DNA from: Escherichia phage DT57C
Length of the DNA stretch: 64,000 bases
Sequence record: NC_027356.1
Direction: 5' to 3' (one strand)
In this document: piece after piece, positions 1 through 64,000 of the stretch
Layout: each line of letters begins with the position of its first letter
Position numbering within the stretch: the stretch's first letter is position 1
Position numbers and translations under genes: made by a program
The notes under the pieces: model-generated
What the model was told of the DNA's origin: nothing
Database searches by the model: none
Seen by the model: the letters and a program-made list of their open reading frames with translations, nothing else

Positions 1-112
1 TGCGTTGCAAGTCACCAATCATAGTCTGGAGATTGATTGCCCGCTCTTTGTCACCGTGGATACGTGCTAGACTAAGCAGTCCACGAAGGGTCATTAGAAT
101 ATTTTCACCCAT
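1..112 (-). CDS. hypothetical protein, partial; start ATG at 112-110, continues past window start
   Basis: Minus-strand reading frame open from 112 to position 1; its ATG overlaps the stop of the upstream small gene (TAATG coupling). Confidence 0.3.
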   Translation of the reverse strand, partial: MGENILMTLRGLLSLARIHGDKERAINLQTMIGDLQR

Positions 113-282
113 TATTTCATCCCCAATGCTTGGTTGAAAGATTGTTCTGTCATAACTGCTGAGACTTTGGCGAAATCAAACTTTTTAGGGTTCGTAGTGA
201 TCTCAGCAACGTTGGAAGTTTTAACAGTTTTCGTAGTACGAATACCGCGAGTGTTAACACCAATAATTACAACTGATTTCAT
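112..282 (-). CDS. small hypothetical protein (56 aa)
   Basis: Hand-translated minus ORF MKSVVIIGVNTRG...QALGMK; GAGGA Shine-Dalgarno 6 nt upstream of ATG at 282; consensus promoter just upstream. Below the 60-aa cut-off of the ORF track. Confidence 0.4.
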   Translation of the reverse strand: MKSVVIIGVNTRGIRTTKTVKTSNVAEITTNPKKFDFAKVSAVMTEQSFNQALGMK

Positions 283-313
283 ATTTCGCTTCCTCTCATT
301 AATTTATGAAAGT

Positions 314-342
314 ATTATACAGAAGTTTAAGTATTTAAGCAA
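314..342 (-). promoter_or_regulatory. sigma70-type promoter (TTGCTT, 17 bp, TATAAT)
   Basis: Minus strand reads ttgctt-17 nt-tataat; conserved downstream leader. Confidence 0.55.
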
Positions 343-350
343 ATAAATTT

Positions 351-800
351 TTAAGTTTTAGTGACAGCAGGCTTATAAAATGTATGTCCCTTAATCTTGG
401 TTGTTTTCTTAAACTTCTTTGTCCAGTATGGTTTATCTTTACCACTATGGAAGTATAAGGCCCCATGTGTAGGATCTTGTGGTAAATCAACGTAGTATAT
501 CACTCTAGCTAAATTCTTGGCGGTTTGCCAAGCCTCATCGGTTTTATCAACTTTTGGTCTCTTAGATACCCAAGAGAACTGGTTAGACTGATATACTACT
601 TTACAGTAGGAATCTGGGAATTTACCGGAGTTTACACGGTTTTTAGTAACGTGTGCAATCGCCGTCATTCCCTTTATGCCCTCACCACGACTTTCGAAAT
701 AGATATTTTTAGCAATGCAATCTATTTCTTTTGCATCGTGCGATGCTTGACTACTAAAGCTGAAGGTAAGGGCAGCTACTAAAAGCAAAGCTGCCTTCAT
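351..800 (-). CDS. secreted cell-wall hydrolase, SleB-like
   Basis: N-terminal signal-peptide-like MKAALLLVAALTFSFSSQA; cell-wall hydrolase-like core (HVTKNRV...YCKVVYQ...FSW). ATG at 800 with GGAG RBS preferred over the upstream TTG in the ORF track. Confidence 0.55.
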   Translation of the reverse strand: MKAALLLVAALTFSFSSQASHDAKEIDCIAKNIYFESRGEGIKGMTAIAHVTKNRVNSGKFPDSYCKVVYQSNQFSWVSKRPKVDKTDEAWQTAKNLARVIYYVDLPQDPTHGALYFHSGKDKPYWTKKFKKTTKIKGHTFYKPAVTKT

Positions 801-805
801 TCTTT

Positions 806-1123
806 TTACTCCTGCCAATCGTATTCAATACGATTGGGGTTTTCTTTGTATCCCAAGTCAAGCAAATCATTACGCATAGTTTGCTTAGCTACGGGATTCG
901 AGGTTACTAGTACCACTTTCTTTGGTCTCTGCCCAAATTCTAAGAGTAAACGAAGAATTTGATAACCTTCCATACCATCTACAGCCAAATCGTTGTCGAA
1001 ATAAACAAAATGGCCAGTGGTATCAGTCTTATTCAGAAACTCAACAGCGGCTTCTGGGGTTCGAATGATAATGTCCATTCCGTGAAGATTACGCACATCA
1101 TCAATCAAAATATGAAAAGTCAT
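806..1123 (-). CDS. hypothetical protein, flavodoxin-like / receiver (REC)-like fold suspected
   Basis: 105 aa; HILIDDV...FVYFDNDLAVDGMEGYQIL...VVLVTSN...GYKENP resembles receiver-domain landmarks (DD, D-x-x-x-DG-E, T/S, K). GAGG RBS; promoter at 1154-1182. Confidence 0.5.
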   Translation of the reverse strand: MTFHILIDDVRNLHGMDIIIRTPEAAVEFLNKTDTTGHFVYFDNDLAVDGMEGYQILRLLLEFGQRPKKVVLVTSNPVAKQTMRNDLLDLGYKENPNRIEYDWQE

Positions 1124-1153
1124 AATAGCCTCGTTTCATCAATTTAAAAATAT

Positions 1154-1182
1154 ATTATACAGAGAACTTAATAAATTAGCAA
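1154..1182 (-). promoter_or_regulatory. sigma70-type promoter (TTGCTA, 17 bp, TATAAT)
   Basis: Minus strand ttgcta-17-tataat upstream of the 806..1123 gene. Confidence 0.55.
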
Positions 1183-1565
1183 ATACATTTTTAAATTGTG
1201 AAACTAGTAAACCGATAAACAGCCTAGGGGCGCCACAGGCCATATCTTACGAGCCATGTACCTTTGATCTAGGGTTTGAATCATCAACGAATACTTTGCA
1301 TCTTTTAGCTTTAGAAGTTTAGAAGTTTGAGTTCTTTAAACTTTTCAGCTTTCATACTTAAATGTTGATCTTTGAAGTTGTGTCGGTAATATCAACGACT
1401 CTTTGTTTTTACGTGTCAGATTAAATGTCCGATGTAATAAACATAATCTCCAATAGATTATACTTTATAGTATGGTCAGCGGTCTTATTTAACCTCGTAT
1501 TTCAACCGCTGCTGCGAGGTAAGATGCTTGGGCTTTCGTCTACCGATTTACTAGCTTTTAAATTA

Positions 1566-2204
1566 TTACTCTACTTCAATGAAAGTAGAGGCGTTAGACT
1601 CGGACAGAACAAAGTCAACATTAGTTGCAAAGTCCTGATATTCCTCGTCATGTTGTTTAATCAGCTTCTCCAGTTCCAGCGGATCAATCAAGAATGGGGT
1701 ATTCTTGAGTTCCAACAGGTTGAGCTGCATTTTAACTTCATCTTCGGAAGTTTTCTTATCGCGGGTAGCCATGCTATCCTGCAAACGCTCATATTTAGCA
1801 TCAAACTGTGCTTTCTGCGTATTAAACTTAACCGTAGCGGCATGGAACTGCTTACGCATATTAGCCAGCAACTGAGCTTTAAGCTCCATAGAACGCTTAG
1901 CTTCAATTGCTTCTGCAACAGTCATTTTACGAGAGCCAATCTCAACGATTGTTTCCGCATTGCTCTTAATCAATGCTGCTTTGATACGATCACGCTGGGA
2001 CATCATATCCAGCAGAGACTGGAAATCTGTCTTAATACGATTAGACAGATCTTCTACTTCGATTGCAGCGCCAACTACAACCTTATTTTTATCCTTACCT
2101 TCACCAACAGCGATCAGAAGCTGTTGTTCAGTAGCTTTACGGATTTTAGCTTCCAGAGATTTGATGGTTGCCAGAGCACGAGTTTTAGAGATACGAGCGG
2201 GCAT
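1566..2204 (-). CDS. hypothetical protein, predicted coiled-coil
   Basis: 212-aa ORF, K/E-rich heptad-like sequence; AGGA RBS 8 nt before ATG. Confidence 0.5.
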   Translation of the reverse strand: MPARISKTRALATIKSLEAKIRKATEQQLLIAVGEGKDKNKVVVGAAIEVEDLSNRIKTDFQSLLDMMSQRDRIKAALIKSNAETIVEIGSRKMTVAEAIEAKRSMELKAQLLANMRKQFHAATVKFNTQKAQFDAKYERLQDSMATRDKKTSEDEVKMQLNLLELKNTPFLIDPLELEKLIKQHDEEYQDFATNVDFVLSESNASTFIEVE

Positions 2205-2256
2205 TGTTTATTCCTTACATGAAGTTTAAGATTTGAATTTGTTTAAAGTTGGTCTA

Positions 2257-2439
2257 TTACAGACCCATTGCCAGTAAGGTACGCAGAACAGTATCTTTAC
2301 TGTTATCAATTTTAGGATTAACACGATTTAGCAGATCAAAGATTTTCTGGACACCTGATTGACGTTCAGCCATACGACGGATACCCAGATTACGAGTAGC
2401 TTTCTTACCATTTTTACGGACATTTTTAGATACTGGCAT
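2257..2439 (-). CDS. small basic hypothetical protein (60 aa)
   Basis: ORF with upstream consensus promoter; K/R-rich. Confidence 0.4.
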   Translation of the reverse strand: MPVSKNVRKNGKKATRNLGIRRMAERQSGVQKIFDLLNRVNPKIDNSKDTVLRTLLAMGL

Positions 2440-2468
2440 ATTTGTTTTCCTTTTGTTGTTTTCTCAAA

Positions 2469-2512
2469 TTTATGAATATATTATACAGAATTTATGAATA
2501 TATTATACAGAA
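2469..2512. repeat. perfect tandem duplication of a 22-bp unit (tttatgaatatattatacagaa x2)
   Basis: Read directly: 2469-2490 equals 2491-2512; the unit carries the -10/leader of the minus-strand promoter. Confidence 0.9.
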
Positions 2513-2530
2513 TTTTGGAGCCGGAAGCAA
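2502..2530 (-). promoter_or_regulatory. sigma70-type promoter (TTGCTT, 17 bp, TATAAT)
   Basis: Minus strand ttgctt-17-tataat; -10 lies in one copy of the 22-bp tandem repeat. Confidence 0.55.
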
Positions 2531-2531
2531 A

Positions 2532-3233
2532 TCAAATTTTCATTTTTTCGATCATAGCTGCAACACAATAGCTCTCAACTAAGGCATCGAATGCTGGGTC
2601 GTGCTTAACCGGATATATCCCGTAACGAATGGTGTCCATCTTCTCCATCTTGGCTTTTGCCCAGCTAATACCTTCGGTCTCTAGAGCCTTATAACTGTAT
2701 CCAGCTTGCATCCAGAGATTACGAAGAGATCGAACATTACCCAAATTCCAGAATTTCCACGGAACTATTTCTTCATTGGTTCCAGCATGGAAAGTGTTTG
2801 CAGAGTAGATAGTCATATCAAACTCTGGGCCATTGCCGTAATATAAAGCATTTTCGCCTAGAGCCAACTCCATAATATTTTGGGTCATAGAGAAGGCAGC
2901 ATGGTTAGAGCCGAGCTTATTAGTACAGTGATGTTTACCATCTCGAAAAGCAATCAGCTTTGGATTATGCTCATTCATAGCTTCCATAATGTGGAGAGCA
3001 GACGGACTATTTTTAGCTTGATCCATCCAGAATGCTAGAGTAGATGCCGTAACTTTAGCTCCAGAATTAAGCTGGTCTTGCACATCCAAAGTAACAAACA
3101 CTAGATCAGGGTCTTTATCAATTCCATGCATAGCCACAAAAGCGAAGGAAGGCATTGCGATATGAGTAGTACCACAATCTCCTGGAGTTCCTAGAGATTC
3201 AATATCTAACATACCAAATGGTTTTACTTTCAT
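2532..3233 (-). CDS. putative DEDDh-family 3'-5' exonuclease
   Basis: Exo I-like MLDIESLG, Exo II-like EFDMTIY, Exo III-like HDPAFDAL near C-terminus. Confidence 0.55.
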   Translation of the reverse strand: MKVKPFGMLDIESLGTPGDCGTTHIAMPSFAFVAMHGIDKDPDLVFVTLDVQDQLNSGAKVTASTLAFWMDQAKNSPSALHIMEAMNEHNPKLIAFRDGKHHCTNKLGSNHAAFSMTQNIMELALGENALYYGNGPEFDMTIYSANTFHAGTNEEIVPWKFWNLGNVRSLRNLWMQAGYSYKALETEGISWAKAKMEKMDTIRYGIYPVKHDPAFDALVESYCVAAMIEKMKI

Positions 3234-3261
3234 AACTTATCCTTTATTGTGTAGAAAACTA

Positions 3262-3498
3262 TTAAAGAGCTGTCTCTTTAATAGACTCCCACTTCTTGGG
3301 GTCTTTAAAACCAGGAAGCATATCTTCACTAACATCCCAGTTTTCTTCCGTAGAAAAGTCTGGCCATTCATTCCAGTTACCTTCCAGCTCTTCATACCAG
3401 GTATCCATTACCTCGCGATTAGAAAGTCGTGTATAGTCTCTAGCGGACTTATGAGTGCTAGCACGGTTAAAATCATTCTTTGCTACAAAATTACGCAT
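3262..3498 (-). CDS. hypothetical protein (78 aa, acidic/Trp-rich)
   Basis: ORF with GGAG RBS 6 nt upstream of ATG. Confidence 0.45.
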   Translation of the reverse strand: MRNFVAKNDFNRASTHKSARDYTRLSNREVMDTWYEELEGNWNEWPDFSTEENWDVSEDMLPGFKDPKKWESIKETAL

Positions 3499-3504
3499 AG
3501 TTTC

Positions 3505-3534
3505 TCCAAAAATATGAGGGGCTTTCGCCCCTCT
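3505..3534 (-). terminator. rho-independent terminator
   Basis: Hairpin gaggggc-tttc-gcccctc followed on the minus strand by a U-run; sits after the stop of 3541..4056. Confidence 0.55.
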
Positions 3535-3540
3535 TATCTA

Positions 3541-4056
3541 TTACTTCGCTTTACGTTTACGAGCTGGTTTAGCAGATTTACGAGCAGAATCACCCGTAAA
3601 TTTAATACCCACACCATAGCACAGAGCACGAACGTTATCTTTGCTATATTCTACGCCGAAGATATTTGGCTTAACAGAACCAAACTGGCCACGAGTATCA
3701 CGCAGTACATCTGCCGTTGGTTTACGCTTCTGGTTAACTGCTTTTTCGTAATCTTTCATGGCCATGCCATTACGAGGGAACAATTCAGCTCCAGCATTGA
3801 AACTCAGTGTTACTGGAACAGATTTGTGACCGTAACCCTGTACATAGGTTACGAGGCGGACTACAGAACGAGTAGCATTCTTAGCCTTCGGCTTTTGACG
3901 AATCGGAGCCGGACGATTCAGTGCCTGTGCAGCTTGAGCATCAGTAGGATGCTTGCGCAGGTGGCGTTCCAGACGAGCTTTGCGGTTAGCCTCAGTCTGT
4001 GGGAAAGTTTTAACTGCCGGAGCTGCTTGAGTTTTTGCGTTTTTCTGCTTAGCCAT
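3541..4056 (-). CDS. basic hypothetical protein (171 aa), possible nucleic-acid binding
   Basis: ORF with K/R-rich termini; consensus promoter at 4095-4123. Confidence 0.5.
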   Translation of the reverse strand: MAKQKNAKTQAAPAVKTFPQTEANRKARLERHLRKHPTDAQAAQALNRPAPIRQKPKAKNATRSVVRLVTYVQGYGHKSVPVTLSFNAGAELFPRNGMAMKDYEKAVNQKRKPTADVLRDTRGQFGSVKPNIFGVEYSKDNVRALCYGVGIKFTGDSARKSAKPARKRKAK

Positions 4057-4094
4057 TATTTGTTTTCCTTTTTGTTTATCAATTTATGAAGTAT

Positions 4095-4123
4095 ATTATA
4101 CGAGAATTTGAAGCGTTCAGCAA
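4095..4123 (-). promoter_or_regulatory. sigma70-type promoter (TTGCTG, 17 bp, TATAAT)
   Basis: Minus strand ttgctg-17-tataat. Confidence 0.5.
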
Positions 4124-4139
4124 ATGAATTTTTTAAAAA

Positions 4140-4418
4140 TTATCTGCCAACCATCTTAGCTTGTTCGGCATCTGAGACATATTGATACGCTCCTTTATTA
4201 TACGCTGGAGCAGTACACATTTTCTTACGCTCAATCTCTTCTTGAGCTTTTCTTTCGCGTTCAGCTAATTCTTCATCCAGATAAACTAAACGTTGTTCTG
4301 GAGGAGGTGGAAGACGTGTTTCTGGCTCACCAATATTAGCCTTTCTTATTTGACGAGGTGATTGTGCACGTTTTCTCAACGGTTTAAATCCTAATGAATT
4401 TGAGTTATAAATTCGCAT
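4140..4418 (-). CDS. hypothetical protein (92 aa)
   Basis: ORF with GAGGAGG RBS; promoter at 4446-4474. Confidence 0.45.
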   Translation of the reverse strand: MRIYNSNSLGFKPLRKRAQSPRQIRKANIGEPETRLPPPPEQRLVYLDEELAERERKAQEEIERKKMCTAPAYNKGAYQYVSDAEQAKMVGR

Positions 4419-4445
4419 AAAGCCCTCCTCACTTTCAATACGAAT

Positions 4446-4474
4446 ATTATACTAAATTAGAGGGCTTTAAGCAA
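4446..4474 (-). promoter_or_regulatory. sigma70-type promoter (TTGCTT, 17 bp, TATAAT)
   Basis: Minus strand ttgctt-17-tataat. Confidence 0.5.
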
Positions 4475-4494
4475 CTGAATTTTTAAATTATTTA

Positions 4495-4971
4495 TTACAT
4501 CTCCGCAAGTTCTTGCTCAGTAATAACTGTATTACACAGTGCATCTACAGCTTCATTACCACTAATACCAGAATGTCCTTTAACCTTAATAAAGGTAGGA
4601 TTAGTATTGTGAAAGTTGATATACTGCTGTGTTAATTTAAATGCTTCCTGCCAAAGTTCTAGATTAAGAGGAACCTCACCATCTGCTTTCTTCCAGCCTT
4701 TCCTTTGCCAAGAAAACATCCAGCTTTCCATGCCATTTTTGCAATAAGCAGAGTCAGTATAGATAACAATTGGTCTATTATCCTTTTTAACGGACCAACG
4801 TAGAGCTTCTACAATAGCTGTGAGTTCCATCTCATTATTTGTAGTTTTAGGACTATAGCCAGATTTAGAGCCTAGACGATCGTCATTATCATCATAGACA
4901 ATAAAACCCCAAGCACCGGGACCTGGGTTGGACTTACAAGCACCATCTGTGTAAATGTGGAAAACCGACAT
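4495..4971 (-). CDS. rnh: ribonuclease H (RNase HI)
   Basis: Classic RNase HI N-terminus IYTDGACKSNPGPGAWG and downstream TNNEMEL, YTDS, GHSG motifs. ATG at 4971 with GGAG RBS preferred over the track's TTG at 4983. Confidence 0.8.
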   Translation of the reverse strand: MSVFHIYTDGACKSNPGPGAWGFIVYDDNDDRLGSKSGYSPKTTNNEMELTAIVEALRWSVKKDNRPIVIYTDSAYCKNGMESWMFSWQRKGWKKADGEVPLNLELWQEAFKLTQQYINFHNTNPTFIKVKGHSGISGNEAVDALCNTVITEQELAEM

Positions 4972-5032
4972 TATTTGCTCCAATTAATAGTTACCCAATA
5001 GCCTTCACGCTAATTACGATCAAGTAAAATAT

Positions 5033-5062
5033 ATTATATTTGAAATTATACCTAATAAGCAA
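5033..5062 (-). promoter_or_regulatory. sigma70-type promoter (TTGCTT, 18 bp, TATAAT) embedded in an 18-bp inverted repeat
   Basis: Minus strand ttgctt-18-tataat; the -35 and -10 lie in the two arms of the palindrome 5034-5051 / 5063-5080. Confidence 0.5.
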
Positions 5063-5080
5063 GTATAATTTCAAATATAA
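5034..5080. repeat. perfect 18-bp inverted repeat with 11-bp spacer
   Basis: ttatatttgaaattatac (5034-5051) is the exact reverse complement of gtataatttcaaatataa (5063-5080). Confidence 0.9.
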
Positions 5081-5098
5081 TAGCCCCGAAGGGCTATT
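5068..5098 (-). terminator. rho-independent terminator after thyA
   Basis: Hairpin atagccc-cgaa-gggctat with A/T-rich tail on the minus strand, immediately after the thyA stop. Confidence 0.45.
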
Positions 5099-5102
5099 TA
5101 AG

Positions 5103-5942
5103 TTAAGAGGACATTTTAGCTTTAAGAGCTGGATGAGGATCGTACCCCTCTAAGTGGAATGACCAGGCTGCTGTATTATTTTCTAATAAGTCGTAAAGAT
5201 CTACAAATTCTGGCATTACTAGAGTTGGTAAAGAACGAGGTTTACGTTTTACCTGTTCTTCTACCTGTTCCATGTGGTCATTATAGATATGAGTATCACC
5301 GCCACTAAAGATAAGATAACGAGGTTTTAATCCTGTCAGTTTTGCTAATATATGCGTTAATAAAGCATAACTAGCGATATTGAAAGGTAAACCGAGGAAA
5401 CAATCCACAGAGCGTTGTGTCCATTTAAGATCTAAGTACCCATCATTACTTACATAGCACTGGAAGCCGTAGTGACAGGGTGGTAATGCCATTTTATCAA
5501 GTTCAGCTACGTTCCATGCAGAAACTAGATGTCTGCGGCCATGTGGATTATTCTTGAGTCCTTCAATAAGTTCTAGAATCTGATCTCGCCCACCAAAGTT
5601 ACGCCACTGTTTACCATATACTGGTCCTAGATTACCATTATCATATCCCATACTTATAGCTTGGTCTTCATAATTTGGAGTCCAGATGGTCCACTGTCCT
5701 TCGTCACGACCAAATGTGAATACACGTAGATCATGAAGATTTGTGGAACCAGACAAGAACCATAAAAGTTCTCCAACTACCGATTTCCAAGCTAGACGTT
5801 TAGTAGTTACAGCCGGGAACCCGTCACGTAGATCGAACTTAGCATAGGAATCAAAAATTGAAACTGTGCCTGTTCCTGTACGGTCATTACGGGGTTCACC
5901 TAGTAAAATTACATCTGTCAAAATTTTTAAGTATTGTTGCAT
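5103..5942 (-). CDS. thyA: thymidylate synthase
   Basis: 279 aa with catalytic-site region ALPPCHYGFQCYV and other ThyA hallmarks (DLGPVYG, RRHLVSAWN). Confidence 0.9.
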   Translation of the reverse strand: MQQYLKILTDVILLGEPRNDRTGTGTVSIFDSYAKFDLRDGFPAVTTKRLAWKSVVGELLWFLSGSTNLHDLRVFTFGRDEGQWTIWTPNYEDQAISMGYDNGNLGPVYGKQWRNFGGRDQILELIEGLKNNPHGRRHLVSAWNVAELDKMALPPCHYGFQCYVSNDGYLDLKWTQRSVDCFLGLPFNIASYALLTHILAKLTGLKPRYLIFSGGDTHIYNDHMEQVEEQVKRKPRSLPTLVMPEFVDLYDLLENNTAAWSFHLEGYDPHPALKAKMSS

Positions 5943-6475
5943 TAATAAGTAACCAATTCCTGTACAAATCGCAGGCTGTTATCACTGTTTGCGCCAGTTG
6001 CGTAAACTAATCGAGTAGATTCATAGTTGTAATCTAGAATCGTATTATCCAGATGTACATCTGCCTCTAGCTTCTGTTCGCTAAAGATTGTAGATACAAA
6101 AGCACTTTCTATATGCCCATGTTGGTACATCTCTAGAAGAAGATTAGCTCCGCCTAGAACTACTGTTTGCTGATCTTTTAAGAACGTGGGCAATGTATCC
6201 CCAATCTTAGAAATTGGGGTGTAAATATCATGTGTAATATCGTCTGGCAATGGACGATCAGCACGAATAAATAGGTCAGAAGTTCCAATCATACGTTCCC
6301 TAACGGCGTATGGAAGAGCTAAATAAGTACCAGCACCAATAATAATATTATTAGGATTTAGTACATCTAATTGTGAATAAAAAGCACCTAGTTCTTCTTT
6401 AAAAGAACCCCAGGGAAGCTTACCTCGGAGGCCGAACTCCCCATTCGGCCCAACTGCATACATTGCTGTAATCAC
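5942..6475 (-). CDS. frd: dihydrofolate reductase
   Basis: 177 aa; N-terminal DHFR-like MITAMYAVGPNGEFGLRGKLPW; stop/start overlap with thyA and nrdB. Confidence 0.75.
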   Translation of the reverse strand: MITAMYAVGPNGEFGLRGKLPWGSFKEELGAFYSQLDVLNPNNIIIGAGTYLALPYAVRERMIGTSDLFIRADRPLPDDITHDIYTPISKIGDTLPTFLKDQQTVVLGGANLLLEMYQHGHIESAFVSTIFSEQKLEADVHLDNTILDYNYESTRLVYATGANSDNSLRFVQELVTY

Positions 6476-7617
6476 AGGAAATCTCCAAATTCATTGCCCA
6501 GATCTTTCAGAGTATCAGTAGAAGTCTCAGTTACCTGACCTACACGATAGGCTGCACCAATCTGGATTTCTTGTGGAGCAGGCTGTAGAGAAGTAGTATC
6601 CAACCAGTTCATGATCCACGGAATAGGGTTTTTAGTGATTACTGGTAAGTGACTAGGCCATTCTACGCCAATGTGCATAAACGCGTTGCGTCCTACAAAG
6701 TACAGGTACTCTTCTAACAGTTCTGCATTCAAACCAATCAGGCTACGACCGTTGAAAATGAAATGACCCCATTCAATTTCAGTTTTCAGAGTTTTCAGGA
6801 GCTGTGCTGGTGCTTTAGCCACTGCTTCATCTACCAGATCTTTGTCAAACTGCTGGAACATAATCTGGATGATTGTTTTAGACATCTGAGTATGTAAGGC
6901 TTCATCTTTAGCAATCAATTGCAGATTTTTAGCAATACCTTGCAGAATATCGTTCTCTGCTAACGCAAAGGTACATGCAAAGGATGCGTAAAACTGCATT
7001 GCTTCCAGACCGTAGATTGCAAAATAAGCATCTAACAGTTTAGCCTGAGTTTCACGCTTAACTTCAGGGAACTCAGTTTCTGGATACGTATTGTCACCAC
7101 GATGATCACGTACTGCGATGAAATACTGACCTAACTGGTACAGTTCATCAAACAGTTCAACAGAATCTGCGATACGTGCGAATGCTTCTTGGTTTTTGGT
7201 TACAGAATCAATAAATTCTGCTGGATCAGTCAGCACATTACGAATAATATTACTATATGCACGGCTATGCAGATCTTCGAAGTAGCTCCACTGCTTGAGC
7301 ATACCTTCCAATTCTGGACGGCTTACCAGCGGCATAATAGCTGCTTCAGGCGCTCGACTGATAAAGGAATCAGTTTGAGTCTGCCATGCTAAGTTCAGGA
7401 GTGTGATTTCCTGAATTTCACGTGGGAGATTGGGCCATTGTTTCTTATCGGCTTCTAAACTGATTTCTGTCTCAGTCCAAAATTGAGAGCGAGCTAATAA
7501 CGCCAGCCTTTCCAGCTCTGGATGGGCTACTCGTACATAATCTGCGATACCTAGAGAATCACCGAGAAATAGATCTTTATTGGTATGATCCCAGTTTAAG
7601 TTAAGTAAAGTTGTCAT
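6472..7617 (-). CDS. nrdB: ribonucleotide reductase class Ia small subunit
   Basis: 381 aa; di-iron/tyrosyl radical protein features; AGGAG RBS. Confidence 0.85.
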   Translation of the reverse strand: MTTLLNLNWDHTNKDLFLGDSLGIADYVRVAHPELERLALLARSQFWTETEISLEADKKQWPNLPREIQEITLLNLAWQTQTDSFISRAPEAAIMPLVSRPELEGMLKQWSYFEDLHSRAYSNIIRNVLTDPAEFIDSVTKNQEAFARIADSVELFDELYQLGQYFIAVRDHRGDNTYPETEFPEVKRETQAKLLDAYFAIYGLEAMQFYASFACTFALAENDILQGIAKNLQLIAKDEALHTQMSKTIIQIMFQQFDKDLVDEAVAKAPAQLLKTLKTEIEWGHFIFNGRSLIGLNAELLEEYLYFVGRNAFMHIGVEWPSHLPVITKNPIPWIMNWLDTTSLQPAPQEIQIGAAYRVGQVTETSTDTLKDLGNEFGDFL

Positions 7618-7625
7618 TAGTTCTC

Positions 7626-8141
7626 CTATTTATCTGTGTTTCTAAGTAGTGTTGGATCTTTGGTTATAGAGAGGATTAAAGAATCTCGATACTCTATCGC
7701 CTCTTCTAGAGTTGGAAGAGTTTTCACGTATTCTTTTCCGTTAATGGATTTTCTAACTTGAAATCCAGACCCTTTCTTCCGAATATTCTTAGTACCCAAT
7801 ATATTGTTTTTACTGGTTTTTCTATTTTGACTATTTAACTGCCAGTCTGCTTCTCTTAGATTAGTCCACTTATAGTTTAGTGGATCTCCATCTATATGGT
7901 CAACCATAACTTTGGGTAAGTTTCCTGTCATGTACAGAAAAGCAATATTTTGTGCAGGGTACTTCTTACCCTTGATTTGTATTACTAAGTCTTTTCGGTT
8001 AGGATCTACTGAGTGTGGTTTTAAACAACCAGCAGGTAGTCCTCTTACTTTATTGTGTACTTCTTGGTTATTTAACCAAGTAAATGTTCCTTCATCTGGA
8101 TTATACTCCAGAATCCTTTTTAATTCATCTTGTGTTATCAA
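7626..8141 (-). CDS. HNH homing endonuclease
   Basis: HNH motif VDHIDGDPLNYKWTNLR plus AP2-like C-terminal region; inserted between nrdB and nrdA. Only start is TTG at 8141, with GGAG RBS 7 nt upstream. Confidence 0.75.
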   Translation of the reverse strand: MITQDELKRILEYNPDEGTFTWLNNQEVHNKVRGLPAGCLKPHSVDPNRKDLVIQIKGKKYPAQNIAFLYMTGNLPKVMVDHIDGDPLNYKWTNLREADWQLNSQNRKTSKNNILGTKNIRKKGSGFQVRKSINGKEYVKTLPTLEEAIEYRDSLILSITKDPTLLRNTDK

Positions 8142-8167
8142 AACTAATCTCCTTAACTAATAGAGAT

Positions 8168-8196
8168 ATTATAGCAAATCAGATAGCGATTAGCAA
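8168..8196 (-). promoter_or_regulatory. sigma70-type promoter (TTGCTA, 17 bp, TATAAT) for the HNH gene
   Basis: Minus strand ttgcta-17-tataat. Confidence 0.5.
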
Positions 8197-8204
8197 GTAA
8201 AATT

Positions 8205-8245
8205 TCAAAGAAAAAGGAGACCCGAAGATCTCCTTGTTTTTATTA
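8205..8245. terminator. rho-independent terminator after nrdA (bidirectional geometry)
   Basis: Hairpin aaggaga-cccgaag-tctcctt flanked by A-run on one side and T-run on the other. Confidence 0.6.
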
Positions 8246-10573
8246 AATAGTACAACCGCCTGATGCACAACCGGCTGCTTCTTCACCAGCCCCACCACCA
8301 TTTGCAGTGTTGAAGTTAGCATAATACCAAGTTTTCCACCCGTATTTAACAGCAGTCATGAAATCACGAACTACTACTGGGCCAGGAATAATTTCATTCT
8401 CAAACTTGGTGTAGTCATAGTACATATTCGTACTGATAGACTGACTGAAGAATTTCTGCATAGTTGCTACCCATTTGATCCATTCAATACGATCCACATC
8501 GTAAGCCAGTTTATAGCTCATGAGAGTATCCCAATCAGTTGCACCTGGAGCGATTGCAATTACTTTATTCACTGCACTACCCTTAATAGATACAATCTTA
8601 CGGGGTGGTTCAATAGAGTTAGTAACCCCTAACAGAACGGAAGAACTTTCTCCTGGCATCTGAGCAGTCAGAACAGAGTTACGCATACCGTATTTCAGAA
8701 TATCTGCACGCAGAGATTCCCAATCCATTTCTAGACCTACTGATACCAGCTCATCAACAGTTTTCTTGTACGTGTCGATTACCAGAGTTCCTTTGGATGG
8801 TTTAGTACGATTAAACCATTCACATGCACCTTGCTCTTTGGCTAGACGTACAGAGGCTTTATGCAGGAAGTAAGACAGTTTTTCAGCTTCACGATGAATC
8901 CAGTTACGTGCTTCAACGCCTTCATAAGCCAAACCTTCCGCCGCCATTGCACCTGCTGCGTTCATCAGACCAATACCAACGTTACGACGTTTCTTAGCTG
9001 TATATTCCATAGTTGGGAACGGATAATCCTGAATTTCAATAATTGTATCAACGAATTTCAGGAGGATGTAGCAAGTTTTTTCCCACTCAGCCAGAGATTC
9101 CATGCGTCCAAGTACAACACCACCTAAGTTACACAGAGATACTTCACCAATATCCTCCGGCTTCATTTGATCAAGTTGTTCTTTTGTTTTATACAGCTCT
9201 GTAATGTGGTGGAATGGGCGTGTAGGCTGATTAATTTCAAGGCATAAATTACTCATACGGATTGGATCAAGGAAGTTACCGTGACGATTAGATTCCCCGA
9301 TGTGGTGCGCATACATACGTCCTGTTTCCATTCTGATACGTAGCCAAGTATCTAGGATTTCTTTTGCAGAGACTTTAGGAGCTGCTGGAACTGTTTTTCC
9401 TTCATGGTCGATCTTTGTAAGAGATGCCACACGTTTCTCCGCTGCCACATAGATTTCTTCAAATTTAGCCTCGTCATCACTATAAAACGCTTCATGAACT
9501 TCTGGAGCATAGAAGTATGACATTAGCGTAATATCTTCATTTTTCAGATAACGTTTTAACAAAAGATTATTAAAGTTCAGAGAATAATCCATCTTATCGA
9601 TTTTATTCTCGTCTGTAGCACGTTGCTGCTTAACCTGCATCAATTGGATGATTTCAGGGTCAAAGTAAGGATAGGATACAGTAGCAGAACCACCACGAGT
9701 TTGCTGAGTATTAGCCTTTACTGATCGGTCAATGTGTCGATAATATGGCAGTTTTCCGGAATGCGGGAATGCCCCGTTTCGCACCGGATCAGCAATTGAT
9801 CGGCTTTCAAGATGATACCCGATTCCCGCTCTGGCTGCAACCATTTTGAAGACGATGTGTTCGGCTGTGTCGATTGAATCCAATGTGTCAGTGGAATCAA
9901 CGAGGCAACAACTAGCAAATCCACGGTCACTAGAGCGCAAGCCAACCAATGGCGGCGTAGGAACGTTGATCTTGTGGAGCGACATTGCATTGTAGAGATC
10001 GATTGCATCTAGAATTGTCCAATTAGGTTGAGATAACATCGCCATTGCCATACCCATATAGGCAAATTGCGGGGTTTCGTAAATTTCGCCAGTTGCGATA
10101 TTACGACGGGAATACTTATCAAAGAATTGTTTCAGTCCTCCACTAGTGAAAAGACGGTCGCGATCATGGTCGATAACCTGATTCAGAGCTTCAAATTGCT
10201 CATCGGTAATCCATGCACTCATGTCTTCCCATGCACCTACACTAACCATATGATCGTGGAAGAAGCGTAGGGAAGGTGGTTCGAAGGAATCATAAAGACG
10301 TTTACGCATCTGCGCAAGACGTAATTCCTTTGCGGGCACGTCGTATGCTGGGTTATCTTTGATAAGACTTTCAGCAGCTTTAATTAACGCATCCATCAGA
10401 GTATCGGAATCTACAACCCCTTTAGGTAGAGTTTTTTGAGCAGCCATAGTAATGGCTGACCAACTTACATCAACTGTTTTGCAACCATACTCTGCCCAAC
10501 CATTGAGTTTTTCAGGAGCAAAGTCTTCTACAGTACCGTCACGTTTAATTACTTTTTCAATGCGATGGCTCAT
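8243..10573 (-). CDS. nrdA: ribonucleotide reductase class Ia large subunit
   Basis: ATP-cone start MSHRIEKVIKRDGTVEDF, catalytic core, C-terminal redox Cys tail (GCASGGCTI). ATG at 10573 with AGGA-type RBS preferred over the track's start at 10678. Confidence 0.9.
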   Translation of the reverse strand: MSHRIEKVIKRDGTVEDFAPEKLNGWAEYGCKTVDVSWSAITMAAQKTLPKGVVDSDTLMDALIKAAESLIKDNPAYDVPAKELRLAQMRKRLYDSFEPPSLRFFHDHMVSVGAWEDMSAWITDEQFEALNQVIDHDRDRLFTSGGLKQFFDKYSRRNIATGEIYETPQFAYMGMAMAMLSQPNWTILDAIDLYNAMSLHKINVPTPPLVGLRSSDRGFASCCLVDSTDTLDSIDTAEHIVFKMVAARAGIGYHLESRSIADPVRNGAFPHSGKLPYYRHIDRSVKANTQQTRGGSATVSYPYFDPEIIQLMQVKQQRATDENKIDKMDYSLNFNNLLLKRYLKNEDITLMSYFYAPEVHEAFYSDDEAKFEEIYVAAEKRVASLTKIDHEGKTVPAAPKVSAKEILDTWLRIRMETGRMYAHHIGESNRHGNFLDPIRMSNLCLEINQPTRPFHHITELYKTKEQLDQMKPEDIGEVSLCNLGGVVLGRMESLAEWEKTCYILLKFVDTIIEIQDYPFPTMEYTAKKRRNVGIGLMNAAGAMAAEGLAYEGVEARNWIHREAEKLSYFLHKASVRLAKEQGACEWFNRTKPSKGTLVIDTYKKTVDELVSVGLEMDWESLRADILKYGMRNSVLTAQMPGESSSVLLGVTNSIEPPRKIVSIKGSAVNKVIAIAPGATDWDTLMSYKLAYDVDRIEWIKWVATMQKFFSQSISTNMYYDYTKFENEIIPGPVVVRDFMTAVKYGWKTWYYANFNTANGGGAGEEAAGCASGGCTI

Positions 10574-10654
10574 TTGGTTTTCCTTTTTATGGTTATCAGA
10601 ATTTAGGAAATAGTTTACTTTATTCTCAGTCATTTGGCAAATAAAATTTTCTGA

Positions 10655-10690
10655 TAGAAAAGGCCTGGGTATTTTCATACCCAGGCCTTC
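10655..10690 (-). terminator. rho-independent terminator
   Basis: 12-bp perfect stem aggcctgggtat-tttc-atacccaggcct with U-run on the minus strand. Confidence 0.6.
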
Positions 10691-10717
10691 TGTGTTGTCA
10701 GTCTAGTTTTTGGCCAC

Positions 10718-10915
10718 TTAAGTTCTCAGCAGAATATCTATTGAGGTACTTAGTTCATTATAATTGAAGGGCCGATTTGGATTTGAGGTTACAATTTTCC
10801 ACGCTAGGGTAGTCTTAGGACTATCTTCCCCTTCCTTACGTGTAATCATATTAGCAGCACTCAATGAGGTATGATGAATTTTAGTTTTTCGGCGTAGATG
10901 TACAACGTTTCCCAT
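10718..10915 (-). CDS. small hypothetical protein (65 aa)
   Basis: ORF starting at internal ATG 10915 (GGAAGGTG RBS), 2 nt after the phoH stop; weak. Confidence 0.3.
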   Translation of the reverse strand: MGNVVHLRRKTKIHHTSLSAANMITRKEGEDSPKTTLAWKIVTSNPNRPFNYNELSTSIDILLRT

Positions 10916-10916
10916 A

Positions 10917-11669
10917 CTACACCTTCCCCATGTCTTTAAAAATATCGTAGAATGCTTTAGACTCAGCAGAACGAACGTTATCAATCAATTCGATCATTGA
11001 GAATGGGGCATTTTCATACTTCTCATAAACTTCCATAAGAAGTGCTAGACCTGAGTCACCTTTAATGTCTTTTTGGGCTATATCTCCACAGATAATTAAA
11101 CGGCAGTCTTGTCCTACACGAGTTAGGAGACAAACCATTGCCTCAACGGAAATATTCTGAGCTTCATCGACAATTACATAGGAGTTGTTGAAAGTTCTGC
11201 CACGAGCATGTTCTATAGCCAAAAATTTAATTTTCTGACGTTCGACATATCCCTTATAGGCGTGATCACCGATGGCCCATTTCATACCATCAGCTATTGG
11301 CTCCAACCAAGGCTCTAGCTTTTCTGCTAGATCACCAGGAAGCATACCAAGAGACTTACCTAGAGGTTCATTAGGACGGACGAGAATCACTTGCTCAATA
11401 TCTGAGTGAATGTCTACGAGTTCCTGAGCTGCAAGAACGGACGGAATAAAGGTTTTGCCAGTACCTGGCTCACCGATACCCACAGTCACTGTGTTGTTCT
11501 TGATCATATTGATATATGATTTTTGCTCGCGGTTTTTACCTACTAGGGATTTAGCAACTGGGTTGACGTAATCATTAGAAAAATCAGCCTGAATTACGTT
11601 ACTCTCATATTTGTTGCCACGCTTTCTTGAACCATTGCGGTTCTCTCTTTTTTGACGTGCTTTTCCCAT
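10917..11669 (-). CDS. phoH: PhoH-like ATPase
   Basis: Walker A GIGEPGTGKTF and Walker B VIVDEAQN; ATG at 11669 with GGAG RBS. Confidence 0.85.
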   Translation of the reverse strand: MGKARQKRENRNGSRKRGNKYESNVIQADFSNDYVNPVAKSLVGKNREQKSYINMIKNNTVTVGIGEPGTGKTFIPSVLAAQELVDIHSDIEQVILVRPNEPLGKSLGMLPGDLAEKLEPWLEPIADGMKWAIGDHAYKGYVERQKIKFLAIEHARGRTFNNSYVIVDEAQNISVEAMVCLLTRVGQDCRLIICGDIAQKDIKGDSGLALLMEVYEKYENAPFSMIELIDNVRSAESKAFYDIFKDMGKV

Positions 11670-11744
11670 AAATAACACTCCTATAGTGTACTTTGCTTCT
11701 AACAGAGGATCAACAAAAGATCTTGTTTATCAACTTACAAATAT

Positions 11745-11773
11745 ATTATACCAGTATATACAGTAAAAAGCAA
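11745..11773 (-). promoter_or_regulatory. sigma70-type promoter (TTGCTT, 17 bp, TATAAT) for phoH
   Basis: Minus strand ttgctt-17-tataat in the divergent intergenic region. Confidence 0.5.
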
Positions 11774-11910
11774 CTACAATTTTAAATAAGCCTATGATAT
11801 TGCATTTAAATAAAAAATTTGCTTGCTTATAAAGGTAAAAGTATGATACTAGATAATCATTTATTTATACGCGAAATATTACAGTATTAGATGGCGAAAG
11901 AAAAATTTAA

Positions 11911-11939
11911 TTGACATAGTGGGTAATATTTAGTATAAT
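11911..11939 (+). promoter_or_regulatory. sigma70 consensus promoter (TTGACA, 17 bp, TATAAT) for nrdD
   Basis: ttgaca at 11911-11916 and tataat at 11934-11939, exact consensus. Confidence 0.6.
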
Positions 11940-12073
11940 AAGTGTAAAAATTCTGAGGAGAAAACTAATCCACAGTAACTACTGTAAAGAGTAGAACTGT
12001 CAGTACAGAAGTTTTAACGGGGGTATAGAGGTCCTCGGTACTGTAGCTACAAAATTTATAGAGGAAATAATTA

Positions 12074-13900
12074 ATGACAGAGAATGAATTAATTGAGAAT
12101 TGCAAAGGTCTGCTCACTCTAACTGCGGATAAAGACTTACAACATAATAATGCTAATAAGCCTAGTGAGATGTTCCATACTCAAAGAGACTTATTGGCCG
12201 GAGAAATCAACAAGTATCTAGTATCGCAGGAATTACCCAAACATCTATTAGACGCCCATAATCTAGGTAAGATACACATTCATGATATGGATTACAGAGC
12301 GCAGGGGTACACTAACTGTTGCTTAGTAGACCTTGGTGGCATGCTGAAGAATGGTACTAAAATTGGTAATGCAAATATTGAAACTCCTAAATCCATAACT
12401 ACTGCGTGTGCAATCACTGCTCAGATTATTGCCCAAGTATCTGGTGCTCAGTATGGTGGCACTTCTATTGATCGTATCGATGAGGTTCTAGCACCATATG
12501 TCAGAAAGTCTTACAATAAACACCTGGGTCGTGGTCTACGTTGGCTCAAGGATGAAAGAAAAGCTGCTGTGTACGCTACTGAGCTTACTGAAAAAGAGTG
12601 TTATGATGCATTCCAAGCCCTAGAGTATGAAACTAATTCATTATTTAACTCTAACGGACAGACTCCTTTTGTTACGCTTGGCTTTGGGCTAGGACAGGGG
12701 TGGGAGGAAAGGATGATTCAGAAAGCCATCCTCCAAAACCGTATTAAAGGTTTAGGTGCTGCTGAGTCAACCCCTATCTTCCCTAAACTAGTATTCTCAG
12801 TTAAAGAAGGATTAAATAAAAATCCAGGCGATCCTAACTACGATATAAAACAGCTAGCACTTGAGTGTTCTGCTACCCGTATGTACCCGGACTATTTAAG
12901 TTACGAGAAAGTTGTAGCTGTTACTGGTGATTTTAAAGCCCCTATGGGTTGTCGTAGTTTTTTATCTGCCATCCCCTCTGGAGAAACCGCAGGGCGTAAT
13001 AATTTAGGTGTTGTGTCTATCAATCTACCTATGGTTGCTGCTGAGGCAGATGGAGTTTTTGAAGATTTCTGGGATATTCTAGACAAATATGTGGATGAGG
13101 CTTTTGAAGCGCATGACTTCTTCTTAAACAGACTGAAGAAAGTTAAGGCTAAACAAGCCCCTATTCTTTATATGCACGGTGGTTTTGGTGTGCGTTTAGA
13201 TGGGGAAGAGTATGTATGGCCTATTTTTGAAGGTAGATCTTCTGTATCTCTTGGGTACATTGGGGTCTATGAGATGTGCCAAATAATGTTTAGTCTACCA
13301 CAAACTCATAGGGACTGTATTGAATTTACAGAGGAAGTTCTCACTCACCTAAAAAATCGTTGCGAAGTTAAAGCTAATGAGACTAATCTTGGGTTTAGCT
13401 TGTATGCTACTCCTAGTGAGTCTCTATGTAATCGCTTTAATAAACTACTGGAACGTAGATTCCCAGAGTATTCTTGGTTAACAGATAAAGGCTATCTTAC
13501 TAATAGTCACCATTTGGACGTAAGAGAGAAGGTAGCTCCAGATACTAAATTTGAGTATGAAGCTCATTTCACCAAAATAGCTAATGGTGGTAATATATCA
13601 TTTGTGGAACTACCACAAATGAAAAAGTTCCATAAAGCTCTTGAATACGTAGTAGATAAGGGACTAGAATGTAGCCATTATATTGGTGTTAATATACCGA
13701 TTGATGAGTGCTTCAACTGTGGGTATATGGGTGAATCTGTTGCCTCTGAACGTGGGTTTGTATGTCCGAGTTGTGGATCTGAAGAAATAGAGGTTACACG
13801 TAGGGTTTGCGGGTACCTGGGGTCCCCGGGCAGTAGGCCTTTCAATTCTGGGAAACAAAAAGAAGTGCTTGGTAGAGTAAAACACTTAAATCTTAAGTAA
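12074..13900 (+). CDS. nrdD: anaerobic ribonucleoside-triphosphate reductase (class III)
   Basis: 608 aa; C-terminal glycyl-radical motif RVCGYLG and Zn-ribbon cysteines CFNCGY / CPSCG. Confidence 0.9.
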   Translation: MTENELIENCKGLLTLTADKDLQHNNANKPSEMFHTQRDLLAGEINKYLVSQELPKHLLDAHNLGKIHIHDMDYRAQGYTNCCLVDLGGMLKNGTKIGNANIETPKSITTACAITAQIIAQVSGAQYGGTSIDRIDEVLAPYVRKSYNKHLGRGLRWLKDERKAAVYATELTEKECYDAFQALEYETNSLFNSNGQTPFVTLGFGLGQGWEERMIQKAILQNRIKGLGAAESTPIFPKLVFSVKEGLNKNPGDPNYDIKQLALECSATRMYPDYLSYEKVVAVTGDFKAPMGCRSFLSAIPSGETAGRNNLGVVSINLPMVAAEADGVFEDFWDILDKYVDEAFEAHDFFLNRLKKVKAKQAPILYMHGGFGVRLDGEEYVWPIFEGRSSVSLGYIGVYEMCQIMFSLPQTHRDCIEFTEEVLTHLKNRCEVKANETNLGFSLYATPSESLCNRFNKLLERRFPEYSWLTDKGYLTNSHHLDVREKVAPDTKFEYEAHFTKIANGGNISFVELPQMKKFHKALEYVVDKGLECSHYIGVNIPIDECFNCGYMGESVASERGFVCPSCGSEEIEVTRRVCGYLGSPGSRPFNSGKQKEVLGRVKHLNLK

Positions 13901-13907
13901 GCTAATC

Positions 13908-13942
13908 AGCCAGGTTGCTAGTCGACCTGGCTTTTATTTTAT
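13908..13942 (+). terminator. rho-independent terminator after nrdD
   Basis: Hairpin agccaggt...acctggct followed by ttttatttt. Confidence 0.6.
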
Positions 13943-13971
13943 TTGCTTTCAGCCAAAAATTTATATATAAT
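13943..13971 (+). promoter_or_regulatory. sigma70-type promoter (TTGCTT, 17 bp, TATAAT) with conserved leader
   Basis: ttgctt-17-tataat then aaatttgagaggag RBS leader. Confidence 0.55.
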
Positions 13972-13999
13972 AGATTTGTAAATTTGAGAGGAGAAAGCT

Positions 14000-14212
14000 A
14001 TGAGGATTCATAAGGTAGATAAAGATCGTATCTATTTTGTTATGGACTCCGGAGCATATGGATCTATTCTAAGAGAAGATGTTACTAAATTTTGCTTAGT
14101 AAATACTTGGATGGATAAGGAGAAGATTGACCCTAGATCAGGCATATGCTTATCGGAACCAGCTCTTTTAATTGCAAATGCAGAAATTGAATTGTTTGAG
14201 GACATAGAATGA
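14000..14212 (+). CDS. hypothetical protein (70 aa)
   Basis: ORF with GAGAGGAG RBS. Confidence 0.45.
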   Translation: MRIHKVDKDRIYFVMDSGAYGSILREDVTKFCLVNTWMDKEKIDPRSGICLSEPALLIANAEIELFEDIE

Positions 14213-14439
14213 AAAACGTAAAACACCTTAAATATCGTTTAATCTATAACGGACGTATGGAAACTGAAGAGCTAGCTCAATTAGCTATTAACTCTAATGA
14301 GGTTATGGTGCGTGCGCTAGCAATTGAAAAGTTGCGGGCTTCTTATGAAAGTCATATTATGGAACTAGAGGAGAAACTTTATGGACTTCTCGAAGCCGAA
14401 GCTAGAAGCAATCCAGAGGACAGGCCTACTAAGCAATAG
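14209..14439 (+). CDS. hypothetical protein (76 aa)
   Basis: ORF overlapping the upstream stop (ATGA). Confidence 0.4.
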   Translation: MKNVKHLKYRLIYNGRMETEELAQLAINSNEVMVRALAIEKLRASYESHIMELEEKLYGLLEAEARSNPEDRPTKQ

Positions 14440-14492
14440 AAGGTATGTATATGGGGAGTAATTTTACCTCAAAACATTATCGAAGGATTTAA

Positions 14493-14765
14493 GTGAGGGA
14501 TTGTACAGTGTTTTTGACTGGTAATACCAGTCAAGATATGATTATTGTGGTTGGTTGCTCTAACCAAGTAATTAACTTCTACTGGGAATTATTCCCTGTT
14601 CTTAACCGTACTGCTGCGAAACTTATGGTAGTTAACTACTATGATGTATCAGTATCCAACGGTAGAACTGGAATAAATCTTCAAGATTTAAGAGCTGTTA
14701 GCTATATGCTAGAATTTAGTCCAGATCTTGAAATGTGTAAAGCCCTACAACAATTTAAGGTGTAA
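14493..14765 (+). CDS. hypothetical protein (about 90 aa), start uncertain (GTG)
   Basis: ORF with AAGGA RBS before GTG. Confidence 0.35.
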   Translation: MRDCTVFLTGNTSQDMIIVVGCSNQVINFYWELFPVLNRTAAKLMVVNYYDVSVSNGRTGINLQDLRAVSYMLEFSPDLEMCKALQQFKV

Positions 14766-14767
14766 AT

Positions 14768-15196
14768 ATGTTTAATAATGTATTCTCTAAAGAAGCTAAC
14801 CCAATATTGGTTAATTTTTGGCGTACTCTTCCAGACAACCTGTACAATGAGGCTATTAATGCTCTGAAAATATGGTGTGAGAATAATGAAATCTCCTTTG
14901 CTTTTAAGGGTGAGATTGAAGAAGCTCCCTGTATTGGTTTAATTGTGCAGGTAGAGGATGATCTGGAAGAGATTGTCGGATGGAAAGAGTTGGATGAAAT
15001 GGGATTGGTTTTTGCATTAAACTATAAGCTGTTTATGCCTAATAAACACCGTATTGTTGTTAATTATAAAACCAGTGAATCTCCGGGCTTTCAAGTTAAT
15101 GAACATTACGGTTGGTCTTACTCACCGGAAGAAGTAAATGATGGTATCCAAAGACTTCGTCGTTTTGGTTATCAAATTCCGGGTTTAACCGCCTAA
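14768..15196 (+). CDS. hypothetical protein, paralog of 15206..15598
   Basis: AAGGTG RBS; shares PC-G...W-EL-MGL-ALN-LF-P motif with the next gene. Confidence 0.5.
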   Translation: MFNNVFSKEANPILVNFWRTLPDNLYNEAINALKIWCENNEISFAFKGEIEEAPCIGLIVQVEDDLEEIVGWKELDEMGLVFALNYKLFMPNKHRIVVNYKTSESPGFQVNEHYGWSYSPEEVNDGIQRLRRFGYQIPGLTA

Positions 15197-15205
15197 GGGG
15201 GCACA

Positions 15206-15598
15206 ATGGAACAAGTATATTGGCGTCAGATTGATCCTAGTTTGGTGAAGCGTGCGGAGAAGCTGCTACAACGTTGGTTGGGGGTAAGACAAGCCTCCTT
15301 CACTTTTCCGGAGCAGCAAATAGACGATCCCTGTGTTGGTGTTTTCCTATCAGGCTACGCTAGGGAAGTGGAATTGGATTGGAATGAATTGTCTGCTATG
15401 GGTTTAATTGTTGCACTAAATTTCTCTTTGTTCCATCCACGTGGCTTGGCCATAAGTCGTGTGCCTGATGACGGTTGTTCGCCCCATCTTTTACAGGTGG
15501 AAGATGATATTTGGGAGTACCCTCCAGATATTCTCAAAGAAGCTAAAGAACAATTAAATCGTGTTGGGATTTATGTTCTAGGCCTGAATGATGAATGA
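15206..15598 (+). CDS. hypothetical protein, paralog of 14768..15196
   Basis: GGGGG RBS; shared motif with upstream gene. Confidence 0.5.
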   Translation: MEQVYWRQIDPSLVKRAEKLLQRWLGVRQASFTFPEQQIDDPCVGVFLSGYAREVELDWNELSAMGLIVALNFSLFHPRGLAISRVPDDGCSPHLLQVEDDIWEYPPDILKEAKEQLNRVGIYVLGLNDE

Positions 15599-15621
15599 TT
15601 TTTATTAGCTGAACTCTAATT

Positions 15622-15649
15622 ACCGAGTCATTTTGGCTCGGTTTTCTCT
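15622..15649 (+). terminator. rho-independent terminator
   Basis: Hairpin accgag-tcattttgg-ctcggt followed by tttctct. Confidence 0.5.
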
Positions 15650-15689
15650 ATGTTCAAAGACACTGGTAGCAGCCCCTGGAAAAATTTAC

Positions 15690-15718
15690 TTGCTTGATGC
15701 TCAAAATCTTGATATAAT
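15690..15718 (+). promoter_or_regulatory. sigma70-type promoter (TTGCTT, 17 bp, TATAAT)
   Basis: ttgctt-17-tataat; followed by about 600 nt with no ORF. Confidence 0.55.
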
Positions 15719-16314
15719 ATTTATATTGAATTGAGAGACATTAGTAAAAATTGATTTTGCTAATTTTTCTTAGTGAAGCTGACAAGGGATTTACGGCGAG
15801 AGGAATCGATGACCCGTAAATAGCTGCATAAGGTACGTTGCTAGAGCTTTACGAAAAAGTTTTTTCTTGTTTACAATCCGCGATACGGAACAGTTAGGCT
15901 GCCCCATTAAGGGTTGTTTTAACTGTTACGTGTTAGTTTTTAAACAAATAGTTAATAGAATACTTAGCGATCTACACCCCGTAGGAACCCTGGTAAGGCC
16001 TCGAAGCAACCTAGTGTGAGGTGGTTGTGAAGTGAGACGGGAAGAGTGAAAAACTCTGAGAAGTGATGACGTAAGGTATACTGCATCTAGTATGAGCTAG
16101 TACATGAAGCATTAGGTGAGCAAATCTGGCTTAGCGGCCATCCTCAAGGATTTGTGCGGTATAGTGAAGCGGCAGTGTAGCGTGAAAGTGGAAGTTGCCA
16201 CCCCACTTCAGTATTTGCGATTAATTTGTTGAGAAATTGACAGTAACAGTTGTTCTATTCTTTCTGAATAGTCCTAAAGAAAACTTATTTCATTTCCAAC
16301 ACAGGAGTATTGTT

Positions 16315-19104
16315 GTGTTTTCAATCCTACAAGGTCATGCAGGATTTCATCGCGATTTAGCCACAGGCAATTGGCGAGAAGTTAAAGCAGAAGATTATCT
16401 TTTTGCTAAAAGATTTTCCTCAAAGCATCCTGAAGGTAAACCAGCTTCAATGCCCTTCAAGTTTGATGTAATTGATGAAGTTGATCCTCAAACCCTAGTA
16501 GAAATGCTCCCTCTTATGAGACGTTTAACGTCTGATCCTCATATCGTTGCGGTACGAGGTCGATGTCTTGCACCTAAAAATAATGTGCGGCGTAAGAAGG
16601 GCAACTTTAATGTATCTAATCCTAGTAGTATTATTGCTATGGACGTGGATGGTATTGTAGATACAGGTGGTTGTAACAAGTTTGATCTTGTTGGCATGGC
16701 TCGTCATATTATTAGGATGTTAAATAGTATTAGTGAGGATATGTTTCCTCTTGATGCAGGGTTTATTGCTCATGCATCGTCTTCGGCTGGGCTAAAACCA
16801 GGTATCCGAATGCACTTAATACTAGAATCTAATGTTAAAGTAACTCAGGGTCAAATCAAGTTCTTATTTACATCTATCAACGAAAGTAGTAGACAAAAGT
16901 ATGGCTTTGATATTGCCGACTTAGCTTATTACTCTTCCGTACAGCTCCATTACTTTGCAGATCCTTTATTTACCGATGGTATAGTTGATCCGTTTAAAGC
17001 GGAGGGTGCTTCACGTCTGGTATTTGTTAAAGGCTCAAAAGTAAATTTACCTAATAATCTAGTTGACTATGAAACAACTAGAGGGGAGTTTAAAGAGGAA
17101 TTCTATTCTTTACTCGACCAAATTAAAGGTAAAAAAGCTGCTTCTGATAAAGTAGAGGAAACTATCAGTGAGCTAGAAGAGGCTGATGATGGGGTATACT
17201 TACGTATTATTCCAAAGCTATATCACCGAGCGTTAGAGGATGGGGTAGATTTTGGTTGGCTAGAAAAAGAAATCCGCCCAGCTTTATCAGAATATATTGC
17301 AACTAAAGATAATAGCCGTAATATTCAAGACTACTTTAACAACGGTCGAAAACAGGCTCTGAAAGCATTTGTTAATAATTCTAAACGTGATATACCCGAT
17401 GTTTTAAAAGGTATTCCGCTTAAAAAGCTAGAAACTAATTCACTAGAGACCGACAACTTCTTGAAATTAAATACTGTACCACCAGAAGGCTATATGACTT
17501 TTGTAAAAGCAAGTCTAGGTACAGGTAAAACCACGGCTGTTGTGCGTTGGTTAGATTCAGGAGTTATTAAAGGTAATTTCTTAGCAATTACCAACACTAG
17601 AGCACTGGTATCTTCAAATGCTAAGAAATTTAGTGCAGGACAATACGATAAGTCTGTAGATATGCTTAATTTTAAGCGTGGTGCTATTGACCGTATGTCC
17701 ACAACCATTCACTCTTTGCATAAGTTTAAGAGTTTTATTGGTCAAATTGATGCAATCTTTATAGACGAATGTGATGCAGTAATGAATGACCTATTATTCG
17801 CCCCCGTTGTTAAACAACGTCGTGAGTGTATTCAGGTTCTTCGTGATATTCTTGCAACTGCAAAAATCATTATACTATCCGATGGTGACATTAGTTCTGA
17901 GACGATTGAAGCATATGGTTCTTTGATTGAGTTCGATAAACCAGTTGCATTCTATAATCACCACCGTAAAATGCTGTCAAAAGCTCATGCTTATGAGTTC
18001 CCTGATGAGTCCAGTATTTGGGTTGCACTTCAGACCTCTCTAGAGATGGGTGAGAAATCTATTCTAGTATCTGATTGTGGCCCAGATGAGCTGAATGAGA
18101 AGGGTATGGCACTACGTCGTAATACTGGTGCATTAGTTAAAGAAATCCATTCAAACTCCACTTCAGATGTGGATATTCGACGTATTCTGGATTATACAAC
18201 TAATGAGCTAATTGATCAACAAATTGATTGCTTATTATGTAGTCCATCCGTAACGAGTGGAGTTGACTTTAACTATTTTGATAACGTATTTGTTATTACT
18301 AGAACCAGTAATCAGGCGCCAAACATGCGTTTCCAAGCAATCAGGCGCGACCGTGGTGCTCAGAATATCTATTATTTTATTGATAAATCCACTAGTGGAT
18401 TCTCTGCAGGTTCTGAACAATATAATATTGATGAAGGTTGGCTGGAGTTAGCGCAGCAATTATATGCACGTCGCAGGGAGCTGGAATCTAGAAACTATAC
18501 TAGTACTTTACGTTATTACTTGCTTGATCAAGGTGCAACTATTGATATTTTCAGTGAAAGCTGGGGAACTATTGAAGGTGCTGGTAAAGAATACACAGAA
18601 GAGCGAATCAAAGCTATTCTGCACTCAACTCCTGATTATTGTGCTCCACGTCATGCGGATGCGTATGAGGCTAAACTACTTATTGTTCGCTATTATCATC
18701 TTGAGTCTATTAAAGATGTAACAGTTGAGCATGTTGAACAATATATCAAAGATAAGCCGAATGATCGAGCTGCATTCTTCCATAAGATGCACGAGATGTT
18801 CTGGGAAGATATTAAGAAGTGTTCAAATGTGACCATTAAACCATTCATAGAAGCTCTGAAAGGTAAGAAGAAAGATTTCTTCCTTAAAACGGGTCAGAGT
18901 GCTAACCCAAAATATGCTAGAATGTATCTTGGTATGATGGGTATTGGTAAAGATATGAACACGGAGAATATCGTAGACTGGTACAGAACCTATTGTAAAA
19001 TCGAGTGTATGCCAATTCCTTTCAAATTTATGACAGAGGAAGAGAAGGCTATGGCAGAAGAAGCAATGTCAGAGCTAGGTGCTAGAAATGACAGTGAAGA
19101 ATAA
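16315..19104 (+). CDS. large replication protein with Walker A/B NTPase domain (origin-binding / helicase-like)
   Basis: Walker A SLGTGKTT and Walker B IFIDECD mid-protein. GTG at 16315 with AGGAG RBS preferred over the track's TTG at 16237. Confidence 0.65.
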   Translation: MFSILQGHAGFHRDLATGNWREVKAEDYLFAKRFSSKHPEGKPASMPFKFDVIDEVDPQTLVEMLPLMRRLTSDPHIVAVRGRCLAPKNNVRRKKGNFNVSNPSSIIAMDVDGIVDTGGCNKFDLVGMARHIIRMLNSISEDMFPLDAGFIAHASSSAGLKPGIRMHLILESNVKVTQGQIKFLFTSINESSRQKYGFDIADLAYYSSVQLHYFADPLFTDGIVDPFKAEGASRLVFVKGSKVNLPNNLVDYETTRGEFKEEFYSLLDQIKGKKAASDKVEETISELEEADDGVYLRIIPKLYHRALEDGVDFGWLEKEIRPALSEYIATKDNSRNIQDYFNNGRKQALKAFVNNSKRDIPDVLKGIPLKKLETNSLETDNFLKLNTVPPEGYMTFVKASLGTGKTTAVVRWLDSGVIKGNFLAITNTRALVSSNAKKFSAGQYDKSVDMLNFKRGAIDRMSTTIHSLHKFKSFIGQIDAIFIDECDAVMNDLLFAPVVKQRRECIQVLRDILATAKIIILSDGDISSETIEAYGSLIEFDKPVAFYNHHRKMLSKAHAYEFPDESSIWVALQTSLEMGEKSILVSDCGPDELNEKGMALRRNTGALVKEIHSNSTSDVDIRRILDYTTNELIDQQIDCLLCSPSVTSGVDFNYFDNVFVITRTSNQAPNMRFQAIRRDRGAQNIYYFIDKSTSGFSAGSEQYNIDEGWLELAQQLYARRRELESRNYTSTLRYYLLDQGATIDIFSESWGTIEGAGKEYTEERIKAILHSTPDYCAPRHADAYEAKLLIVRYYHLESIKDVTVEHVEQYIKDKPNDRAAFFHKMHEMFWEDIKKCSNVTIKPFIEALKGKKKDFFLKTGQSANPKYARMYLGMMGIGKDMNTENIVDWYRTYCKIECMPIPFKFMTEEEKAMAEEAMSELGARNDSEE

Positions 19105-19321
19105 AAAATGGGAAACAAGGAAGTTTCCAGTAAAAGAACGTAAAGTTCCTGTTTACGATACTTCGGAAAAGCTATGTAGGGTGGTACCACCTAGATTAGC
19201 TGGCATCCCTAACATATCCGAGTGGTTACTTAAACAACGGAGGACTAGCGTATCCCTTCGCATAGGGTTTGAGTTAGATAAAGTATATGCTGAACTTTCT
19301 TCTTTGCTCAAAGAATCATAA
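19088..19321 (+). CDS. small hypothetical protein (77 aa)
   Basis: ORF overlapping the 3' end of the large gene; no clear RBS. Confidence 0.25.
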   Translation: MTVKNKKWETRKFPVKERKVPVYDTSEKLCRVVPPRLAGIPNISEWLLKQRRTSVSLRIGFELDKVYAELSSLLKES

Positions 19322-19330
19322 AAAATTTAT

Positions 19331-19359
19331 TTGCTTTCAGGAAAATTTTTCTGTATAAT
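19331..19359 (+). promoter_or_regulatory. sigma70-type promoter (TTGCTT, 17 bp, TATAAT) with conserved leader
   Basis: ttgctt-17-tataat then cataaatttgagagaggag. Confidence 0.55.
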
Positions 19360-19390
19360 AGATTCATAAATTTGAGAGAGGAGTTTAAAT

Positions 19391-20095
19391 ATGGCTGGTT
19401 CTCGCAGAAAGAAACATATCCATGAAATCCCGGATGAAGTCTTTAAAAAGGTTATAGAGCATCTGGAGAACGGTGGTACTAAGAAAGCAGCATGTGAAAT
19501 GCTCGGCGTATCATCCAATCCGACTATGGAAAGGATGATAGAAGAGTGGCAAGATCGCCAAATTCAAGTTGCCGAGATGAAGAAAAAGAAACGTGGCACA
19601 CTCATTGAAGGCATCGAGTTAGCTAACGTTATTGAACAGTATTTATCTGGTGATTCTTTTGAAGAGATTGCCGATCGTAATTACCGCTCTGTAGCAATGG
19701 TTAAATCTGTTCTGGAACGATATGGTGCTCTACTTCGTTTAAACGATATTGTAGACCCGTTGAATCCACCAATTATTCCTGATGATGCTGTAGCAGAAGA
19801 ATTTGAAGTAGGTGAGCTAGTTTGGGTTCCTGGATACCAGTGTATCGGTGAAATCAAAAAAGCAATGGATAATCCTGTTGGTTGTTACCGTGTATGGCTT
19901 CTATCAGAAGGCAAACAACAGAACGTTCATTATATGAATTACGAGCTGGCTTCTGTTAAACATCTGGAAAAGCTAGGGGTTGACGTAAAATCTCTGGGGT
20001 ATAAATGGTCCCGGGAAGAAGTTATCACACTGATTAACGAAGCTGTTAAGGCTGCCTTGAAACTTGATAAAGAAAAAGGAAAACGCCGTGAGTAA
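19391..20095 (+). CDS. helix-turn-helix DNA-binding protein
   Basis: Two HTH-like segments (TKKAACEMLGVSSNPTMERM; SFEEIADRNYRSVAMVKSVLERYG). Confidence 0.55.
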   Translation: MAGSRRKKHIHEIPDEVFKKVIEHLENGGTKKAACEMLGVSSNPTMERMIEEWQDRQIQVAEMKKKKRGTLIEGIELANVIEQYLSGDSFEEIADRNYRSVAMVKSVLERYGALLRLNDIVDPLNPPIIPDDAVAEEFEVGELVWVPGYQCIGEIKKAMDNPVGCYRVWLLSEGKQQNVHYMNYELASVKHLEKLGVDVKSLGYKWSREEVITLINEAVKAALKLDKEKGKRRE

Positions 20096-20339
20096 ACTAA
20101 CTGATTTGCTTAAAGATGGGGAAGTAAAAACACTATATCGTAGAAGCTGGGATAACGATAATAACGGCTTAGTGTTACTAACTTTAGATGCTGACTCGGA
20201 TGTAGTTACTCAACATACTTGGGTAGCCGGTAACTATCCATATAGTGAGATTGTTTCATTAACAGTATGCGAAGCTGTTGCAGACGATTGGGAGATTGCC
20301 AGCATTGATGATATGCTCGCTGTTGGCCTGGTGGAGTAA
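20088..20339 (+). CDS. acidic hypothetical protein (about 83 aa)
   Basis: GTG at 20088 with AAGGA RBS preferred over TTG at 20064. Confidence 0.35.
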   Translation: MSKLTDLLKDGEVKTLYRRSWDNDNNGLVLLTLDADSDVVTQHTWVAGNYPYSEIVSLTVCEAVADDWEIASIDDMLAVGLVE

Positions 20340-20356
20340 CTACTTAAAAATTTCAG

Positions 20357-20385
20357 TTGCTTAATCCTACAATTCTTGATATAAT
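20357..20385 (+). promoter_or_regulatory. sigma70-type promoter (TTGCTT, 17 bp, TATAAT)
   Basis: ttgctt-17-tataat. Confidence 0.5.
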
Positions 20386-20442
20386 ATTCTCATAGTTTGA
20401 AAGAACTATTCTGTTTAATTCTTAATTAAGGAAATATAAAAT

Positions 20443-20853
20443 ATGACTACTCCAACTCAGTGGACTGATGAACTGTTCGAAAAAATGTCTTCCGAATACG
20501 TTGCTCGTATGGAGCAATTCCCAGAGGATGAACGTCCGAGTGTTAGCATGGAAATTGTTAGTGAAATTGCCCAGGAAAATGGTGTAACTCCGAACGGTTT
20601 TCGTATGAAGCTGACTAAAGCAGGTTTGTATATTAAGAAAGCTGCTGGCTCTGCTTCTAAATCTAGTGCATCTACTGGAGAAAAAGCTTCCGGTGGTTCT
20701 CGTACCTCCAAAGCCCAGGCTCATGCCGACCTTCGTTCAGCGTTCTCTGATGCTGGCTTAGCACCAGATTTTCTGGATGATGCAATTATCGACAAACTGA
20801 CCGGTAAAGCGGCTGCTCATCTGGCAGAAGCAATCCGAGCTATCACTAAGTAA
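20443..20853 (+). CDS. hypothetical protein (136 aa), host-optimised codon usage
   Basis: AAGGA RBS; codon choice (ctg, cgt, ggt, tct) unlike neighbours; Ala/Ser/Gly-rich linker; shares a motif with 23739..24506. Confidence 0.55.
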   Translation: MTTPTQWTDELFEKMSSEYVARMEQFPEDERPSVSMEIVSEIAQENGVTPNGFRMKLTKAGLYIKKAAGSASKSSASTGEKASGGSRTSKAQAHADLRSAFSDAGLAPDFLDDAIIDKLTGKAAAHLAEAIRAITK

Positions 20854-20867
20854 TAGGGAGATTATAC

Positions 20868-21155
20868 ATGAATAAACAAGAAATTATCTCCGCATGTGAA
20901 GCCCATAATGAGTTCTACCTTCATTATGAGAAACTACGCCAAAAGGGTACTACATACCTTCAGGGTACTATGGATTTTTCTGATAAGTACCTAAGTAAAC
21001 GTTTTGCTCAGGAGCGTATCCGTCAACCAAAAGATGACGAAATTCTAGTGTTTAGTCGCACTAATGACAGCTTCCGATTTATTCCTGTTGCGAAAGTTCG
21101 TCGCATTACGAGCCTTCAGTCAGAGTTAGATCGTGCTTCTCCAGTAGGCCGATAA
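20868..21155 (+). CDS. hypothetical protein (95 aa)
   Basis: ORF with GGGAG RBS. Confidence 0.5.
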   Translation: MNKQEIISACEAHNEFYLHYEKLRQKGTTYLQGTMDFSDKYLSKRFAQERIRQPKDDEILVFSRTNDSFRFIPVAKVRRITSLQSELDRASPVGR

Positions 21156-21165
21156 GAAACCAATT

Positions 21166-21190
21166 AGCCCCTATATGGGGCTTTTTGTGT
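21166..21190 (+). terminator. rho-independent terminator
   Basis: Hairpin agcccc-tatat-ggggct then ttttt. Confidence 0.55.
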
Positions 21191-21205
21191 ATTTGAGAAA
21201 CGTAA

Positions 21206-21514
21206 ATGAGCGATCAGGTAAACCAAAACTATGAAGGACACGTTGATGATCAGTCAATCCTTCTATGGGAAAAAGAAGGGGAACAAGTAAGATTGACAGT
21301 ATCTGAATTTCGTGGGAATCTATACATGGGAATTAGGTATTGGCTCCAGGATATTACTGGAGAATGGTTTCCAACGAAATCCGGCTTCTCTTTTCCGTAC
21401 ACTCTAGAAACTACTTCGCAGCTATTCTATGCTTTTACGCAAATCCTTAGTGAATCTGAGGTTTTACATGAAGTACAGAAACGAGCTGAAGAACTCAAAG
21501 CCAAGAATGCCTAG
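21206..21514 (+). CDS. hypothetical protein (102 aa)
   Basis: ORF followed by terminator hairpin. Confidence 0.45.
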   Translation: MSDQVNQNYEGHVDDQSILLWEKEGEQVRLTVSEFRGNLYMGIRYWLQDITGEWFPTKSGFSFPYTLETTSQLFYAFTQILSESEVLHEVQKRAEELKAKNA

Positions 21515-21531
21515 TTCTTGGCTTTTTCTTT
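21500..21531 (+). terminator. rho-independent terminator overlapping the stop codon
   Basis: Hairpin gccaagaa-tgcctag-ttcttggc then tttttctt. Confidence 0.55.
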
Positions 21532-21541
21532 ATAAATGTAT

Positions 21542-21570
21542 TTGCTTTCAACTCAGTTTTGATATATAAT
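21542..21570 (+). promoter_or_regulatory. sigma70-type promoter (TTGCTT, 17 bp, TATAAT)
   Basis: ttgctt-17-tataat then conserved leader and GAGAGGA RBS. Confidence 0.55.
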
Positions 21571-21599
21571 ATTTATATAAATTAATGAGAGGATCAATC

Positions 21600-21800
21600 A
21601 TGGCAATGACAGTAACACTTCCCAAGATTCAAGCAAAACTTAATCTGCTTTCCACAGCACGCATTAATTATCAAGATAACATAGGCACAGTAAATCAAAA
21701 GGCGTACAAAGATGCGTTTCTGAAAGAATCTGCTGATTTGATGGATATGGTTACACAATATAATAAAGAACTCAAGATGGAAATCGCCGATGATGAATAA
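21600..21800 (+). CDS. small hypothetical protein (66 aa)
   Basis: ATG at 21600 (GAGAGGA RBS) preferred over the track's ATG at 21585, which lies inside the RBS. Confidence 0.45.
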   Translation: MAMTVTLPKIQAKLNLLSTARINYQDNIGTVNQKAYKDAFLKESADLMDMVTQYNKELKMEIADDE

Positions 21801-22764
21801 TGTAAAAGGCTTTATTAAGCGTTGTCAAGAAGCATATTATCAAGGCATGTCTTTAATCTCTGATGAAGAATATGATCGCCTAGTAAAACGCTTCCCGTTA
21901 GAGGAAGAGATCGGGCCTAAGGGTGATATTCCACATCTGTACCGTATGTATTCTTTACAGAAAGTTTATTATAATCGTGGAGATAAACCCCCATTTAACC
22001 CATTAGGTCAAGTAGAAACTGATAAGTTAGATGGTTGTGCAATTTCCTTATTATATATTAATGGCGAATTTGTTCAAGCATTAACTCGTGGTAACGGTAT
22101 TCTAGGTAATGATGTCACAAGCAACGTAAGATTGCTGAACATCCCTAAAAAGATTTCTCAAAAAGTACCTACTCAAATCACTGGTGAAGTTCTAATTACA
22201 AAAGAAGTAGAAAATAAACGTAACTTTGCCTCTGGTGCTATTAACCTCAAAGATAGTGATGATTTCGTACAGCGTATCGGGGAAGGTGGTTTAATCTTCG
22301 TTGCATACGGTATCCAGTGTTCTGCTGAATCTGTAGGTATTACAGAAGCGTATTTAAAAGATATGCTTTGGCTAGAGAATGAGAACTTCTTAACAGTTGT
22401 TAATGTACGTTCCTTCTTTAAATGGATTCCAACGGACGGTAAAGTTGTTCGTATTAATGATAACAACAAATTCTTCCGTGAAGGCTGGACTAATAAATTT
22501 CCTCGCGGTGCATTTGCTATTAAAGAGGATGAAGAAGGTGAGACTACAACTCTTACTAAAGTTGAATGGAATGTAGGGGCTTCTGGTAAAGTAACTCCAG
22601 TCGGTTATTTTGAACCAGTAATTATTGATGATGCTACAATTGTTAAAGCGACTCTTAATAACGTTGATTATATTAACTCTCTCGATCTAGAGATCGGTTG
22701 CCAGATTCGAGTGATTCGTGCTGGTGGTGTAATCCCGTGCATAGTAGAGCGAGTTTACGATTAA
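21790..22764 (+). CDS. NAD-dependent DNA ligase, N-terminal (adenylation) part
   Basis: Adenylation KxDG motif (KLDGCAIS) and downstream nucleotidyltransferase/OB-fold region; ends in a stop with 200-bp gap before the C-terminal half. Confidence 0.8.
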   Translation: MMNNVKGFIKRCQEAYYQGMSLISDEEYDRLVKRFPLEEEIGPKGDIPHLYRMYSLQKVYYNRGDKPPFNPLGQVETDKLDGCAISLLYINGEFVQALTRGNGILGNDVTSNVRLLNIPKKISQKVPTQITGEVLITKEVENKRNFASGAINLKDSDDFVQRIGEGGLIFVAYGIQCSAESVGITEAYLKDMLWLENENFLTVVNVRSFFKWIPTDGKVVRINDNNKFFREGWTNKFPRGAFAIKEDEEGETTTLTKVEWNVGASGKVTPVGYFEPVIIDDATIVKATLNNVDYINSLDLEIGCQIRVIRAGGVIPCIVERVYD

Positions 22765-22814
22765 TACATAACCCTTTGCTACCCCTCTACCATATCGGAA
22801 TTATAAAGTGGTTA

Positions 22815-22843
22815 TTGACATTTTCGCCGCTTAGGTATATACT
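22815..22843 (+). promoter_or_regulatory. sigma70-type promoter (TTGACA, 17 bp, TATACT) in the ligase gap
   Basis: ttgaca at 22815-22820, tatact at 22838-22843. Confidence 0.5.
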
Positions 22844-22907
22844 ATTATCATTCAGTTGAGGGATAGAAAGTTATGGCGAGGGTAAGCAAAGTTAGTTAAA
22901 ATTGTAG

Positions 22908-22936
22908 TTGCTAAATGCTTAAATACTTGCTATAAT
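22908..22936 (+). promoter_or_regulatory. sigma70-type promoter (TTGCTA, 17 bp, TATAAT) in the ligase gap
   Basis: ttgcta-17-tataat then conserved leader and GGAAG RBS. Confidence 0.55.
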
Positions 22937-22966
22937 ATTTATATAAATTGATAAGGAAGAAATTTG

Positions 22967-23746
22967 ATGAAAATCGAAATTCCAACACAATGTCCCTCTT
23001 GTGGTTCTAAGCTAGATCTTGTCAACGGACAATTATTCTGTCGTAATAAGTCCAACTGTCCAGCGCAATCAAGTAAGTTAATTGAGAACTTCTGTTCAAA
23101 AATGAAGTTAAAGGGCTTTGGCCCGAAAACTATTGAGAAGCTGGAGCTGACGAAGATTTCAGAACTATTTTACCTAACCGAAGAAGATTTGGTTAGAGCC
23201 GTGGGTAGCAAGGTTGCCGCTAAGTTAATTAGCGAATTAAATACTAAAGTTCGCGGAGACATTGACTTTGGTTCAGTTCTCGGTTCTTTAGGAATCCCTC
23301 TAATTGGAGAGGTTGCAGCAAAGAAATTATCCCAAAATTGCACTAGCTTCCACGATGTGAAGGCTGACGGCAAGGCTGGAGAAAACTATAAAGCCTGGCT
23401 AAATTCCCCACAAGGCAAGGATGTTATCGAATTACCGTGGAAATTCTCAAATGGTATTAAAGGTGCTAAAGCTGACATCATCATTACAGATGAATTAGTT
23501 GCCCCGCCAAATGGAATCACGGTGTGTATTACCGGATCTTTGCAAGATTTTGCAAATCGAACGGATGCAACAAACTATCTAGAAGGTCTAGGGTATACTG
23601 TTAAAAAATCAGTTACCAAAGACGTTAAATACCTCATCTGTGAGGATGAATCTAAGCGTTCTTCCTCATCTTATAAGAAAGCCGAAACGAATGGGATAGA
23701 AATCCTGTCGATTAAAGAACTATTGGAGAAAAATAATAATGTCTAA
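22967..23746 (+). CDS. NAD-dependent DNA ligase, C-terminal part (Zn finger, HhH, BRCT-like)
   Basis: Four-Cys zinc finger CPSCGS...CRNKSNCPAQ near N-terminus, HhH-like GIPLIGEVAAKKL, BRCT-like C-terminus; ATG at 22967. Confidence 0.8.
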   Translation: MKIEIPTQCPSCGSKLDLVNGQLFCRNKSNCPAQSSKLIENFCSKMKLKGFGPKTIEKLELTKISELFYLTEEDLVRAVGSKVAAKLISELNTKVRGDIDFGSVLGSLGIPLIGEVAAKKLSQNCTSFHDVKADGKAGENYKAWLNSPQGKDVIELPWKFSNGIKGAKADIIITDELVAPPNGITVCITGSLQDFANRTDATNYLEGLGYTVKKSVTKDVKYLICEDESKRSSSSYKKAETNGIEILSIKELLEKNNNV

Positions 23747-24506
23747 ACTGAACTGGAACGTAGAAGGTGTAACCGAGTCTCTGAAAGCAAAAGCCACTGC
23801 TCTGGGTGTTGCTGTAATCTCTCAAGAACAAGTAGCTGCTATCGCTGCTGAACTGGCTGCTGAAACTGGCAAAGACGTTACCGCTCGCTCTGTTGGCTCT
23901 AAGCTGCGTAAAGAAGGTTTCGAAGTACAGAAAGCTAACGAAGTACAGAAATCCCCGTGGACTCCTGAGCAGGAAGCTGAACTGGTTGATTTCCTGAACT
24001 CTCATGCTGGTCAGTATACTTATGCTGAAATCGCTGCTGCTGTAGCTGGTGGTCAGTTCGGTGCTAAACAGGTACAGGGTAAGATCCTGAGTCTGGAAAT
24101 GACCGCCTCTGTTAAACCAACTGAAAAAGCTGCTGCTGTTCGTTCCTTCACTCCGGATGAAGAAACTGATTTTGTTAATCAGGTTGTTGCTGGTGCTACT
24201 ATTGAAGCTATCGCTGCCCACTTCGGTCGCAATATTAAGCAGATCCGTGGTAAAGCTCTGAGTCTGCTTCGTGAAGGTCGTATCGCCGCTATGCCGGTAC
24301 AGGAAACTTCAAGTGCTAAAACTCGTGAAGATCTGCTAGAAGGTCTGGATCTGGCTAACATGACTGTTGCTGAGATCGCTGAGAAAACTGGTAAGTCTGA
24401 GCGCGGTGTTAAATCTATGCTGTCTCGTCGTGGTCTGGTTGCTAAGGACTATGATGGTGCCGCTAAGCGTGCTAAACTGGATGCAAAAGCTGCGGCTGCT
24501 GAATAA
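23739..24506 (+). CDS. hypothetical repeat protein (255 aa), host-optimised codons; possible abundant DNA-binding protein
   Basis: Four copies of a roughly 30-aa motif (IAA...G.....V.GK.LSL); strongly E. coli-preferred codons; GGAG RBS; strong terminator follows. Confidence 0.6.
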   Translation: MSKLNWNVEGVTESLKAKATALGVAVISQEQVAAIAAELAAETGKDVTARSVGSKLRKEGFEVQKANEVQKSPWTPEQEAELVDFLNSHAGQYTYAEIAAAVAGGQFGAKQVQGKILSLEMTASVKPTEKAAAVRSFTPDEETDFVNQVVAGATIEAIAAHFGRNIKQIRGKALSLLREGRIAAMPVQETSSAKTREDLLEGLDLANMTVAEIAEKTGKSERGVKSMLSRRGLVAKDYDGAAKRAKLDAKAAAAE

Positions 24507-24522
24507 TCTGGTAAATTAAACC

Positions 24523-24558
24523 TAAGGGGAGGGGGCTATGCTCCTTCCCCTTTTTGCA
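24523..24558 (+). terminator. rho-independent terminator
   Basis: GC-rich hairpin aaggggagg...ccttcccctt followed by ttttt. Confidence 0.6.
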
Positions 24559-24588
24559 TTTAGAAGGCACGAAAGCGTGCAAAGGAGA

Positions 24589-26061
24589 ATGACCTTGTTT
24601 AACGTGCAAGCTGTAGTGTTGAAGATGCTTCTAGCTTCCGAACAGAAGCAAATAGCATTGGAAACATTCTCAAAACTGCATAAAGATCATTTTAATGACG
24701 CTTTCTCCTCAATTTACCAAGCCGTCCAGAATTATTATAAAAAGTATAACACAATGCCGTCCATTGACGCACTGATGCTTGAGGCTAATAGGAACGCCCG
24801 CCTTTCTCAAGCTCTAGTCGTTTTAGCTAACACTCAAATTCCAGAAGTTAGCATGGAACAGGCACTTGAAGTCCTAGAGGCCGAGTATACACAGGATTTA
24901 TTCCTGAAGCTTCTAGAAACAGACGTGCTTCAAGATTTAACAATGCTGGATCAGGGAGAAATTCTTAACCGAGTTGCCTCCCTTCACTTAAAATTAGAAG
25001 AGAAAGTAACGAATACTGGAAAAGTATTCAACGCAGATAACATGCGTATTTTCCAGAGAGAAGAAGATACCAAACTGAACTTAATCGCTCTTGGTATTTG
25101 TAATGAGTTCGACGCTCAAATTGGTTTAGCTCGCACAGAAACGTTACTGCTTGGTGGTTGGCGTGGTACTGGTAAATCCATTATCTGTTCAAACATACAG
25201 GTTCAGCAATATTTGAATGGAGATATTGCTCCATACTTCTCAATTGAGATGAAAGAACATGAAGTATTTAGACGTAATCTAGCTATGTTAGCTGGTGTAT
25301 CAGCACTAGCAATGCGTAATAATACTCTAGAAGGTGCAGCTCTGTTGAGATTAGCCAGAACTAGAGCTAGGATGTTTAACGGTGGTGAAGAGCTTTTCGA
25401 TAACTTCGTTAAACAGTATACAATGGCTAAGATGTGTGATTTCTACGATATGGAAAGTAAGCTAATAGAAGGGTATGAGCTACATACTCCTATGATTATT
25501 GTTTATGATCCTGAGCTGTCTATTACAACAGTTGACGTAGAATTAAATAAATTAGTTGCTAGATATGGGGATAAAGTTACAGTAGCTTTACTAGACTATA
25601 TTAACCAAACCCGACTTCCAGACTCTAAAACCATTGATATGTATGACTGGAAAGAACAGATGGTTGTTAGCTCGTCTTTCAAATCTATCTGCCAGAAACA
25701 TAACGTGGCTGGTGTAGCTCCTTACCAGATCGATCAAGATGGTAGAACACGTATGTCGAAGGGGATTCTTGATTCCGCAGACATGGCTGCTAATCTTAAT
25801 GCTGCAAAAGCTGATAATGGTCAAGGTGCTATTATGTTTGACTTCGTTAAGACTCGGTCTTCTGATAGCGTGAAGTTTATGCCTAAAATGAACTGGGAAA
25901 CCCTGCGGATGGATAACACTACCAACCTAGCAATGGAAGATATATCTCAAATGGAAGCTGAGTTCGTTATCCCTATTGAGAAGGATAAGCCGGCTCAATC
26001 TAAACGTGCTAAGAAAGACAAAGCTGAAAATTCAACAGGTGAACAGGCCAGCGATATATGA
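24589..26061 (+). CDS. DnaB-family replicative helicase (RecA-like domain)
   Basis: Walker A GGWRGTGKS and DnaB-like VALLDYINQ motif. ATG at 24589 preferred because the track's ATG at 24538 lies in the terminator loop. Confidence 0.7.
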   Translation: MTLFNVQAVVLKMLLASEQKQIALETFSKLHKDHFNDAFSSIYQAVQNYYKKYNTMPSIDALMLEANRNARLSQALVVLANTQIPEVSMEQALEVLEAEYTQDLFLKLLETDVLQDLTMLDQGEILNRVASLHLKLEEKVTNTGKVFNADNMRIFQREEDTKLNLIALGICNEFDAQIGLARTETLLLGGWRGTGKSIICSNIQVQQYLNGDIAPYFSIEMKEHEVFRRNLAMLAGVSALAMRNNTLEGAALLRLARTRARMFNGGEELFDNFVKQYTMAKMCDFYDMESKLIEGYELHTPMIIVYDPELSITTVDVELNKLVARYGDKVTVALLDYINQTRLPDSKTIDMYDWKEQMVVSSSFKSICQKHNVAGVAPYQIDQDGRTRMSKGILDSADMAANLNAAKADNGQGAIMFDFVKTRSSDSVKFMPKMNWETLRMDNTTNLAMEDISQMEAEFVIPIEKDKPAQSKRAKKDKAENSTGEQASDI

Positions 26062-26948
26062 GTAGAATAACAGAACTACTTGATCTGAAAGGCATTGAGT
26101 ATAAAGACACAGGTGGGGACATCCTCATCTGTTGTCTCAACCCAGATCATGACGATAAACACCCAAGTTTGCGTATTGACCCTGAAACAGGTATTATGCA
26201 CTGCTTGAGTTGTGGCTTCGGTAAAGGTATACCGAGCATTTACCATTATTTTAATGAGACTCAGTACCGACAGTCCCCAAGACTATCCCAAGTACGTAAA
26301 AAGATTTCAGAGATTAGAAATGGATCTACAAATCTTGCAATCCCAGAATCTGCTTTTCTTTTTGAAGGTGATTTCCGGGGTATCAGTTCTAAGACCTTAA
26401 AGAAATATTTTGCTTTCCAACACCAAGAGGACTGGGAGGGCAGAATTGTATTCCCAATCACAGATGCTGTTGGACGCAATATCCTATTTTTGGGTCGTTC
26501 TATAAACAGTTCTGCCCCTCCTAAATACTTAGTAAAACCAAAACAAGTTTCACCACCAATTTTCCCTGTACGATATAATACTCCAGTTCTTATTCTAGTT
26601 GAAGGCATCTTTGATATGCTGAAGCTAGAGGATAATGGTATAGACTATGCTTCCTGCTGCTTTGGTACACATCAGTTTACTTCTGATAACATTGCAGATA
26701 AGTTCAGTCCTTATATTATTGCCGGCGTAAAAGTTGTTGTTATCTTACTAGATAATGATGCTTCTGGTAATAAAGCTGCACAAGCACTGGCCAAGCTAAT
26801 TCGTACAAAAACACGTTTAACACCTGTAGTTGCTAACTTTCTTCTGCCTGAAGGTAAAGACCCTGGTGACTTAAATAAAGAAGAAGTCGATACGTTAGCA
26901 AAACGTATTGAAATTTTAGTTGCTGAATCACTTAAAGATTTGGTATAA
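26058..26948 (+). CDS. DNA primase (DnaG-like zinc-binding + Toprim)
   Basis: CHC2-type zinc finger CCLNPDHDDKHPS...HCLSCGFGKG; Toprim-like EG.FD and acidic DNDASG region. Confidence 0.75.
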   Translation: MSRITELLDLKGIEYKDTGGDILICCLNPDHDDKHPSLRIDPETGIMHCLSCGFGKGIPSIYHYFNETQYRQSPRLSQVRKKISEIRNGSTNLAIPESAFLFEGDFRGISSKTLKKYFAFQHQEDWEGRIVFPITDAVGRNILFLGRSINSSAPPKYLVKPKQVSPPIFPVRYNTPVLILVEGIFDMLKLEDNGIDYASCCFGTHQFTSDNIADKFSPYIIAGVKVVVILLDNDASGNKAAQALAKLIRTKTRLTPVVANFLLPEGKDPGDLNKEEVDTLAKRIEILVAESLKDLV

Positions 26949-27010
26949 TATATTGGTAAGTTAGAGAAGAAACACTGAAGTTATACTTACTTACCAAGAG
27001 GAGATTAAAT

Positions 27011-29578
27011 TTGAAAATCGCAGTAGTTGATAAAGCTCTAAACAACACTCGTTACGATAAACATTTCCAGCTATACGGCGAGGAAGTTGATGTATTCCAT
27101 ATGTGTAACGAGAAGTTGTCCGGTCGTTTGCTCAAAAAGCATATTACTATCGGGACCCCGGAAAACCCATTTGACCCGAATGATTATGATTTTGTTATAC
27201 TGGTAGGTGCCGAACCTTTCCTGTACTTTGCGGGTAAGAAAGGTATTGGTGATTATACTGGTAAACGTGTAGAGTATAATGGATATGCTAACTGGATTGC
27301 TAGTATCAGCCCAGCCCAGCTACACTTTAAACCTGAAATGAAACCAGTTTTTGATGCAACAGTAGAGAATATCCACGATATTATCAATGGTCGTGAGAAG
27401 ATTGCAAAAGCTGGTGATTACCGTCCTATTACTGACCCTGACAAGGCAGAAGAATATATCAAGATGGTGTATAATATGGTTATCGGACCTGTCGCATTCG
27501 ACTCCGAAACCTCAGCACTATACTGTCGAGATGGTTATCTGCTTGGTGTTTCTATGTCTCACCAAGAGTATCAGGGTGTATATATCGATTCTGATTGTCT
27601 CACAGAAGTTGCAGTATATTATCTCCAGAAAATTCTGGATAGTGAAAACCATACTATTGTTTTTCACAACTTGAAGTTTGATATGCACTTTTATAAGTAC
27701 CATCTGGGACTTACTTTTGATAAAGCACATAAAGAACACAGGCTCCATGATACCATGTTGCAGCATTATGTTCTAGATGAACGTCGTGGTACTCATGGCT
27801 TGAAATCTCTAGCAATGAAGTATACCGATATGGGTGACTATGACTTCGAACTAGATAAGTTCAAAGATGATTACTGCAAAGCACATAAAATCAAGAAAGA
27901 AGATTTCACCTATGATTTGATTCCATTTGATATTATGTGGCCTTACGCTGCAAAGGATACAGATGCTACCCTACGTTTACACAACTTCTTTTTACCAAAA
28001 ATTGAGAAGAATGAAAAACTTTGCAGTCTGTATTACGATGTTCTAATGCCTGGTTGTGTATTCCTACAGCGTGTCGAAGATCGTGGCGCACCTATCTCTA
28101 TTGATCGTTTGAAAGAAGCTCAGTATCAATTGACTCATAATTTGAATAAAGCCCGTGAGAAACTGTACACTTATCCAGAAGTTAAACAGCTAGAACAAGA
28201 TCAGAATGAAGCATTTAACCCGAACTCTGTTAAACAACTTCGTGTTCTTCTATTCGATTATGTTGGTTTGACTCCAACTGGTAAGTTAACGGATACTGGT
28301 GCAGATTCTACAAACGCAGAAGCTCTGAATGAACTGGCAACCCAGCATCCGATTGCTAAAACTCTTCTAGAGATTCGTAAGCTGACTAAGCTGATCTCTA
28401 CTTATGTTGAGAAGATTCTACTGAGTATTGATGCAGATGGTTGCATTCGTACTGGTTTCCATGAACATATGACTACTTCTGGTCGTCTGAGTTCTTCTGG
28501 TAAACTGAACCTGCAACAGTTACCACGTGATGAATCTATCATTAAGGGTTGTGTAGTTGCACCACCTGGATACCGTGTAATCGCATGGGACTTAACAACT
28601 GCGGAAGTTTATTATGCTGCTGTTCTATCTGGTGATAGAAATATGCAACAAGTATTTATTAATATGAGAAATGAACCTGATAAATACCCTGACTTCCACT
28701 CTAACATCGCTCACATGGTATTTAAATTGCAATGTGAACCTCGTGATGTTAAAAAGTTATTCCCAGCTCTGCGTCAAGCAGCTAAGGCAATTACCTTTGG
28801 TATTTTGTACGGTTCTGGCCCGGCTAAAGTAGCACATTCTGTTAACGAAGCATTGCTAGAACAAGCAGCCAAAACTGGGGAACCATTTGTTGAATGTACT
28901 GTTGCAGATGCTAAAGAGTACATTGAGACTTACTTTGGTCAATTCCCACAGCTTAAGCGTTGGATTGATAAGTGCCACGATCAGATCAAGAATCATGGAT
29001 TTATCTATAGTCACTTTGGTCGTAAACGTCGTCTGCATAATATCCACTCCGAAGACCGTGGTGTTCAGGGTGAAGAAATCCGTTCTGGATTTAACGCAAT
29101 CATTCAGTCTGCTTCTTCTGATAGTCTCCTTTTAGGTGCTGTAGATGCAGATAATGAGATCATTTCTCTTGGCCTAGAACAAGAGATGAAGATTGTTATG
29201 CTGGTTCATGACTCCGTAGTTGCTATTGTTCGTGAAGACTTGATTGATCAATACAATGAAATCCTGATTCGTAATATTCAGAAAGACCGTGGTATCAGTA
29301 TTCCTGGCTGTCCGATTGGTATTGATTCAGATTCTGAAGCTGGAGGTTCTCGTGACTATTCTTGTGGTAAGATGAAGAAACAGCACCCATCAATCGCTTG
29401 TATTGATGATGACGAATATACTCGTTACGTTAAAGAAATGCTTCTTGATTCTGAATTCGAGTATAAGAAATTAGCTGCAATGGATAAAGAGCATCCAGAC
29501 CACAGCAAGTACAAGGATGATAAGTTTATTGCTGTATGTAAAGATCTGGATAACGTGAAAAGGGTTCTCGGTGCTTAA
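27011..29578 (+). CDS. DNA polymerase, family A, with 3'-5' exonuclease domain
   Basis: 855 aa; exo motifs (FDSET, YHLG...D), PolA motifs (RQAAKAITFGILYG, LVHDS). TTG start at 27011 with GAGGAG RBS 7 nt upstream; no in-frame ATG nearby. Confidence 0.9.
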   Translation: MKIAVVDKALNNTRYDKHFQLYGEEVDVFHMCNEKLSGRLLKKHITIGTPENPFDPNDYDFVILVGAEPFLYFAGKKGIGDYTGKRVEYNGYANWIASISPAQLHFKPEMKPVFDATVENIHDIINGREKIAKAGDYRPITDPDKAEEYIKMVYNMVIGPVAFDSETSALYCRDGYLLGVSMSHQEYQGVYIDSDCLTEVAVYYLQKILDSENHTIVFHNLKFDMHFYKYHLGLTFDKAHKEHRLHDTMLQHYVLDERRGTHGLKSLAMKYTDMGDYDFELDKFKDDYCKAHKIKKEDFTYDLIPFDIMWPYAAKDTDATLRLHNFFLPKIEKNEKLCSLYYDVLMPGCVFLQRVEDRGAPISIDRLKEAQYQLTHNLNKAREKLYTYPEVKQLEQDQNEAFNPNSVKQLRVLLFDYVGLTPTGKLTDTGADSTNAEALNELATQHPIAKTLLEIRKLTKLISTYVEKILLSIDADGCIRTGFHEHMTTSGRLSSSGKLNLQQLPRDESIIKGCVVAPPGYRVIAWDLTTAEVYYAAVLSGDRNMQQVFINMRNEPDKYPDFHSNIAHMVFKLQCEPRDVKKLFPALRQAAKAITFGILYGSGPAKVAHSVNEALLEQAAKTGEPFVECTVADAKEYIETYFGQFPQLKRWIDKCHDQIKNHGFIYSHFGRKRRLHNIHSEDRGVQGEEIRSGFNAIIQSASSDSLLLGAVDADNEIISLGLEQEMKIVMLVHDSVVAIVREDLIDQYNEILIRNIQKDRGISIPGCPIGIDSDSEAGGSRDYSCGKMKKQHPSIACIDDDEYTRYVKEMLLDSEFEYKKLAAMDKEHPDHSKYKDDKFIAVCKDLDNVKRVLGA

Positions 29579-30068
29579 TTTCAAATTGCCCGTCTATGCG
29601 TTACGGGCGTTTGTATCAATTGAGCAAGAAGGTGATTATTCCGTAATTACAACAAGATATAATAAATATGTGCTAGATAACAGGAAGTTGCCTGGCACGT
29701 TTTCTCAACGTAGGCTTATTCTATTTGAGAAACGGAAAGAATTACCATATAAGCTCTATCCTATTAGAGGTAGAATATCAATGTTGTCTCAATTAGTTGG
29801 GTCAAAGCGTAACCAATTTGTAGATTCTGATGGAAATCTTATTAATTGGAAGAAAACTACGTTCTATGATGTTGTCACCTCTAAAGTTTTGCATTCAGCT
29901 AGAATTTACAATGGAAAATACCAATGCTATGTGGCTAAAGTCCCTTATCCATTTGTATTATCCTATGTTCCAGCTTATATAAGCTATATTCTGGTAAATA
30001 ATAGCCCTGTTATTTATCAAGTCCATCAAGAGGAGCCTGAAATTCCTAGACTTAGAATAAAATTATGA
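29571..30068 (+). CDS. hypothetical protein (165 aa)
   Basis: ORF overlapping the polymerase stop and helicase start. Confidence 0.5.
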   Translation: MLNFKLPVYALRAFVSIEQEGDYSVITTRYNKYVLDNRKLPGTFSQRRLILFEKRKELPYKLYPIRGRISMLSQLVGSKRNQFVDSDGNLINWKKTTFYDVVTSKVLHSARIYNGKYQCYVAKVPYPFVLSYVPAYISYILVNNSPVIYQVHQEEPEIPRLRIKL

Positions 30069-31417
30069 AGGTTGTTATATCTAATAAAGCCTATTTCAAG
30101 CCCGATGATGAACTTTGGGATTATTGTAGTAAGCAAACCACTTACCACATAGAGACAATGACTAGTAAATACCCTATTATGTATAAGAATAGTGGTGTTG
30201 TTGCCAAAGAGATTAAGTGGATTCCTATTACACGTCTGGATTTACTAGATGCTAAAGGAATAAAATACGAATTAGTTGATAAACGCACGTTAGCTCCGGT
30301 AGATATACCAAAACCGTCGTTTAAACTGCGTGAAGAAGATCAGCTTCCAATATATGAAGAATGCGATGATACCTGCATTATTAATGGTAAGCCTGGGTTT
30401 GGTAAAACTATCCTAGCCCTTGCACTTGCGTATAAATTTGGCCAGAAAACTTTGGTAATCTGTACGAATACATCCATTCGTGAAATGTGGGCAGCAGAAG
30501 TTCGTAAATGGTTTGGGTTTGAACCGGGCATCATAGGTTCTGGGAAATACAATATCGATCCACCAATTGTAGTCAGTAATATTCAAACAGTGAATAAACA
30601 TGCGAATAATCTTTCTAAAGTATTCGGTACTGTTATAGTTGATGAAGTTCACCATTGTGTGGCTACAACTTTCACTAACTTCCTAGAAATATCATGTGCT
30701 CGCTATAAAATTGGACTATCTGGTACGTTAAAACGTAAGGATGGCTTGCAAGTTATGTTCAAAGATTTCTTTGGATATAAAATATTTAGCCCGCCGGTTA
30801 ATAATACTGTTGCACCTACAATCCATAGGTACTCCGTACCAGTTGAATTGTCTGGAAACCAAAACGTACCGTGGGCATTACGTGCTAACGATGTGTATAA
30901 CCACCCTGAATATCGAGGAGCTATTATAAACCTAGCACATTTATATGTGAATATGGGACATAAAGTACTCATTGTAAGTGATAGAACAGAGTTAATCCAA
31001 ACAGTACTAGAAGCTCTTACGCAGCGGGGTGTCACAACATATGAAATTATAGGGGCAACCCACTTAGATGACCGATTAAAAATTCAGGAAGATATAGCAA
31101 AAGGTGGGCCTTGTGTACTTGCAGCAGCTCAAAGTATCTTCTCTGAGGGTATTTCCCTTAATGAGCTATCTTGTTTAATAATGGGAAGCCTCATTAATAA
31201 TGAATCTCTCATTGAACAGCTTGCAGGCCGTGTTCAACGTATTGTCGAGGGTAAACTCGACCCTATTGTTGTAGATCTAATTATGAAGGGTGGCACTGGG
31301 CTAAGACAGGCTTCTGGACGTATGGCAGTATATCGTAACAACGGGTGGAAAACTATTACTATGACTCCAGAGAAAGCAGTTCAATTAGCTAAAATTGCAT
31401 TTGGCAACAGCTCATAA
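30065..31417 (+). CDS. SF2 DNA helicase (DExH-box)
   Basis: Walker A GKPGFGKT, motif II VDEVHH, C-terminal helicase domain. Confidence 0.8.
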   Translation: MKVVISNKAYFKPDDELWDYCSKQTTYHIETMTSKYPIMYKNSGVVAKEIKWIPITRLDLLDAKGIKYELVDKRTLAPVDIPKPSFKLREEDQLPIYEECDDTCIINGKPGFGKTILALALAYKFGQKTLVICTNTSIREMWAAEVRKWFGFEPGIIGSGKYNIDPPIVVSNIQTVNKHANNLSKVFGTVIVDEVHHCVATTFTNFLEISCARYKIGLSGTLKRKDGLQVMFKDFFGYKIFSPPVNNTVAPTIHRYSVPVELSGNQNVPWALRANDVYNHPEYRGAIINLAHLYVNMGHKVLIVSDRTELIQTVLEALTQRGVTTYEIIGATHLDDRLKIQEDIAKGGPCVLAAAQSIFSEGISLNELSCLIMGSLINNESLIEQLAGRVQRIVEGKLDPIVVDLIMKGGTGLRQASGRMAVYRNNGWKTITMTPEKAVQLAKIAFGNSS

Positions 31418-31429
31418 ATGATGTATAAT
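31401..31429 (+). promoter_or_regulatory. sigma70-type promoter (TTGGCA, 17 bp, TATAAT)
   Basis: Overlaps the helicase 3' end; conserved leader follows. Confidence 0.45.
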
Positions 31430-31500
31430 ATATACATAAATTTGAGAGAGAAAGTTTCGGATTGATAAGAAAGTCCGAAGCAGAAAAATAAAAATTTTAG

Positions 31501-31530
31501 TTGCTAAATTCTCTCGAAATCTAGTATAAT
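31501..31530 (+). promoter_or_regulatory. sigma70-type promoter (TTGCTA, 18 bp, TATAAT)
   Basis: Second of two tandem promoters upstream of 31638/31915. Confidence 0.5.
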
Positions 31531-31637
31531 ATATACATAAATTCGAGGAGAAAACAAAAATTAAATTCTTCGATTATGAAAGGCTATATTTACTAGCTAG
31601 AGGAAATTCCGACCTAATTATTAAGCTATTCAAAAGA

Positions 31638-31922
31638 ATGCTTACAGAGCCTGATGCTCACCAATTATTGGTCGGTTCCTCATTCATTTTGAATGAATCA
31701 ACAATAGTTGATAATCCAAATAAATTGTCTAATAGACAACTGGCAGAATATCTAGGAATTTTAAGTCTACGAAATTATGCCGAATACAAGTTTACAAACG
31801 ATCCTAGTTTGGACATACAATATGTTCCAGTATGGATACCACGTTTAGTAATCGACACTAACCCACTAATCGCAATTAACAAATCGAAATTAATCTTTAA
31901 AGAGGAAATAAAATATGGCTAA
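31638..31922 (+). CDS. hypothetical protein (94 aa), weak
   Basis: ORF without a recognisable RBS. Confidence 0.3.
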   Translation: MLTEPDAHQLLVGSSFILNESTIVDNPNKLSNRQLAEYLGILSLRNYAEYKFTNDPSLDIQYVPVWIPRLVIDTNPLIAINKSKLIFKEEIKYG

Positions 31923-32688
31923 GTCTTGGGGCGAAACTACTGGCGGTTCTAACGATAAAATCGAATTCCTGAAGTTCAACAACGGTATCACTCGTGTTCG
32001 TATCGTTTCTGGTGTTCTTCCACGTTATGTCTATTGGCTGACTAATAAAGAGGGTGGCGTAGCTCCTTTCGAATGTCTCCGTTTTAACCGTGACAAAGAG
32101 AGTTTTGTTCGTGGTAAAGCTGATCCGGTTCATGAGATGGGCTTCTTTGAGAAAGAGCTGGATAAAGATGGTAATCGTGTTCCACTGAAACCGAAGAAAA
32201 ACTATATCGCTTTTGTTATCGACCGTTCTGATAACAAACTGAAAGTAATGGAAGTCAAAGCTACTATTCTGAAAGGCATCCAGTCTATCATGAAGCAGTT
32301 GAATCTGGCAACCCCGTTTGATATTGATATTTCTATCGAGAAAAAAGGCAAGGGTTTCGATACTGAGTATGATGTACAGCAGATTGCTGCTATGCAGTTC
32401 CAGATTAAGCTGCAAGATCCTAACAGTGCAGAATCTAAGCAATATGCTGCGGATGTAGATCTGATTGGTGAAGCTATGTGTGATGAAGATGGCGACATCA
32501 TTAAGTTCGAAAAAGTTCCTTCCCTGGAACAAACCTATCCGGTTCCTACCTATGAAGAGCAGAAAGAAGCAATTCAAGCCTTCATGGAAGGTCGTGAGAA
32601 TAAAGATGATGATGCCAAATCTGGTAACAGCAATGCTGGTTCCCAGAAAGGTATTGACCAAGAAGCTGCAAGCGATCTGGACGACTAA
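31915..32688 (+). CDS. putative DNA-binding protein with acidic C-terminal tail (SSB-like), highly expressed
   Basis: GAGGA RBS; strongly host-optimised codons; acidic C-terminus (DQEAASDLDD); terminator follows. Confidence 0.6.
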   Translation: MAKSWGETTGGSNDKIEFLKFNNGITRVRIVSGVLPRYVYWLTNKEGGVAPFECLRFNRDKESFVRGKADPVHEMGFFEKELDKDGNRVPLKPKKNYIAFVIDRSDNKLKVMEVKATILKGIQSIMKQLNLATPFDIDISIEKKGKGFDTEYDVQQIAAMQFQIKLQDPNSAESKQYAADVDLIGEAMCDEDGDIIKFEKVPSLEQTYPVPTYEEQKEAIQAFMEGRENKDDDAKSGNSNAGSQKGIDQEAASDLDD

Positions 32689-32693
32689 TAAAT

Positions 32694-32720
32694 AGAGGGG
32701 CTTCGGCCCCTTTCTTTTTA
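32694..32720 (+). terminator. rho-independent terminator
   Basis: Hairpin gaggggc-ttcg-gcccct then ttcttttt. Confidence 0.6.
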
Positions 32721-32724
32721 ACTT

Positions 32725-33702
32725 ATGAGAATATTATTTAGTGCTGATCATCATATCAAACTAGGGCAAGATAAAATCCCCAAAGAATGGCAGAAGCGTC
32801 GCTTCCTGATGCTAGGAGAACGGTTAAATGATATATTCCATAATCATAACTGTGATTTGCATATTATTGGTGGTGATTTATTTGATCATTCCGACCCGTC
32901 GTCAGAAGAAATAGAACTGCTTGAACAGTTTATGTCAAGACTTGACCATCCCGGCAAAATCTTTACTGGAAATCATGAAATGTTAACTAAAACCATTTCG
33001 TGTCTATATCATTATGCGGGAGTTATTAATAAAGTAACTAGTGGGAAGTGGGAAGTAATTACCAAACCATATCGTTCCCCTGAATTTGATATTGTTCCAT
33101 ATGATGAGATTCATAAACCCAAGTGGAAACCTGCTGAATCAAAACTATGTTTCACGCATGTTCGTGGTGAAATCCCTCCACATGTAAAACCAGAAATTGA
33201 TCTAACTAAGTACAACTGTTATGATACTGTAATTGCTGGCGATTTACACTCTTATACTAATAGCCAGACTATCGGATCTACCAGACTTCTCTACCCAGGG
33301 TCTCCATTAACTACATCGTTCCATAGAGAACGCACAAAAGGTACAAATGGTTGCTTTATCATTGATACCGACACATTAAAAGTAGAATGGATTGAACTAG
33401 GTGATTTACCACAACTGATTCGTAAAACAATCGGAGCAGGTGAAGAGATGGAACCTAGTGATTATGATCGTGTAGTCTACGAAGTTACTGGTGACGTTGT
33501 TCAATTAAAGTCTATCAAAGACTCTGATTTATTAGATAAGAAGATTAACCATCGAGTTACTAAAGACGCTAAGTTAAATCTTGTTGATCTTGATATGTTA
33601 GGTGAACTTGAACTTTACTTCCGTGAAGTCGAGAAGCTATCTCAAGGCGACATTGATAGAATCTTGGCTAGAGCTGCGAAATATGTCAAAGATTACAATT
33701 AA
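32725..33702 (+). CDS. Mre11/SbcD-like metallophosphoesterase nuclease
   Basis: Calcineurin-like motifs: SADHH (N-term), IGGDLFDH, TGNHE. Confidence 0.85.
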   Translation: MRILFSADHHIKLGQDKIPKEWQKRRFLMLGERLNDIFHNHNCDLHIIGGDLFDHSDPSSEEIELLEQFMSRLDHPGKIFTGNHEMLTKTISCLYHYAGVINKVTSGKWEVITKPYRSPEFDIVPYDEIHKPKWKPAESKLCFTHVRGEIPPHVKPEIDLTKYNCYDTVIAGDLHSYTNSQTIGSTRLLYPGSPLTTSFHRERTKGTNGCFIIDTDTLKVEWIELGDLPQLIRKTIGAGEEMEPSDYDRVVYEVTGDVVQLKSIKDSDLLDKKINHRVTKDAKLNLVDLDMLGELELYFREVEKLSQGDIDRILARAAKYVKDYN

Positions 33703-35521
33703 GACACTAAAATTTAGTAACGTTATGTCTTACGGTAAGGGCATCGTAATTCATTTCGATAAGAATCCAGTTACTCAACTAATTGGCGGCAATGGACTAG
33801 GGAAATCCACCATCGCTACGGTTATAGAAGAGCTATTCTATAATAAAAATTCTCGAGGTATCAAGAAGGATGCATTGTTCTCTTGGAATGCCCCTAGGAA
33901 AGAATACGATATGCACGCTTATTTCTCGAAAGATGATGATGAGTATGAGCTGCATAAAGTTGTCAAGTCAACTGCTAAAGTAACGTTGATTAAGAATGGG
34001 GAAGATATTAGTGGACATACGGCAACCCAAACATACAAGATGATTGAAGAGATTATGGGTGGTGATTTTCAAACATTCACCAAACTAATTTATCAATCAG
34101 TGGGTTCCAACCTAGATTTTCTAAAAGCAACGGATGCAACACGTAAGGCTTTTCTTGTTAACCTGTTTAACCAGGAACAATACAAAGAAATGTCGGAAAC
34201 TATTAAGGCTGACCGCAAAGAAATAGCAAATACCTTAAATAATTTGCAGGGCCAAATGGCTGTAATTACGAAAATCCTTAATGGAAAAAATAATCTAGGA
34301 ACCTTGCAGGAACCTGTAGAAGTACCGGAGTTTGATGAAGAACCATTAGCACAAGAACTTACTGAATCGAAAATTAAGGCGGCATTAGCCAAGTCACAAG
34401 AGGCTAATATTACTAAGTTGCGTAATTTGGACAAAGCTGTACAAGTTGCCGAACAATCTTTCGAACCTTTCAAAAATTTGCCCGCGCCCACCGACCAAAA
34501 TGAAGAGATCTCGAGTGTTACGCGTGACCTAACGATTGTGACCTCACGTGCGAGCGAAGTTAAGAAACGTTATCAGAAGTTCAAGCAAGAGGCTTCAAAT
34601 ACTGAATGCCCTACTTGCGGTACTCATCTGGATACAACTGCTGCTCAAAAAGCAATGGATATGGCTAGAACAGAATATGATCCTCTGTTCAAAGAGAAGC
34701 AATCTCTTGAAGCTAAGCTAGAACAGTTGAAGAAAGAACAACTTGAGTACGTTGCGTATACTAGAGCAAAGGATGCTTTGGATAAAGCAGTGGTAGCTAG
34801 AGACGAGTTCAAAAATTCAATGAGTGATGCTTCTTTTGAAGAACTCAATGTGCAAATCCTACAGGTGCAAATCCGACAATTAGAACAGGAAATCGCTGAT
34901 GGCCGCTCTAAGGTTGCAATTGCCAAAGAGCATAATGCAAATGTCGAATTAGCCAATGCAAAATATAAAGCAAAGCTAGAACAGATTGAGAAAGCTGAAG
35001 CAGAAATGTCTGAGATTACTTCCAAACTTGATGGAGTAGCCGAAGCTGTAGCTGATCTCGATATTCTAATTGCTGCATTGAAAAATCTGGTGGGATATAA
35101 ACTAGAACATAGTGTGAAAGTATTTGAAGAACTAATTAATAAATACCTTTCCATTATGACTGGCGGTAAATTCGCACTTGGATTTGAACTTGATGAAACA
35201 AAATTACAAGTAGTAATCTTCAATGATGGAAACCGTACCAGTATGGAGAACTGCTCTACTGGTCAGCAAAGTCGAATTAATCTAGCAACCCTGCTAGCTA
35301 TTCGGATGCTGTTAACCTCTATTAGTAAAGTTAATATTAATCTTCTATTCCTTGATGAAGTAATTAGCTTTATTGATACGAAAGGACTTGATACTCTCGT
35401 TGAACTATTAAATGAGGAAGAAAGTCTAAATTCTATCATTGTTTCTCACGGGCATACGCATCCATTGGCTCATAAGATTACTGTCAAGAAAGATGCAGAA
35501 GGATTTTCCTACTTAGAATAA
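33683..35521 (+). CDS. Rad50/SbcC-like ATPase
   Basis: Walker A IGGNGLGKST, long coiled coil with CPTCG zinc hook, C-terminal LLFLDEV. ATG at 33683 preferred over the track's 33602, which overlaps the upstream gene by 100 nt. Confidence 0.8.
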   Translation: MSKITIKTLKFSNVMSYGKGIVIHFDKNPVTQLIGGNGLGKSTIATVIEELFYNKNSRGIKKDALFSWNAPRKEYDMHAYFSKDDDEYELHKVVKSTAKVTLIKNGEDISGHTATQTYKMIEEIMGGDFQTFTKLIYQSVGSNLDFLKATDATRKAFLVNLFNQEQYKEMSETIKADRKEIANTLNNLQGQMAVITKILNGKNNLGTLQEPVEVPEFDEEPLAQELTESKIKAALAKSQEANITKLRNLDKAVQVAEQSFEPFKNLPAPTDQNEEISSVTRDLTIVTSRASEVKKRYQKFKQEASNTECPTCGTHLDTTAAQKAMDMARTEYDPLFKEKQSLEAKLEQLKKEQLEYVAYTRAKDALDKAVVARDEFKNSMSDASFEELNVQILQVQIRQLEQEIADGRSKVAIAKEHNANVELANAKYKAKLEQIEKAEAEMSEITSKLDGVAEAVADLDILIAALKNLVGYKLEHSVKVFEELINKYLSIMTGGKFALGFELDETKLQVVIFNDGNRTSMENCSTGQQSRINLATLLAIRMLLTSISKVNINLLFLDEVISFIDTKGLDTLVELLNEEESLNSIIVSHGHTHPLAHKITVKKDAEGFSYLE

Positions 35522-35524
35522 AAC

Positions 35525-36007
35525 ATGGCCGTAGATAGTAGAGAGAAAGGCAAACGTGGTGAATATCAGGTAAGAGATATTCTACGTGAGCGTACTGGTC
35601 TTGAGTGGGAACGTGTTCCAGGCTCTGGTGCTTTTGGCCAGAGCCACGGACTGAAAGGTGACATTTACCTTCCCCCACAAAGTGGACATATTAGTAAATA
35701 CTGCTTCGAAGTTAAGTGGTATAAAGACGACGCATTATCAAGTAATTTATTTAATGTTGGTGAATCCACTCTAGAGAAGTGGTGGCAGCAGTGCTCACGT
35801 GAAGGTGAGCAGATGAACTCCAAGCCCGCATTAATATTCAAAAAAGACAGAGGACAGTGGTTAATAGCTTTGGATAGCTCGGACCCGATGGTTGACAACT
35901 TAATGAGTCGTACCCATATGGTGTTAAATAAGAAAGATATGGAAATTGTAATAGGGTTGTTTGAACCGTGGCTACATCATGCATCTGTTGAGGACTTAAT
36001 TAAATAA
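35525..36007 (+). CDS. putative PD-(D/E)xK nuclease (Holliday-junction-resolvase-like)
   Basis: 160 aa; GKRGEYQVRDIL...GSG...GDIY...FEVK pattern; immediately downstream of the SbcCD-like pair. Confidence 0.45.
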   Translation: MAVDSREKGKRGEYQVRDILRERTGLEWERVPGSGAFGQSHGLKGDIYLPPQSGHISKYCFEVKWYKDDALSSNLFNVGESTLEKWWQQCSREGEQMNSKPALIFKKDRGQWLIALDSSDPMVDNLMSRTHMVLNKKDMEIVIGLFEPWLHHASVEDLIK

Positions 36008-36882
36008 TGAGTAAATCCTGGGGAAAATTTATTGAAGAAGAGGAAGCTGAAATGGCTTCCCGTCGTAACCTAATGATTGTCGATGGAACTAACTTAGGCT
36101 TTCGCTTCAAACATAATAATAGTAAGAAACCATTTGCCTCAAGTTATGTTTCCACTATTCAGTCTCTGGCAAAGTCTTATTCTGCTAGAACTACAATAGT
36201 TTTAGGGGATAAGGGGAAATCTGTATTTCGTCTAGAACATCTACCAGAGTATAAAGGTAATCGTGATGAAAAGTACGCACAACGTACAGAAGAAGAGAAA
36301 GCGCTAGATGAGCAGTTCTTTGAATATTTGAAAGATGCTTTCGAGTTGTGTGAAACTACATTCCCAACCTTCACTATTCGTGGTGTAGAAGCTGATGATA
36401 TGGCAGCTTATATTGTTAAGCTCATCGGGCATCTTTATGATCACGTTTGGTTGATTTCTACCGATGGTGACTGGGACACTTTATTAACAGATAAAGTTTC
36501 TCGTTTTTCTTTCACAACACGTCGTGAATATCATCTTCGTGATATGTATGAGCATCATAATGTTGACGATGTAGAGCAGTTTATTTCCCTGAAAGCAATT
36601 ATGGGAGATCTAGGGGATAATATCCGGGGTGTTGAAGGTATTGGGGCAAAACGCGGGTATAACATTATTCGTGAATTCGGTAATGTTCTGGATATTATTG
36701 ATCAGCTTCCACTACCTGGAAAACAGAAATATATACAGAATTTAAATGCTTCGGAAGAATTGCTCTACCGAAACCTAATTCTAGTTGATTTACCTACCTA
36801 CTGTGTGGATGCTATTGCTGCTGTGGGTCAAGACGTATTAGATAAGTTTACAAAAGATATTTTGGAGATTGCAGAACAATGA
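36007..36882 (+). CDS. flap endonuclease / 5'-3' exonuclease (T5 D15-like)
   Basis: 291 aa; FEN family features (MIVDGTNLGFR, acidic metal-binding clusters, H3TH-like GVEGIGAKRG). Confidence 0.9.
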   Translation: MSKSWGKFIEEEEAEMASRRNLMIVDGTNLGFRFKHNNSKKPFASSYVSTIQSLAKSYSARTTIVLGDKGKSVFRLEHLPEYKGNRDEKYAQRTEEEKALDEQFFEYLKDAFELCETTFPTFTIRGVEADDMAAYIVKLIGHLYDHVWLISTDGDWDTLLTDKVSRFSFTTRREYHLRDMYEHHNVDDVEQFISLKAIMGDLGDNIRGVEGIGAKRGYNIIREFGNVLDIIDQLPLPGKQKYIQNLNASEELLYRNLILVDLPTYCVDAIAAVGQDVLDKFTKDILEIAEQ

Positions 36883-37325
36883 TTAAAATTAAGTTAACTC
36901 ATCCAGATTGTATGCCTAAGATTGGCTCTGAAGATGCCGCAGGCATGGATCTGCGAGCATTCTTTGGTACTAACCCTGCTGCAGATTTACGTGCTATTGC
37001 ACCAGGCAAATCCTTAATGATTGACACCGGTGTCGCGGTAGAAATTCCGCGAGGTTGGTTCGGTTTGGTGGTTCCGCGTAGTTCTTTAGGAAAGCGTCAT
37101 CTGATGATTGCAAATACCGCGGGGGTGATTGATTCAGACTATCGTGGTACTATTAAGATGAACCTTTATAACTACGGTTCTGAAATTCAAACTCTGGAGA
37201 ATTTTGAAAGACTTTGCCAGTTAGTGGTACTACCGCACTACTCAACCCATAATTTTAAAATCGTTGACAAACTAGAGGAGACTGATCGTGGAGAAGGTGG
37301 ATTTGGAAGCTCAGGAAGTAAGTAA
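36879..37325 (+). CDS. dut: dUTP pyrophosphatase
   Basis: 148 aa; dUTPase motifs AAGMDLRA, GVIDSDYRGT, RGEGGFGSSG. Confidence 0.9.
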   Translation: MIKIKLTHPDCMPKIGSEDAAGMDLRAFFGTNPAADLRAIAPGKSLMIDTGVAVEIPRGWFGLVVPRSSLGKRHLMIANTAGVIDSDYRGTIKMNLYNYGSEIQTLENFERLCQLVVLPHYSTHNFKIVDKLEETDRGEGGFGSSGSK

Positions 37326-37560
37326 TTTTACTGATCCTAATGGGGTAGACTTAGACTTAGCTGAACCTACTAATTTCTATCATGTGGCTGTTGCTCAGCC
37401 TGATCTTAACAAAATTGTACTTAAAGTCGATATGTTTGGTAATGTGGAACATTGGGATGAGGAAGGATTCTTGAACTTATGTAATGAGTCTCAAGACCCA
37501 ACTCTCAAAGCCCTGTTAGCCGTATACAATTTAGGTATTATCAAAGGAAGTAAAGATTAA
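37288..37560 (+). CDS. hypothetical protein (90 aa), GTG start
   Basis: GAGGAG RBS 7 nt before GTG; overlaps the dut 3' end. Confidence 0.4.
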   Translation: MEKVDLEAQEVSNFTDPNGVDLDLAEPTNFYHVAVAQPDLNKIVLKVDMFGNVEHWDEEGFLNLCNESQDPTLKALLAVYNLGIIKGSKD

Positions 37561-37565
37561 TAAAA

Positions 37566-37600
37566 AACCCCCAGTGGACAATCCACTGGGGGTTTTTTAT
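37566..37600. terminator. bidirectional rho-independent terminator between early and late blocks
   Basis: Hairpin cccccagtgg-acaa-tccactggggg flanked by A-run upstream and T-run downstream. Confidence 0.7.
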
Positions 37601-37782
37601 TTATTTACCTACCTTTAACTCAGCAATCTCGGCTTACGTTGCCTAGATATTCGGTATCAACGTTTACACAGTGTGCGTCGTATTCCACAGCATGAGATGT
37701 GTATAGAGTTCCTTCTGCTCCAGTAAGTACCACCTGGCTAACACCCGCATACTTACCGGAGCCTTTCAGCGCCTTGAGTGAA

Positions 37783-40149
37783 TTATTTCGCTGCCTTCAG
37801 CGCGGCTATCTCTGCCTTCAAATCCTCGATTTGCTTATTGAGATACTGCACACAACCCATCAAATCCATAACGATCGGGTTTACATCCACCGACGGCCTG
37901 TCGCGGGTCTTACCACCGATAATAGCGTTAGTCTCTGGGTCCACCTCCACATCGTACGTCTCTTCTCGATGTTTGATGTATTGAGGTGCAATCGCTTCAG
38001 CCTCCTCGGCAATTATGCCGAAGCGGACGCGCTCCTGCACATCGTCCTTATACACGTAGTTCACCATGCGCATTTGTTCAATACGTGCAACCGCTTCTGT
38101 AACGTCTGCATTGACAATATCTTTCTTAAAGTCCCGCCCCGATGTGCCTTGCAAGGCAAGAACACCACCAGATGAAGGCCAGTTGATTGTAATGCCAGTG
38201 CCGTTTCCCTTCTCAAAATATTTATAGATCTGGTTACTATTGATATTAACCGAATCCCACATCGTGCGGAAATTACCAGCCGGGACTGAATCTTTTGCGT
38301 TGTGTAGAACGAAAGACTTCACCGGACCGTCGGTAGTCGGGCGAATGGTTATATCACGGGCCCACACTACTCCGCCTGTTCCCGCTCCGGGGATCTCCAC
38401 GACGGTATCTCGGTACGCGCCCGACGCGTCATATGATTGCAACTTAAAATTGCCCGAAGCGTCGTTAATCCCCATACGCCAGCGTACTTTATCGGCGGAA
38501 TCCGCCCAACATACACCGTCAAAATCGGAGTTCACCGAGTTCACAACTATACTATTCGGTATAGTTAGTTTACCTGTTTCGTCAAAATCCAGATTCGCGC
38601 TTCTTTGTGTGGTACTGTTCGTTACGGAAATACGAGCAGAATAGTTACCGCCGATATCGGCACGGGCACAGAAACTAGCTTCAGCCTCATTGGCGCCACT
38701 AATCTTGTACAATGAGAATATGTTACCACCTTGAGCAATTGTGCCGTTAGCTGGACGTGTCGCATCACCATTGATCACACTCCAAGACGTATTCGCCGCC
38801 ACGAACCCGCCTGACGCTCGAATAACCCACACACCCATGAAGTTATTTGGACGCAACTCCGTTACGGTCCGACCATAGATCGCGCTGACCCTCGAGGCGT
38901 CCAGGTTAATGATGCCGTAGGAGACCGCGCCGCTACTAACAGTTAGGTTGCTTGGCGTCCGATATTGCGAATCCGCGCCACCAGACCCATGGAACGCGCC
39001 ACTTTCACCGTTGATAATACTTGCGGACCCGCCGCCGTGTAATTCGACGCGGCCTGTGATGTTAGGTGCTCCTGATTCGTAGATATACCCATCGTTGCCA
39101 CTTTGCCCGCCGTCCCCCCGGCAGAACAAGCCGAATATTGACCCAGGCTGAACACCATTACGGTCTGGCACTCGGAAGGTCGTTGTGCCGTCACCAGTAG
39201 AATACTTGCCGCGCTGATTTGGGTTAGCCAGCCAGGTAGCGTCACTAATTGGCGATAGCATTTGCGCATACGCCCAGAGTTCGGGCCAGTCAGCACGATT
39301 CAACAACTGACCATCACTCACCACCTCGTACGGCTGAATGTATGCGCGACTATCCCGCAGGTGAAAGTCACCTACCCCATAGTTCATAACGCCATTCATG
39401 GTAGGTCCAACTGTACCAGTGTTAATCTTATTCTCTACCCAACGTTTGGTTACAGCATCGTAGTCCCCCACAGGGTCCCCCGCAAGAGGGGTGGACCCTT
39501 GTGGTCTTACAACGTCCCATAAAGCTTCTCTATTATTTACCCCGGTACCCCCTTGTTCAACCGGGAGTGCTAACCACTCATTCTCTGTATCACTATAAAC
39601 TCCCCAAGTACCATTATTTTGAATAGTTAATCTAGAATTCTTATCACCACTGTAGATTATGGTTTCTGTTTCGGACTCCTGACTAAATCTATCGAGTTCC
39701 AGTGCGGTTTTAGCCCCCTCTAGTGTAGAAGAACCAGTACCACCTTGAGCAATCGTAATAGCCTTAGTAAGCGCATTTAATTCTGTAATATCATTATTAG
39801 CACCTTTAGCAGCTTTAGCTTCGAGACTGGTATCAACTTCATCTAGCTTAGTATTAATACCTTCAATAGAGGTATTAATGCCGCCTAAAGCGGTATTAAT
39901 ATTACCAACAGACTCGTTAATACTGCCAATAGATGTATCGATTCCATCAATACGAGTATCAATTCCAGTTAAACGAGTATTTAATTCTTCTTTATCTATA
40001 GTGTAGTTAGATATTTGAAGATACTTGGAGGTTAGTGCAACAGCACCAGCCTCCCCATCAACAGAGAAAACGCCTGCAACCGCAGCATCTCTGTTAACTA
40101 CAACGTATGGCGCCATTGCGCCGGATTTAGGCATTAATGGTCTAGACAT
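37783..40149 (-). CDS. lateral tail fibre protein with C-terminal intramolecular chaperone domain (LtfB-like)
   Basis: 788 aa; C-terminal block (RVRFGIIAEEAE...PSVDVNPIVMDLMGCVQ...coiled coil) typical of autoproteolytic fibre chaperones; shares a ~100-aa central block with the adjacent fibre gene. Confidence 0.75.
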   Translation of the reverse strand: MSRPLMPKSGAMAPYVVVNRDAAVAGVFSVDGEAGAVALTSKYLQISNYTIDKEELNTRLTGIDTRIDGIDTSIGSINESVGNINTALGGINTSIEGINTKLDEVDTSLEAKAAKGANNDITELNALTKAITIAQGGTGSSTLEGAKTALELDRFSQESETETIIYSGDKNSRLTIQNNGTWGVYSDTENEWLALPVEQGGTGVNNREALWDVVRPQGSTPLAGDPVGDYDAVTKRWVENKINTGTVGPTMNGVMNYGVGDFHLRDSRAYIQPYEVVSDGQLLNRADWPELWAYAQMLSPISDATWLANPNQRGKYSTGDGTTTFRVPDRNGVQPGSIFGLFCRGDGGQSGNDGYIYESGAPNITGRVELHGGGSASIINGESGAFHGSGGADSQYRTPSNLTVSSGAVSYGIINLDASRVSAIYGRTVTELRPNNFMGVWVIRASGGFVAANTSWSVINGDATRPANGTIAQGGNIFSLYKISGANEAEASFCARADIGGNYSARISVTNSTTQRSANLDFDETGKLTIPNSIVVNSVNSDFDGVCWADSADKVRWRMGINDASGNFKLQSYDASGAYRDTVVEIPGAGTGGVVWARDITIRPTTDGPVKSFVLHNAKDSVPAGNFRTMWDSVNINSNQIYKYFEKGNGTGITINWPSSGGVLALQGTSGRDFKKDIVNADVTEAVARIEQMRMVNYVYKDDVQERVRFGIIAEEAEAIAPQYIKHREETYDVEVDPETNAIIGGKTRDRPSVDVNPIVMDLMGCVQYLNKQIEDLKAEIAALKAAK

Positions 40150-40154
40150 TTTAT

Positions 40155-40190
40155 TACCTTGTAGGAGGGCCGAAGCCCCTTTCTTTTTTA
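40155..40190. terminator. GC hairpin with T-tract on the plus strand (possible terminator)
   Basis: gggc-cgaa-gccc followed by tttctttttt; orientation ambiguous. Confidence 0.3.
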
Positions 40191-43100
40191 TTCCTTAGAT
40201 TCTAGTTCTGCAATACGCGCTTCCAGAGCCGCTATTTTTGCATTAAGCGCCTGAACACACCCCATCAGGTCCATGACGATTGGGTTGACGTCGACGGAAG
40301 GTCTGTCCCTTGTCTTCTCGCCAATCTTATTCCCTTCTTCGTCAAGAATGTCCTCGTAAGATACCTGATTATGTTTGATGTATTGCGGAGCGATCAACTC
40401 TGCTTCTTCAGCAATCACACCGAATCGAACACGTTCTTGTTCATCATCTTTGTAGACGAAGTTTACAAGGCGTTGCCCGTTAATTCGGTCCATAGCCTCT
40501 TGGGCATCAGCGTCTGTAACATCCTTTTTGTACTCAATGCCCGACGTACCTTGTAGCGCGATGGCCCCGCCGGTGGTTGGGAACGAGACGATGATCTGCC
40601 CCGCTTGGTTGCCATCCCCGCGTCGCCTGATAAGGTTAACGCCAGACACATTCCCATCTGTACCAGATACCTCAATAATCGTACTCCCGCCGATCTGCGT
40701 AGCAGGTGTGTTATACCGATTTGATTTAAAGTTTATGCCAGGCCATCCCTGGTTCTGGATAGTAAGATTACCATCGGAGTAAATTGCTCCCTTAGAGTGC
40801 AGGTTTTCCGCTGAGAAAGTGCCTAGATCATTAAAGTCGTAAACGGCGGTGCGGTTGGCGGTGGCGTTATAAACGTTCAAACGTGCGTAGTGTTCAGCCC
40901 CGATCTGCGCTCGTATACGCCAGCTCATTTGCGCTTCTCTAACGCCGTTAACGTTATAACGTGAAATGATTTCGCCGCCGTCAGCAGTTGTACCGTCAGC
41001 TGGACGCGTCGCATCACCGTTAATCACAGACCACGACGTATTCGCAGCAACAAATCCGCCCGATGCACGAATCACCCAAACGCCAGTGAATGCTTTGGGT
41101 CTGACTTCTGTTGAACCTCTACCATAGACTGGGCTTGAATTTGATGCGAAGAATTCAAACCCAGAAGGATACGTCGCTGCAGTACCGTCAGCTGCAGATA
41201 TCTCTGACAACCTTTTATATTTTGCTTGTGATAAGACAGCAGAGAATGCACCTGTCCCTGTGTTGGCTTCATAAATAGTGCCTGTTGACGCGTAAACCAA
41301 TCGGCCAAATGAGCCTGTAATGTTTGGTGCAGCACTGTCAAGAATGGTCCCACCAGTAGATGACGCCCCGCCATCACCACGCCCAAACAGTGCAGATATT
41401 GAACCTGTTTGAACGCCGTTTCTGTCGGGCACACGGAAAGTCGTTGAGCCATCGCCAAGAGAATACTGACCGCGCTTTGTTGGGTCAGCAAGCCAATCAG
41501 CATCAGAAATAGGGGAAAGCATTTGAGCATAAGCCCACAACTCAGGCCAATCAGCCCTGTTAAGAAGCTGGCCATCAGAAACTACCTCATAAGGTTGAAT
41601 ATACGCACGGCTATCACGAAGGTGGAAATCACCTACACCATAGTTCATGACACCATTCATTGTTGGCCCTACTGTACCGGTGTTAATCTTATTCTCTACC
41701 CAACGCTTAGTAACAGCATCGTAGTCGCCAACAGGATCACCAGCCAGCGGCGTGGAGCCAATCGGACGCACGTTAAGCCATGCGGCAGCACGATCTGCCA
41801 AATCCGAAAGGTTATTAGCTTTTAATAAGTAATCAGTATCTGACTGAGTTTTAGCGTCTGCTAAAGCAGAATCAACCTCCACCTTAGTATACGTGGTAGC
41901 AATATCAGCCTTATCTGCTAAAGCAGAATCAACTTCCGTCTTAGTATACGTGGTAGCAATATCAGCCTTATCTGCTAAAGCAGAATCAACCTCCGTAGTA
42001 CTATATAACTCGAGGGCTATACGGGCGTCTTCTTTAGTTGTTGCACCAGTACCGCCTTGGTTAATACTAACAGTACCTTGTAGTGAGGTATCAATTTCAA
42101 CGTTACCAGTTATAGCATCTGGAGAGATACCATTAACTGTCACAACATAAGGAATCTGATCTTTAATAACGCCAGCATCTTCTTCGCCTTTAGTTGGTGC
42201 ACGGAATGCCTGTCCTTGCATCATATCTGGTAGACGGAAGGTTGTGGAGCCATCACCCGTAGAGAAGTAAAGAGACGCACCGGCTTGCCATTCAGCTTCT
42301 GATACAGAAGGAATTAAGCCAGCCTCAATAGCCTCCCAAGTATCTGGATAGTCTACACGAAGAACTTCACGGCCATCAGCAGGAAGAACACCAGGGTAGC
42401 CAACACCTGAATCTTTATCATAAGGGAACCAAGTAACTTCACCCAGCCATAAAGAGGGGTTACCACCAGGAAGAGTAATCTGTACGTTACCTGCGTCATC
42501 TGCACGAACGTTGTTAACAGAAGTTAGCTTTTGCTCTGTTTCTACTAACTCTAATACTGGAGTCTCAGCAGTTCCAGCTACTTTGTACCACCCATATTTT
42601 GAGTTAGTTTGGTTCCAGACTAGAACCTTTTCGTCTAGCACACGGTTTACAACATCAGCATCAGCTTCTGCTTTAGTCTTATAAACTTTGATAAAACCAG
42701 AAATATCTACTTTATCAAGTTTACTATCAACAATCTGAGTTGCACGATCTGCCTCAGCTTTAGCACGATCTGCCTCAGTAGTAGCATCGATAGCTTTATC
42801 ACCGGCTTCAGTAGCAGAACCAGCAGCATTAGTTTCAGAAATCTTAGCGTTTAGTTCTGATTGCCTTGCAGCAGCAGCATGTTCGCCAGCAGTGGTAGCA
42901 GCAGCATCAGCCCCATCTTTAGCTGTTTCAGCACCAGTCTTAGCAGCTTCTGCAGCTGTTTGAGCTTGTTGCGCAGCTGTTTTAGCTTGTTCAGCTAGTA
43001 AACGACTTTGTTCAGCATTCTGCGCTGCCAATTCTGCAGAGTCTCTAAATCCCTCTGATTCTTGCGCAGAAGCTGCAGAATTATCTGCACTACCCTTAGA

Positions 43101-43418
43101 TAAACCAGCTTGCCTTTCAGATTCAGCAGCAGAAGCCGCTGATTGAGAAGCAGATTCCTCAGAAGCTCCAGCAGAAATAGCAGCTTCATTTTCAGAATCC
43201 TTTGCATTTAGTTCAGATTCTTTTGCTGCTATTTCAGAACCTTTAGCAGCAGCAGCGGATCCTGCAGAGGCCTCTACAGCAGCAGTTAATTCACCAGCAG
43301 TAATAGAACTAATAGAATTACCTAAAACTACTGTATATTTAGGATACTTACTAGCAGTAGTTGTAGTGTCATCTATGTTCAGAATCTGCTGTACAATAAT
43401 TTTAGTTTTAAGTGCCAT
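40188..43418 (-). CDS. L-shaped lateral tail fibre protein (pb1/LtfA-like) with C-terminal chaperone domain
   Basis: 1076 aa; Ala/Glu/Ser-rich N-terminal repeats, internal tandem 19-aa repeats, same C-terminal chaperone block as the neighbouring fibre. Confidence 0.75.
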   Translation of the reverse strand: MALKTKIIVQQILNIDDTTTTASKYPKYTVVLGNSISSITAGELTAAVEASAGSAAAAKGSEIAAKESELNAKDSENEAAISAGASEESASQSAASAAESERQAGLSKGSADNSAASAQESEGFRDSAELAAQNAEQSRLLAEQAKTAAQQAQTAAEAAKTGAETAKDGADAAATTAGEHAAAARQSELNAKISETNAAGSATEAGDKAIDATTEADRAKAEADRATQIVDSKLDKVDISGFIKVYKTKAEADADVVNRVLDEKVLVWNQTNSKYGWYKVAGTAETPVLELVETEQKLTSVNNVRADDAGNVQITLPGGNPSLWLGEVTWFPYDKDSGVGYPGVLPADGREVLRVDYPDTWEAIEAGLIPSVSEAEWQAGASLYFSTGDGSTTFRLPDMMQGQAFRAPTKGEEDAGVIKDQIPYVVTVNGISPDAITGNVEIDTSLQGTVSINQGGTGATTKEDARIALELYSTTEVDSALADKADIATTYTKTEVDSALADKADIATTYTKVEVDSALADAKTQSDTDYLLKANNLSDLADRAAAWLNVRPIGSTPLAGDPVGDYDAVTKRWVENKINTGTVGPTMNGVMNYGVGDFHLRDSRAYIQPYEVVSDGQLLNRADWPELWAYAQMLSPISDADWLADPTKRGQYSLGDGSTTFRVPDRNGVQTGSISALFGRGDGGASSTGGTILDSAAPNITGSFGRLVYASTGTIYEANTGTGAFSAVLSQAKYKRLSEISAADGTAATYPSGFEFFASNSSPVYGRGSTEVRPKAFTGVWVIRASGGFVAANTSWSVINGDATRPADGTTADGGEIISRYNVNGVREAQMSWRIRAQIGAEHYARLNVYNATANRTAVYDFNDLGTFSAENLHSKGAIYSDGNLTIQNQGWPGINFKSNRYNTPATQIGGSTIIEVSGTDGNVSGVNLIRRRGDGNQAGQIIVSFPTTGGAIALQGTSGIEYKKDVTDADAQEAMDRINGQRLVNFVYKDDEQERVRFGVIAEEAELIAPQYIKHNQVSYEDILDEEGNKIGEKTRDRPSVDVNPIVMDLMGCVQALNAKIAALEARIAELESKE
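41855..42000. repeat. tandem 57-bp repeats (about 2.5 copies) inside the fibre gene
   Basis: cttagtatacgtggtagcaatatcagccttatctgctaaagcagaatcaac... recurs at 41883 and 41940; encodes TEVDSALADKADIATTYTK repeats. Confidence 0.85.
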
Positions 43419-43840
43419 TATTGAGTTACTCCATCGCTGATGTATACTTTACCTTCCATAATACGGAAAGAACTGACTTCAGAGCCAATTACATCACGAG
43501 TCATTAGGATATCATAATAACCCGCAAAGCGTTGTCTTGGGTTATACTTATCACGTTCTTTAGATGCTTTTTCACCAATATTAGTAACGTCTGCAACGGA
43601 AAGACTAATTGCAGCAGCACCTTGAGCAGCATCAATAATACTAGTAGTAAAAGATGCCAAAGTTTCCGCGTTCTCGTCTAAGCTAGACTTAATAGTTCCA
43701 CGAAGTGAATAACCTGTTAGATTAACAGGTATTTCAGAAGGAGGGTATACACTATCATCAACATCCATAAATTGCATGATAAGACCATAAGGCACTTTCT
43801 CATCAACAACAATATCAATTACTCTATTTTCAGTACTCAT
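43418..43840 (-). CDS. hypothetical tail/baseplate protein (140 aa)
   Basis: ORF in the tail module, start overlapping the upstream stop. Confidence 0.5.
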
Positions 43841-43844
43841 TATT

Positions 43845-45917
43845 TTACCTTATATGAATATATCCGTTTACTAGATCTATTTTCATCTTATATTGAGCTT
43901 CAGGATTTCCTGATAGTGCGGCAGCCCTATCATATATAGTATTAACACCTATTTGTGATAGAAAAGCATTTCCAGCTACTATTTTATCTGCTGTAATAGT
44001 ACCATTAACTATCATATTACCATGAAGTACCATAGCTGGGTTAACCCAACCAGAACCGTTCCATTGTCTAGTAAACGCTGTTCCAGGTGCATCGCTTTTA
44101 TACTCAGTCAATACATCATACTTAACAGGGGCACTACTGAAGTTAGATGTAAAGAAAGAATTAGCTTGTCCATCGTCCCAACCACCTAAACCTGCTATAC
44201 CTACGGAATACATCCCAGGACCACGTTGCCCATCATGTCCGATAGTACCTTCAGTACCACTCCACTGAACTACATCTGACCAGCTAGTACCCTCTAATAA
44301 TCTATTAGTAACTGGATCAAGTGTACCCGTAGTCGCATAGATATTTTGTGTCATATCTGTGCGGTTAGGTGGAGTTTTTGACCAACCCGGAGGCGGATAA
44401 TCTTGCTCTAGTGGTTTTGCTGGAAGTGAGGTTGCTAACTTATAAACAAATACTGTTTGCTTACCTTGCATACCAGTACCCAGATCTACATCGCCATTAG
44501 GAGTTCCAATAACTACTCCACTAGAAATACGTAGCACATCACCATCATAACGAATCCACTGTGTGGCATTACCAATGTCTAATTTAGCTTTGGCAGAGGT
44601 ATTATCCATACCCATCCAAATACCTGAGTTATTATCCCCCCAAGATTTACCCTGAGTGTAAATTGCCGGATTATCCTCACCAGATAAGTTAGTCATGATA
44701 AAGTTCGCAGCATTAATATCTCTAGTAATTACTTTACCATCAACGTTAACAACACGGTTTATAGGGTCAAAAGAAATGGGTGCTTTTCCTTCTTCATCTA
44801 GCAGACCAATGTTAATAGCACCAGTAGCTGCGTCGATTAAGAATGTCTGTTTCCAGATTTCTCCCTCTTTCATGCTGCCCTTAATAAAGGCATAATTAAC
44901 ATCAATACCCGTCTCATTGACAAAACTGTTGTCTAGAGGAGTATCTTCATTCAATATAAATGTTGCAGGAGCTGATTCTGTTATATCTTGCCTATTTGGT
45001 CCCCAGGCAATTGATGATACCTTAAAAGTATGCTCAACTTTCCATGGGAATGATATAATCGTTGCAGCCCTAGCAGCCCCAACGTTTATCTTTTGAGCTT
45101 TAGCCCAACCAGTCCTAGCATATTCTTCAGAGTTTATATAAGTAACCAGAAATTCACGGACGTTAGCACCCGCCCCACGTTCCCAGTCCCATTCTATTCT
45201 AGCATCATAACGTTCCTTACCATCTGCAATTCGTGCAGCTTTAAAGGCAATGTTAGTAGGTGCAGTAGGCGGTACGAAATTATAAGCTACAGTGAAAACG
45301 CTAGGATATTCATAATAACCAGATGAGTCAACTGTAACACCATCTGGCATCGTAACTTGGCCAGATATTCTGATCTTATAGTCACCAACAGGAACACCAC
45401 CAAATTTGATAGTAGGTCCCAGTGCGCCTATATAATATTTAACCCATTCACTATCTTCTGATGCAGTACTTTTTAATTCAATAGTGCAGTAACTAGCTTC
45501 ACCAGTTGTCTCTACAACAACTATGGGAGCACCAACACCAACGTCAACGGGTTCTGATTCAGATCTTGCTGCAACAATTATTGGCTTTTCCTTTGTTCTA
45601 AAGTTAGTTTCATTAGAGAGGTTGATACCAATCTTAGCTTCCAGTAACTCTGAGTCAATAATTGAGTCATAGAAAGCCCCCTGAATCTCATAGGAGGTAG
45701 AGGGGGTTAGATTATTAATCATTACGAAGAAAGTATCTACACCGGTGTAATCACGTCTATCTATACTTTCTTCTACTTTTAACCAAAAAGATCTACCAAT
45801 AACATCATAATCAGTATAAATGGAGTGCTGGACATAAGCCAAAGTATATCCAGTCATTATACTATTTAAGACCATTTTGGCTGGTGCATTATTTGAAATC
45901 ATTAAATGGATGCCCAC
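43845..45917 (-). CDS. baseplate / central fibre protein (pb4-like)
   Basis: 690 aa, position and size in the tail module; beta-rich. Confidence 0.55.
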
Positions 45918-48751
45918 TCCACAGACTGTTCTCCATCATCCCCTTCAGCTCTAATACGAAAATACAATTTTCTATTTATACCTAGAGCATCACTGTTCTG
46001 GAGAGCAAAGTCTGCCTTATTATATGTTAATAAATAGTCATAAGTATACTGATTTTCAATACGTACACTTCTTAACATCCTATTTTGTGGATCGTGTATT
46101 TCAAGGGTATAAAATATACTCTCTATTATATCTTCTTCAGGTATTCTATCCCAGGCTAGTTTCACATCTGGGCCAACAAACTCAGTTACATCTCCAGAGG
46201 CAGTATTAGTTACCCTAAAATTAGATACTACACTAAGGTTTTTAGCGGAGTTAAGTTCTATGGACAGAGTCACCGGAGAACTTCTTCTACCGTTAATATC
46301 TACTGCCCTTATCTCAAATATAGCCAGACCTGCTGGTTCCCCAATTATTTCTTGGATCATACGTTCGTTAGGGTTGGTCTCTAACTGTTGTACTATGTAA
46401 GGTTCGGCATGGCCTGAGTGCACAATAGAGTAGTAAACTACATTATTGGTTAGACTCGGAAGCCAGGATAACTCACCATTTTTACCTATAGAGCCTACTA
46501 AACCGCCAGGAGTAGGAGTATATTTAAAGTCTCTAGGAGGAAGGACATTATTACTAATATCGGGGATATCATTACCGCTATTATCAACCTGCCCAGAGTT
46601 GATGAATACATCTTCTCCATACTCCTGTAAGGTAACATTTATCTTACCTTCTCTAGAGTTTTCCACTTCGTCTACTAGGAAGTACTTCCTATCCCACCCA
46701 TAACGGTCATATGTGAATGCAATAGCATCGTTAGGTTCAATACCAATGAATTGATACGGCAATGAGAAAGAAAGTGTTCTTGAGTATCTGGATTTCTTAA
46801 GTTCTCTATCAGCAAAACTTCTTGCAGTATAGTAATTAGTAATATTAGCAAACGATAGTTGTAATTTTTTATCTAGGTTCTTGTCCTGTTCCTTATAATT
46901 GGAGTTATAGAATGTAATGGAATTAGTTTTCCAGCTAAGGGCTGGATCTACTATAGATGCTTGAACTGAGTTGAATTTATTTCTACCAGTAGTATCTGAT
47001 AGCTCCAAATCGCCATAAGTATCTAGAAAATTAATCTCTAACGGAGTATTAGAGTATTTTTCTACAGTAACCCTATACTGGCCAGATAAGTTGTTAATAG
47101 CCCCACCATAGGACTCTAATAAACCTTGCACATTTTTAAATACTGATTCAGATGTATCCAGAATAGTATTCATTTGTACTATTTGTCTATTTTCCGCTAA
47201 TGGATTAGTCCACCCAACGTATCTCCAATATGGCTGCCAAGATACCTGATAGGATTCATCTATAATATCTAAAATAGCTGCTTCCTGTATTAATTGCTGA
47301 AGGGGGAACTGATCAATGGTAATATTAGCGCCGTATCTATCAGAGGTTAAGTAATCAAGTGTTTGCCAAATACCATTTAAACTAGTACTATTAGCAGTTA
47401 CTCTACCATCAGAATGATAGACTTTTACTTTTTTACCTTGAATTTCAGCACTAACTTCTGGAATCTCAGTTCTGTTTTCATTAATAGTAAAACGCACTAC
47501 GGCATAAGCAGTATCTAGTAGCTTATATCTAGCATCCCAGTATTCAGGCCCATTGCCATTCATATTTTGAAGATAGAACCCGCGGTTTCTAGCGATGTTC
47601 ACTAGCACATCAGAGGCTGTTTGATTAGACTTTCCGTGGTAAGTCCAGATCCTTATATCACCATTTCCATCATTATACCTATACTCTTGACCATGAACGG
47701 ATGGACTACTAGAGGAAATTCCAGATGCTATCCGCTGCATGGTATCTCCTACTATTTTTTTAGTACCGAAGCAGGTTCTAGCGGAGCTATCATTAGCGTC
47801 TACACAGATCATAGGATTATCACCGAAGGAGAAATCAAGAAAACCATCAATCTCCCCCTCAGCAAAGGCGTATACGACATAAACTATGTTGGGATTATGT
47901 AGTTCTGTATCAGCAAAAATAGGTATTCCAGGAATTTTTTGAACTCCATAAACTACTGGTATATATTTAGCAGCAAGGTTAAAATCTATATCTACTTCCT
48001 TAGTAACAGTTTCATAATACTTTTTAAGGCTGTAGCTTCTAGATAAGCCAAATAATTTTTTCTTTGATTTTAGCTTGTATCTTTCTTCTTGAACCTGATA
48101 CTTTGCTAGTATAGATATACTTTTATTAGCATGAAAGAACCCATAGTCTTCTTGGTACTCAAGTCTTTTAGCACCGTTAGATGGTAATAGCTGTCCCGCT
48201 ACAACTTCAAGCCCCCTATGAGAAGCGTCATCAGTATATCTACCATTAACTCTATCAAAGTCATAGAATTGGTTAGAACAATTCCAGGTAATTGTAGAGG
48301 TTCCTACTCCAGAGGTACTAATGTTATCTTTAATACCCCCTCCAGTAATCCTCCCCCTAAAGTATAGTAAAGGACCATTTGTATCTGGGTCTACTGGCAG
48401 AATAGAACCATCTTCAGTAATAATTGCTTGATGAATTGATACGGTTCTATCTAAGAAGGATACACCATTTTGTACTAGTTTTAGTACTTCATCTTGTGCT
48501 GTACCAGTAATAGTAAAAGATAGACTGCCAATAGATAAATCTCTGTTTTGTTTATGCGGGCTAATAGACTTAACTTTACCTGCCTGGTATAGGATGCCAT
48601 TATATATTACATCCCTAAAATAATCAGTTAAATAAATAAAAGCAGTACTAGTACCAGTAGAGCCAGGTAACTCTAGGGAAATTAGACTAGCAGTTTTTAT
48701 TCTGCTATTATTTTTTAAGTAGTTTCTAGCACTATCTAGTATTTGTTTCAT
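45902..48751 (-). CDS. baseplate hub protein (pb3-like)
   Basis: 949 aa, downstream of the Dit-like gene. Confidence 0.55.
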   Translation of the reverse strand: MKQILDSARNYLKNNSRIKTASLISLELPGSTGTSTAFIYLTDYFRDVIYNGILYQAGKVKSISPHKQNRDLSIGSLSFTITGTAQDEVLKLVQNGVSFLDRTVSIHQAIITEDGSILPVDPDTNGPLLYFRGRITGGGIKDNISTSGVGTSTITWNCSNQFYDFDRVNGRYTDDASHRGLEVVAGQLLPSNGAKRLEYQEDYGFFHANKSISILAKYQVQEERYKLKSKKKLFGLSRSYSLKKYYETVTKEVDIDFNLAAKYIPVVYGVQKIPGIPIFADTELHNPNIVYVVYAFAEGEIDGFLDFSFGDNPMICVDANDSSARTCFGTKKIVGDTMQRIASGISSSSPSVHGQEYRYNDGNGDIRIWTYHGKSNQTASDVLVNIARNRGFYLQNMNGNGPEYWDARYKLLDTAYAVVRFTINENRTEIPEVSAEIQGKKVKVYHSDGRVTANSTSLNGIWQTLDYLTSDRYGANITIDQFPLQQLIQEAAILDIIDESYQVSWQPYWRYVGWTNPLAENRQIVQMNTILDTSESVFKNVQGLLESYGGAINNLSGQYRVTVEKYSNTPLEINFLDTYGDLELSDTTGRNKFNSVQASIVDPALSWKTNSITFYNSNYKEQDKNLDKKLQLSFANITNYYTARSFADRELKKSRYSRTLSFSLPYQFIGIEPNDAIAFTYDRYGWDRKYFLVDEVENSREGKINVTLQEYGEDVFINSGQVDNSGNDIPDISNNVLPPRDFKYTPTPGGLVGSIGKNGELSWLPSLTNNVVYYSIVHSGHAEPYIVQQLETNPNERMIQEIIGEPAGLAIFEIRAVDINGRRSSPVTLSIELNSAKNLSVVSNFRVTNTASGDVTEFVGPDVKLAWDRIPEEDIIESIFYTLEIHDPQNRMLRSVRIENQYTYDYLLTYNKADFALQNSDALGINRKLYFRIRAEGDDGEQSVEWASI

Positions 48752-49362
48752 AAACTTTCCCGTAAATTTAATGAGATGCCGGAATATGTTCCGTTATTAT
48801 TTAATGTAGATCCGAAAGCATCACCATTCATGAGTTTTGTTCTAAATAGTATCCCATTAAATACTGGTTTCTCAGCTCCAGTGGTGGTTATAAATAGGTC
48901 AGGGTATACGTTAATAGACCATGAATTGCCAGATCTATTAAATGATGTTATTTTATAAACTTTTGGGTGATTGGATAATTTAAATAAATCACCTGGTTTA
49001 GGGATACCAGTAAGAACACCTTGTGTATCCATAGTAATATTGGAACCTTTTTGTCCTGCTGGTATATTTACTAAGTTAGTATTGCCCCTAACCCTAAAAG
49101 CCTCATACTGAGGTAATATAACATCTATATAACCACCGGTCCTTTTGTACTCTAGAATAAAAGCATCTAGAACACTATATTCATCTGGAAATAGTTCTGG
49201 GTAGGAAATATTTATACCCCAGTATTGAGCAGATACCTTAACTTCGTTAACTTTACCATTAGGTAACTCATCACGAATTACTGGGTCATTATCAATCAGG
49301 TTAACACTTTCGAATCCTAATCCTGAAAGTTCTGGATTCGTGTATGGGTCTGGTAATCTCAT
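48748..49362 (-). CDS. distal tail protein (Dit, pb9-like)
   Basis: 204 aa, immediately after tape measure; GAGGAG RBS. Confidence 0.55.
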   Translation of the reverse strand: MRLPDPYTNPELSGLGFESVNLIDNDPVIRDELPNGKVNEVKVSAQYWGINISYPELFPDEYSVLDAFILEYKRTGGYIDVILPQYEAFRVRGNTNLVNIPAGQKGSNITMDTQGVLTGIPKPGDLFKLSNHPKVYKITSFNRSGNSWSINVYPDLFITTTGAEKPVFNGILFRTKLMNGDAFGSTLNNNGTYSGISLNLRESL

Positions 49363-49389
49363 AGTTAATTTCTCCTCTTAGATACAATT

Positions 49390-49418
49390 ATTATAATAGT
49401 ATTAGAAAATTTTATCAA
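49390..49418 (-). promoter_or_regulatory. sigma70-type promoter (TTGATA, 17 bp, TATAAT) upstream of the Dit-like gene
   Basis: Minus strand ttgata-17-tataat. Confidence 0.4.
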
Positions 49419-49427
49419 GAAATTTTT

Positions 49428-49466
49428 ATTTTTCCATAAAGAAAAGGAGGACTCAAAGTCCTCCTC
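49428..49466 (-). terminator. rho-independent terminator after tape measure gene
   Basis: Hairpin ggaggact-ttg-agtcctcc followed by U-run on the minus strand. Confidence 0.55.
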
Positions 49467-49471
49467 CAGTT

Positions 49472-52400
49472 TTAAGAATTTCCTAGTGTTTTTAGGCTAG
49501 CACCATTTTCATTCAGAGCTAATTCTACTGCATCCCTCAGAGCACCGCTATTACTAGAGGCGAACTCTCTAAAACTAGCAGCATCCATAGCACTAATATT
49601 CAGGATGATAGGTCTTCCTGCGGTTGAATTAGAGGAATTTTTTAACTCATCATTAGGTGTAGCTTTCATAGGAACCATAGGTGTAACTACTTCTGTACCG
49701 TGTTCTCCCATCTGATAGCTAACCCCTGGGTACATATTACCACCTTCGGCACGCGGAACAAAGGAGTTAGCATTACCAATACCTTTATCACCACGCACAT
49801 AAGATAGTTCTCCAGCATTAGCAGACATAGATACATCAATGTTCTTCTGACGCTCTCCAAGAGTTAAATAACTAGCGGTATCAGCTCCAGAATCCCCTAT
49901 ACTAGACATGCCAGAGGCAGAAGATGCTTGAGCAAGCGCTAAGGCACCTGCTAAACCTGCCGCTATCATCAGAGGAATAGAGAACGGGTATGGTACAGCT
50001 GTTGCTGCCTGCATAACTGCTACTGCGGTTTGGATGATAATCTGTTTCTTAGCTGCGTCTTGTTGAATCTTCAGCTTTTCAGCTTCCAGTTTCTTCAGTT
50101 TAGCTTTAGATGCCTCAGATTTACCATCACGTTTCTGTTCAGCGGCAATAGCCTGATCAATTGCACTAACCTGCTGACTAGTACTATACTGAATCATGGA
50201 AGCCACAGTCTGCATACCAACTGCAATAGTAGAAGTGGTATCTAGAGATCCCTGGGAGAACTGAATCATAGCATTGGCTAAGTTACCCATACTTTGTGCT
50301 ACCGCAGTTGCTTCGGAGTTTAGCTCGGACAGCTTAGAGATTGCTTGGTCATAAGAAGCCAATTGATTTCCCATATCTGCAAATTTCTTATCTTCTCCAG
50401 ATAACCCAGTAGTAGGGGTGTATACAGCACCTAAAGAAGATCCAACAGAAGATTGCATTTGAGCATTACGTTGTGCTGTTAAAGCAGACATTTGAGCCCT
50501 TGTCTTGGCTATTTCAGCATTCCAGCGCATCTGCTCATTAGCATTATCTTTAGTAAGCTCCTTCATCTGAGTATAAAAATCTAGCTGCATTTCCATTTTC
50601 TGCATTTCCCCAGCCAGAGGGAACATGGAAGTTAGTGTATTTTCAAAGGCTTCTTGCCTTTTGCTGGTCATTTCAGCTTGCTGATCTTGGTGGAATTTCC
50701 AGATTTCACGCTCTATCTGTGCTTGAGCACGCCTAGATTGTTCAGCCTCTTTTTGTTTATCTGCCTGTTTTGTGTACCACTCATATTTTTCCTTTTCAAT
50801 AGTCAGCTCTAGATTTAACTGCGCCAGACGATACTGAGTATCAGTCATAGTACGGTTATTCAAGAGAGCAATCTCACGATCAACACCAAGAATCTTATCT
50901 GTATAATCCTTGACCTTCTTCTGAGCTTCCATTCCCTGGTTAGTGAGTTTAATTTTCTCCAGCTGAATTTTTTCAATTTCTCTCTCAACAGCTTTATTCC
51001 CCTGGTTTGTTTGAAGAACACGGCGTAAAGCAGCTTCTTGCTCTTCTAACTGTTGGAGTTCTAAACGCCTACCAGCTTCCTGTGCCTTTTCTTTATCCTT
51101 AGTTTGATTATATACATCAGCTATCTTCTGTTGAACTGCTAACTGATTTTTAGTTTCATTACCAGTTAGTTTAACATACTCAGATAGAGCCTGAGATGCA
51201 GTTTTCATTTCAGACAGGGTGTTATAACCCAGGTTAAGGTTTTTAACATACTCATCGGCACTCTTACCAGTGCCTAAGGATAGAGATTCTATATTTTTTA
51301 TAGCATCTGCTAGTGTAGCACTAGTTTTAGCAGCGGTATCTGTATTCTGAGCAACGTTCTGTATATCATTAGCTAGGTCACTAGCAGTTTTCTTAGTCTG
51401 ATTATATGCTTTTTGTTGTTCAGTTAGTCCTTTTAATACAGTAGAGTTAAAATCGTATACAGCACCAGGATCAGTAGTATCCCTCTGTAGATTAATTTGT
51501 TTTTGGAATTCTGGATTAGCTTTTGCAGCAGCAGCACCTGCAGCTTGATAAGCTGACTTCCAAGCATTAAGGTTCTCGGTGGAATCAGTAACTTCTTTAT
51601 CCAAGCGTGCTACTTGTAGTCCCATAGCGGCAGTTTCTTCTACAAACTTTTTATTGGCTTCAGAAGCACCCGCGGTTGCAAGACCAGCAGGAATACCCTC
51701 ACCAACTTGACGTATAGCTAGTTTTGTATAGAAATCTGCTTGCTCCATTCGTTTATCAAATTCGGATTTTAGCTTATTACGCTTATCAAGAGATTCCTTA
51801 TACATATCTAAGGCTTTATTGTACCCCTCTTCAGAGGCAGATAGACTTAAAGCAACAGCACCAACGTTGGTAGGATCTATCTGTTTATTAGTTTGTTCTT
51901 GCGCCCTAGCTGCTTCAGCAGATATAGAAGCCTGAGAAGTATAAAATACTGTGTTGATAGCATCAATTACTGGCCCTAAGTACTTAGCAGCAGCTTGTTG
52001 TATTGTTCTTAGTGCAGCATCTGCGTTAGCAGCAAACTGCTCCCACGGAGTAGCGCGCAGAACTTCATCTAGATACCCAAAACGTTTAGTAGACTCTGCT
52101 ATAACAGCATTGGCATACGCTTGCTGTTTCTGGAAGGTAGTAAGGCTATTAATATTATATGTTATACCTGTGTTTGCAGCATTTAACTGTTTAACGTAAT
52201 CAGCATAAGCATCATTAAGACGGATAGTAACACCAAGTTCATCCAGAAGTTCGATTTCCTGTTTAGATACACCCTTAATTACACGGTTAAGTGCATCAGT
52301 CATATCAACGCCAAGAACAGCAGCAGCACGACGAGCTACTAGACCAAACTTATTAAGTTGTTCAGCATCAAAACCGTATGCAGAAGCAGAGGATGCTTGT

Positions 52401-53155
52401 CTCATAGCTTCTTCAAAGGAAATAGCGTACCCGGCTGCTTCTTGTAGTGATCTAGCAAGGGACTGAACAGGAGTACCTGTCTGAGTACCTACTATAACAC
52501 CAAATTCTTCTAGACGATTTAGCTGGTCACCTAGTTTAAGTTGTTCGAATGCAGATTGCAAAACGAAGATGTTAGAAGCAATAGCAGCGTACAGAAGAGG
52601 TAAACCACCACCAACTTTAGCCATTGCAGCAAAATCACGAGTTGCACCGCGTGCTGAACCAGAAGTATTACCAATAGCTCTAGAAGCTCTACCAGCGGCA
52701 CCAGCAGTATCATTAAAACCTCTAGCTGTACCACCTAAAACTCTATTGGTATCGTACAATCTATCTTGAACTTTCTCTGTCGCAGCTGCAACATCATTAC
52801 CCATTACTTTAACAGACCTAGATACTCCATCAAATCCAGCCTCTAGTTTGTCTGCTACTTCAATCATTGCAATAGATAGATCATCCAGCTTAGCACCTAT
52901 ACTATCAATAGATTTAGTGATACCAGCCATACCCCTACTAGCCTGCATTTTAGTAAGACTTTTTGCTGCTCTATCTGCTGCCCTCTCAATGGAGTATAGA
53001 GTTTTGGGCATTTTACCTAGCTGTTCATTTGTCAGTTCGGAAGCAGCAGCAGCATTTTCTAATGCATCAGATACGTTTTCAATAGACTTTGCAGTACGGG
53101 TTGCCCCCTTCTGTTTAACGTCTATTAGTAATTCTCGTATTAGCTTATCAGTCAT
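49472..53155 (-). CDS. tail tape measure protein (pb2-like)
   Basis: 1227 aa, long alpha-helical/coiled-coil, Ala/Gln-rich, hydrophobic segment near C-terminal third. Confidence 0.85.
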   Translation of the reverse strand: MTDKLIRELLIDVKQKGATRTAKSIENVSDALENAAAASELTNEQLGKMPKTLYSIERAADRAAKSLTKMQASRGMAGITKSIDSIGAKLDDLSIAMIEVADKLEAGFDGVSRSVKVMGNDVAAATEKVQDRLYDTNRVLGGTARGFNDTAGAAGRASRAIGNTSGSARGATRDFAAMAKVGGGLPLLYAAIASNIFVLQSAFEQLKLGDQLNRLEEFGVIVGTQTGTPVQSLARSLQEAAGYAISFEEAMRQASSASAYGFDAEQLNKFGLVARRAAAVLGVDMTDALNRVIKGVSKQEIELLDELGVTIRLNDAYADYVKQLNAANTGITYNINSLTTFQKQQAYANAVIAESTKRFGYLDEVLRATPWEQFAANADAALRTIQQAAAKYLGPVIDAINTVFYTSQASISAEAARAQEQTNKQIDPTNVGAVALSLSASEEGYNKALDMYKESLDKRNKLKSEFDKRMEQADFYTKLAIRQVGEGIPAGLATAGASEANKKFVEETAAMGLQVARLDKEVTDSTENLNAWKSAYQAAGAAAAKANPEFQKQINLQRDTTDPGAVYDFNSTVLKGLTEQQKAYNQTKKTASDLANDIQNVAQNTDTAAKTSATLADAIKNIESLSLGTGKSADEYVKNLNLGYNTLSEMKTASQALSEYVKLTGNETKNQLAVQQKIADVYNQTKDKEKAQEAGRRLELQQLEEQEAALRRVLQTNQGNKAVEREIEKIQLEKIKLTNQGMEAQKKVKDYTDKILGVDREIALLNNRTMTDTQYRLAQLNLELTIEKEKYEWYTKQADKQKEAEQSRRAQAQIEREIWKFHQDQQAEMTSKRQEAFENTLTSMFPLAGEMQKMEMQLDFYTQMKELTKDNANEQMRWNAEIAKTRAQMSALTAQRNAQMQSSVGSSLGAVYTPTTGLSGEDKKFADMGNQLASYDQAISKLSELNSEATAVAQSMGNLANAMIQFSQGSLDTTSTIAVGMQTVASMIQYSTSQQVSAIDQAIAAEQKRDGKSEASKAKLKKLEAEKLKIQQDAAKKQIIIQTAVAVMQAATAVPYPFSIPLMIAAGLAGALALAQASSASGMSSIGDSGADTASYLTLGERQKNIDVSMSANAGELSYVRGDKGIGNANSFVPRAEGGNMYPGVSYQMGEHGTEVVTPMVPMKATPNDELKNSSNSTAGRPIILNISAMDAASFREFASSNSGALRDAVELALNENGASLKTLGNS

Positions 53156-53164
53156 AATTTATTT

Positions 53165-53205
53165 TTCCCAATAAAAAAGGCTCTGGGCATATCACCCAGA
53201 GCCAA
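53165..53205 (-). terminator. rho-independent terminator immediately upstream of the tape measure start
   Basis: 9-bp stem ggctctggg-tgatatg-cccagagcc followed by UUUUUAUU on the minus strand. Confidence 0.5.
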
Positions 53206-53239
53206 GCCTCATCGTGGAACGCCCCATTGGAGGAAACTT

Positions 53240-53731
53240 TTACCGTGCTCGAGATTTGGCATGTGGCTTAACGTTAGGTATTCTACCGTTTTGCGGCTTA
53301 TGCTTCTCAGCACGTTTACGTGCAGCGTCTACAGCTTTAGCATCAAATATATTGATAATGTGTAGAACAAATTCTTTTTCTATAGGATCGGTAATCCCAT
53401 AAATATCGAATAAAACACCTAAAGCAGCTTTGTCTTTGCCTATAAATATAGGAAAGTCACCCGGTATGAAACAGTCAACTAGACTGTTATAGATATTCAT
53501 ACTAATAGCTACAATAGGTGGAAAGTCTTCAAGTTCAACAGGCATAGCCTTAGGATCAGGTTCTATACCCATTGACTCACAAAGTATTAAATATTGTTGT
53601 TTAGTCATTTTAGATGCTGAGCTTTTAATACACTTATCTGCAAAATCAGCAACAGCATCTAGTAGTTCTTTACGCTTTTGAGCTACGAAAAGTATCGAGG
53701 TGGAACACTGTCTGGTTGATCCAAGAATCAA
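53240..53731 (-). CDS. tail assembly chaperone, frameshift-extension ORF (T-like); probably not independently initiated
   Basis: +1-frame ORF overlapping the last ~60 nt of the upstream chaperone ORF; no RBS-associated start. Confidence 0.35.
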   Translation of the reverse strand: MILGSTRQCSTSILFVAQKRKELLDAVADFADKCIKSSASKMTKQQYLILCESMGIEPDPKAMPVELEDFPPIVAISMNIYNSLVDCFIPGDFPIFIGKDKAALGVLFDIYGITDPIEKEFVLHIINIFDAKAVDAARKRAEKHKPQNGRIPNVKPHAKSRAR

Positions 53732-54074
53732 ACGCAGCAGAGTTCTGCATAAGCATTACAGCATTATCACGACTAAAGGGAACTTCAGTAGTAGGATCAG
53801 CATCTGTTTCAATCAGCATCAGCTTTTCAACGTCGCCTACAGTCAAACCAGTCCAACCTTTAATTGCAGCATCAACGAAAGCTTCAATAAACTTATCGTC
53901 ATCCTGTACTTGAATTAGGGTACCATTAACCCATTCATCACGTTTGGCAGAAGAGATAACACGCTTAGAAGTAGCACGAGACATATAGTTAAGCTCTAGC
54001 TTAAAGTTTGGCATACCTGGGTATGAAAGAGTAACAGTACGGGTATCAAGAGTAATATCTTTTAAGTTAATCAT
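53670..54074 (-). CDS. tail assembly chaperone (G-like)
   Basis: 134 aa between tail tube and tape measure genes; ATG at 54074 with GGAG RBS. Confidence 0.5.
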   Translation of the reverse strand: MINLKDITLDTRTVTLSYPGMPNFKLELNYMSRATSKRVISSAKRDEWVNGTLIQVQDDDKFIEAFVDAAIKGWTGLTVGDVEKLMLIETDADPTTEVPFSRDNAVMLMQNSAAFDSWINQTVFHLDTFRSSKA

Positions 54075-54969
54075 TTTTAATTTCTCCAAAGAAATCTATT
54101 CTCACAGGGTCTGAAGAAGCAGTAGGTATAATATCCCACTCAACTTTATACACATCTGAGAAATTTAGGCGTTTTGAAATACGTGCTAAAGGAAAATCTA
54201 TAGAAATATTATTATTTCTTATATTTAAAGGTACATCGGTTTCTGGTTCAATATTGTAAACCATATCTCCAGCAAAACGTTTTAAGTAGTATAGGGAAAT
54301 GGTTGCTGAAGCATTCATTTCATTTACATAGGCTCTTTTATTATTATAGATTTTATTTATATCAAAAACACTCTTATCTTCTCTCCAGGAGCATTGCTGT
54401 TGAAAAGATAAAGAAGCGGAAATAAGACCAGGTAAAATGTTACCATTAGTAGAAACTATTACCGGGCTATAGGACATTGCTTCACCCTGTATAATAGAAG
54501 CTGCTTCTCTATATGTAGATACTTCGGAAAATTTCCCTGATTCGATACCAACGTTAAGAATTGGTATATTCTTATCCAAAGAAAAATCTACAGTAGATAC
54601 ATAGCAGTTCTCAAAATATACACAGTTATTATCTTTATTTACTATATAGATATTAAACATAATAGGTTCAATATTGTTACTATATAGTGGTAGTAAGAAA
54701 GTATTACCTTTTCTATCAAAACCTAGCCATTCAAAAAAGTTAGCTTCAGTAAGTGTATTACTAAAATTTATTGCTAGAGAGATAGAAGAAGGAGTTTGAG
54801 CATTTATAACAGAGTCTGCATAGTTAGTTCTACGATGAATAGTCCTACGAAGAGTCTTAAATTCTTCGTAGGAGGTTTGTACATCGTAGTTTGATAGGGC
54901 ATCAAAATGAAATGCCCTACCATCATACTCAACTATAACCTTTGACTCTCGCATTAGAGAGTAGTACAT
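54067..54969 (-). CDS. hypothetical tail protein (300 aa)
   Basis: ORF in the tail module with GGTGA RBS. Confidence 0.5.
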   Translation of the reverse strand: MYYSLMRESKVIVEYDGRAFHFDALSNYDVQTSYEEFKTLRRTIHRRTNYADSVINAQTPSSISLAINFSNTLTEANFFEWLGFDRKGNTFLLPLYSNNIEPIMFNIYIVNKDNNCVYFENCYVSTVDFSLDKNIPILNVGIESGKFSEVSTYREAASIIQGEAMSYSPVIVSTNGNILPGLISASLSFQQQCSWREDKSVFDINKIYNNKRAYVNEMNASATISLYYLKRFAGDMVYNIEPETDVPLNIRNNNISIDFPLARISKRLNFSDVYKVEWDIIPTASSDPVRIDFFGEIKND

Positions 54970-54973
54970 TTAT

Positions 54974-56380
54974 TTATTCACCAGCACTAACTGTGATAGT
55001 TTTAGTACCTTCTACACCAGAACCGTCTTTAGCTACAGCCTTCACAATAACTTCGCCCGTTTTAGAAACATCAGCAGTTAATAGTCCAGATTCGGCATCA
55101 ATCGTAGCGGCATCACCACTAGAAATAGACCAAGTCACAGCCGTATTAGTAGCTTCTGGAGGGGTTACCTCAACAGACATCTGCAAAGTATCACTATTTG
55201 TTACAGAAGTAGCATCAGCAGCAGATTTAACTGTGATTGATTCGACCAGTATTGGTGGAGTTTCAGCACCATCCCCCGTAGCAATCAGATTAGCCACAGT
55301 AGTTTTTGTATACTTGTTAGAAAATCCAAGATAACCTTCGTCACCAGTATCCAAATCTGTAGGAATAGCCTTAAACTCTACTGAAGTACCAAGTACATCA
55401 TCAGTCTCAATAGTAGGAATGTTAACGTGCGCCTGTTTAGCAACTAACACAGCTGCCGGACGTTCATCATCATATTCACCACCAAGGATAAGTGCAATCT
55501 CAAAACGGTTAACTACCTTAAGGGTTCTGACAAGATCTTTGTACAGTTCCATGGAACCAAGAGACTTATCATTAAGGTATGCTGTCAAAGAACCCGTTAA
55601 CTCAAACGCACCCGTAAATGAGCCGATTGGAATATTTACACGTGACATAATATTCGGGGTTAGGTACGTGATGTTGTTATTAATGGTAAAAGTACCACCA
55701 GTAATAGGAATATCATATTCCTTATCAGAATCCATATCCTTAATTTTTAGGATAGTTAACTTGTTCTTAATGTAAGAACTCTGAATAGTCATATAGGTTT
55801 CATCATCAATACCTAGTGCATCTGGATCAAATGGTTGCTCATCCAGTGGGATTAGCTGATTACCATTACCAGACCAAGTTACACGACCAATATCTTCAAT
55901 ATCAACGTTAACTTCTGCCTGGTTGATCTGGCAAGAGTCGATGTAACTCCACGCATTGTCAGTTAGAATGTAAATATGCAGCATAGCCAGTTCGTGATAT
56001 GCGTTATCTTTGAAGTTAACCATGAAGTTAGTAGCATTATTATGTGCTCCAGTATCTCCATCAAGGTCAATAGCTTTACCACTAGAAAGTGCATGCCATA
56101 ACATATAGTCAGGAACAATTTGTTTGCCAGTAGTTGTATCCTCGTATGGTAGGATATAGGTGGAAAAGCTCCACTCAGCCGCGTTCAAGGAATCGTTAAA
56201 ACGTTTAGAACCACGAGTAGGACGCGGACCAGCTTCGTTAACAGTAATATCTGTTGAGTTACTGTCCTGACCCCAAGAAATATCATCCTGAACTAGAATC
56301 TCTTGCGTGTTGGTCGTATCGTGACCAGTCTTAACCGTAGACACGAAGATTCGAGTATTACGTAATAGTTGTAAAGACAT
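54974..56380 (-). CDS. major tail tube protein (pb6-like) with C-terminal Ig-like domain
   Basis: 468 aa; C-terminal Big_2-like segment (ITVKSAADATSVTNSDTLQMSVEVTPP...TWSISSGDAATIDAESG). Confidence 0.7.
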   Translation of the reverse strand: MSLQLLRNTRIFVSTVKTGHDTTNTQEILVQDDISWGQDSNSTDITVNEAGPRPTRGSKRFNDSLNAAEWSFSTYILPYEDTTTGKQIVPDYMLWHALSSGKAIDLDGDTGAHNNATNFMVNFKDNAYHELAMLHIYILTDNAWSYIDSCQINQAEVNVDIEDIGRVTWSGNGNQLIPLDEQPFDPDALGIDDETYMTIQSSYIKNKLTILKIKDMDSDKEYDIPITGGTFTINNNITYLTPNIMSRVNIPIGSFTGAFELTGSLTAYLNDKSLGSMELYKDLVRTLKVVNRFEIALILGGEYDDERPAAVLVAKQAHVNIPTIETDDVLGTSVEFKAIPTDLDTGDEGYLGFSNKYTKTTVANLIATGDGAETPPILVESITVKSAADATSVTNSDTLQMSVEVTPPEATNTAVTWSISSGDAATIDAESGLLTADVSKTGEVIVKAVAKDGSGVEGTKTITVSAGE

Positions 56381-56406
56381 TTAATTATTTTCTCCTAATC
56401 TGTAAC

Positions 56407-56892
56407 TTATCTGCGAAGTGACCTACGTGGAGGCTGATACCTCACTGTTACATTTATTTCTGCTAAACCATATGGGGCCAGTAGACCCTCATCTGTACTA
56501 ACTGATGTAATGCTCATATCAGTCGCCTCACATGGGAAGGTCGATCCATTAGGTTTACTAACAGTATATTCTAAATTTCCACCTGTGTCAATAACGGTTT
56601 TTATATCCGCTACGAGTTTTTCAAGCTGCTCTTGAATGTCTGTTTTCTCTTTATCATAGACCAGAATTGGAAGTTCTAAAAACATCCACTGTTGACCTGA
56701 AGGAAGATACTGCCCAGTTTCAGTTCCGATATGAACTGCAACATAAGGAAACTCTCGTATCTCCTCAAACTTATAAGTTTGACGTGAGACGTTTCCATAC
56801 AAGTTATTAAAATATTCATCTGGTTGAGAGCCATCCATTTGTTGGGCTATTCGGTCAACCAGAGCTTGCGCTATACTTGTTCTGTGATCCAT
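56407..56892 (-). CDS. hypothetical head-tail joining / tail completion protein
   Basis: 161-aa ORF between capsid and tail tube modules. Confidence 0.45.
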   Translation of the reverse strand: MDHRTSIAQALVDRIAQQMDGSQPDEYFNNLYGNVSRQTYKFEEIREFPYVAVHIGTETGQYLPSGQQWMFLELPILVYDKEKTDIQEQLEKLVADIKTVIDTGGNLEYTVSKPNGSTFPCEATDMSITSVSTDEGLLAPYGLAEINVTVRYQPPRRSLRR

Positions 56893-56895
56893 TTA

Positions 56896-57663
56896 TTAGG
56901 TCCCTTGATTAACCTTAATTTTGTATCTGGAGTGAATTAAGTCTCTTGCAGCTTTAGCTATCGCCTCTCCAATTAGTCTTTGAGGGTTTCTAGCACCTGG
57001 GTAGGGTCGTAATGACAATCTTCGATATGTAGATACAGCAGGATTAAATACTGAATATGGACGTACCATATAATTATATGTAACATTTAATTCAGGAGCA
57101 CCTTTGCTAGTTCCAGCATCTCTAAGCATAACATCTTTAACTTTTAGAGAATTTGCAAAACGACCTGTTCTAAATTTAAGTGGAGCTCCTGCTTTTTTCA
57201 TATCCTTTATTAAGTATTCTTTGGCAACCAACTCCAGAATAACCTTCATATTACTATTTGATACAAAACGACCAGAAGCCCCTGATACTGCACCTGAGTA
57301 TCCATCCTCAACATCACTAGGATCACCAAAGTTTACCTGCACTCTACCAGTAGAGCGTTTTTTACCTACAGAAGATTTCTTGCCTGCGGTTGATTGAATA
57401 AGGCTTTCTAAAGCCCCTAGATCTCCTGTCAGGTCTAAGCTAGAAGAAACTGCTTTTAGAATAGAGGCTGTCCTAACACTAAGGAGATCCTGTGATACCG
57501 GTTTTGAGAATTTAAAAGATACTTGAGCAACAGTACCATCTCTAGTAGGATCCTTTAATCCTGTTTCAACAGAATATACAACAGTATTCTTATTGTTCTC
57601 GGAACGCCCAACATTATCTAGCTGCTCTTTAATAATTCGTGTAGCTAAATCAGAAAGAGACAT
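56896..57663 (-). CDS. hypothetical structural protein (255 aa)
   Basis: ORF in the head-tail connector region. Confidence 0.45.
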   Translation of the reverse strand: MSLSDLATRIIKEQLDNVGRSENNKNTVVYSVETGLKDPTRDGTVAQVSFKFSKPVSQDLLSVRTASILKAVSSSLDLTGDLGALESLIQSTAGKKSSVGKKRSTGRVQVNFGDPSDVEDGYSGAVSGASGRFVSNSNMKVILELVAKEYLIKDMKKAGAPLKFRTGRFANSLKVKDVMLRDAGTSKGAPELNVTYNYMVRPYSVFNPAVSTYRRLSLRPYPGARNPQRLIGEAIAKAARDLIHSRYKIKVNQGT

Positions 57664-58175
57664 TATACTCTCCTGTAAACTTCAATAATAGTACGAATAT
57701 GCTCTGGAATACCAGACTTAGTATTATTAAAAGTAACTGTTTCTCCGCCAATTGTTTTAGCTTGACGGTAATCCTGTTTATGCCAGTGATCTACTAACAT
57801 ACATGCTGCAAGTTTGAGATCTTCAGGAATTGGGTTAAATCCACCTTGTGTGTACTCTACATCCATATAACCTTCTGGGGGACTAAATTTAAGAAGTATA
57901 ACCCCATCAGAGTATAACTTATACTGTTCGGGATCTATCTCCTTATCATTAATAGTCATTTTAGTTACTGAAGTAGCTGAGGGAGAACTTAAAAAGTATT
58001 TTTTACGAGTAGGTTTTGTATTGATTAACTGGTCTACCGCATCAGCATCATCCATACCTAAAAGGCTAGTAATCAGCGCATTGGCAGCAGTAATCATCAT
58101 CTCTACTCCAGATTCTAGTTCAGGTCGTTTTAAACCACCGTATAATCTATAGTCTTCAGCTGTGATGATTTGCAT
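57663..58175 (-). CDS. hypothetical head completion protein (170 aa)
   Basis: ORF directly downstream of the capsid gene. Confidence 0.45.
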   Translation of the reverse strand: MQIITAEDYRLYGGLKRPELESGVEMMITAANALITSLLGMDDADAVDQLINTKPTRKKYFLSSPSATSVTKMTINDKEIDPEQYKLYSDGVILLKFSPPEGYMDVEYTQGGFNPIPEDLKLAACMLVDHWHKQDYRQAKTIGGETVTFNNTKSGIPEHIRTIIEVYRRV

Positions 58176-58238
58176 TTATTTTTCCTAATAATAAAAAAAG
58201 GAGAGCCGAAGCTCTCCTTATCGGCTGAAAAGCCTGTA

Positions 58239-59615
58239 TTAAGATGCAGCGTAAGCACCGGATACAACGCCGTTCTCGAAGTAACGTTGCAGGTTAACAC
58301 GCTGAGTAACGTAGTATGCGTCACGCTGTTTGCCAGCTTGGCGCTCACGTTCAACAGTAACAGCACGCTGACGTGGCATCACGAAGTTATCTTTATAAAC
58401 AATAACTGCGAACTCTTTACCAGCTGCTTTAGCTGGGAAGTACTCAGAAACTACAACCGGCAGACCATAAATACGACCAACCTGACCCTGCAGTTTAACA
58501 GCATCATTACCAACCTGAGCAACATCCTGCCATTCTTCATCTTCCAGCAGATCGTAGTAAGCATCCATAGATACAATCAGTACCAGTTTGGACAGTTTCA
58601 GACCATGACGGCCCAGCTTACGACGCAGTTTAGAGATAGTTTTAGCAGTTACCAGAACAGAACCATCAGCTTTAGCTTCGGTAGTAACTTTAGCACTATC
58701 TTCACTAGCAAGAGTCAGCAGACCTTTCGGCTTACCAGAACCATCACCAGTCATGAAGGCTTCTTCAATAGAAACAGCGTGTGCTTCAATTAGACGCTTA
58801 CGAAGCAGTGGCAGCAGGGAGAAGATTGCATCTTCTTCAGTTTCATCAGTAATGAAGGATTTAGCAGCCAGTTTGTAAGTACTGAAGTGGATTTCTGTAA
58901 GAGCGCCTGTAACTTCGCTACCAGTAGTATTGTCACTACCATAAGCAGAAGCAGCAACCCAAGTAGCTCTACCAGCATCCGGTTCAACCAACATAGTAAG
59001 AATCTTACTGGACATCGGCAGTTCTTCGAACAGTGCGCCAACTACTAGCTCTTTCTGCAGGTCACGGATAATACGCTGAGAGAAAATAGTTTCATAGCTT
59101 TCACTAGAAACTTCTACAGAAGAGGACTGATTCACTGCTTTCAGGTGTTTTTGACCGTGTTCGGTTTCGAATACGCCTTTTTCCATTACATAGGACAACA
59201 GAACCAGTTTTTCTACTTCGTCTTCAAAGGTTTCCTGAGTACCGTACAGTGCTTTAGCAACACTATCACCAACGAAGGAACGACCTTCACGAGCTGTTAG
59301 CAGAGACTTAATTTCGTCCTGAAGACCAACAATAGTTTCCTGTTGTTTTTCTACAGTTTGTGCAAACAGTTCTGCACTCTTCTTAGATTTCTCATCCAGA
59401 GACTTAACCAGTTCCAGAGCTTGTTCCAGTTTCTGACGATCTTCGCCAACTGCTTTAGAAACCAGGGCATTCATACGAGCCAGTTCTTTTTCTTCCTGCT
59501 CTTTACGCATACGTTCAGCTTCCTGAGCTTTCTGAGCAGCGGTCAGACCTTCCAGAGATTTAGCCAGATCACCCAGACCAAGTTCTTCTTTCAGCTTATT
59601 AATATCAATAGTCAT
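58239..59615 (-). CDS. major capsid protein (HK97-fold, pb8-like)
   Basis: 458 aa; coiled-coil scaffold-like N-terminal delta domain followed by capsid core. Confidence 0.8.
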   Translation of the reverse strand: MTIDINKLKEELGLGDLAKSLEGLTAAQKAQEAERMRKEQEEKELARMNALVSKAVGEDRQKLEQALELVKSLDEKSKKSAELFAQTVEKQQETIVGLQDEIKSLLTAREGRSFVGDSVAKALYGTQETFEDEVEKLVLLSYVMEKGVFETEHGQKHLKAVNQSSSVEVSSESYETIFSQRIIRDLQKELVVGALFEELPMSSKILTMLVEPDAGRATWVAASAYGSDNTTGSEVTGALTEIHFSTYKLAAKSFITDETEEDAIFSLLPLLRKRLIEAHAVSIEEAFMTGDGSGKPKGLLTLASEDSAKVTTEAKADGSVLVTAKTISKLRRKLGRHGLKLSKLVLIVSMDAYYDLLEDEEWQDVAQVGNDAVKLQGQVGRIYGLPVVVSEYFPAKAAGKEFAVIVYKDNFVMPRQRAVTVERERQAGKQRDAYYVTQRVNLQRYFENGVVSGAYAAS

Positions 59616-59632
59616 TTTTAAATAATTCTCCG

Positions 59633-60265
59633 TTATTCTTTAACGTAGCCTAAAGCTATCGCAAGTTTTTCTAGTTCAGAAAGATTACGTTCTTGAGCTG
59701 GGACAGCTTTAGAACTTATTGCAGTAAAAGATTTACGCCATTCAGTATAATCATGACCATTCATGCTCTTAGCGAGATTGAATGTTGAGTCCTGATTACA
59801 AGGTACAGAAACTACCGAAACTTCGTATAGTTCTAAATCTTTAATAATAAATATATCAGTAGCTTCATCCCACTCTGCATCTAGGCAGCGGAATCCGATA
59901 CTAAAAGTTTTCAGTACACCGTTTTTAATTAGTGAAAAGATAGCTGGGTCAGAACTTTCATAGATCTCACATTCAATTTCGAGACCCATTTCAGTAGGGT
60001 TAAGATCAATACACTTACCGATTGGACGACGATGATCGTGTCCGAAAAGAATAATCGGGTTTTTCATGTAGTTAGTAAGTGCATTAGACGTTTTCCATGC
60101 AGAAGCAGGAATTACATCGCCAGCGCGATCTTTACTAATTGTATTAGCGAATCCACGGATTTTTACAACGCCCTCTTTGGATTCGCTATCAATAGATTTA
60201 ATATAAGCATCTAAATGAACGGGTGCTGATTTTAACTTGTTATAGTCAATAGCAGCTTGTGTCAT
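59633..60265 (-). CDS. prohead protease (pb11-like)
   Basis: 210 aa immediately upstream of the capsid gene; His-containing GHDHRRPIGK segment. Confidence 0.65.
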   Translation of the reverse strand: MTQAAIDYNKLKSAPVHLDAYIKSIDSESKEGVVKIRGFANTISKDRAGDVIPASAWKTSNALTNYMKNPIILFGHDHRRPIGKCIDLNPTEMGLEIECEIYESSDPAIFSLIKNGVLKTFSIGFRCLDAEWDEATDIFIIKDLELYEVSVVSVPCNQDSTFNLAKSMNGHDYTEWRKSFTAISSKAVPAQERNLSELEKLAIALGYVKE

Positions 60266-60268
60266 TTA

Positions 60269-61006
60269 TTATTCTCCAGGAACAGTAGGATTAACTGTCA
60301 CAGCACATGTAGTAGAGTCCTTGCTTACTTGCTTACTATCTGTTACAGTTACTTTATAAGAGCCGGCATCCTCAGCTGCTGCTGCAGGCTTAGTATAGGT
60401 AGCTTCTGAAGCATCCGGAATAGGAGAACCATCTTTAGTCCATGCATAAGTATATGGACCAGTACCACCAGTTGCAGTAACAGAAAGTGTTAATGCTGCT
60501 CCCTCTTCGACTGACATGCTAGCAGCTAAATCTGTAGAAAGAGTTAATGGTGGAATAACCGTAGTCACACACTCAACAGACGTTATACTAGCTTGTTTAC
60601 TATCAGTAACTACTACTTTATAAGTACCAGCGTCTTCCGCAGCTGCTGTAGCTTTAGTAAAGTTAGGTCCTGATGCTTCTAGAGGAGAACCATCCTTAGT
60701 CCAAGCATACGTATATGGAGCTGTACCGCCACTAACTGTTACGCTTAGATTAATTGCCGCTCCAGTATCAACTGCCAGAGTGCTATCTAGATCCTTAGTA
60801 AAAGCCAGAGGAGGAAATGCTTTATCATAAGCCTCTACAAATTTCTTCCATACTTTACGGTTAGTATGCGCAGATGAAAGTCCTAGTTCTCTACGCAGAA
60901 AAGCATAGCTAGGAACATATTCATGCGCAGCGACCGTAGCAAAGAAGATATGAGATTCTGGCAGTTTTTCACCAAAAATGGTCTTTAGACCATTATAATC
61001 AATCAT
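60269..61006 (-). CDS. head decoration protein with two tandem Ig-like domains (pb10-like)
   Basis: N-terminal domain plus duplicated Ig-like module (LSVTVSGGTAPYTYAWTKDGSP... / LTLSVTATGGTGPYTYAWTKDGSP...). Confidence 0.6.
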   Translation of the reverse strand: MIDYNGLKTIFGEKLPESHIFFATVAAHEYVPSYAFLRRELGLSSAHTNRKVWKKFVEAYDKAFPPLAFTKDLDSTLAVDTGAAINLSVTVSGGTAPYTYAWTKDGSPLEASGPNFTKATAAAEDAGTYKVVVTDSKQASITSVECVTTVIPPLTLSTDLAASMSVEEGAALTLSVTATGGTGPYTYAWTKDGSPIPDASEATYTKPAAAAEDAGSYKVTVTDSKQVSKDSTTCAVTVNPTVPGE

Positions 61007-62220
61007 TCTTTATCTCCCTCGGTGGAACCTTGAGGTCTACCACCTTCTTGACCAGATACACCTGTTGCAGAACCAGCAACGTTAGCAGGAATACGAATCC
61101 TATTCATCTGCTCATCATCTAAAGGTTCAAGGTTCAGCTCTAAACGAGCTTCGTTACCAGTCATAATACCATTATTAACCAATGAGGTTAAATGTTTAGC
61201 CTCAGCTTCTTTATCTGGTGTTAATGCAGCTACCTCCTTAGTATTAGGGGTAATCTTATAACCAAAAAAGAAAGTAAGAGAACTAGTCAGTTTGTTCAGC
61301 ATAGGAATGATAGTCATATAGTAGAACAATTCGATGTTTGGTCGAATATTCGCATTATTACCACCATCAATCAGTACTTGCGGAACACCAAAGGCTAGAC
61401 AGATAGATTTATTAAATCCTGCGATGTCTTCCTTAAAGTCTAGATCTTTAAAAGAGGATATTTGGGAGTACGGTTTAGCTTTCATACCACCATCTAGAAT
61501 CAGGACAGAAGACTGACCCGTACTAGGATTATAATCGAGTTGTAATTCTTCTTGTTTACGCTCACGCAATTTCTTGTTCAGGATTTCATCCGTTTCAAGA
61601 ATAAGACCAATCACGGTTCCGTTATCTAGGAACTTCTCTTTAAAGTTAAGCATTTTAGAACGCTTCTCAAGAGAGTCAATAACAGTAGCAACACGAGATT
61701 GTCCAGAAATTTGAGAATTTGTGCCACACACGTAACTGTTATCCTTTATAAAGATAATCTCATCTACGCGATAGTTTATCTGATTATTAAATATAAATTT
61801 TTTGATAAACTTATTGGCATCTGCCTCGACCTGCATGAGAGCGGCCGGGACATGGTAAAGCGATGTGCCATCCCAATAGATGTATGCACAACCCTCAAAA
61901 AGTAGGTCAGTGACTACAAGTCTACGGAATGTGCTTATATCCATGAATGGATTAGGTCGTACATTTAAGAGAGTGTCTAGAGTCTTTGTTTTGACGCCAT
62001 TAGCGTACGTAACAATATTATATTTATCTCCGACAGTATAAGAACACTCCGCCGCACTATCTATAACCATATTGGCAGTTCGATTGAGAATCTCAATCTT
62101 GCTATAGGCTTGTCCAGTGGTAAAAGGCTTACGGTTAGTGCGATGACTAACTGGTTCCATGTCTCTTATAATACGTTGACCCGGATTTAGCTTTTCAGTA
62201 ATCCAGCTTTTAAAACCCAT
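61003..62220 (-). CDS. portal protein (pb7-like)
   Basis: 405 aa between the HNH/terminase and protease/capsid genes. Confidence 0.75.
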   Translation of the reverse strand: MGFKSWITEKLNPGQRIIRDMEPVSHRTNRKPFTTGQAYSKIEILNRTANMVIDSAAECSYTVGDKYNIVTYANGVKTKTLDTLLNVRPNPFMDISTFRRLVVTDLLFEGCAYIYWDGTSLYHVPAALMQVEADANKFIKKFIFNNQINYRVDEIIFIKDNSYVCGTNSQISGQSRVATVIDSLEKRSKMLNFKEKFLDNGTVIGLILETDEILNKKLRERKQEELQLDYNPSTGQSSVLILDGGMKAKPYSQISSFKDLDFKEDIAGFNKSICLAFGVPQVLIDGGNNANIRPNIELFYYMTIIPMLNKLTSSLTFFFGYKITPNTKEVAALTPDKEAEAKHLTSLVNNGIMTGNEARLELNLEPLDDEQMNRIRIPANVAGSATGVSGQEGGRPQGSTEGDKE

Positions 62221-62657
62221 TATAAGAACCTTGCGAATCCTGATTTTGTTTCAGTCTTGACTTGTGTCTTTTCTTGAGGATTCTGTAATTTGTCTTTCTG
62301 CTTTTGAACCCATGCTTTCTGTTTATCAGCAGAAAATAATGGAGGTTCTTTCGTGTAAACCTTATGTAATAGTTGGTGATGGTGCTGGCACAATGTTACC
62401 ACGTCCCTAACTAACTCATGCTCATATTTCTTGTAGAATGCTTCCCTATTTGAAAGGACGATATTCTCATCAGTGAAATCCAGCTGGAGTTCTTTAGCAA
62501 ATTTTTTTATTAGCTGAGATATAGTATGATAATGGTGAAGTTCTAGGTCTTCACTACTACCACATATAGCACAGCAACCATCCTTACTATACCTAGATTT
62601 TATACCATCCCTCATTATAGAGATGGCATCACGTTTGTACTTAGTATTAGTGGCCAT
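62220..62657 (-). CDS. HNH endonuclease-domain protein (packaging-associated)
   Basis: Cys/His signature CCAICGS...LHHYH...CQHHHQLLH; ATG at 62657 preferred. Confidence 0.6.
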   Translation of the reverse strand: MATNTKYKRDAISIMRDGIKSRYSKDGCCAICGSSEDLELHHYHTISQLIKKFAKELQLDFTDENIVLSNREAFYKKYEHELVRDVVTLCQHHHQLLHKVYTKEPPLFSADKQKAWVQKQKDKLQNPQEKTQVKTETKSGFARFL

Positions 62658-63114
62658 AATCCCCCAATCCAAAGCTACTTAGAAAGATTACTATATCCTC
62701 TAGGGCAACATTGAGATTCCATCTAATGTGGTATAGCATATATGACCCTTATTGTGTTATAGATGTAGTTTTTATTATTATAGTTATTTAATAGCACATA
62801 CTCTATTCTGGGTATTTTGGCTTTAATAGCTACATCTAGTGATATAGTGTAGAGGTGTAATGTGGTGTTGCTTCCCAAACGTGTGCTCTCTGGCATTTAA
62901 ATACTGTTTTTGTACGTTGGTTTACATATTCACCGACAATTTGGATTCCACGATCAGCTAATCTAATATTTATATCTTTTATTGTTAGCTTTTGTCGACC
63001 CGTAGAATCTCCTACACCTCATGTAGAGCATTAATTTTTTCTTGTTTACGTTCTATTATGGGAGAAGTTCTCCCGATCAATGAATATAGTATACATAATC
63101 GTATCGAATTTGTA

Positions 63115-63168
63115 AAGGGGATTTTAAAATACAGGAATGGGATACCAACTGAGTAGTATCCCATCCTA
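63115..63168 (-). terminator. rho-independent terminator after the terminase gene
   Basis: Hairpin ggatgggatac-tactcagttg-gtatcccattcc followed by UGUAUUUU on the minus strand. Confidence 0.55.
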
Positions 63169-63175
63169 TACTTAT

Positions 63176-64000
63176 TTATTTACCACGGGAAATAGAGTAA
63201 ATTCCATAGCGGAGCGCATCACAAAGGTGAGAGTTAGCATCATGACGTGGTCTTTCACGTGATAATTTCTCTTCGCCTTCTTGGAAATCCCACTTATAGT
63301 TCTGCAATGCATGAATTAAGGAGGAACATGAGGCATCCACAATAATTTTCCCTTGCTGGAATAACGCTTGCAAACATGCTAGACCATCTAGGACAGATTT
63401 TTTAGCCGGAGCCGACGCGATTTCATGCTCATACGCTAAGTCCTGGCGGAACTGAGCTGCTGCAGAGTCAACAAAAATACGATCAACTTTATAACGATCT
63501 ATACAGTGCTGAATATAAGCAGCATGCTGAGCTGTAGTTTTCTCCGCCTGCTGGTACTCTTCTAACACATAGTAAGTATCCGTATCGTAATGATATTTAA
63601 TAGTAAGAACTGCTGTAGGATCACGATAACCAACGTCAATACCAAGCAACGTTTCGAATGCTTCATCATCTTTAAAGAAGTGGCGCATACCTTTGAGGTC
63701 TTTAACATGATCGATAGCATTGAAAGTATCAAATATCTGGCCTTCGAATACAGAGAAGTCAGCCTCGTATTCCTGACGGAAGTAGTTTTTACTAACTGTA
63801 CGACGTGCTTCCTCAATGTCATGCAAGTCAGCACGTGGGTTATCACGATATGTACCATGAATGGATACCCAGTTAGGCAACGTATCATCAAATCCGTAGG
63901 CGTAAAACTCTTTAAACCAGTTACCTCCACGAGGGGTGGAAATAAATAGAGCCTTAGAATTAGGTTTATCTAGAGTAGGACGCAGCTGAACCCTGAAGGC
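63176..64000 (-). CDS. terminase large subunit, C-terminal nuclease region (5'-partial)
   Basis: Reading frame stays open upstream of the track's TTG to the window end (hand translation AFRVQLRPTLDKPNSKALFISTPRGGNWFKEFYAYGFDDT...); RNase H-like nuclease motifs (LLGIDVGYRDPTAV, IFVDSAA). Confidence 0.75.
   Translation of the reverse strand, partial: AFRVQLRPTLDKPNSKALFISTPRGGNWFKEFYAYGFDDTLPNWVSIHGTYRDNPRADLHDIEEARRTVSKNYFRQEYEADFSVFEGQIFDTFNAIDHVKDLKGMRHFFKDDEAFETLLGIDVGYRDPTAVLTIKYHYDTDTYYVLEEYQQAEKTTAQHAAYIQHCIDRYKVDRIFVDSAAAQFRQDLAYEHEIASAPAKKSVLDGLACLQALFQQGKIIVDASCSSLIHALQNYKWDFQEGEEKLSRERPRHDANSHLCDALRYGIYSISRGK

Follow-up and report, generated by a model that had tools for sequence, protein, structure and literature searches.

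Introduction

Branched lateral tail fibres have been described for the T5-like coliphages DT57C and DT571/2 since 2016, when the genetic analysis of Golomidova et al. (Viruses 8:26, PMC4728585) showed that LtfA carries LtfB as a branch and that the two proteins recognise different O-antigens. This account was restated by Ayala et al. in 2023 (Nat Commun 14:8205, PMC10713586). Attachment of LtfB to the virion via LtfA is supported by genetic and electron microscopic evidence; growth on HS3-104 is lost in an ltfB opal mutant, and both hosts are lost in an ltfA mutant, the O81-type HS3-104 having been shown genetically in DT571/2 to be the LtfB host (PMC4728585). In the same study recombination within ltfA was found to swap specificity, and ltfA-ltfB deletion fusions were found to arise. 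By cryo-EM only the N-terminus of LtfA was resolved, together with weak fibre-like density, and there was no LtfB density on the tail core, which lends indirect support to attachment via LtfA (PMC10713586).

Three groups of related fibres frame the comparison. T5 encodes a single Ltf, pb1 (1396 aa), at the same genomic position, with a homologous N-terminal attachment region and, at the C-terminus, a chaperone from the same family that cleaves itself; however, the unbranched T5 fibre comes from one gene, whereas DT57C has two genes and two cassettes, and beyond the attachment region pb1 is unrelated to LtfA (22% identity; PMC10713586, Table 1). Kuraviruses have a two-protein fibre (gp14 and gp15 in phiEco32; proximal gp12 and distal gp13 in SU10), and in SU10 the long fibre consists of a gp12 trimer joined non-covalently to a gp13 trimer (PMC9509320). 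Finally, the T7-related podoviruses phiKT and PGT2, from the same horse-gut system, each have just one fibre, borne on a podovirus tail and attached by another kind of N-terminus.

Results

The locus is the ltfC-ltfA-ltfB operon

Within the 64,000-nt window of Escherichia phage DT57C that was analysed (sequence record NC_027356.1), two adjoining, intact fibre genes lie on the minus strand, with ends exactly as an earlier note on this sequence had claimed. The gene ltfB (37783..40149, 788 aa) encodes lateral tail-fibre protein B, the branch borne by LtfA, and ltfA (40188..43418, 1076 aa; so named in DT571/2) encodes lateral tail-fibre protein A, the tail-attached arm. The ltfA start is overlapped by the stop of ltfC (43418..43840, minus strand, 140 aa; Pfam PF23926 LtfC, E = 2.8e-15), the collar protein whose ring anchors the LtfA N-termini (role from PMC10713586). 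Between ltfB and the convergent dut-side operon there is a 20-bp GC-rich hairpin with T/A runs on both sides (37559..37601), a bidirectional terminator. The two adjacent large fibre genes match the annotated synteny of DT571/2, sbcC-hjc-exo-dut / ltfB-ltfA-ltfC-pb4-pb3.

LtfA corresponds to PDB 8hqz chain d, from the DT57C 'L-shaped tail fiber assembly' (1076 aa), with a match over residues 1-1076 (2338 bits) and identity across the 957 residues printed. The locus is 96.8% identical to ltfA/ltfB/ltfC of DT571/2 and 99.3% identical to DT530. LtfB residues 195-669 (475 aa) are 100% identical to DT571/2 LtfB, and divergence from that protein begins at residue 65 (span 65-90), matching the description of DT57C in PMC4728585. 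Gene order, 19-aa repeats and the divergence at LtfB 65-90 are those of the published LtfA/LtfB proteins, and nothing structural is different here. The comparison with LtfA/LtfB-type fibres that the earlier note had proposed thus shows, by the 8hqz match, the DT571/2 LtfB identity and the gene order, that this is the same system; on the basis of the PDB LtfA sequence, the DT530 and DT571/2 records and the published description, the window comes from DT57C or an almost identical isolate. We assign a probability of about 93% to the reading that ltfC, ltfA and ltfB here form the lateral tail-fibre operon of the T5-like coliphage DT57C, encoding a branched two-receptor fibre with a shared circulating cassette.

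Attachment region and proposed branch joint

Tail-fibre PHROGs were matched by both LtfA and LtfB, including PHROG 24369 (a tail-fibre profile of 1396 positions) at LtfA 3-229. The two proteins' N-terminal halves (200-530 residues) are not related to each other and derive from different sources, and GC3 is 0.13-0.3 in the 5' half of ltfA versus 0.5-0.6 in the cassettes. LtfA 1-80 (43179..43418, minus strand) is the attachment region, of T5 pb1 type, by which LtfA enters the LtfC ring (PMC4728585, PMC10713586); it is 63% identical to T5 Ltf (PMC4728585), and its lasso structure was determined by cryo-EM, with the N-terminus of 8hqz chain d modelled in the LtfC ring (PMC10713586).

Further along, LtfA 223-471 (42006..42752, minus strand) resembles the proximal fibre proteins of kuraviruses and is the proposed docking site for LtfB. 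It aligned with phiEco32 gp14 239-508 at 44% identity (E = 1e-53), and LtfA residues 248-472 matched SU10 gp12 (PDB 7z47_D; E = 4.9e-46). This part of LtfA also contains a collar-like motif at 342-400, with a Pfam Collar hit at 385-400 (25 bits, whole LtfA) that lies apart from the blocks shared with LtfB described below. It is followed by a 57-nt tandem repeat of 2.5 copies (41857..41996, minus strand; Tandem Repeats Finder, 95% matches), encoding the 19-aa motif VDSALADKADIATTYTK(T/V)E at LtfA 477-533, whose copy number changed in the DT571/2-ABF fusion (PMC4728585).

The presumed counterpart of the docking site is LtfB 1-45 (40015..40149, minus strand), an adaptor homologous by BLASTP to the N-terminus of phiEco32 gp15 that would plug into LtfA. 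LtfB 1-36 aligned with the gp15 N-terminus inside a BLASTP alignment of E = 7e-99, and 32 of 45 residues have been reported as identical (PMC4728585). Like LtfB, gp15 also carries block 1 (at 69%) and block 2, with an S74 domain at its C-terminus. The kuravirus proximal protein, in contrast, is without a block 1/S74 cassette of its own, whereas LtfA has a complete second cassette past the docking region; moreover, the kuravirus fibre attaches N-terminally to a podovirus adaptor, and LtfA to the T5 LtfC ring. These alignments suggest a geometry for the LtfA-LtfB joint in which the gp15-like N-terminus of LtfB trimers would dock on the gp14-like region in mid-LtfA, and each fibre would therefore be branched.

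Two identical protein blocks frame the variable segments

The C-terminal ~690 residues of LtfA and LtfB are collinear (49% identity, E = 0, BLASTP). The earlier note had described a nearly identical block of about 100 residues, and the peptide that it quoted is indeed present in both proteins, the perfect run being 86 residues. This block 1, an unbroken stretch from STPLAGDP to SPISDA, occupies LtfA 555-640 (41499..41756, minus strand) and LtfB 219-304 (39238..39495, minus strand) at 100% protein identity. The coordinates given earlier were close for ltfB, but overshot at the upper end of the ltfA copy by ~70 nt. The nucleotide identity of about 90 percent also claimed was not borne out, as identity was 78.7% inside the 86 identical codons and 76.3% over 393 nt when ltfA and ltfB were compared by blastn. 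Codons differed at 49 of the 86 positions, all synonymously, including switches between AGT and TCT for serine and between CGT and AGG for arginine. Downstream, a second perfectly conserved stretch, absent from the earlier note, was found. This block 2, of 29 identical residues (GVWVIRASGGFVAANTSWSVINGDATRPA), lies at LtfA 779-807 (40998..41084, minus strand) and LtfB 439-467 (38749..38835, minus strand), with 81.6% DNA identity between the copies. The published study speaks of 'long direct nucleotide repeats' and 'identical sequences' (PMC4728585), whereas DNA identity here is 77-82% and the longest exact match between ltfA and ltfB is 26 nt.

The earlier note had raised the possibility that the shared block is an assembly artefact, a collapsed repeat, or that one gene is a pseudogene. 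No evidence was found for a collapsed or chimeric repeat or for a pseudogene, and we assign this explanation a negligible probability. Block 1 cannot be a collapsed repeat because its copies differ at 55 of 258 nt; both reading frames are intact, the independent DT571/2 record has the same two-gene structure, the cryo-EM model (PDB 8hqz) was built with this same LtfA sequence, and mutants of both genes show phenotypes (PMC4728585). Artefact and pseudogene were ruled out on these grounds.

Blocks 1 and 2 flank the segment that determines receptor specificity. In LtfA this variable segment spans residues ~681-778 (41085..41378, minus strand), where host specificity was mapped to the O22-like O-antigen of E. 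coli 4s (PMC4728585). It is 80-90% identical to the phiKT fibre, for which 82% has been published (PMC4728585), versus 25-35% identical to DT571/2 LtfA; phiKT also shares the host E. coli 4s (PMC4728585, PMC10743462). Both phiKT and PGT2 carry the same cassette, with block 1 96.5% identical at the protein level, but past block 2 the distal part is unrelated (18-30% identity). The equivalent segment of LtfB, residues ~345-438 (38836..39117, minus strand), is by its position the presumed specificity determinant of that arm and shows 18-44% identity to LtfA in sliding windows. Alignment and sliding windows thus bear out that the distal regions are unlike, the segments between and after the conserved blocks having diverged. 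A branched fibre with two receptor specificities, which the earlier note had suggested, had already been demonstrated experimentally in this phage family (PMC4728585).

As had also been noted, an intramolecular chaperone/autoproteolysis domain ends both proteins, with Peptidase_S74 (PF13884) scoring above its curated (gathering) cut-off of 22 bits at LtfA 961-1012 (32.1 bits) and LtfB 671-724 (41.2 bits). The domains occupy LtfA 959-1076 (40188..40544, minus strand) and LtfB 670-788 (37783..38142, minus strand). The motif QGT|SG(R/I)(D/E)(F/Y)KKD is found at both LtfB S670 and LtfA S959, and cleavage is predicted before Ser959 (QGT|SGIEYKKD) and before Ser670 (QGT|SGRDFKKD), the same site as predicted in PMC4728585. 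Self-cleavage at these two serines is thus a prediction, by which the chaperone would cleave itself off after folding.

The fold of the blocks was less clear. In the LtfB block region the Collar family (PF07484) scored 17.9 bits against a cut-off of 24, below threshold and over no more than residues 107-124 of the fragment searched; this sub-threshold hit hints at a collar fold for blocks 1 and 2. For the cassette, a monomer AlphaFold prediction was of low quality, with a mean pLDDT of 52 and values <50 across block 1, and a significant fold match to this model was not found.

The blocks are long-diverged alleles of a widespread module

The earlier note had ascribed the shared block to duplication or recombination. 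A recent tandem duplication of one fibre gene in this genome, after which the distal receptor-binding parts diverged, would account for two adjoining same-strand genes with collinear homology over ~690 residues and for stretches of 86 and 29 residues that are perfectly identical. At the DNA level, however, the two copies of the identical-protein block agree at only 78.7% of positions, and synonymous change has reached saturation (Nei-Gojobori pS = 0.80), with 37 of 86 codons identical against the 33-39.5 expected under independent codon choice. Each copy has closer relatives elsewhere: for the ltfA block these are PH204 (91%), T5_ev219 (89.5%) and AKFV33 (88%), and for the ltfB block, outside DT571/2, VSe12 (86%) and NG_A1 (85.7%). 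Ranked by DNA identity, the in-genome paralog comes only 12th or 15th of 32 relatives, and 12-15 blocks of other phages are closer. GC3 is also unequal between the two copies (0.52 vs 0.38), and the unrelated N-terminal 200-530 residues, with their different sources, argue likewise against descent from one gene. As the copies are 78.7% identical to each other versus 86-91% to other phages, recent intragenomic duplication was rejected, and we consider it very unlikely.

Acquisition of modules by recombination, the other origin that had been proposed, does fit. Block 1 is present in 239 phage records, of which 121 reach >= 90% protein identity, and its carriers include T5-like phages, Wifcevirus, T7-like phages (phiKT, PGT2), the T1-like LL5 and kuraviruses, with homology to other phages beginning ~15 aa before the block. 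For each block copy nearer DNA relatives are found in other phages, which favours modular acquisition by recombination over duplication. The shared blocks are an old, protein-conserved module, present here as long-diverged alleles.

The complete identity of the blocks at the protein level could also be actively maintained within one virion, either since both arms must fit a common partner or folding factor, or since synonymous recoding is favoured as lowering the rate of ltfA-ltfB deletion. In DT57C and in DT571/2 alike, the ltfA block does not differ from the ltfB block at any amino acid, while all 218 other synonymous-saturated pairs differ at 2-14 positions; when the comparison is confined to the first 78 codons, the counts are 0 differences versus at least 1. 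Furthermore, inter-block deletions do occur and harm growth on O-antigen hosts (PMC4728585). Against this, the 37 identical codons equal the independent-choice expectation, with no avoidance beyond saturation, the block core is almost invariant across all phages, with some pairs 1 residue apart, and the four zero-difference pairs represent one evolutionary event. The LtfA and LtfB blocks of Kenya-K38 are only ~60% identical to each other, and therefore a two-arm fibre does not require identical blocks. We regard active maintenance as improbable; if true, selection would be acting here on the DNA identity of repeats, in a locus that governs phage host range.

Deletion fusions map into the blocks

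The earlier note had also proposed that the direct repeat serves as a substrate for deletion, and the junctions of two deposited fusion sequences do map into blocks 1 and 2. In three-way alignments, the equivalent of the DT571/2-ABF ltfA-ltfB fusion crossover is an 11-nt exact identity, CCATAGTTCAT (39377..39387, paired with 41638-41648), which is common to both genes here and whose position agrees with the published deletion start at 71916 (PMC4728585). The DT530(1) fusion is identical to ltfB through column 203 and to ltfA from column 209 onwards, placing its crossover interval in a 5-nt identity, ACCCA, within block 2 (38825..38829, paired with 41074-41078). Because the blocks are direct repeats with ~79% identity and a spacing of 2.26 kb, in-frame crossovers at such short identities, though rare, remove the intervening DNA and join ltfA to ltfB.

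Discussion

This system is already known, and our finding adds no new biology to what has been published for DT57C and DT571/2. In the proposed mechanism, the T5 pb1-like N-termini of LtfA trimers anchor them in the LtfC ring at the tail tip. Each arm ends in the same type of cassette, composed of block 1 (perhaps collar-like), a variable stretch for specificity, block 2, a distal part that also varies and Peptidase_S74; the blocks are the framework, under structural constraint, of this cassette, which is passed around among many coliphages that are otherwise unrelated. Because the arms carry different variable segments they bind different O-antigens, and the O-antigen layer of two serotypes can be passed before BtuB binding.

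Our analysis refines the published account in three small respects. The 'direct repeats' are diverged (~79% DNA identity, synonymous-saturated) rather than identical DNA; within the blocks, identities of 11 nt and 5 nt were the sites at which the two published deletion fusions arose; and the nearer DNA relatives of both copies in other phages speak for modular acquisition rather than duplication. Since two conserved blocks flank an exchangeable specificity segment, the cassette is useful for engineering, and through the branched two-cassette fibre one lytic virion covers two O-antigen serotypes.

Two intact fibre genes encode the known LtfA and LtfB proteins

The two fibre genes, ltfB (37783-40149, minus strand, 788 aa) and ltfA (40188-43418, minus strand, 1076 aa), begin and end exactly where the earlier note had placed them, and both are intact. 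A 140-aa ORF (43418-43840) precedes ltfA, and a spacer of 38 nt separates ltfA from ltfB. The plus strand upstream carries SbcC-like, D14, flap endonuclease and dUTPase genes, while pb4-like and pb3-like tail genes lie beyond the fibre genes, which is the arrangement of T5. The 1076-aa LtfA gave a full-length match (2338 bits) to chain d of PDB 8hqz ('L-shaped tail fiber assembly', 1076 aa), a structure from the cryo-EM study of phage DT57C (PMC10713586), and was the same as that chain at all 957 residues printed in the alignment. The locus is 99.3% identical to the ltf sequence of DT530 and, the divergent part of ltfA excepted, 96.8% identical to ltfB-ltfA-ltfC of DT571/2. LtfB 195-669 is 100% identical to DT571/2 LtfB, and towards the N-terminus the two LtfB proteins start to differ at residue 65, matching the DT57C paper. 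These matches identify the window as DT57C or an all but identical sibling. The locus is neither an assembly artefact nor a pseudogene.

Within the ltfA-ltfB spacer (40150-40187) a short GC hairpin with a UUCG-type loop was observed at 40163-40184, reading AGGGGCUUCGGCCCU on the coding strand, just upstream of the ltfB ribosome-binding region. No U-run follows the hairpin on the coding strand and a T-run is found on the opposite strand; instead of ending transcription, the element could influence how ltfB is translated or how stable the mRNA is.

The two genes received the names ltfA and ltfB from Golomidova et al. 2016, who proposed a branched fibre in which LtfB is borne by LtfA (PMC4728585). 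In that work an ltfB opal mutant did not grow on E. coli HS3-104, an ltfA mutant lost both hosts, host specificity was transferred via recombination inside ltfA, and self-cleaving pfam13884 domains were predicted (PMC4728585). The structure of the LtfC-LtfA attachment comes from Ayala et al. 2023; the tail core lacked LtfB density, consistent with attachment via LtfA (PMC10713586). In light of both studies, the functional interpretation offered by the earlier note (a branched T5-like fibre with two specificities) is correct and not new; the finding is a recognition of the already known DT57C LtfA/LtfB branched fibre.

The same paper likened the LtfA N-terminus to T5 pb1, LtfA 223-471 to phiEco32 gp14, and LtfB 1-45 to phiEco32 gp15 (PMC4728585). 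Here, LtfA 223-471 aligned with gp14 239-508 (44% identity, E = 1e-53) and LtfB 1-36 with the gp15 N-terminus. In addition, gp15 has in common with LtfB the whole cassette, including the two sequence blocks that LtfA and LtfB share (blocks 1 and 2, flanking a variable segment) and the Peptidase_S74 chaperone domain. LtfA also matched SU10 gp12 (PDB 7z47_D, E = 4.9e-46); the SU10 long fibre consists of a proximal gp12 trimer and a distal gp13 trimer (PMC9509320). A sequence search with the N-terminal 69 aa of LtfB found no relative in the PDB, so the joint by which LtfB docks on LtfA has no solved homologue.

Tandem repeats of 21 nt, encoding heptads of the type GI(D/N)T.I.G, were observed at LtfB ~57-100 (39851-39980). 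This region is the exact point of divergence between the LtfB proteins of DT57C (788 aa) and DT571/2 (767 aa), which differ by 21 residues, and the pattern suggests slippage of repeat number in the LtfB shaft.

Identical protein blocks are encoded by saturated DNA

The C-terminal ~690 residues of LtfA and LtfB aligned by BLASTP with 49% identity (E = 0), and both C-termini matched Pfam Peptidase_S74 above the curated cut-off; self-cleavage is predicted before LtfA Ser959 and LtfB Ser670. Block 1, a run of 86 aa with 100% identity, spans LtfB 219-304 (39238-39495) and LtfA 555-640 (41499-41756); block 2, an identical run of 29 aa, lies at 38749-38835 in ltfB and 40998-41084 in ltfA. The alignment, the identical runs and the S74 domain at both C-termini uphold the earlier description of two fibre genes with a common block and chaperone domain. 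Its figure of ~90% nucleotide identity was overstated, as blastn gave 76.3% over 393 nt, 79.3% over 116 nt and, in the chaperone domain, 66.7% over 225 nt. Exact DNA matches between the two genes reach 26 nt at most.

Across the 86 identical codons of block 1 the DNA identity is 78.7%, with 49 codons differing, all synonymously and including two-step changes (e.g. AGT/TCT, CGT/AGG). The Nei-Gojobori proportion of synonymous differences (pS) is 0.80, past saturation. Independent codon choice predicts 33-39.5 identical codons and 37 were observed; the idea that codons were selected to differ more than by chance, thereby avoiding recombination, was therefore rejected.

Between the ltfA and ltfB blocks, protein identity is 100% and DNA identity 79-80%, in DT57C as well as in DT571/2. 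This raises the prospect of selection for protein identity of the two blocks within one virion, since every one of 218 other pairs with saturated synonymous sites (88%-or-higher group) has at least two amino-acid differences, the minimum being one when only the first 78 codons are compared. However, the core of the block hardly varies anywhere, the four pairs without differences represent a single evolutionary event, codon divergence is no greater than chance, and the blocks of the LtfA/LtfB pair in Salmonella phage Kenya-K38 are only ~60% identical. We consider such selection very improbable, and the Kenya-K38 pair likewise weakens the proposal that a branched fibre requires identical blocks. 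V15A and K23L are examples of natural block variants that occur in other phages.

In the Kenya-K38 record (OQ291035.1, 3329-8769) the annotation splits the LtfA-like and the LtfB-like gene into two ORFs each (3329-4837 and 5109-6563; 6603-7829 and 8149-8769), which points to frameshifts, sequencing errors or a degraded double-fibre locus. Salmonella phage SP3 (MG387042.1, 4321-7569) encodes a full-length LtfA homologue (71% identity over 1-1076) that includes the gp14-like docking region and the cassette. A single copy of block 1, and no second one, was found in the 12 kb examined, and SP3 may thus carry an LtfA-type fibre without an LtfB partner.

The cassettes have separate relatives among other phages

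Block 1 was detected by tblastn in 239 phage records; for 121 of these its protein identity was 90% or above. Carriers include T5-like siphoviruses, Wifcevirus myoviruses, 45-kb siphoviruses, the T7-related phages phiKT and PGT2, and the T1-like phage LL5, with kuraviruses at ~68% identity; only 14 records hold two copies. The closest DNA relatives of the ltfA copy are in PH204 (91%), T5_ev219 (89.5%) and AKFV33 (88%), and those of the ltfB copy in VSe12 (86%) and NG_A1 (85.7%). When 32 distinct copies taken from the fetched loci were ranked, the paralog came only 12th and 15th. Origin by duplication, which the earlier note had suggested, is thus unsupported, each copy being nearer by DNA to other phages than to its paralog.

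Similarity to the fibres of other phages starts ~15 residues ahead of block 1, and the block of AKFV33 follows closely on the N-terminal adaptor of the LtfB-like orf135. The T5-like 5' half of ltfA has a GC3 of 0.13-0.3, which climbs to 0.5-0.6 in the cassettes, and the N-terminal halves of LtfA and LtfB are unrelated. Taken together with the closer DNA relatives elsewhere, these sequence comparisons argue for modular acquisition, in which two cassette alleles would have been gained, and against a recent duplication.

The GC3 gradient is strong, at 0.13-0.16 in the first 250 ltfA codons versus 0.5-0.6 in both C-terminal cassettes (GC of the window, 0.398), and in base composition both cassettes look foreign to the T5 backbone. 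T5-like ltf sequence with 83-85% DNA identity was also observed in records labelled Corynebacterium phage CPphiVTCCBPA_418 (PQ773600.1) and Listeria phages LM 4-11-1 and LM 4-14-1; these are probably mislabelled or contaminated and not real host jumps.

Published deletion fusions map to the shared blocks

The ltfA/ltfB repeats were previously flagged as a likely deletion hot spot, and two fusions were isolated, DT530(1) and DT571/2-ABF (PMC4728585). Both deposited fusion genes were aligned against their parents. In DT571/2-ABF the switch from ltfB to ltfA occurs within block 1, inside an 11-nt identity (CCATAGTTCAT; equivalent window positions 39377-39387 and 41638-41648), in agreement with the reported deletion start at 71916 (PMC4728585). 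The switch in DT530(1) falls at the block 2 edge, inside the 5-nt identity ACCCA (38825-38829 and 41074-41078). With both junctions mapped to blocks 1 and 2, the repeats are real substrates for deletion, as the earlier note had held. What the crossovers used were very short exact matches within DNA of ~80% identity, and not 'identical sequences'. The DT571/2-ABF product was described as LtfA 1-663 joined to LtfB 288-767 (PMC4728585, section 3.8); in the DNA, the crossover is placed further forward, at the MNYG codons (LtfA ~593, wild-type numbering), and since both copies of the block encode one and the same sequence, the protein alone leaves the junction ambiguous.

Conserved blocks flank the specificity segment

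The pattern of block 1 and the GDG(S/T)TTFR(V/L)PD motif that follows it resembles a phage tail collar domain, with a Pfam Collar match for the block below threshold; an NCBIfam scan gave no meaningful match. An AlphaFold2 monomer of LtfB 195-669 (61-sequence alignment) had a mean pLDDT of 52, and below 50 in block 1, as expected for an obligate trimer, and Foldseek with this model returned no PDB match at E < 0.3. Given the low confidence and the empty search, no fold was assigned. A second, older collar-like motif (PGVLPADGREVLRVDYPDTWEA...STGDGSTTFRLPD) was observed at LtfA 342-400 (42200-42400), within the gp14-like region proposed as the LtfB dock; it shares 34% identity with block 1's C-terminal half (E = 3e-08).

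Fibre proteins were compared in sliding windows of 40 residues. A specificity segment common to LtfB and PGT2, which share the host HS3-104, was unsupported (38-55% identity in the segment). LtfA ~681-780, bounded by block 1 (with its collar-like extension) on one side and block 2 on the other, shares 80-90% identity with the phiKT fibre and only 25-35% with DT571/2 LtfA. The inter-block segments lie at 41085-41378 in ltfA and 38836-39117 in ltfB. The specificity determinant had been mapped to this inter-block region, with 82% identity to phiKT, a phage of the same host, E. coli 4s (PMC4728585). The position of the segment and this mapping together indicate that the conserved blocks flank the specificity segment, acting as a structural framework and also as homology arms for its exchange, both in evolution and in the laboratory.

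Follow-up and report, generated by a model that had tools for sequence, protein, structure and literature searches.

A predicted +1 frameshift at UUU_CGU in the tail assembly chaperone gene pair of the T5-like phage DT57C

The 64,000-nt stretch of Escherichia phage DT57C analysed here (the window) is approximately 99.7% identical to the T5-like Escherichia phage DT571/2 and contains no tRNA genes. On its minus strand, a putative pair of tail assembly chaperone genes is found in the order pb6-like, p140-like, ORF1, ORF2, pb2-like, which is identical in every annotated relative. ORF1, the short 'G-like' member, spans 54074..53670 and encodes 134 aa from an ATG at 54074 to a TAA at 53672-53670. 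The longest mechanical ORF begins at a TTG (54089-53670, 139 aa); the credible start is the ATG, which has a Shine-Dalgarno sequence, GGAG, 9 nt upstream (54087-54084) with a duplex energy of -6.4 kcal/mol. The stop codon of the preceding minor tail/baseplate tail tube gene (p140 homologue, 300 aa, 54969..54067) overlaps the ORF1 start. Directly 3' of the pair lies the tape-measure gene (pb2 homologue, 1227 aa, 53155-49472), whose product is the presumed chaperone client. A terminator-like hairpin (53203..53179), with 11 bp and a T run behind it, sits between them, and T5 (NC_005859) has an annotated rho-independent terminator at the matching position, just 3' of T5.142.

The second ORF, as listed, occupies 53731-53240 and would encode 163 aa from a TTG, while its reading frame is open from 53755 to 53240, across the ORF1 stop, for 171 codons plus a stop codon. 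The distance between the two starts (54074 - 53731 = 343 = 3 x 114 + 1) places it in the +1, or equivalently -2, frame relative to ORF1. The initial annotation had described exactly this arrangement, a 134-aa ORF and a 163-aa ORF in the +1 frame directly upstream of the tape measure gene with an overlap of about 60 nt, and both ORFs are indeed present on the minus strand. Their overlap is 62 nt for the ORFs as listed and 86 nt when the full open +1 frame, from 53755, is counted.

Neither candidate start of the second ORF, the TTG at 53731 or an internal ATG at 53608-53606, has a Shine-Dalgarno sequence as judged by duplex energy with the anti-Shine-Dalgarno (+0.2 and -0.1 kcal/mol, respectively, compared with a median of -5.6 kcal/mol for 27 long minus-strand ORFs), in agreement with the earlier observation that this ORF has no ribosome-binding site or credible start of its own. 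Most database records, including those of T5 and DT571/2, nevertheless start a separate 122-aa gene at the internal ATG. Under that annotation there would be no frameshift, and initiation on the second gene would perhaps depend on termination at the ORF1 stop, 62 nt upstream. It accords with a 2018 genome paper (PMC6256483) in which T5, with reference to Zivanovic et al. (2014), and likewise Sugarland are said to lack a predicted tail-chaperone frameshift signal. The Met is also kept in many relatives, and some independent initiation may therefore occur. On the other hand, this ATG lies only 2 nt past a conserved 9-bp hairpin, besides its negligible duplex energy, and six lineages have Ile, Val or Phe in place of the Met (Klebsiella, Serratia, Eos, KKP_3711 and Vibrio relatives).

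Profile comparisons connect both ORFs to known chaperone families. ORF1 matches phrog_313, 'Tail assembly chaperone' (E = 4e-34), and the second ORF matches phrog_3914, also labelled tail assembly chaperone (E = 2e-56). The 258 positions of phrog_313 span both ORFs colinearly, with ORF1 matching positions 12-141 and ORF2 positions 170-258, and the ORF1 equivalent in NC_047749, a T5.143 homologue, is annotated as a tail assembly chaperone. A Pfam search returned no match for the window proteins and only sub-threshold matches to Phage_TAC_5 and TAC_4 for their relatives, a PDB profile search gave nothing meaningful, and a single-sequence AlphaFold model of ORF1 was unusable (pLDDT 35). The predicted fusion had no scoring matches in a collection of 5.8 billion proteins; an exact look-up did find its cluster. 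Given the PHROG matches and the recurrence of the arrangement in every relative examined, the second ORF is not a chance reading frame. The position of the pair between the tail-tube/minor-tail and tape-measure genes, together with the PHROG chaperone families, supports its identification as a probable lambda G/GT-type tail assembly chaperone pair, and so lends weight to the G/G-T arrangement originally proposed.

Comparison of the overlap across T5-like phages had been suggested as a check, and was made with 13 lineages of the Demerecviridae: Tequintavirus, Epseptimavirus, Sugarlandvirus, Serratia Kamaji, Novosibvirus, Vipunavirus, Thalassavirus, Vibrio 234P1, Jesfedecavirus, Eos, Priunavirus, Myunavirus and Enterobacter KKP_3711. 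Aeromonas AhSzq-1 (L009) was left out because its frames are broken at the locus. All 13 lineages place the second ORF in the +1 frame, with ORF1 identity falling as low as 28-35%. An in-frame TTT_CGN is likewise invariant (13/13), is located inside every overlap and is never written with TTC or AGR; it is the sole element invariant across all of these +1-frame lineages. In DT57C the motif reads ACU_UUU_CGU (53693-53685, frame 0 of ORF1). The +1 frame opens just 5' of it, and in My1 (GAC TCC TTT CGT TAA) and Vibrio 234P1 (AAC AAC TTT CGT TAA) the overlap has shrunk to the 11 bases before the ORF1 stop (14 including the stop), within which TTT_CGT is the only candidate remaining. A slip at ACU UUU CGU, at first considered conceivable, thereby becomes the favoured prediction. 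After the Phe-Arg pair, the frame-0 tail amounts to 0 to 12 unconserved residues, whereas the +1 frame is conserved there. The E-site codon varies among lineages (ACU, ACC, UCA, AAC, GGG, UCU, UCC, ACG). A -2 slip at the motif was considered and rejected: the -2 codons (CUU, ACU, CAU, CCU and GGU among them) are unconserved and non-cognate for tRNA-Phe.

The distribution of variable sites among 29 distinct close relatives is consistent with a change of frame at the same place. Upstream of the TTT, variable sites number 88/26/4 on frame-0 codon positions 3/1/2, while the 61 nt that separate the ORF1 stop from the annotated ATG hold 15/5/1 on +1-frame positions 3/1/2. At the motif the periodicity thus passes from frame 0 to the +1 frame, and it continues through 61 nt without any start codon. 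The stretch from the TTT to the stop has a single variable site, which is synonymous in the +1 frame (GCT/GCC) and exchanges Ser for Pro (TCA/CCA) in frame 0. Read in the +1 frame, 53686-53609 would give VAQKRKELLDAVADFADKCIKSSASK. That +1 periodicity and protein conservation extend approximately 25 codons upstream of the ATG, with no start codon, is difficult to reconcile with a separate gene beginning there.

Codon preference does not account for the motif. The phage disfavours UUU before a pyrimidine (TTT_Y 59 vs TTC_Y 155, compared with TTT_R 291 vs TTC_R 122; Fisher p = 6e-25), and writes no more than 5 of its 28 Phe-Arg pairs as TTT_CGN; for both reasons its presence in 13/13 lineages is not codon bias. 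Phe129 is conserved also in relatives where it is outside the slip site, so conservation of the TTT partly reflects the protein.

In more distant homologues from metagenomes (34-43% identity, in part on 100-104 kb contigs), the second ORF lies in the -1 frame, and the codons that correspond to TTT_CGN are occupied by a canonical heptamer, G_GGA_AAC or A_AAU_UUU. The first of these is close to G_GGA_AAG, the slippery heptamer of lambda. No canonical -1 heptamer (X_XXY_YYZ) exists in the DT57C overlap, where the frame relation is +1. Across the junction, all predicted fusions, from the +1-frame lineages and the -1 relatives alike, can be aligned with no gap. Homologues of the G_GGA_AAC group use either TTC or TTT for the Phe and lack the Arg, so that TTT and CGN are invariant only in those phages in which they would act as the signal. 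The occurrence of canonical -1 heptamers at the equivalent junction of homologues also counts against initiation of an independent gene at ATG 53608, which we judge to be distinctly unlikely.

If ribosomes do change frame, they could in principle do so later, at UCA_AAA_GCG, either by a -2 shift (AAA then AAG, giving ...FRSSKKRKELL) or by a +1 slip of tRNA-Lys from AAA to AAG (...FRSSKRKELL). tRNA-Lys is slippery on A-runs, and the T5 and Epseptimavirus group shows no departure from YCA AAA GCG TAA. Moreover, the sole joined CDS that we found, Salmonella phage Shivani YP_009194776.1, describes the same two genes (96% DNA identity) as one frameshifted 277-aa 'tail assembly chaperone' and matches the -2 junction exactly, at AAA/AAG (...SSKKRKELL), a site unconserved beyond that group. 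In 11 of the 13 lineages the site is missing: Klebsiella has AAA TCG and Serratia AAG TCG, it is altogether absent from Proteus, all Vibrio lineages, My1, Eos, PSTCR5 and KKP_3711, and ORF1 of My1 and 234P1 stops right after the CGT. The one variable site upstream (TCA/CCA) is synonymous in the +1 frame alone, and conservation within the T5-like phages arises because 21 nt are dual-coding. A shift at this later position consequently appears unlikely. The initial annotation had drawn attention to the ORF1 end, AAA GCG UAA, which is present as described (53678-53670) but conserved only in the T5/Epseptimavirus group, and so is not the signal of the family.

Transcriptional slippage, which normally requires roughly 7-9 identical bases, could also join the frames if RNA polymerase slipped on the T run and dropped a base from some transcripts. 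An equal protein outcome is known in some phage and bacterial genes (PMC5009743), and the window does contain a run of four T (CTTTTC). Most lineages have just three (AAC TTT CGN, GGG TTT CGT), however, and polymerase slippage leaves the invariant CG unexplained, making this explanation scarcely credible.

The 9-bp hairpin mentioned above (53661..53611, with arms 53661-53653 and 53619-53611; z = -1.85) starts 8 nt past the ORF1 stop, and its 3' end is 2 nt short of the internal ATG. It is paired in 17/17 distinct T5-like sequences, with one compensatory change (UA to CG) and one UA to UG, and is not conserved in distant lineages. As a stimulator of the shift it was rejected, since it is 26 nt downstream, too far for the mRNA entrance with UUU in the P site, and is confined to the T5 group. 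No stimulator is conserved across lineages, whether an upstream Shine-Dalgarno-like sequence or a downstream structure at fixed distance; in particular, the bases upstream of the motif (CAC CTC GAT, TTG ATA GAC, GAT ATC GGT and others) contain no purine-rich Shine-Dalgarno-like element. This distinguishes the pair from prfB (RF2)-type frameshifting, which has a Shine-Dalgarno-like stimulator and an A-site stop codon. The DT57C pair has neither, and its A-site codon is CGN.

Taken together, these features indicate that ORF1 and the second ORF are probably the T5-family equivalent of lambda G/G-T, joined as a 277-aa fusion by a +1 slip at UUU_CGU. As judged from the sequence comparisons, a slip of tRNA-Phe from UUU onto UUC is the most likely origin of the fusion. 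Most ribosomes would reach the ORF1 stop and produce the 134-aa chaperone. A minority would shift +1 with UUU (53690-53688) in the P site and CGU in the A site, where tRNA-Phe (anticodon GAA) would re-pair perfectly with the overlapping UUC (53689-53687). Shifted ribosomes would take GUA (53686-53684) as the next codon, then GCU CAA and onwards until the stop at 53242-53240. The 'T-like' segment, which would be read solely after the shift, covers 53686..53240 (148 codons plus TAA at 53242-53240), and the predicted product of 129 + 148 = 277 aa (...HLDTF-VAQKRKELL...) is close to the fusion of about 280 aa first estimated. Its predicted tryptic junction peptide is DNAVMLMQNSAAFDSWINQTVFHLDTFVAQK. 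If the proteins act as in lambda, the N-terminal part common to both would coat pb2, the tape-measure protein, the C-terminal part of the fusion would recruit the tail-tube protein, and both the short and the fused chaperone would be absent from virions. That the shift occurs at all, its efficiency, the exact tRNA that slips and the functions of the proteins are inferred.

The UUU_CGU signal is mostly missed by databases and reachable literature, and only the Shivani record has a fusion. A search of the literature on Tequintavirus and Demerecviridae frameshifting found no paper describing the site, and no report of a fusion protein or junction peptide was found for any T5-like phage in the accessible literature. 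Should the shift prove real, T5, a model siphophage, would obey the G/G-T rule after all. Hundreds of records with a free-standing 110- or 122-aa 'chaperone' from the internal Met would be mis-annotated, and the Shivani fusion record would have its junction misplaced. A change of direction between -1 and +1 at one codon of a single protein family would further illustrate that selection acts on the fusion ratio and not on the mechanism.

A close counterpart is the lambda G/G-T chaperone frameshift (Levin, 1993; Xu, Hendrix & Duda, 2004, 2013, 2014; summarised in PMC5009743). Like the T5 pair, lambda G and T are overlapping ORFs directly 5' of the tape-measure gene, the second without a start signal, and the scheme proposed for T5 shares with lambda an abundant short product and a rare, C-terminally extended one with a common N-terminus. 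A stimulatory RNA structure is not evident in either. The two differ in that lambda uses a -1 tandem slip on X_XXY_YYZ, whereas the T5 pair is predicted to use a +1 single-tRNA slip on UUU_C, and the T5-family chaperones have no detectable Pfam match to lambda-type chaperones. The T5-type shift is most likely an ordinary phage device with an unusual signal.

Bacterial +1 frameshifting at UUU_Y was reportedly described by Schwartz and Curran in 1997. Cases include E. coli argI and reporters, Yersinia YopN-TyeA and a rhizobial ICE activator (PMC5009743). These share the host translation machinery and a shift-prone tetranucleotide with the T5 pair, and need no adjacent stop codon. They are, however, error-level events or regulatory fusions rather than tail chaperones, and CG after the UUU is not described as required. 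A tail chaperone pair for which TTT-CGC has been proposed is that of the HF1-group haloarchaeal myoviruses (PMC7230728). That site, like the T5 site, is a prediction; it differs in belonging to myoviruses of archaeal hosts and in that rare codons were invoked.

A close parallel to the motif itself lies in eukaryotic RNA viruses. UCC_UUU_CGU is the +1 site of influenza A PA-X, as proven by mass spectrometry (PMC3498833), and UUU_CGN has been proposed as the amalgavirus +1 motif (PMC5052127). The core motif and frame arrangement of this group, which includes PA-X, amalgaviruses, fijiviruses and chronic bee paralysis virus (PMC3498833; PMC5052127), are identical to those of DT57C, and My1 carries the complete PA-X motif UCC_UUU_CGU. 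As in DT57C, a tRNA-Phe slip from UUU to UUC is predicted, the site is conserved across divergent relatives and there is no obvious downstream structure. The E-site codon, by contrast, is not conserved in the DT57C family, unlike in the PA-X/amalgavirus-type systems. In these eukaryotic viruses CGN is rare and slow decoding has been invoked, whereas DT57C has a bacterial host and CGU is its commonest Arg codon (339/705 in the long ORFs of the window). The 'slow A-site codon' rationale offered for PA-X is therefore inapplicable here and does not account for the need for CG. A broader conjecture, as likely as not in our judgement, is that UUU_CGN is a ribosome-intrinsic +1 signal of bacteria, eukaryotes and probably archaea, independent of codon rarity, which the Demerecviridae recruited for G-T, the direction flipping between -1 and +1 at one codon inside a single homologous chaperone family. 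If real, the UUU_CGU shift would provide a bacterial, genetically tractable case of the motif described in influenza PA-X and in plant viruses, and its common CGU would challenge the 'rare A-site codon' explanation given for them.

The junction between ORF1, a 134-aa open reading frame for a short G-like chaperone, and ORF2, the T-like frame that follows it, is predicted, as yet from comparative sequence analysis, to be a genuine tail-chaperone recoding site. Its predicted role is ordinary (that of lambda G/G-T, a short form plus a frameshifted long form) and its mechanism unusual (a +1 shift at UUU_CGU), and the site is conserved across the Demerecviridae and almost never annotated. Over the 981 bases around the locus, the window shares 99.7% identity with Escherichia phage DT571/2, a T5-like member of the genus Tequintavirus (Demerecviridae), and more than 440 phage records match this region at ≥80%. 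The gene order, all on the minus strand, is pb6-like tail tube, p140-like minor tail/baseplate tube (54969-54067), ORF1, ORF2 and pb2-like tape measure (53155-49472). ORF1 runs from an ATG at 54074, with GGAG 9 nt upstream, to a TAA at 53672-53670, its 3' end reading AAA GCG TAA, while ORF2 comprises 163 aa from a TTG (53731-53240, minus) in the +1 frame, which is open from 53755 onward. The motif ACT TTT CGT lies at 53693-53685 (minus) in frame 0, that of ORF1. The initial annotation had described both ORFs, the +1 frame, the overlap, the motif and the end of ORF1 correctly in every particular.

At 54067-54074 (minus) the p140-like gene ends within the first codons of ORF1 (ATGATTAA), its TAA falling 2 nt beyond the ATG, which suggests that ORF1 is translationally coupled to this preceding tail gene. 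A strong terminator-like hairpin (53179-53203, minus; 11 bp, seven of them GC, with a T run) separates the chaperone pair from the tape-measure gene, and a rho-independent terminator is annotated at the equivalent spot in T5, just 3' of T5.142. The pair and the tape-measure gene presumably lie within one late operon, and the hairpin may attenuate tape-measure expression relative to that of the tail tube. In T5 (NC_005859, record positions 95777-96529) an endonuclease gene, T5.141, is interposed between the pair and pb2; the window lacks this gene, and its tape-measure ATG follows the ORF2 stop after 84 nt (53156-53239). A putative homing endonuclease also adjoins the locus in phage IrisVonRoten, and mobile nucleases seem to insert preferentially at the chaperone/tape-measure junction.

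A Pfam search with the ORF1 and ORF2 proteins returned no match. In PHROGs, ORF1 belongs to phrog_313 (E = 4e-34) and ORF2 to phrog_3914 (E = 2e-56), both ‘tail assembly chaperone’, and ORF2 matches phrog_313 as well. Since ORF1 covers positions 12-141 and ORF2 positions 170-258 of the 258 in phrog_313, this single profile depicts a colinear two-part protein. These matches, and the location 5' of the tape measure, uphold the initial reading of a G/G-T-type pair, as do the start signals its further claim that ORF2 has neither a ribosome-binding site nor a credible start. Pairing with the 3' end of 16S rRNA gave duplex energies of +0.2 kcal/mol for TTG 53731 and -0.1 kcal/mol for ATG 53608, indicating no Shine-Dalgarno sequence at either candidate, against -6.4 kcal/mol for ORF1 and a median of -5.6 kcal/mol among 27 long minus-strand ORFs.

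Most database records start a separate 122-aa gene at ATG 53608. However, independent initiation there is quite unlikely to account for ORF2, given the missing Shine-Dalgarno sequence, a Met that is not conserved at this position, coding that extends further 5' and a conserved hairpin immediately upstream; minor initiation of this kind beside the frameshift is possible. The hairpin (53611-53661, minus; 9 bp, arms UAGAUGCUG ... CAGCAUCUA) reaches from 8 nt past the ORF1 stop to 2 nt short of the internal ATG. The pairing is preserved in each of the 17 distinct aligned sequences; one change is compensatory (UA to CG) and one turns UA into UG. In a relative outside this alignment, a T is replaced by G and an A-G mismatch results. 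Within the arms synonymous positions are frozen, while those nearby vary; the hairpin was not seen in distant lineages. At 26 nt from the UUU it is too distant for a classical frameshift stimulator; it might hide the internal ATG or cause terminating ribosomes to pause.

The chaperone locus was compared across 13 Demerecviridae lineages, with ORF1 identity to the window falling as low as 28-35%. Every one of the 13 has the downstream ORF in the +1 frame, running uninterrupted past the ORF1 stop, and an in-frame TTT_CGN (CGT in 11, CGA in two) near the end of ORF1, only slightly 3' of where the +1 frame opens; Sugarlandvirus has ACC TTT CGT at the expected position. Counting the 3-nt stop, most T5-likes have an overlap of 26 nt and Vibrio pVp-1 one of 17 nt, and it shrinks to 14 nt in Pectobacterium My1 (GAC TCC TTT CGT TAA) and Vibrio 234P1 (AAC AAC TTT CGT TAA); intersecting the overlaps leaves NNN_TTT_CGT as the sole possible shift site. 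Beyond Phe-Arg, frame 0 of ORF1 continues for 0 to 12 unrelated residues, and the +1-frame sequence is conserved. The initial annotation had considered a +1 slip at ACU UUU CGU conceivable and proposed comparing the overlap across T5-like phages, a comparison that now favours its choice of site. In the ‘partial genome’ of Aeromonas phage AhSzq-1 (NC_047949, record positions 90217-93238) the chaperone region is unannotated and its frames are in short fragments, which suggests sequencing errors or pseudogenisation.

T5 (NC_005859), DT571/2 and most other records annotate the pair as two separate genes. The one joined coding sequence found, YP_009194776.1 of Salmonella phage Shivani, has by exact look-up a -2 junction at UCA_AAA/AAG (...FRSSKKRKELL); its cluster has 117 members, and of the 15 that are listed all but this one are unjoined products of 110 or 122 aa. 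A -2 or +1 shift at AAA_G in place of UUU_CGU is nevertheless improbable, as this site is not kept across the family, 11 of the 13 lineages lacking it.

More distant homologues in IMG/VR (34-43% identical, some on 100-104 kb contigs) have the downstream ORF in the -1 frame, with canonical -1 heptamers, CTG GGA AAC (G_GGA_AAC) or GMA AAT TTT (A_AAU_UUU), precisely at the codons that correspond to residues 127-129. When each locus was joined by its own rule (+1 or -1), all 14 representative predicted fusions aligned without gaps at the junction and had a block in common downstream of it, (M)TKEQYLxMCEQLGxEPDP...DFP. Among the G_GGA_AAC homologues, Phe is encoded by TTC or TTT and is followed by Ser, not Arg; thus, TTT and CGN are fixed only where a +1 shift is needed. 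The comparison provides strong evidence that this chaperone family makes a fusion and that TTT_CGN is its +1 signal. The uncultivated phages with -1 heptamers may be environmental members of T5-like lineages not yet described.

Among 29 distinct close relatives, variable sites at codon positions 3/1/2 numbered 88/26/4 in frame 0 upstream of TTT and, in the +1 frame, 15/5/1 in the 61 nt from the ORF1 stop to the annotated ATG (a stretch free of start codons) and 73/18/12 in the remainder of ORF2. The putatively dual-read 21 nt from TTT to the ORF1 stop held one variable site against approximately six expected, GCT/GCC, synonymous in +1 and Ser/Pro in frame 0. The window's long ORFs on both strands (16,040 codons) avoid TTT ahead of a pyrimidine (TTT_Y 59, TTC_Y 155; TTT_R 291, TTC_R 122; Fisher p = 6e-25), and just 5 of 28 Phe-Arg pairs are encoded as TTT_CGN; conservation of the motif is therefore not codon bias. 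The avoidance itself suggests that selection acts genome-wide against accidental +1 slips. Transcriptional slippage would require a T run, but that at the motif is just 3-4 bases, making this explanation highly improbable.

The anticodon of tRNA-Phe is GAA. With UUU in the P site, this tRNA would shift its pairing to the overlapping UUC, and GUA would be the next codon read, yielding a predicted fusion of 129 + 148 = 277 aa (junction ...HLDTF-VAQKRK...), in line with the ~280 aa first estimated. A -2 slip at UUU_CGU is not credible, since the codons it would require are non-cognate and not conserved. Neither a Shine-Dalgarno-like stimulator 5' of the motif nor a downstream structure at a fixed distance from it is conserved across the lineages. 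Lambda G-T is not known to have an obvious structured stimulator. Influenza PA-X, for which a minimal cassette is described (PMC5009743), also lacks one, and a low-efficiency shift by the motif alone is thus plausible. By analogy with lambda (PMC5009743), the tape-measure protein would be bound by the short product and by the N-terminal segment that the long product shares with it, the C-terminal segment of the long product would recruit the tail-tube protein, and both products would stay outside the virion.

Full-text literature searches found no paper describing a UUU_CGU site in T5-like phages, and a statement in PMC6256483, citing Zivanovic et al. (2014), gives T5 and Sugarland as having no predicted frameshift signal. 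The motif has precedents elsewhere: UCC_UUU_CGU is the proven shift site of PA-X (PMC3498833), although the rare-codon argument made there is not transferable, CGU being the commonest Arg codon here (339/705), and UUU_CGN is the proposed +1 motif of amalgaviruses (PMC5052127). For the HF1 haloarchaeal viruses the same TTT-CGN proposal was made earlier, likewise for a chaperone pair (PMC7230728).
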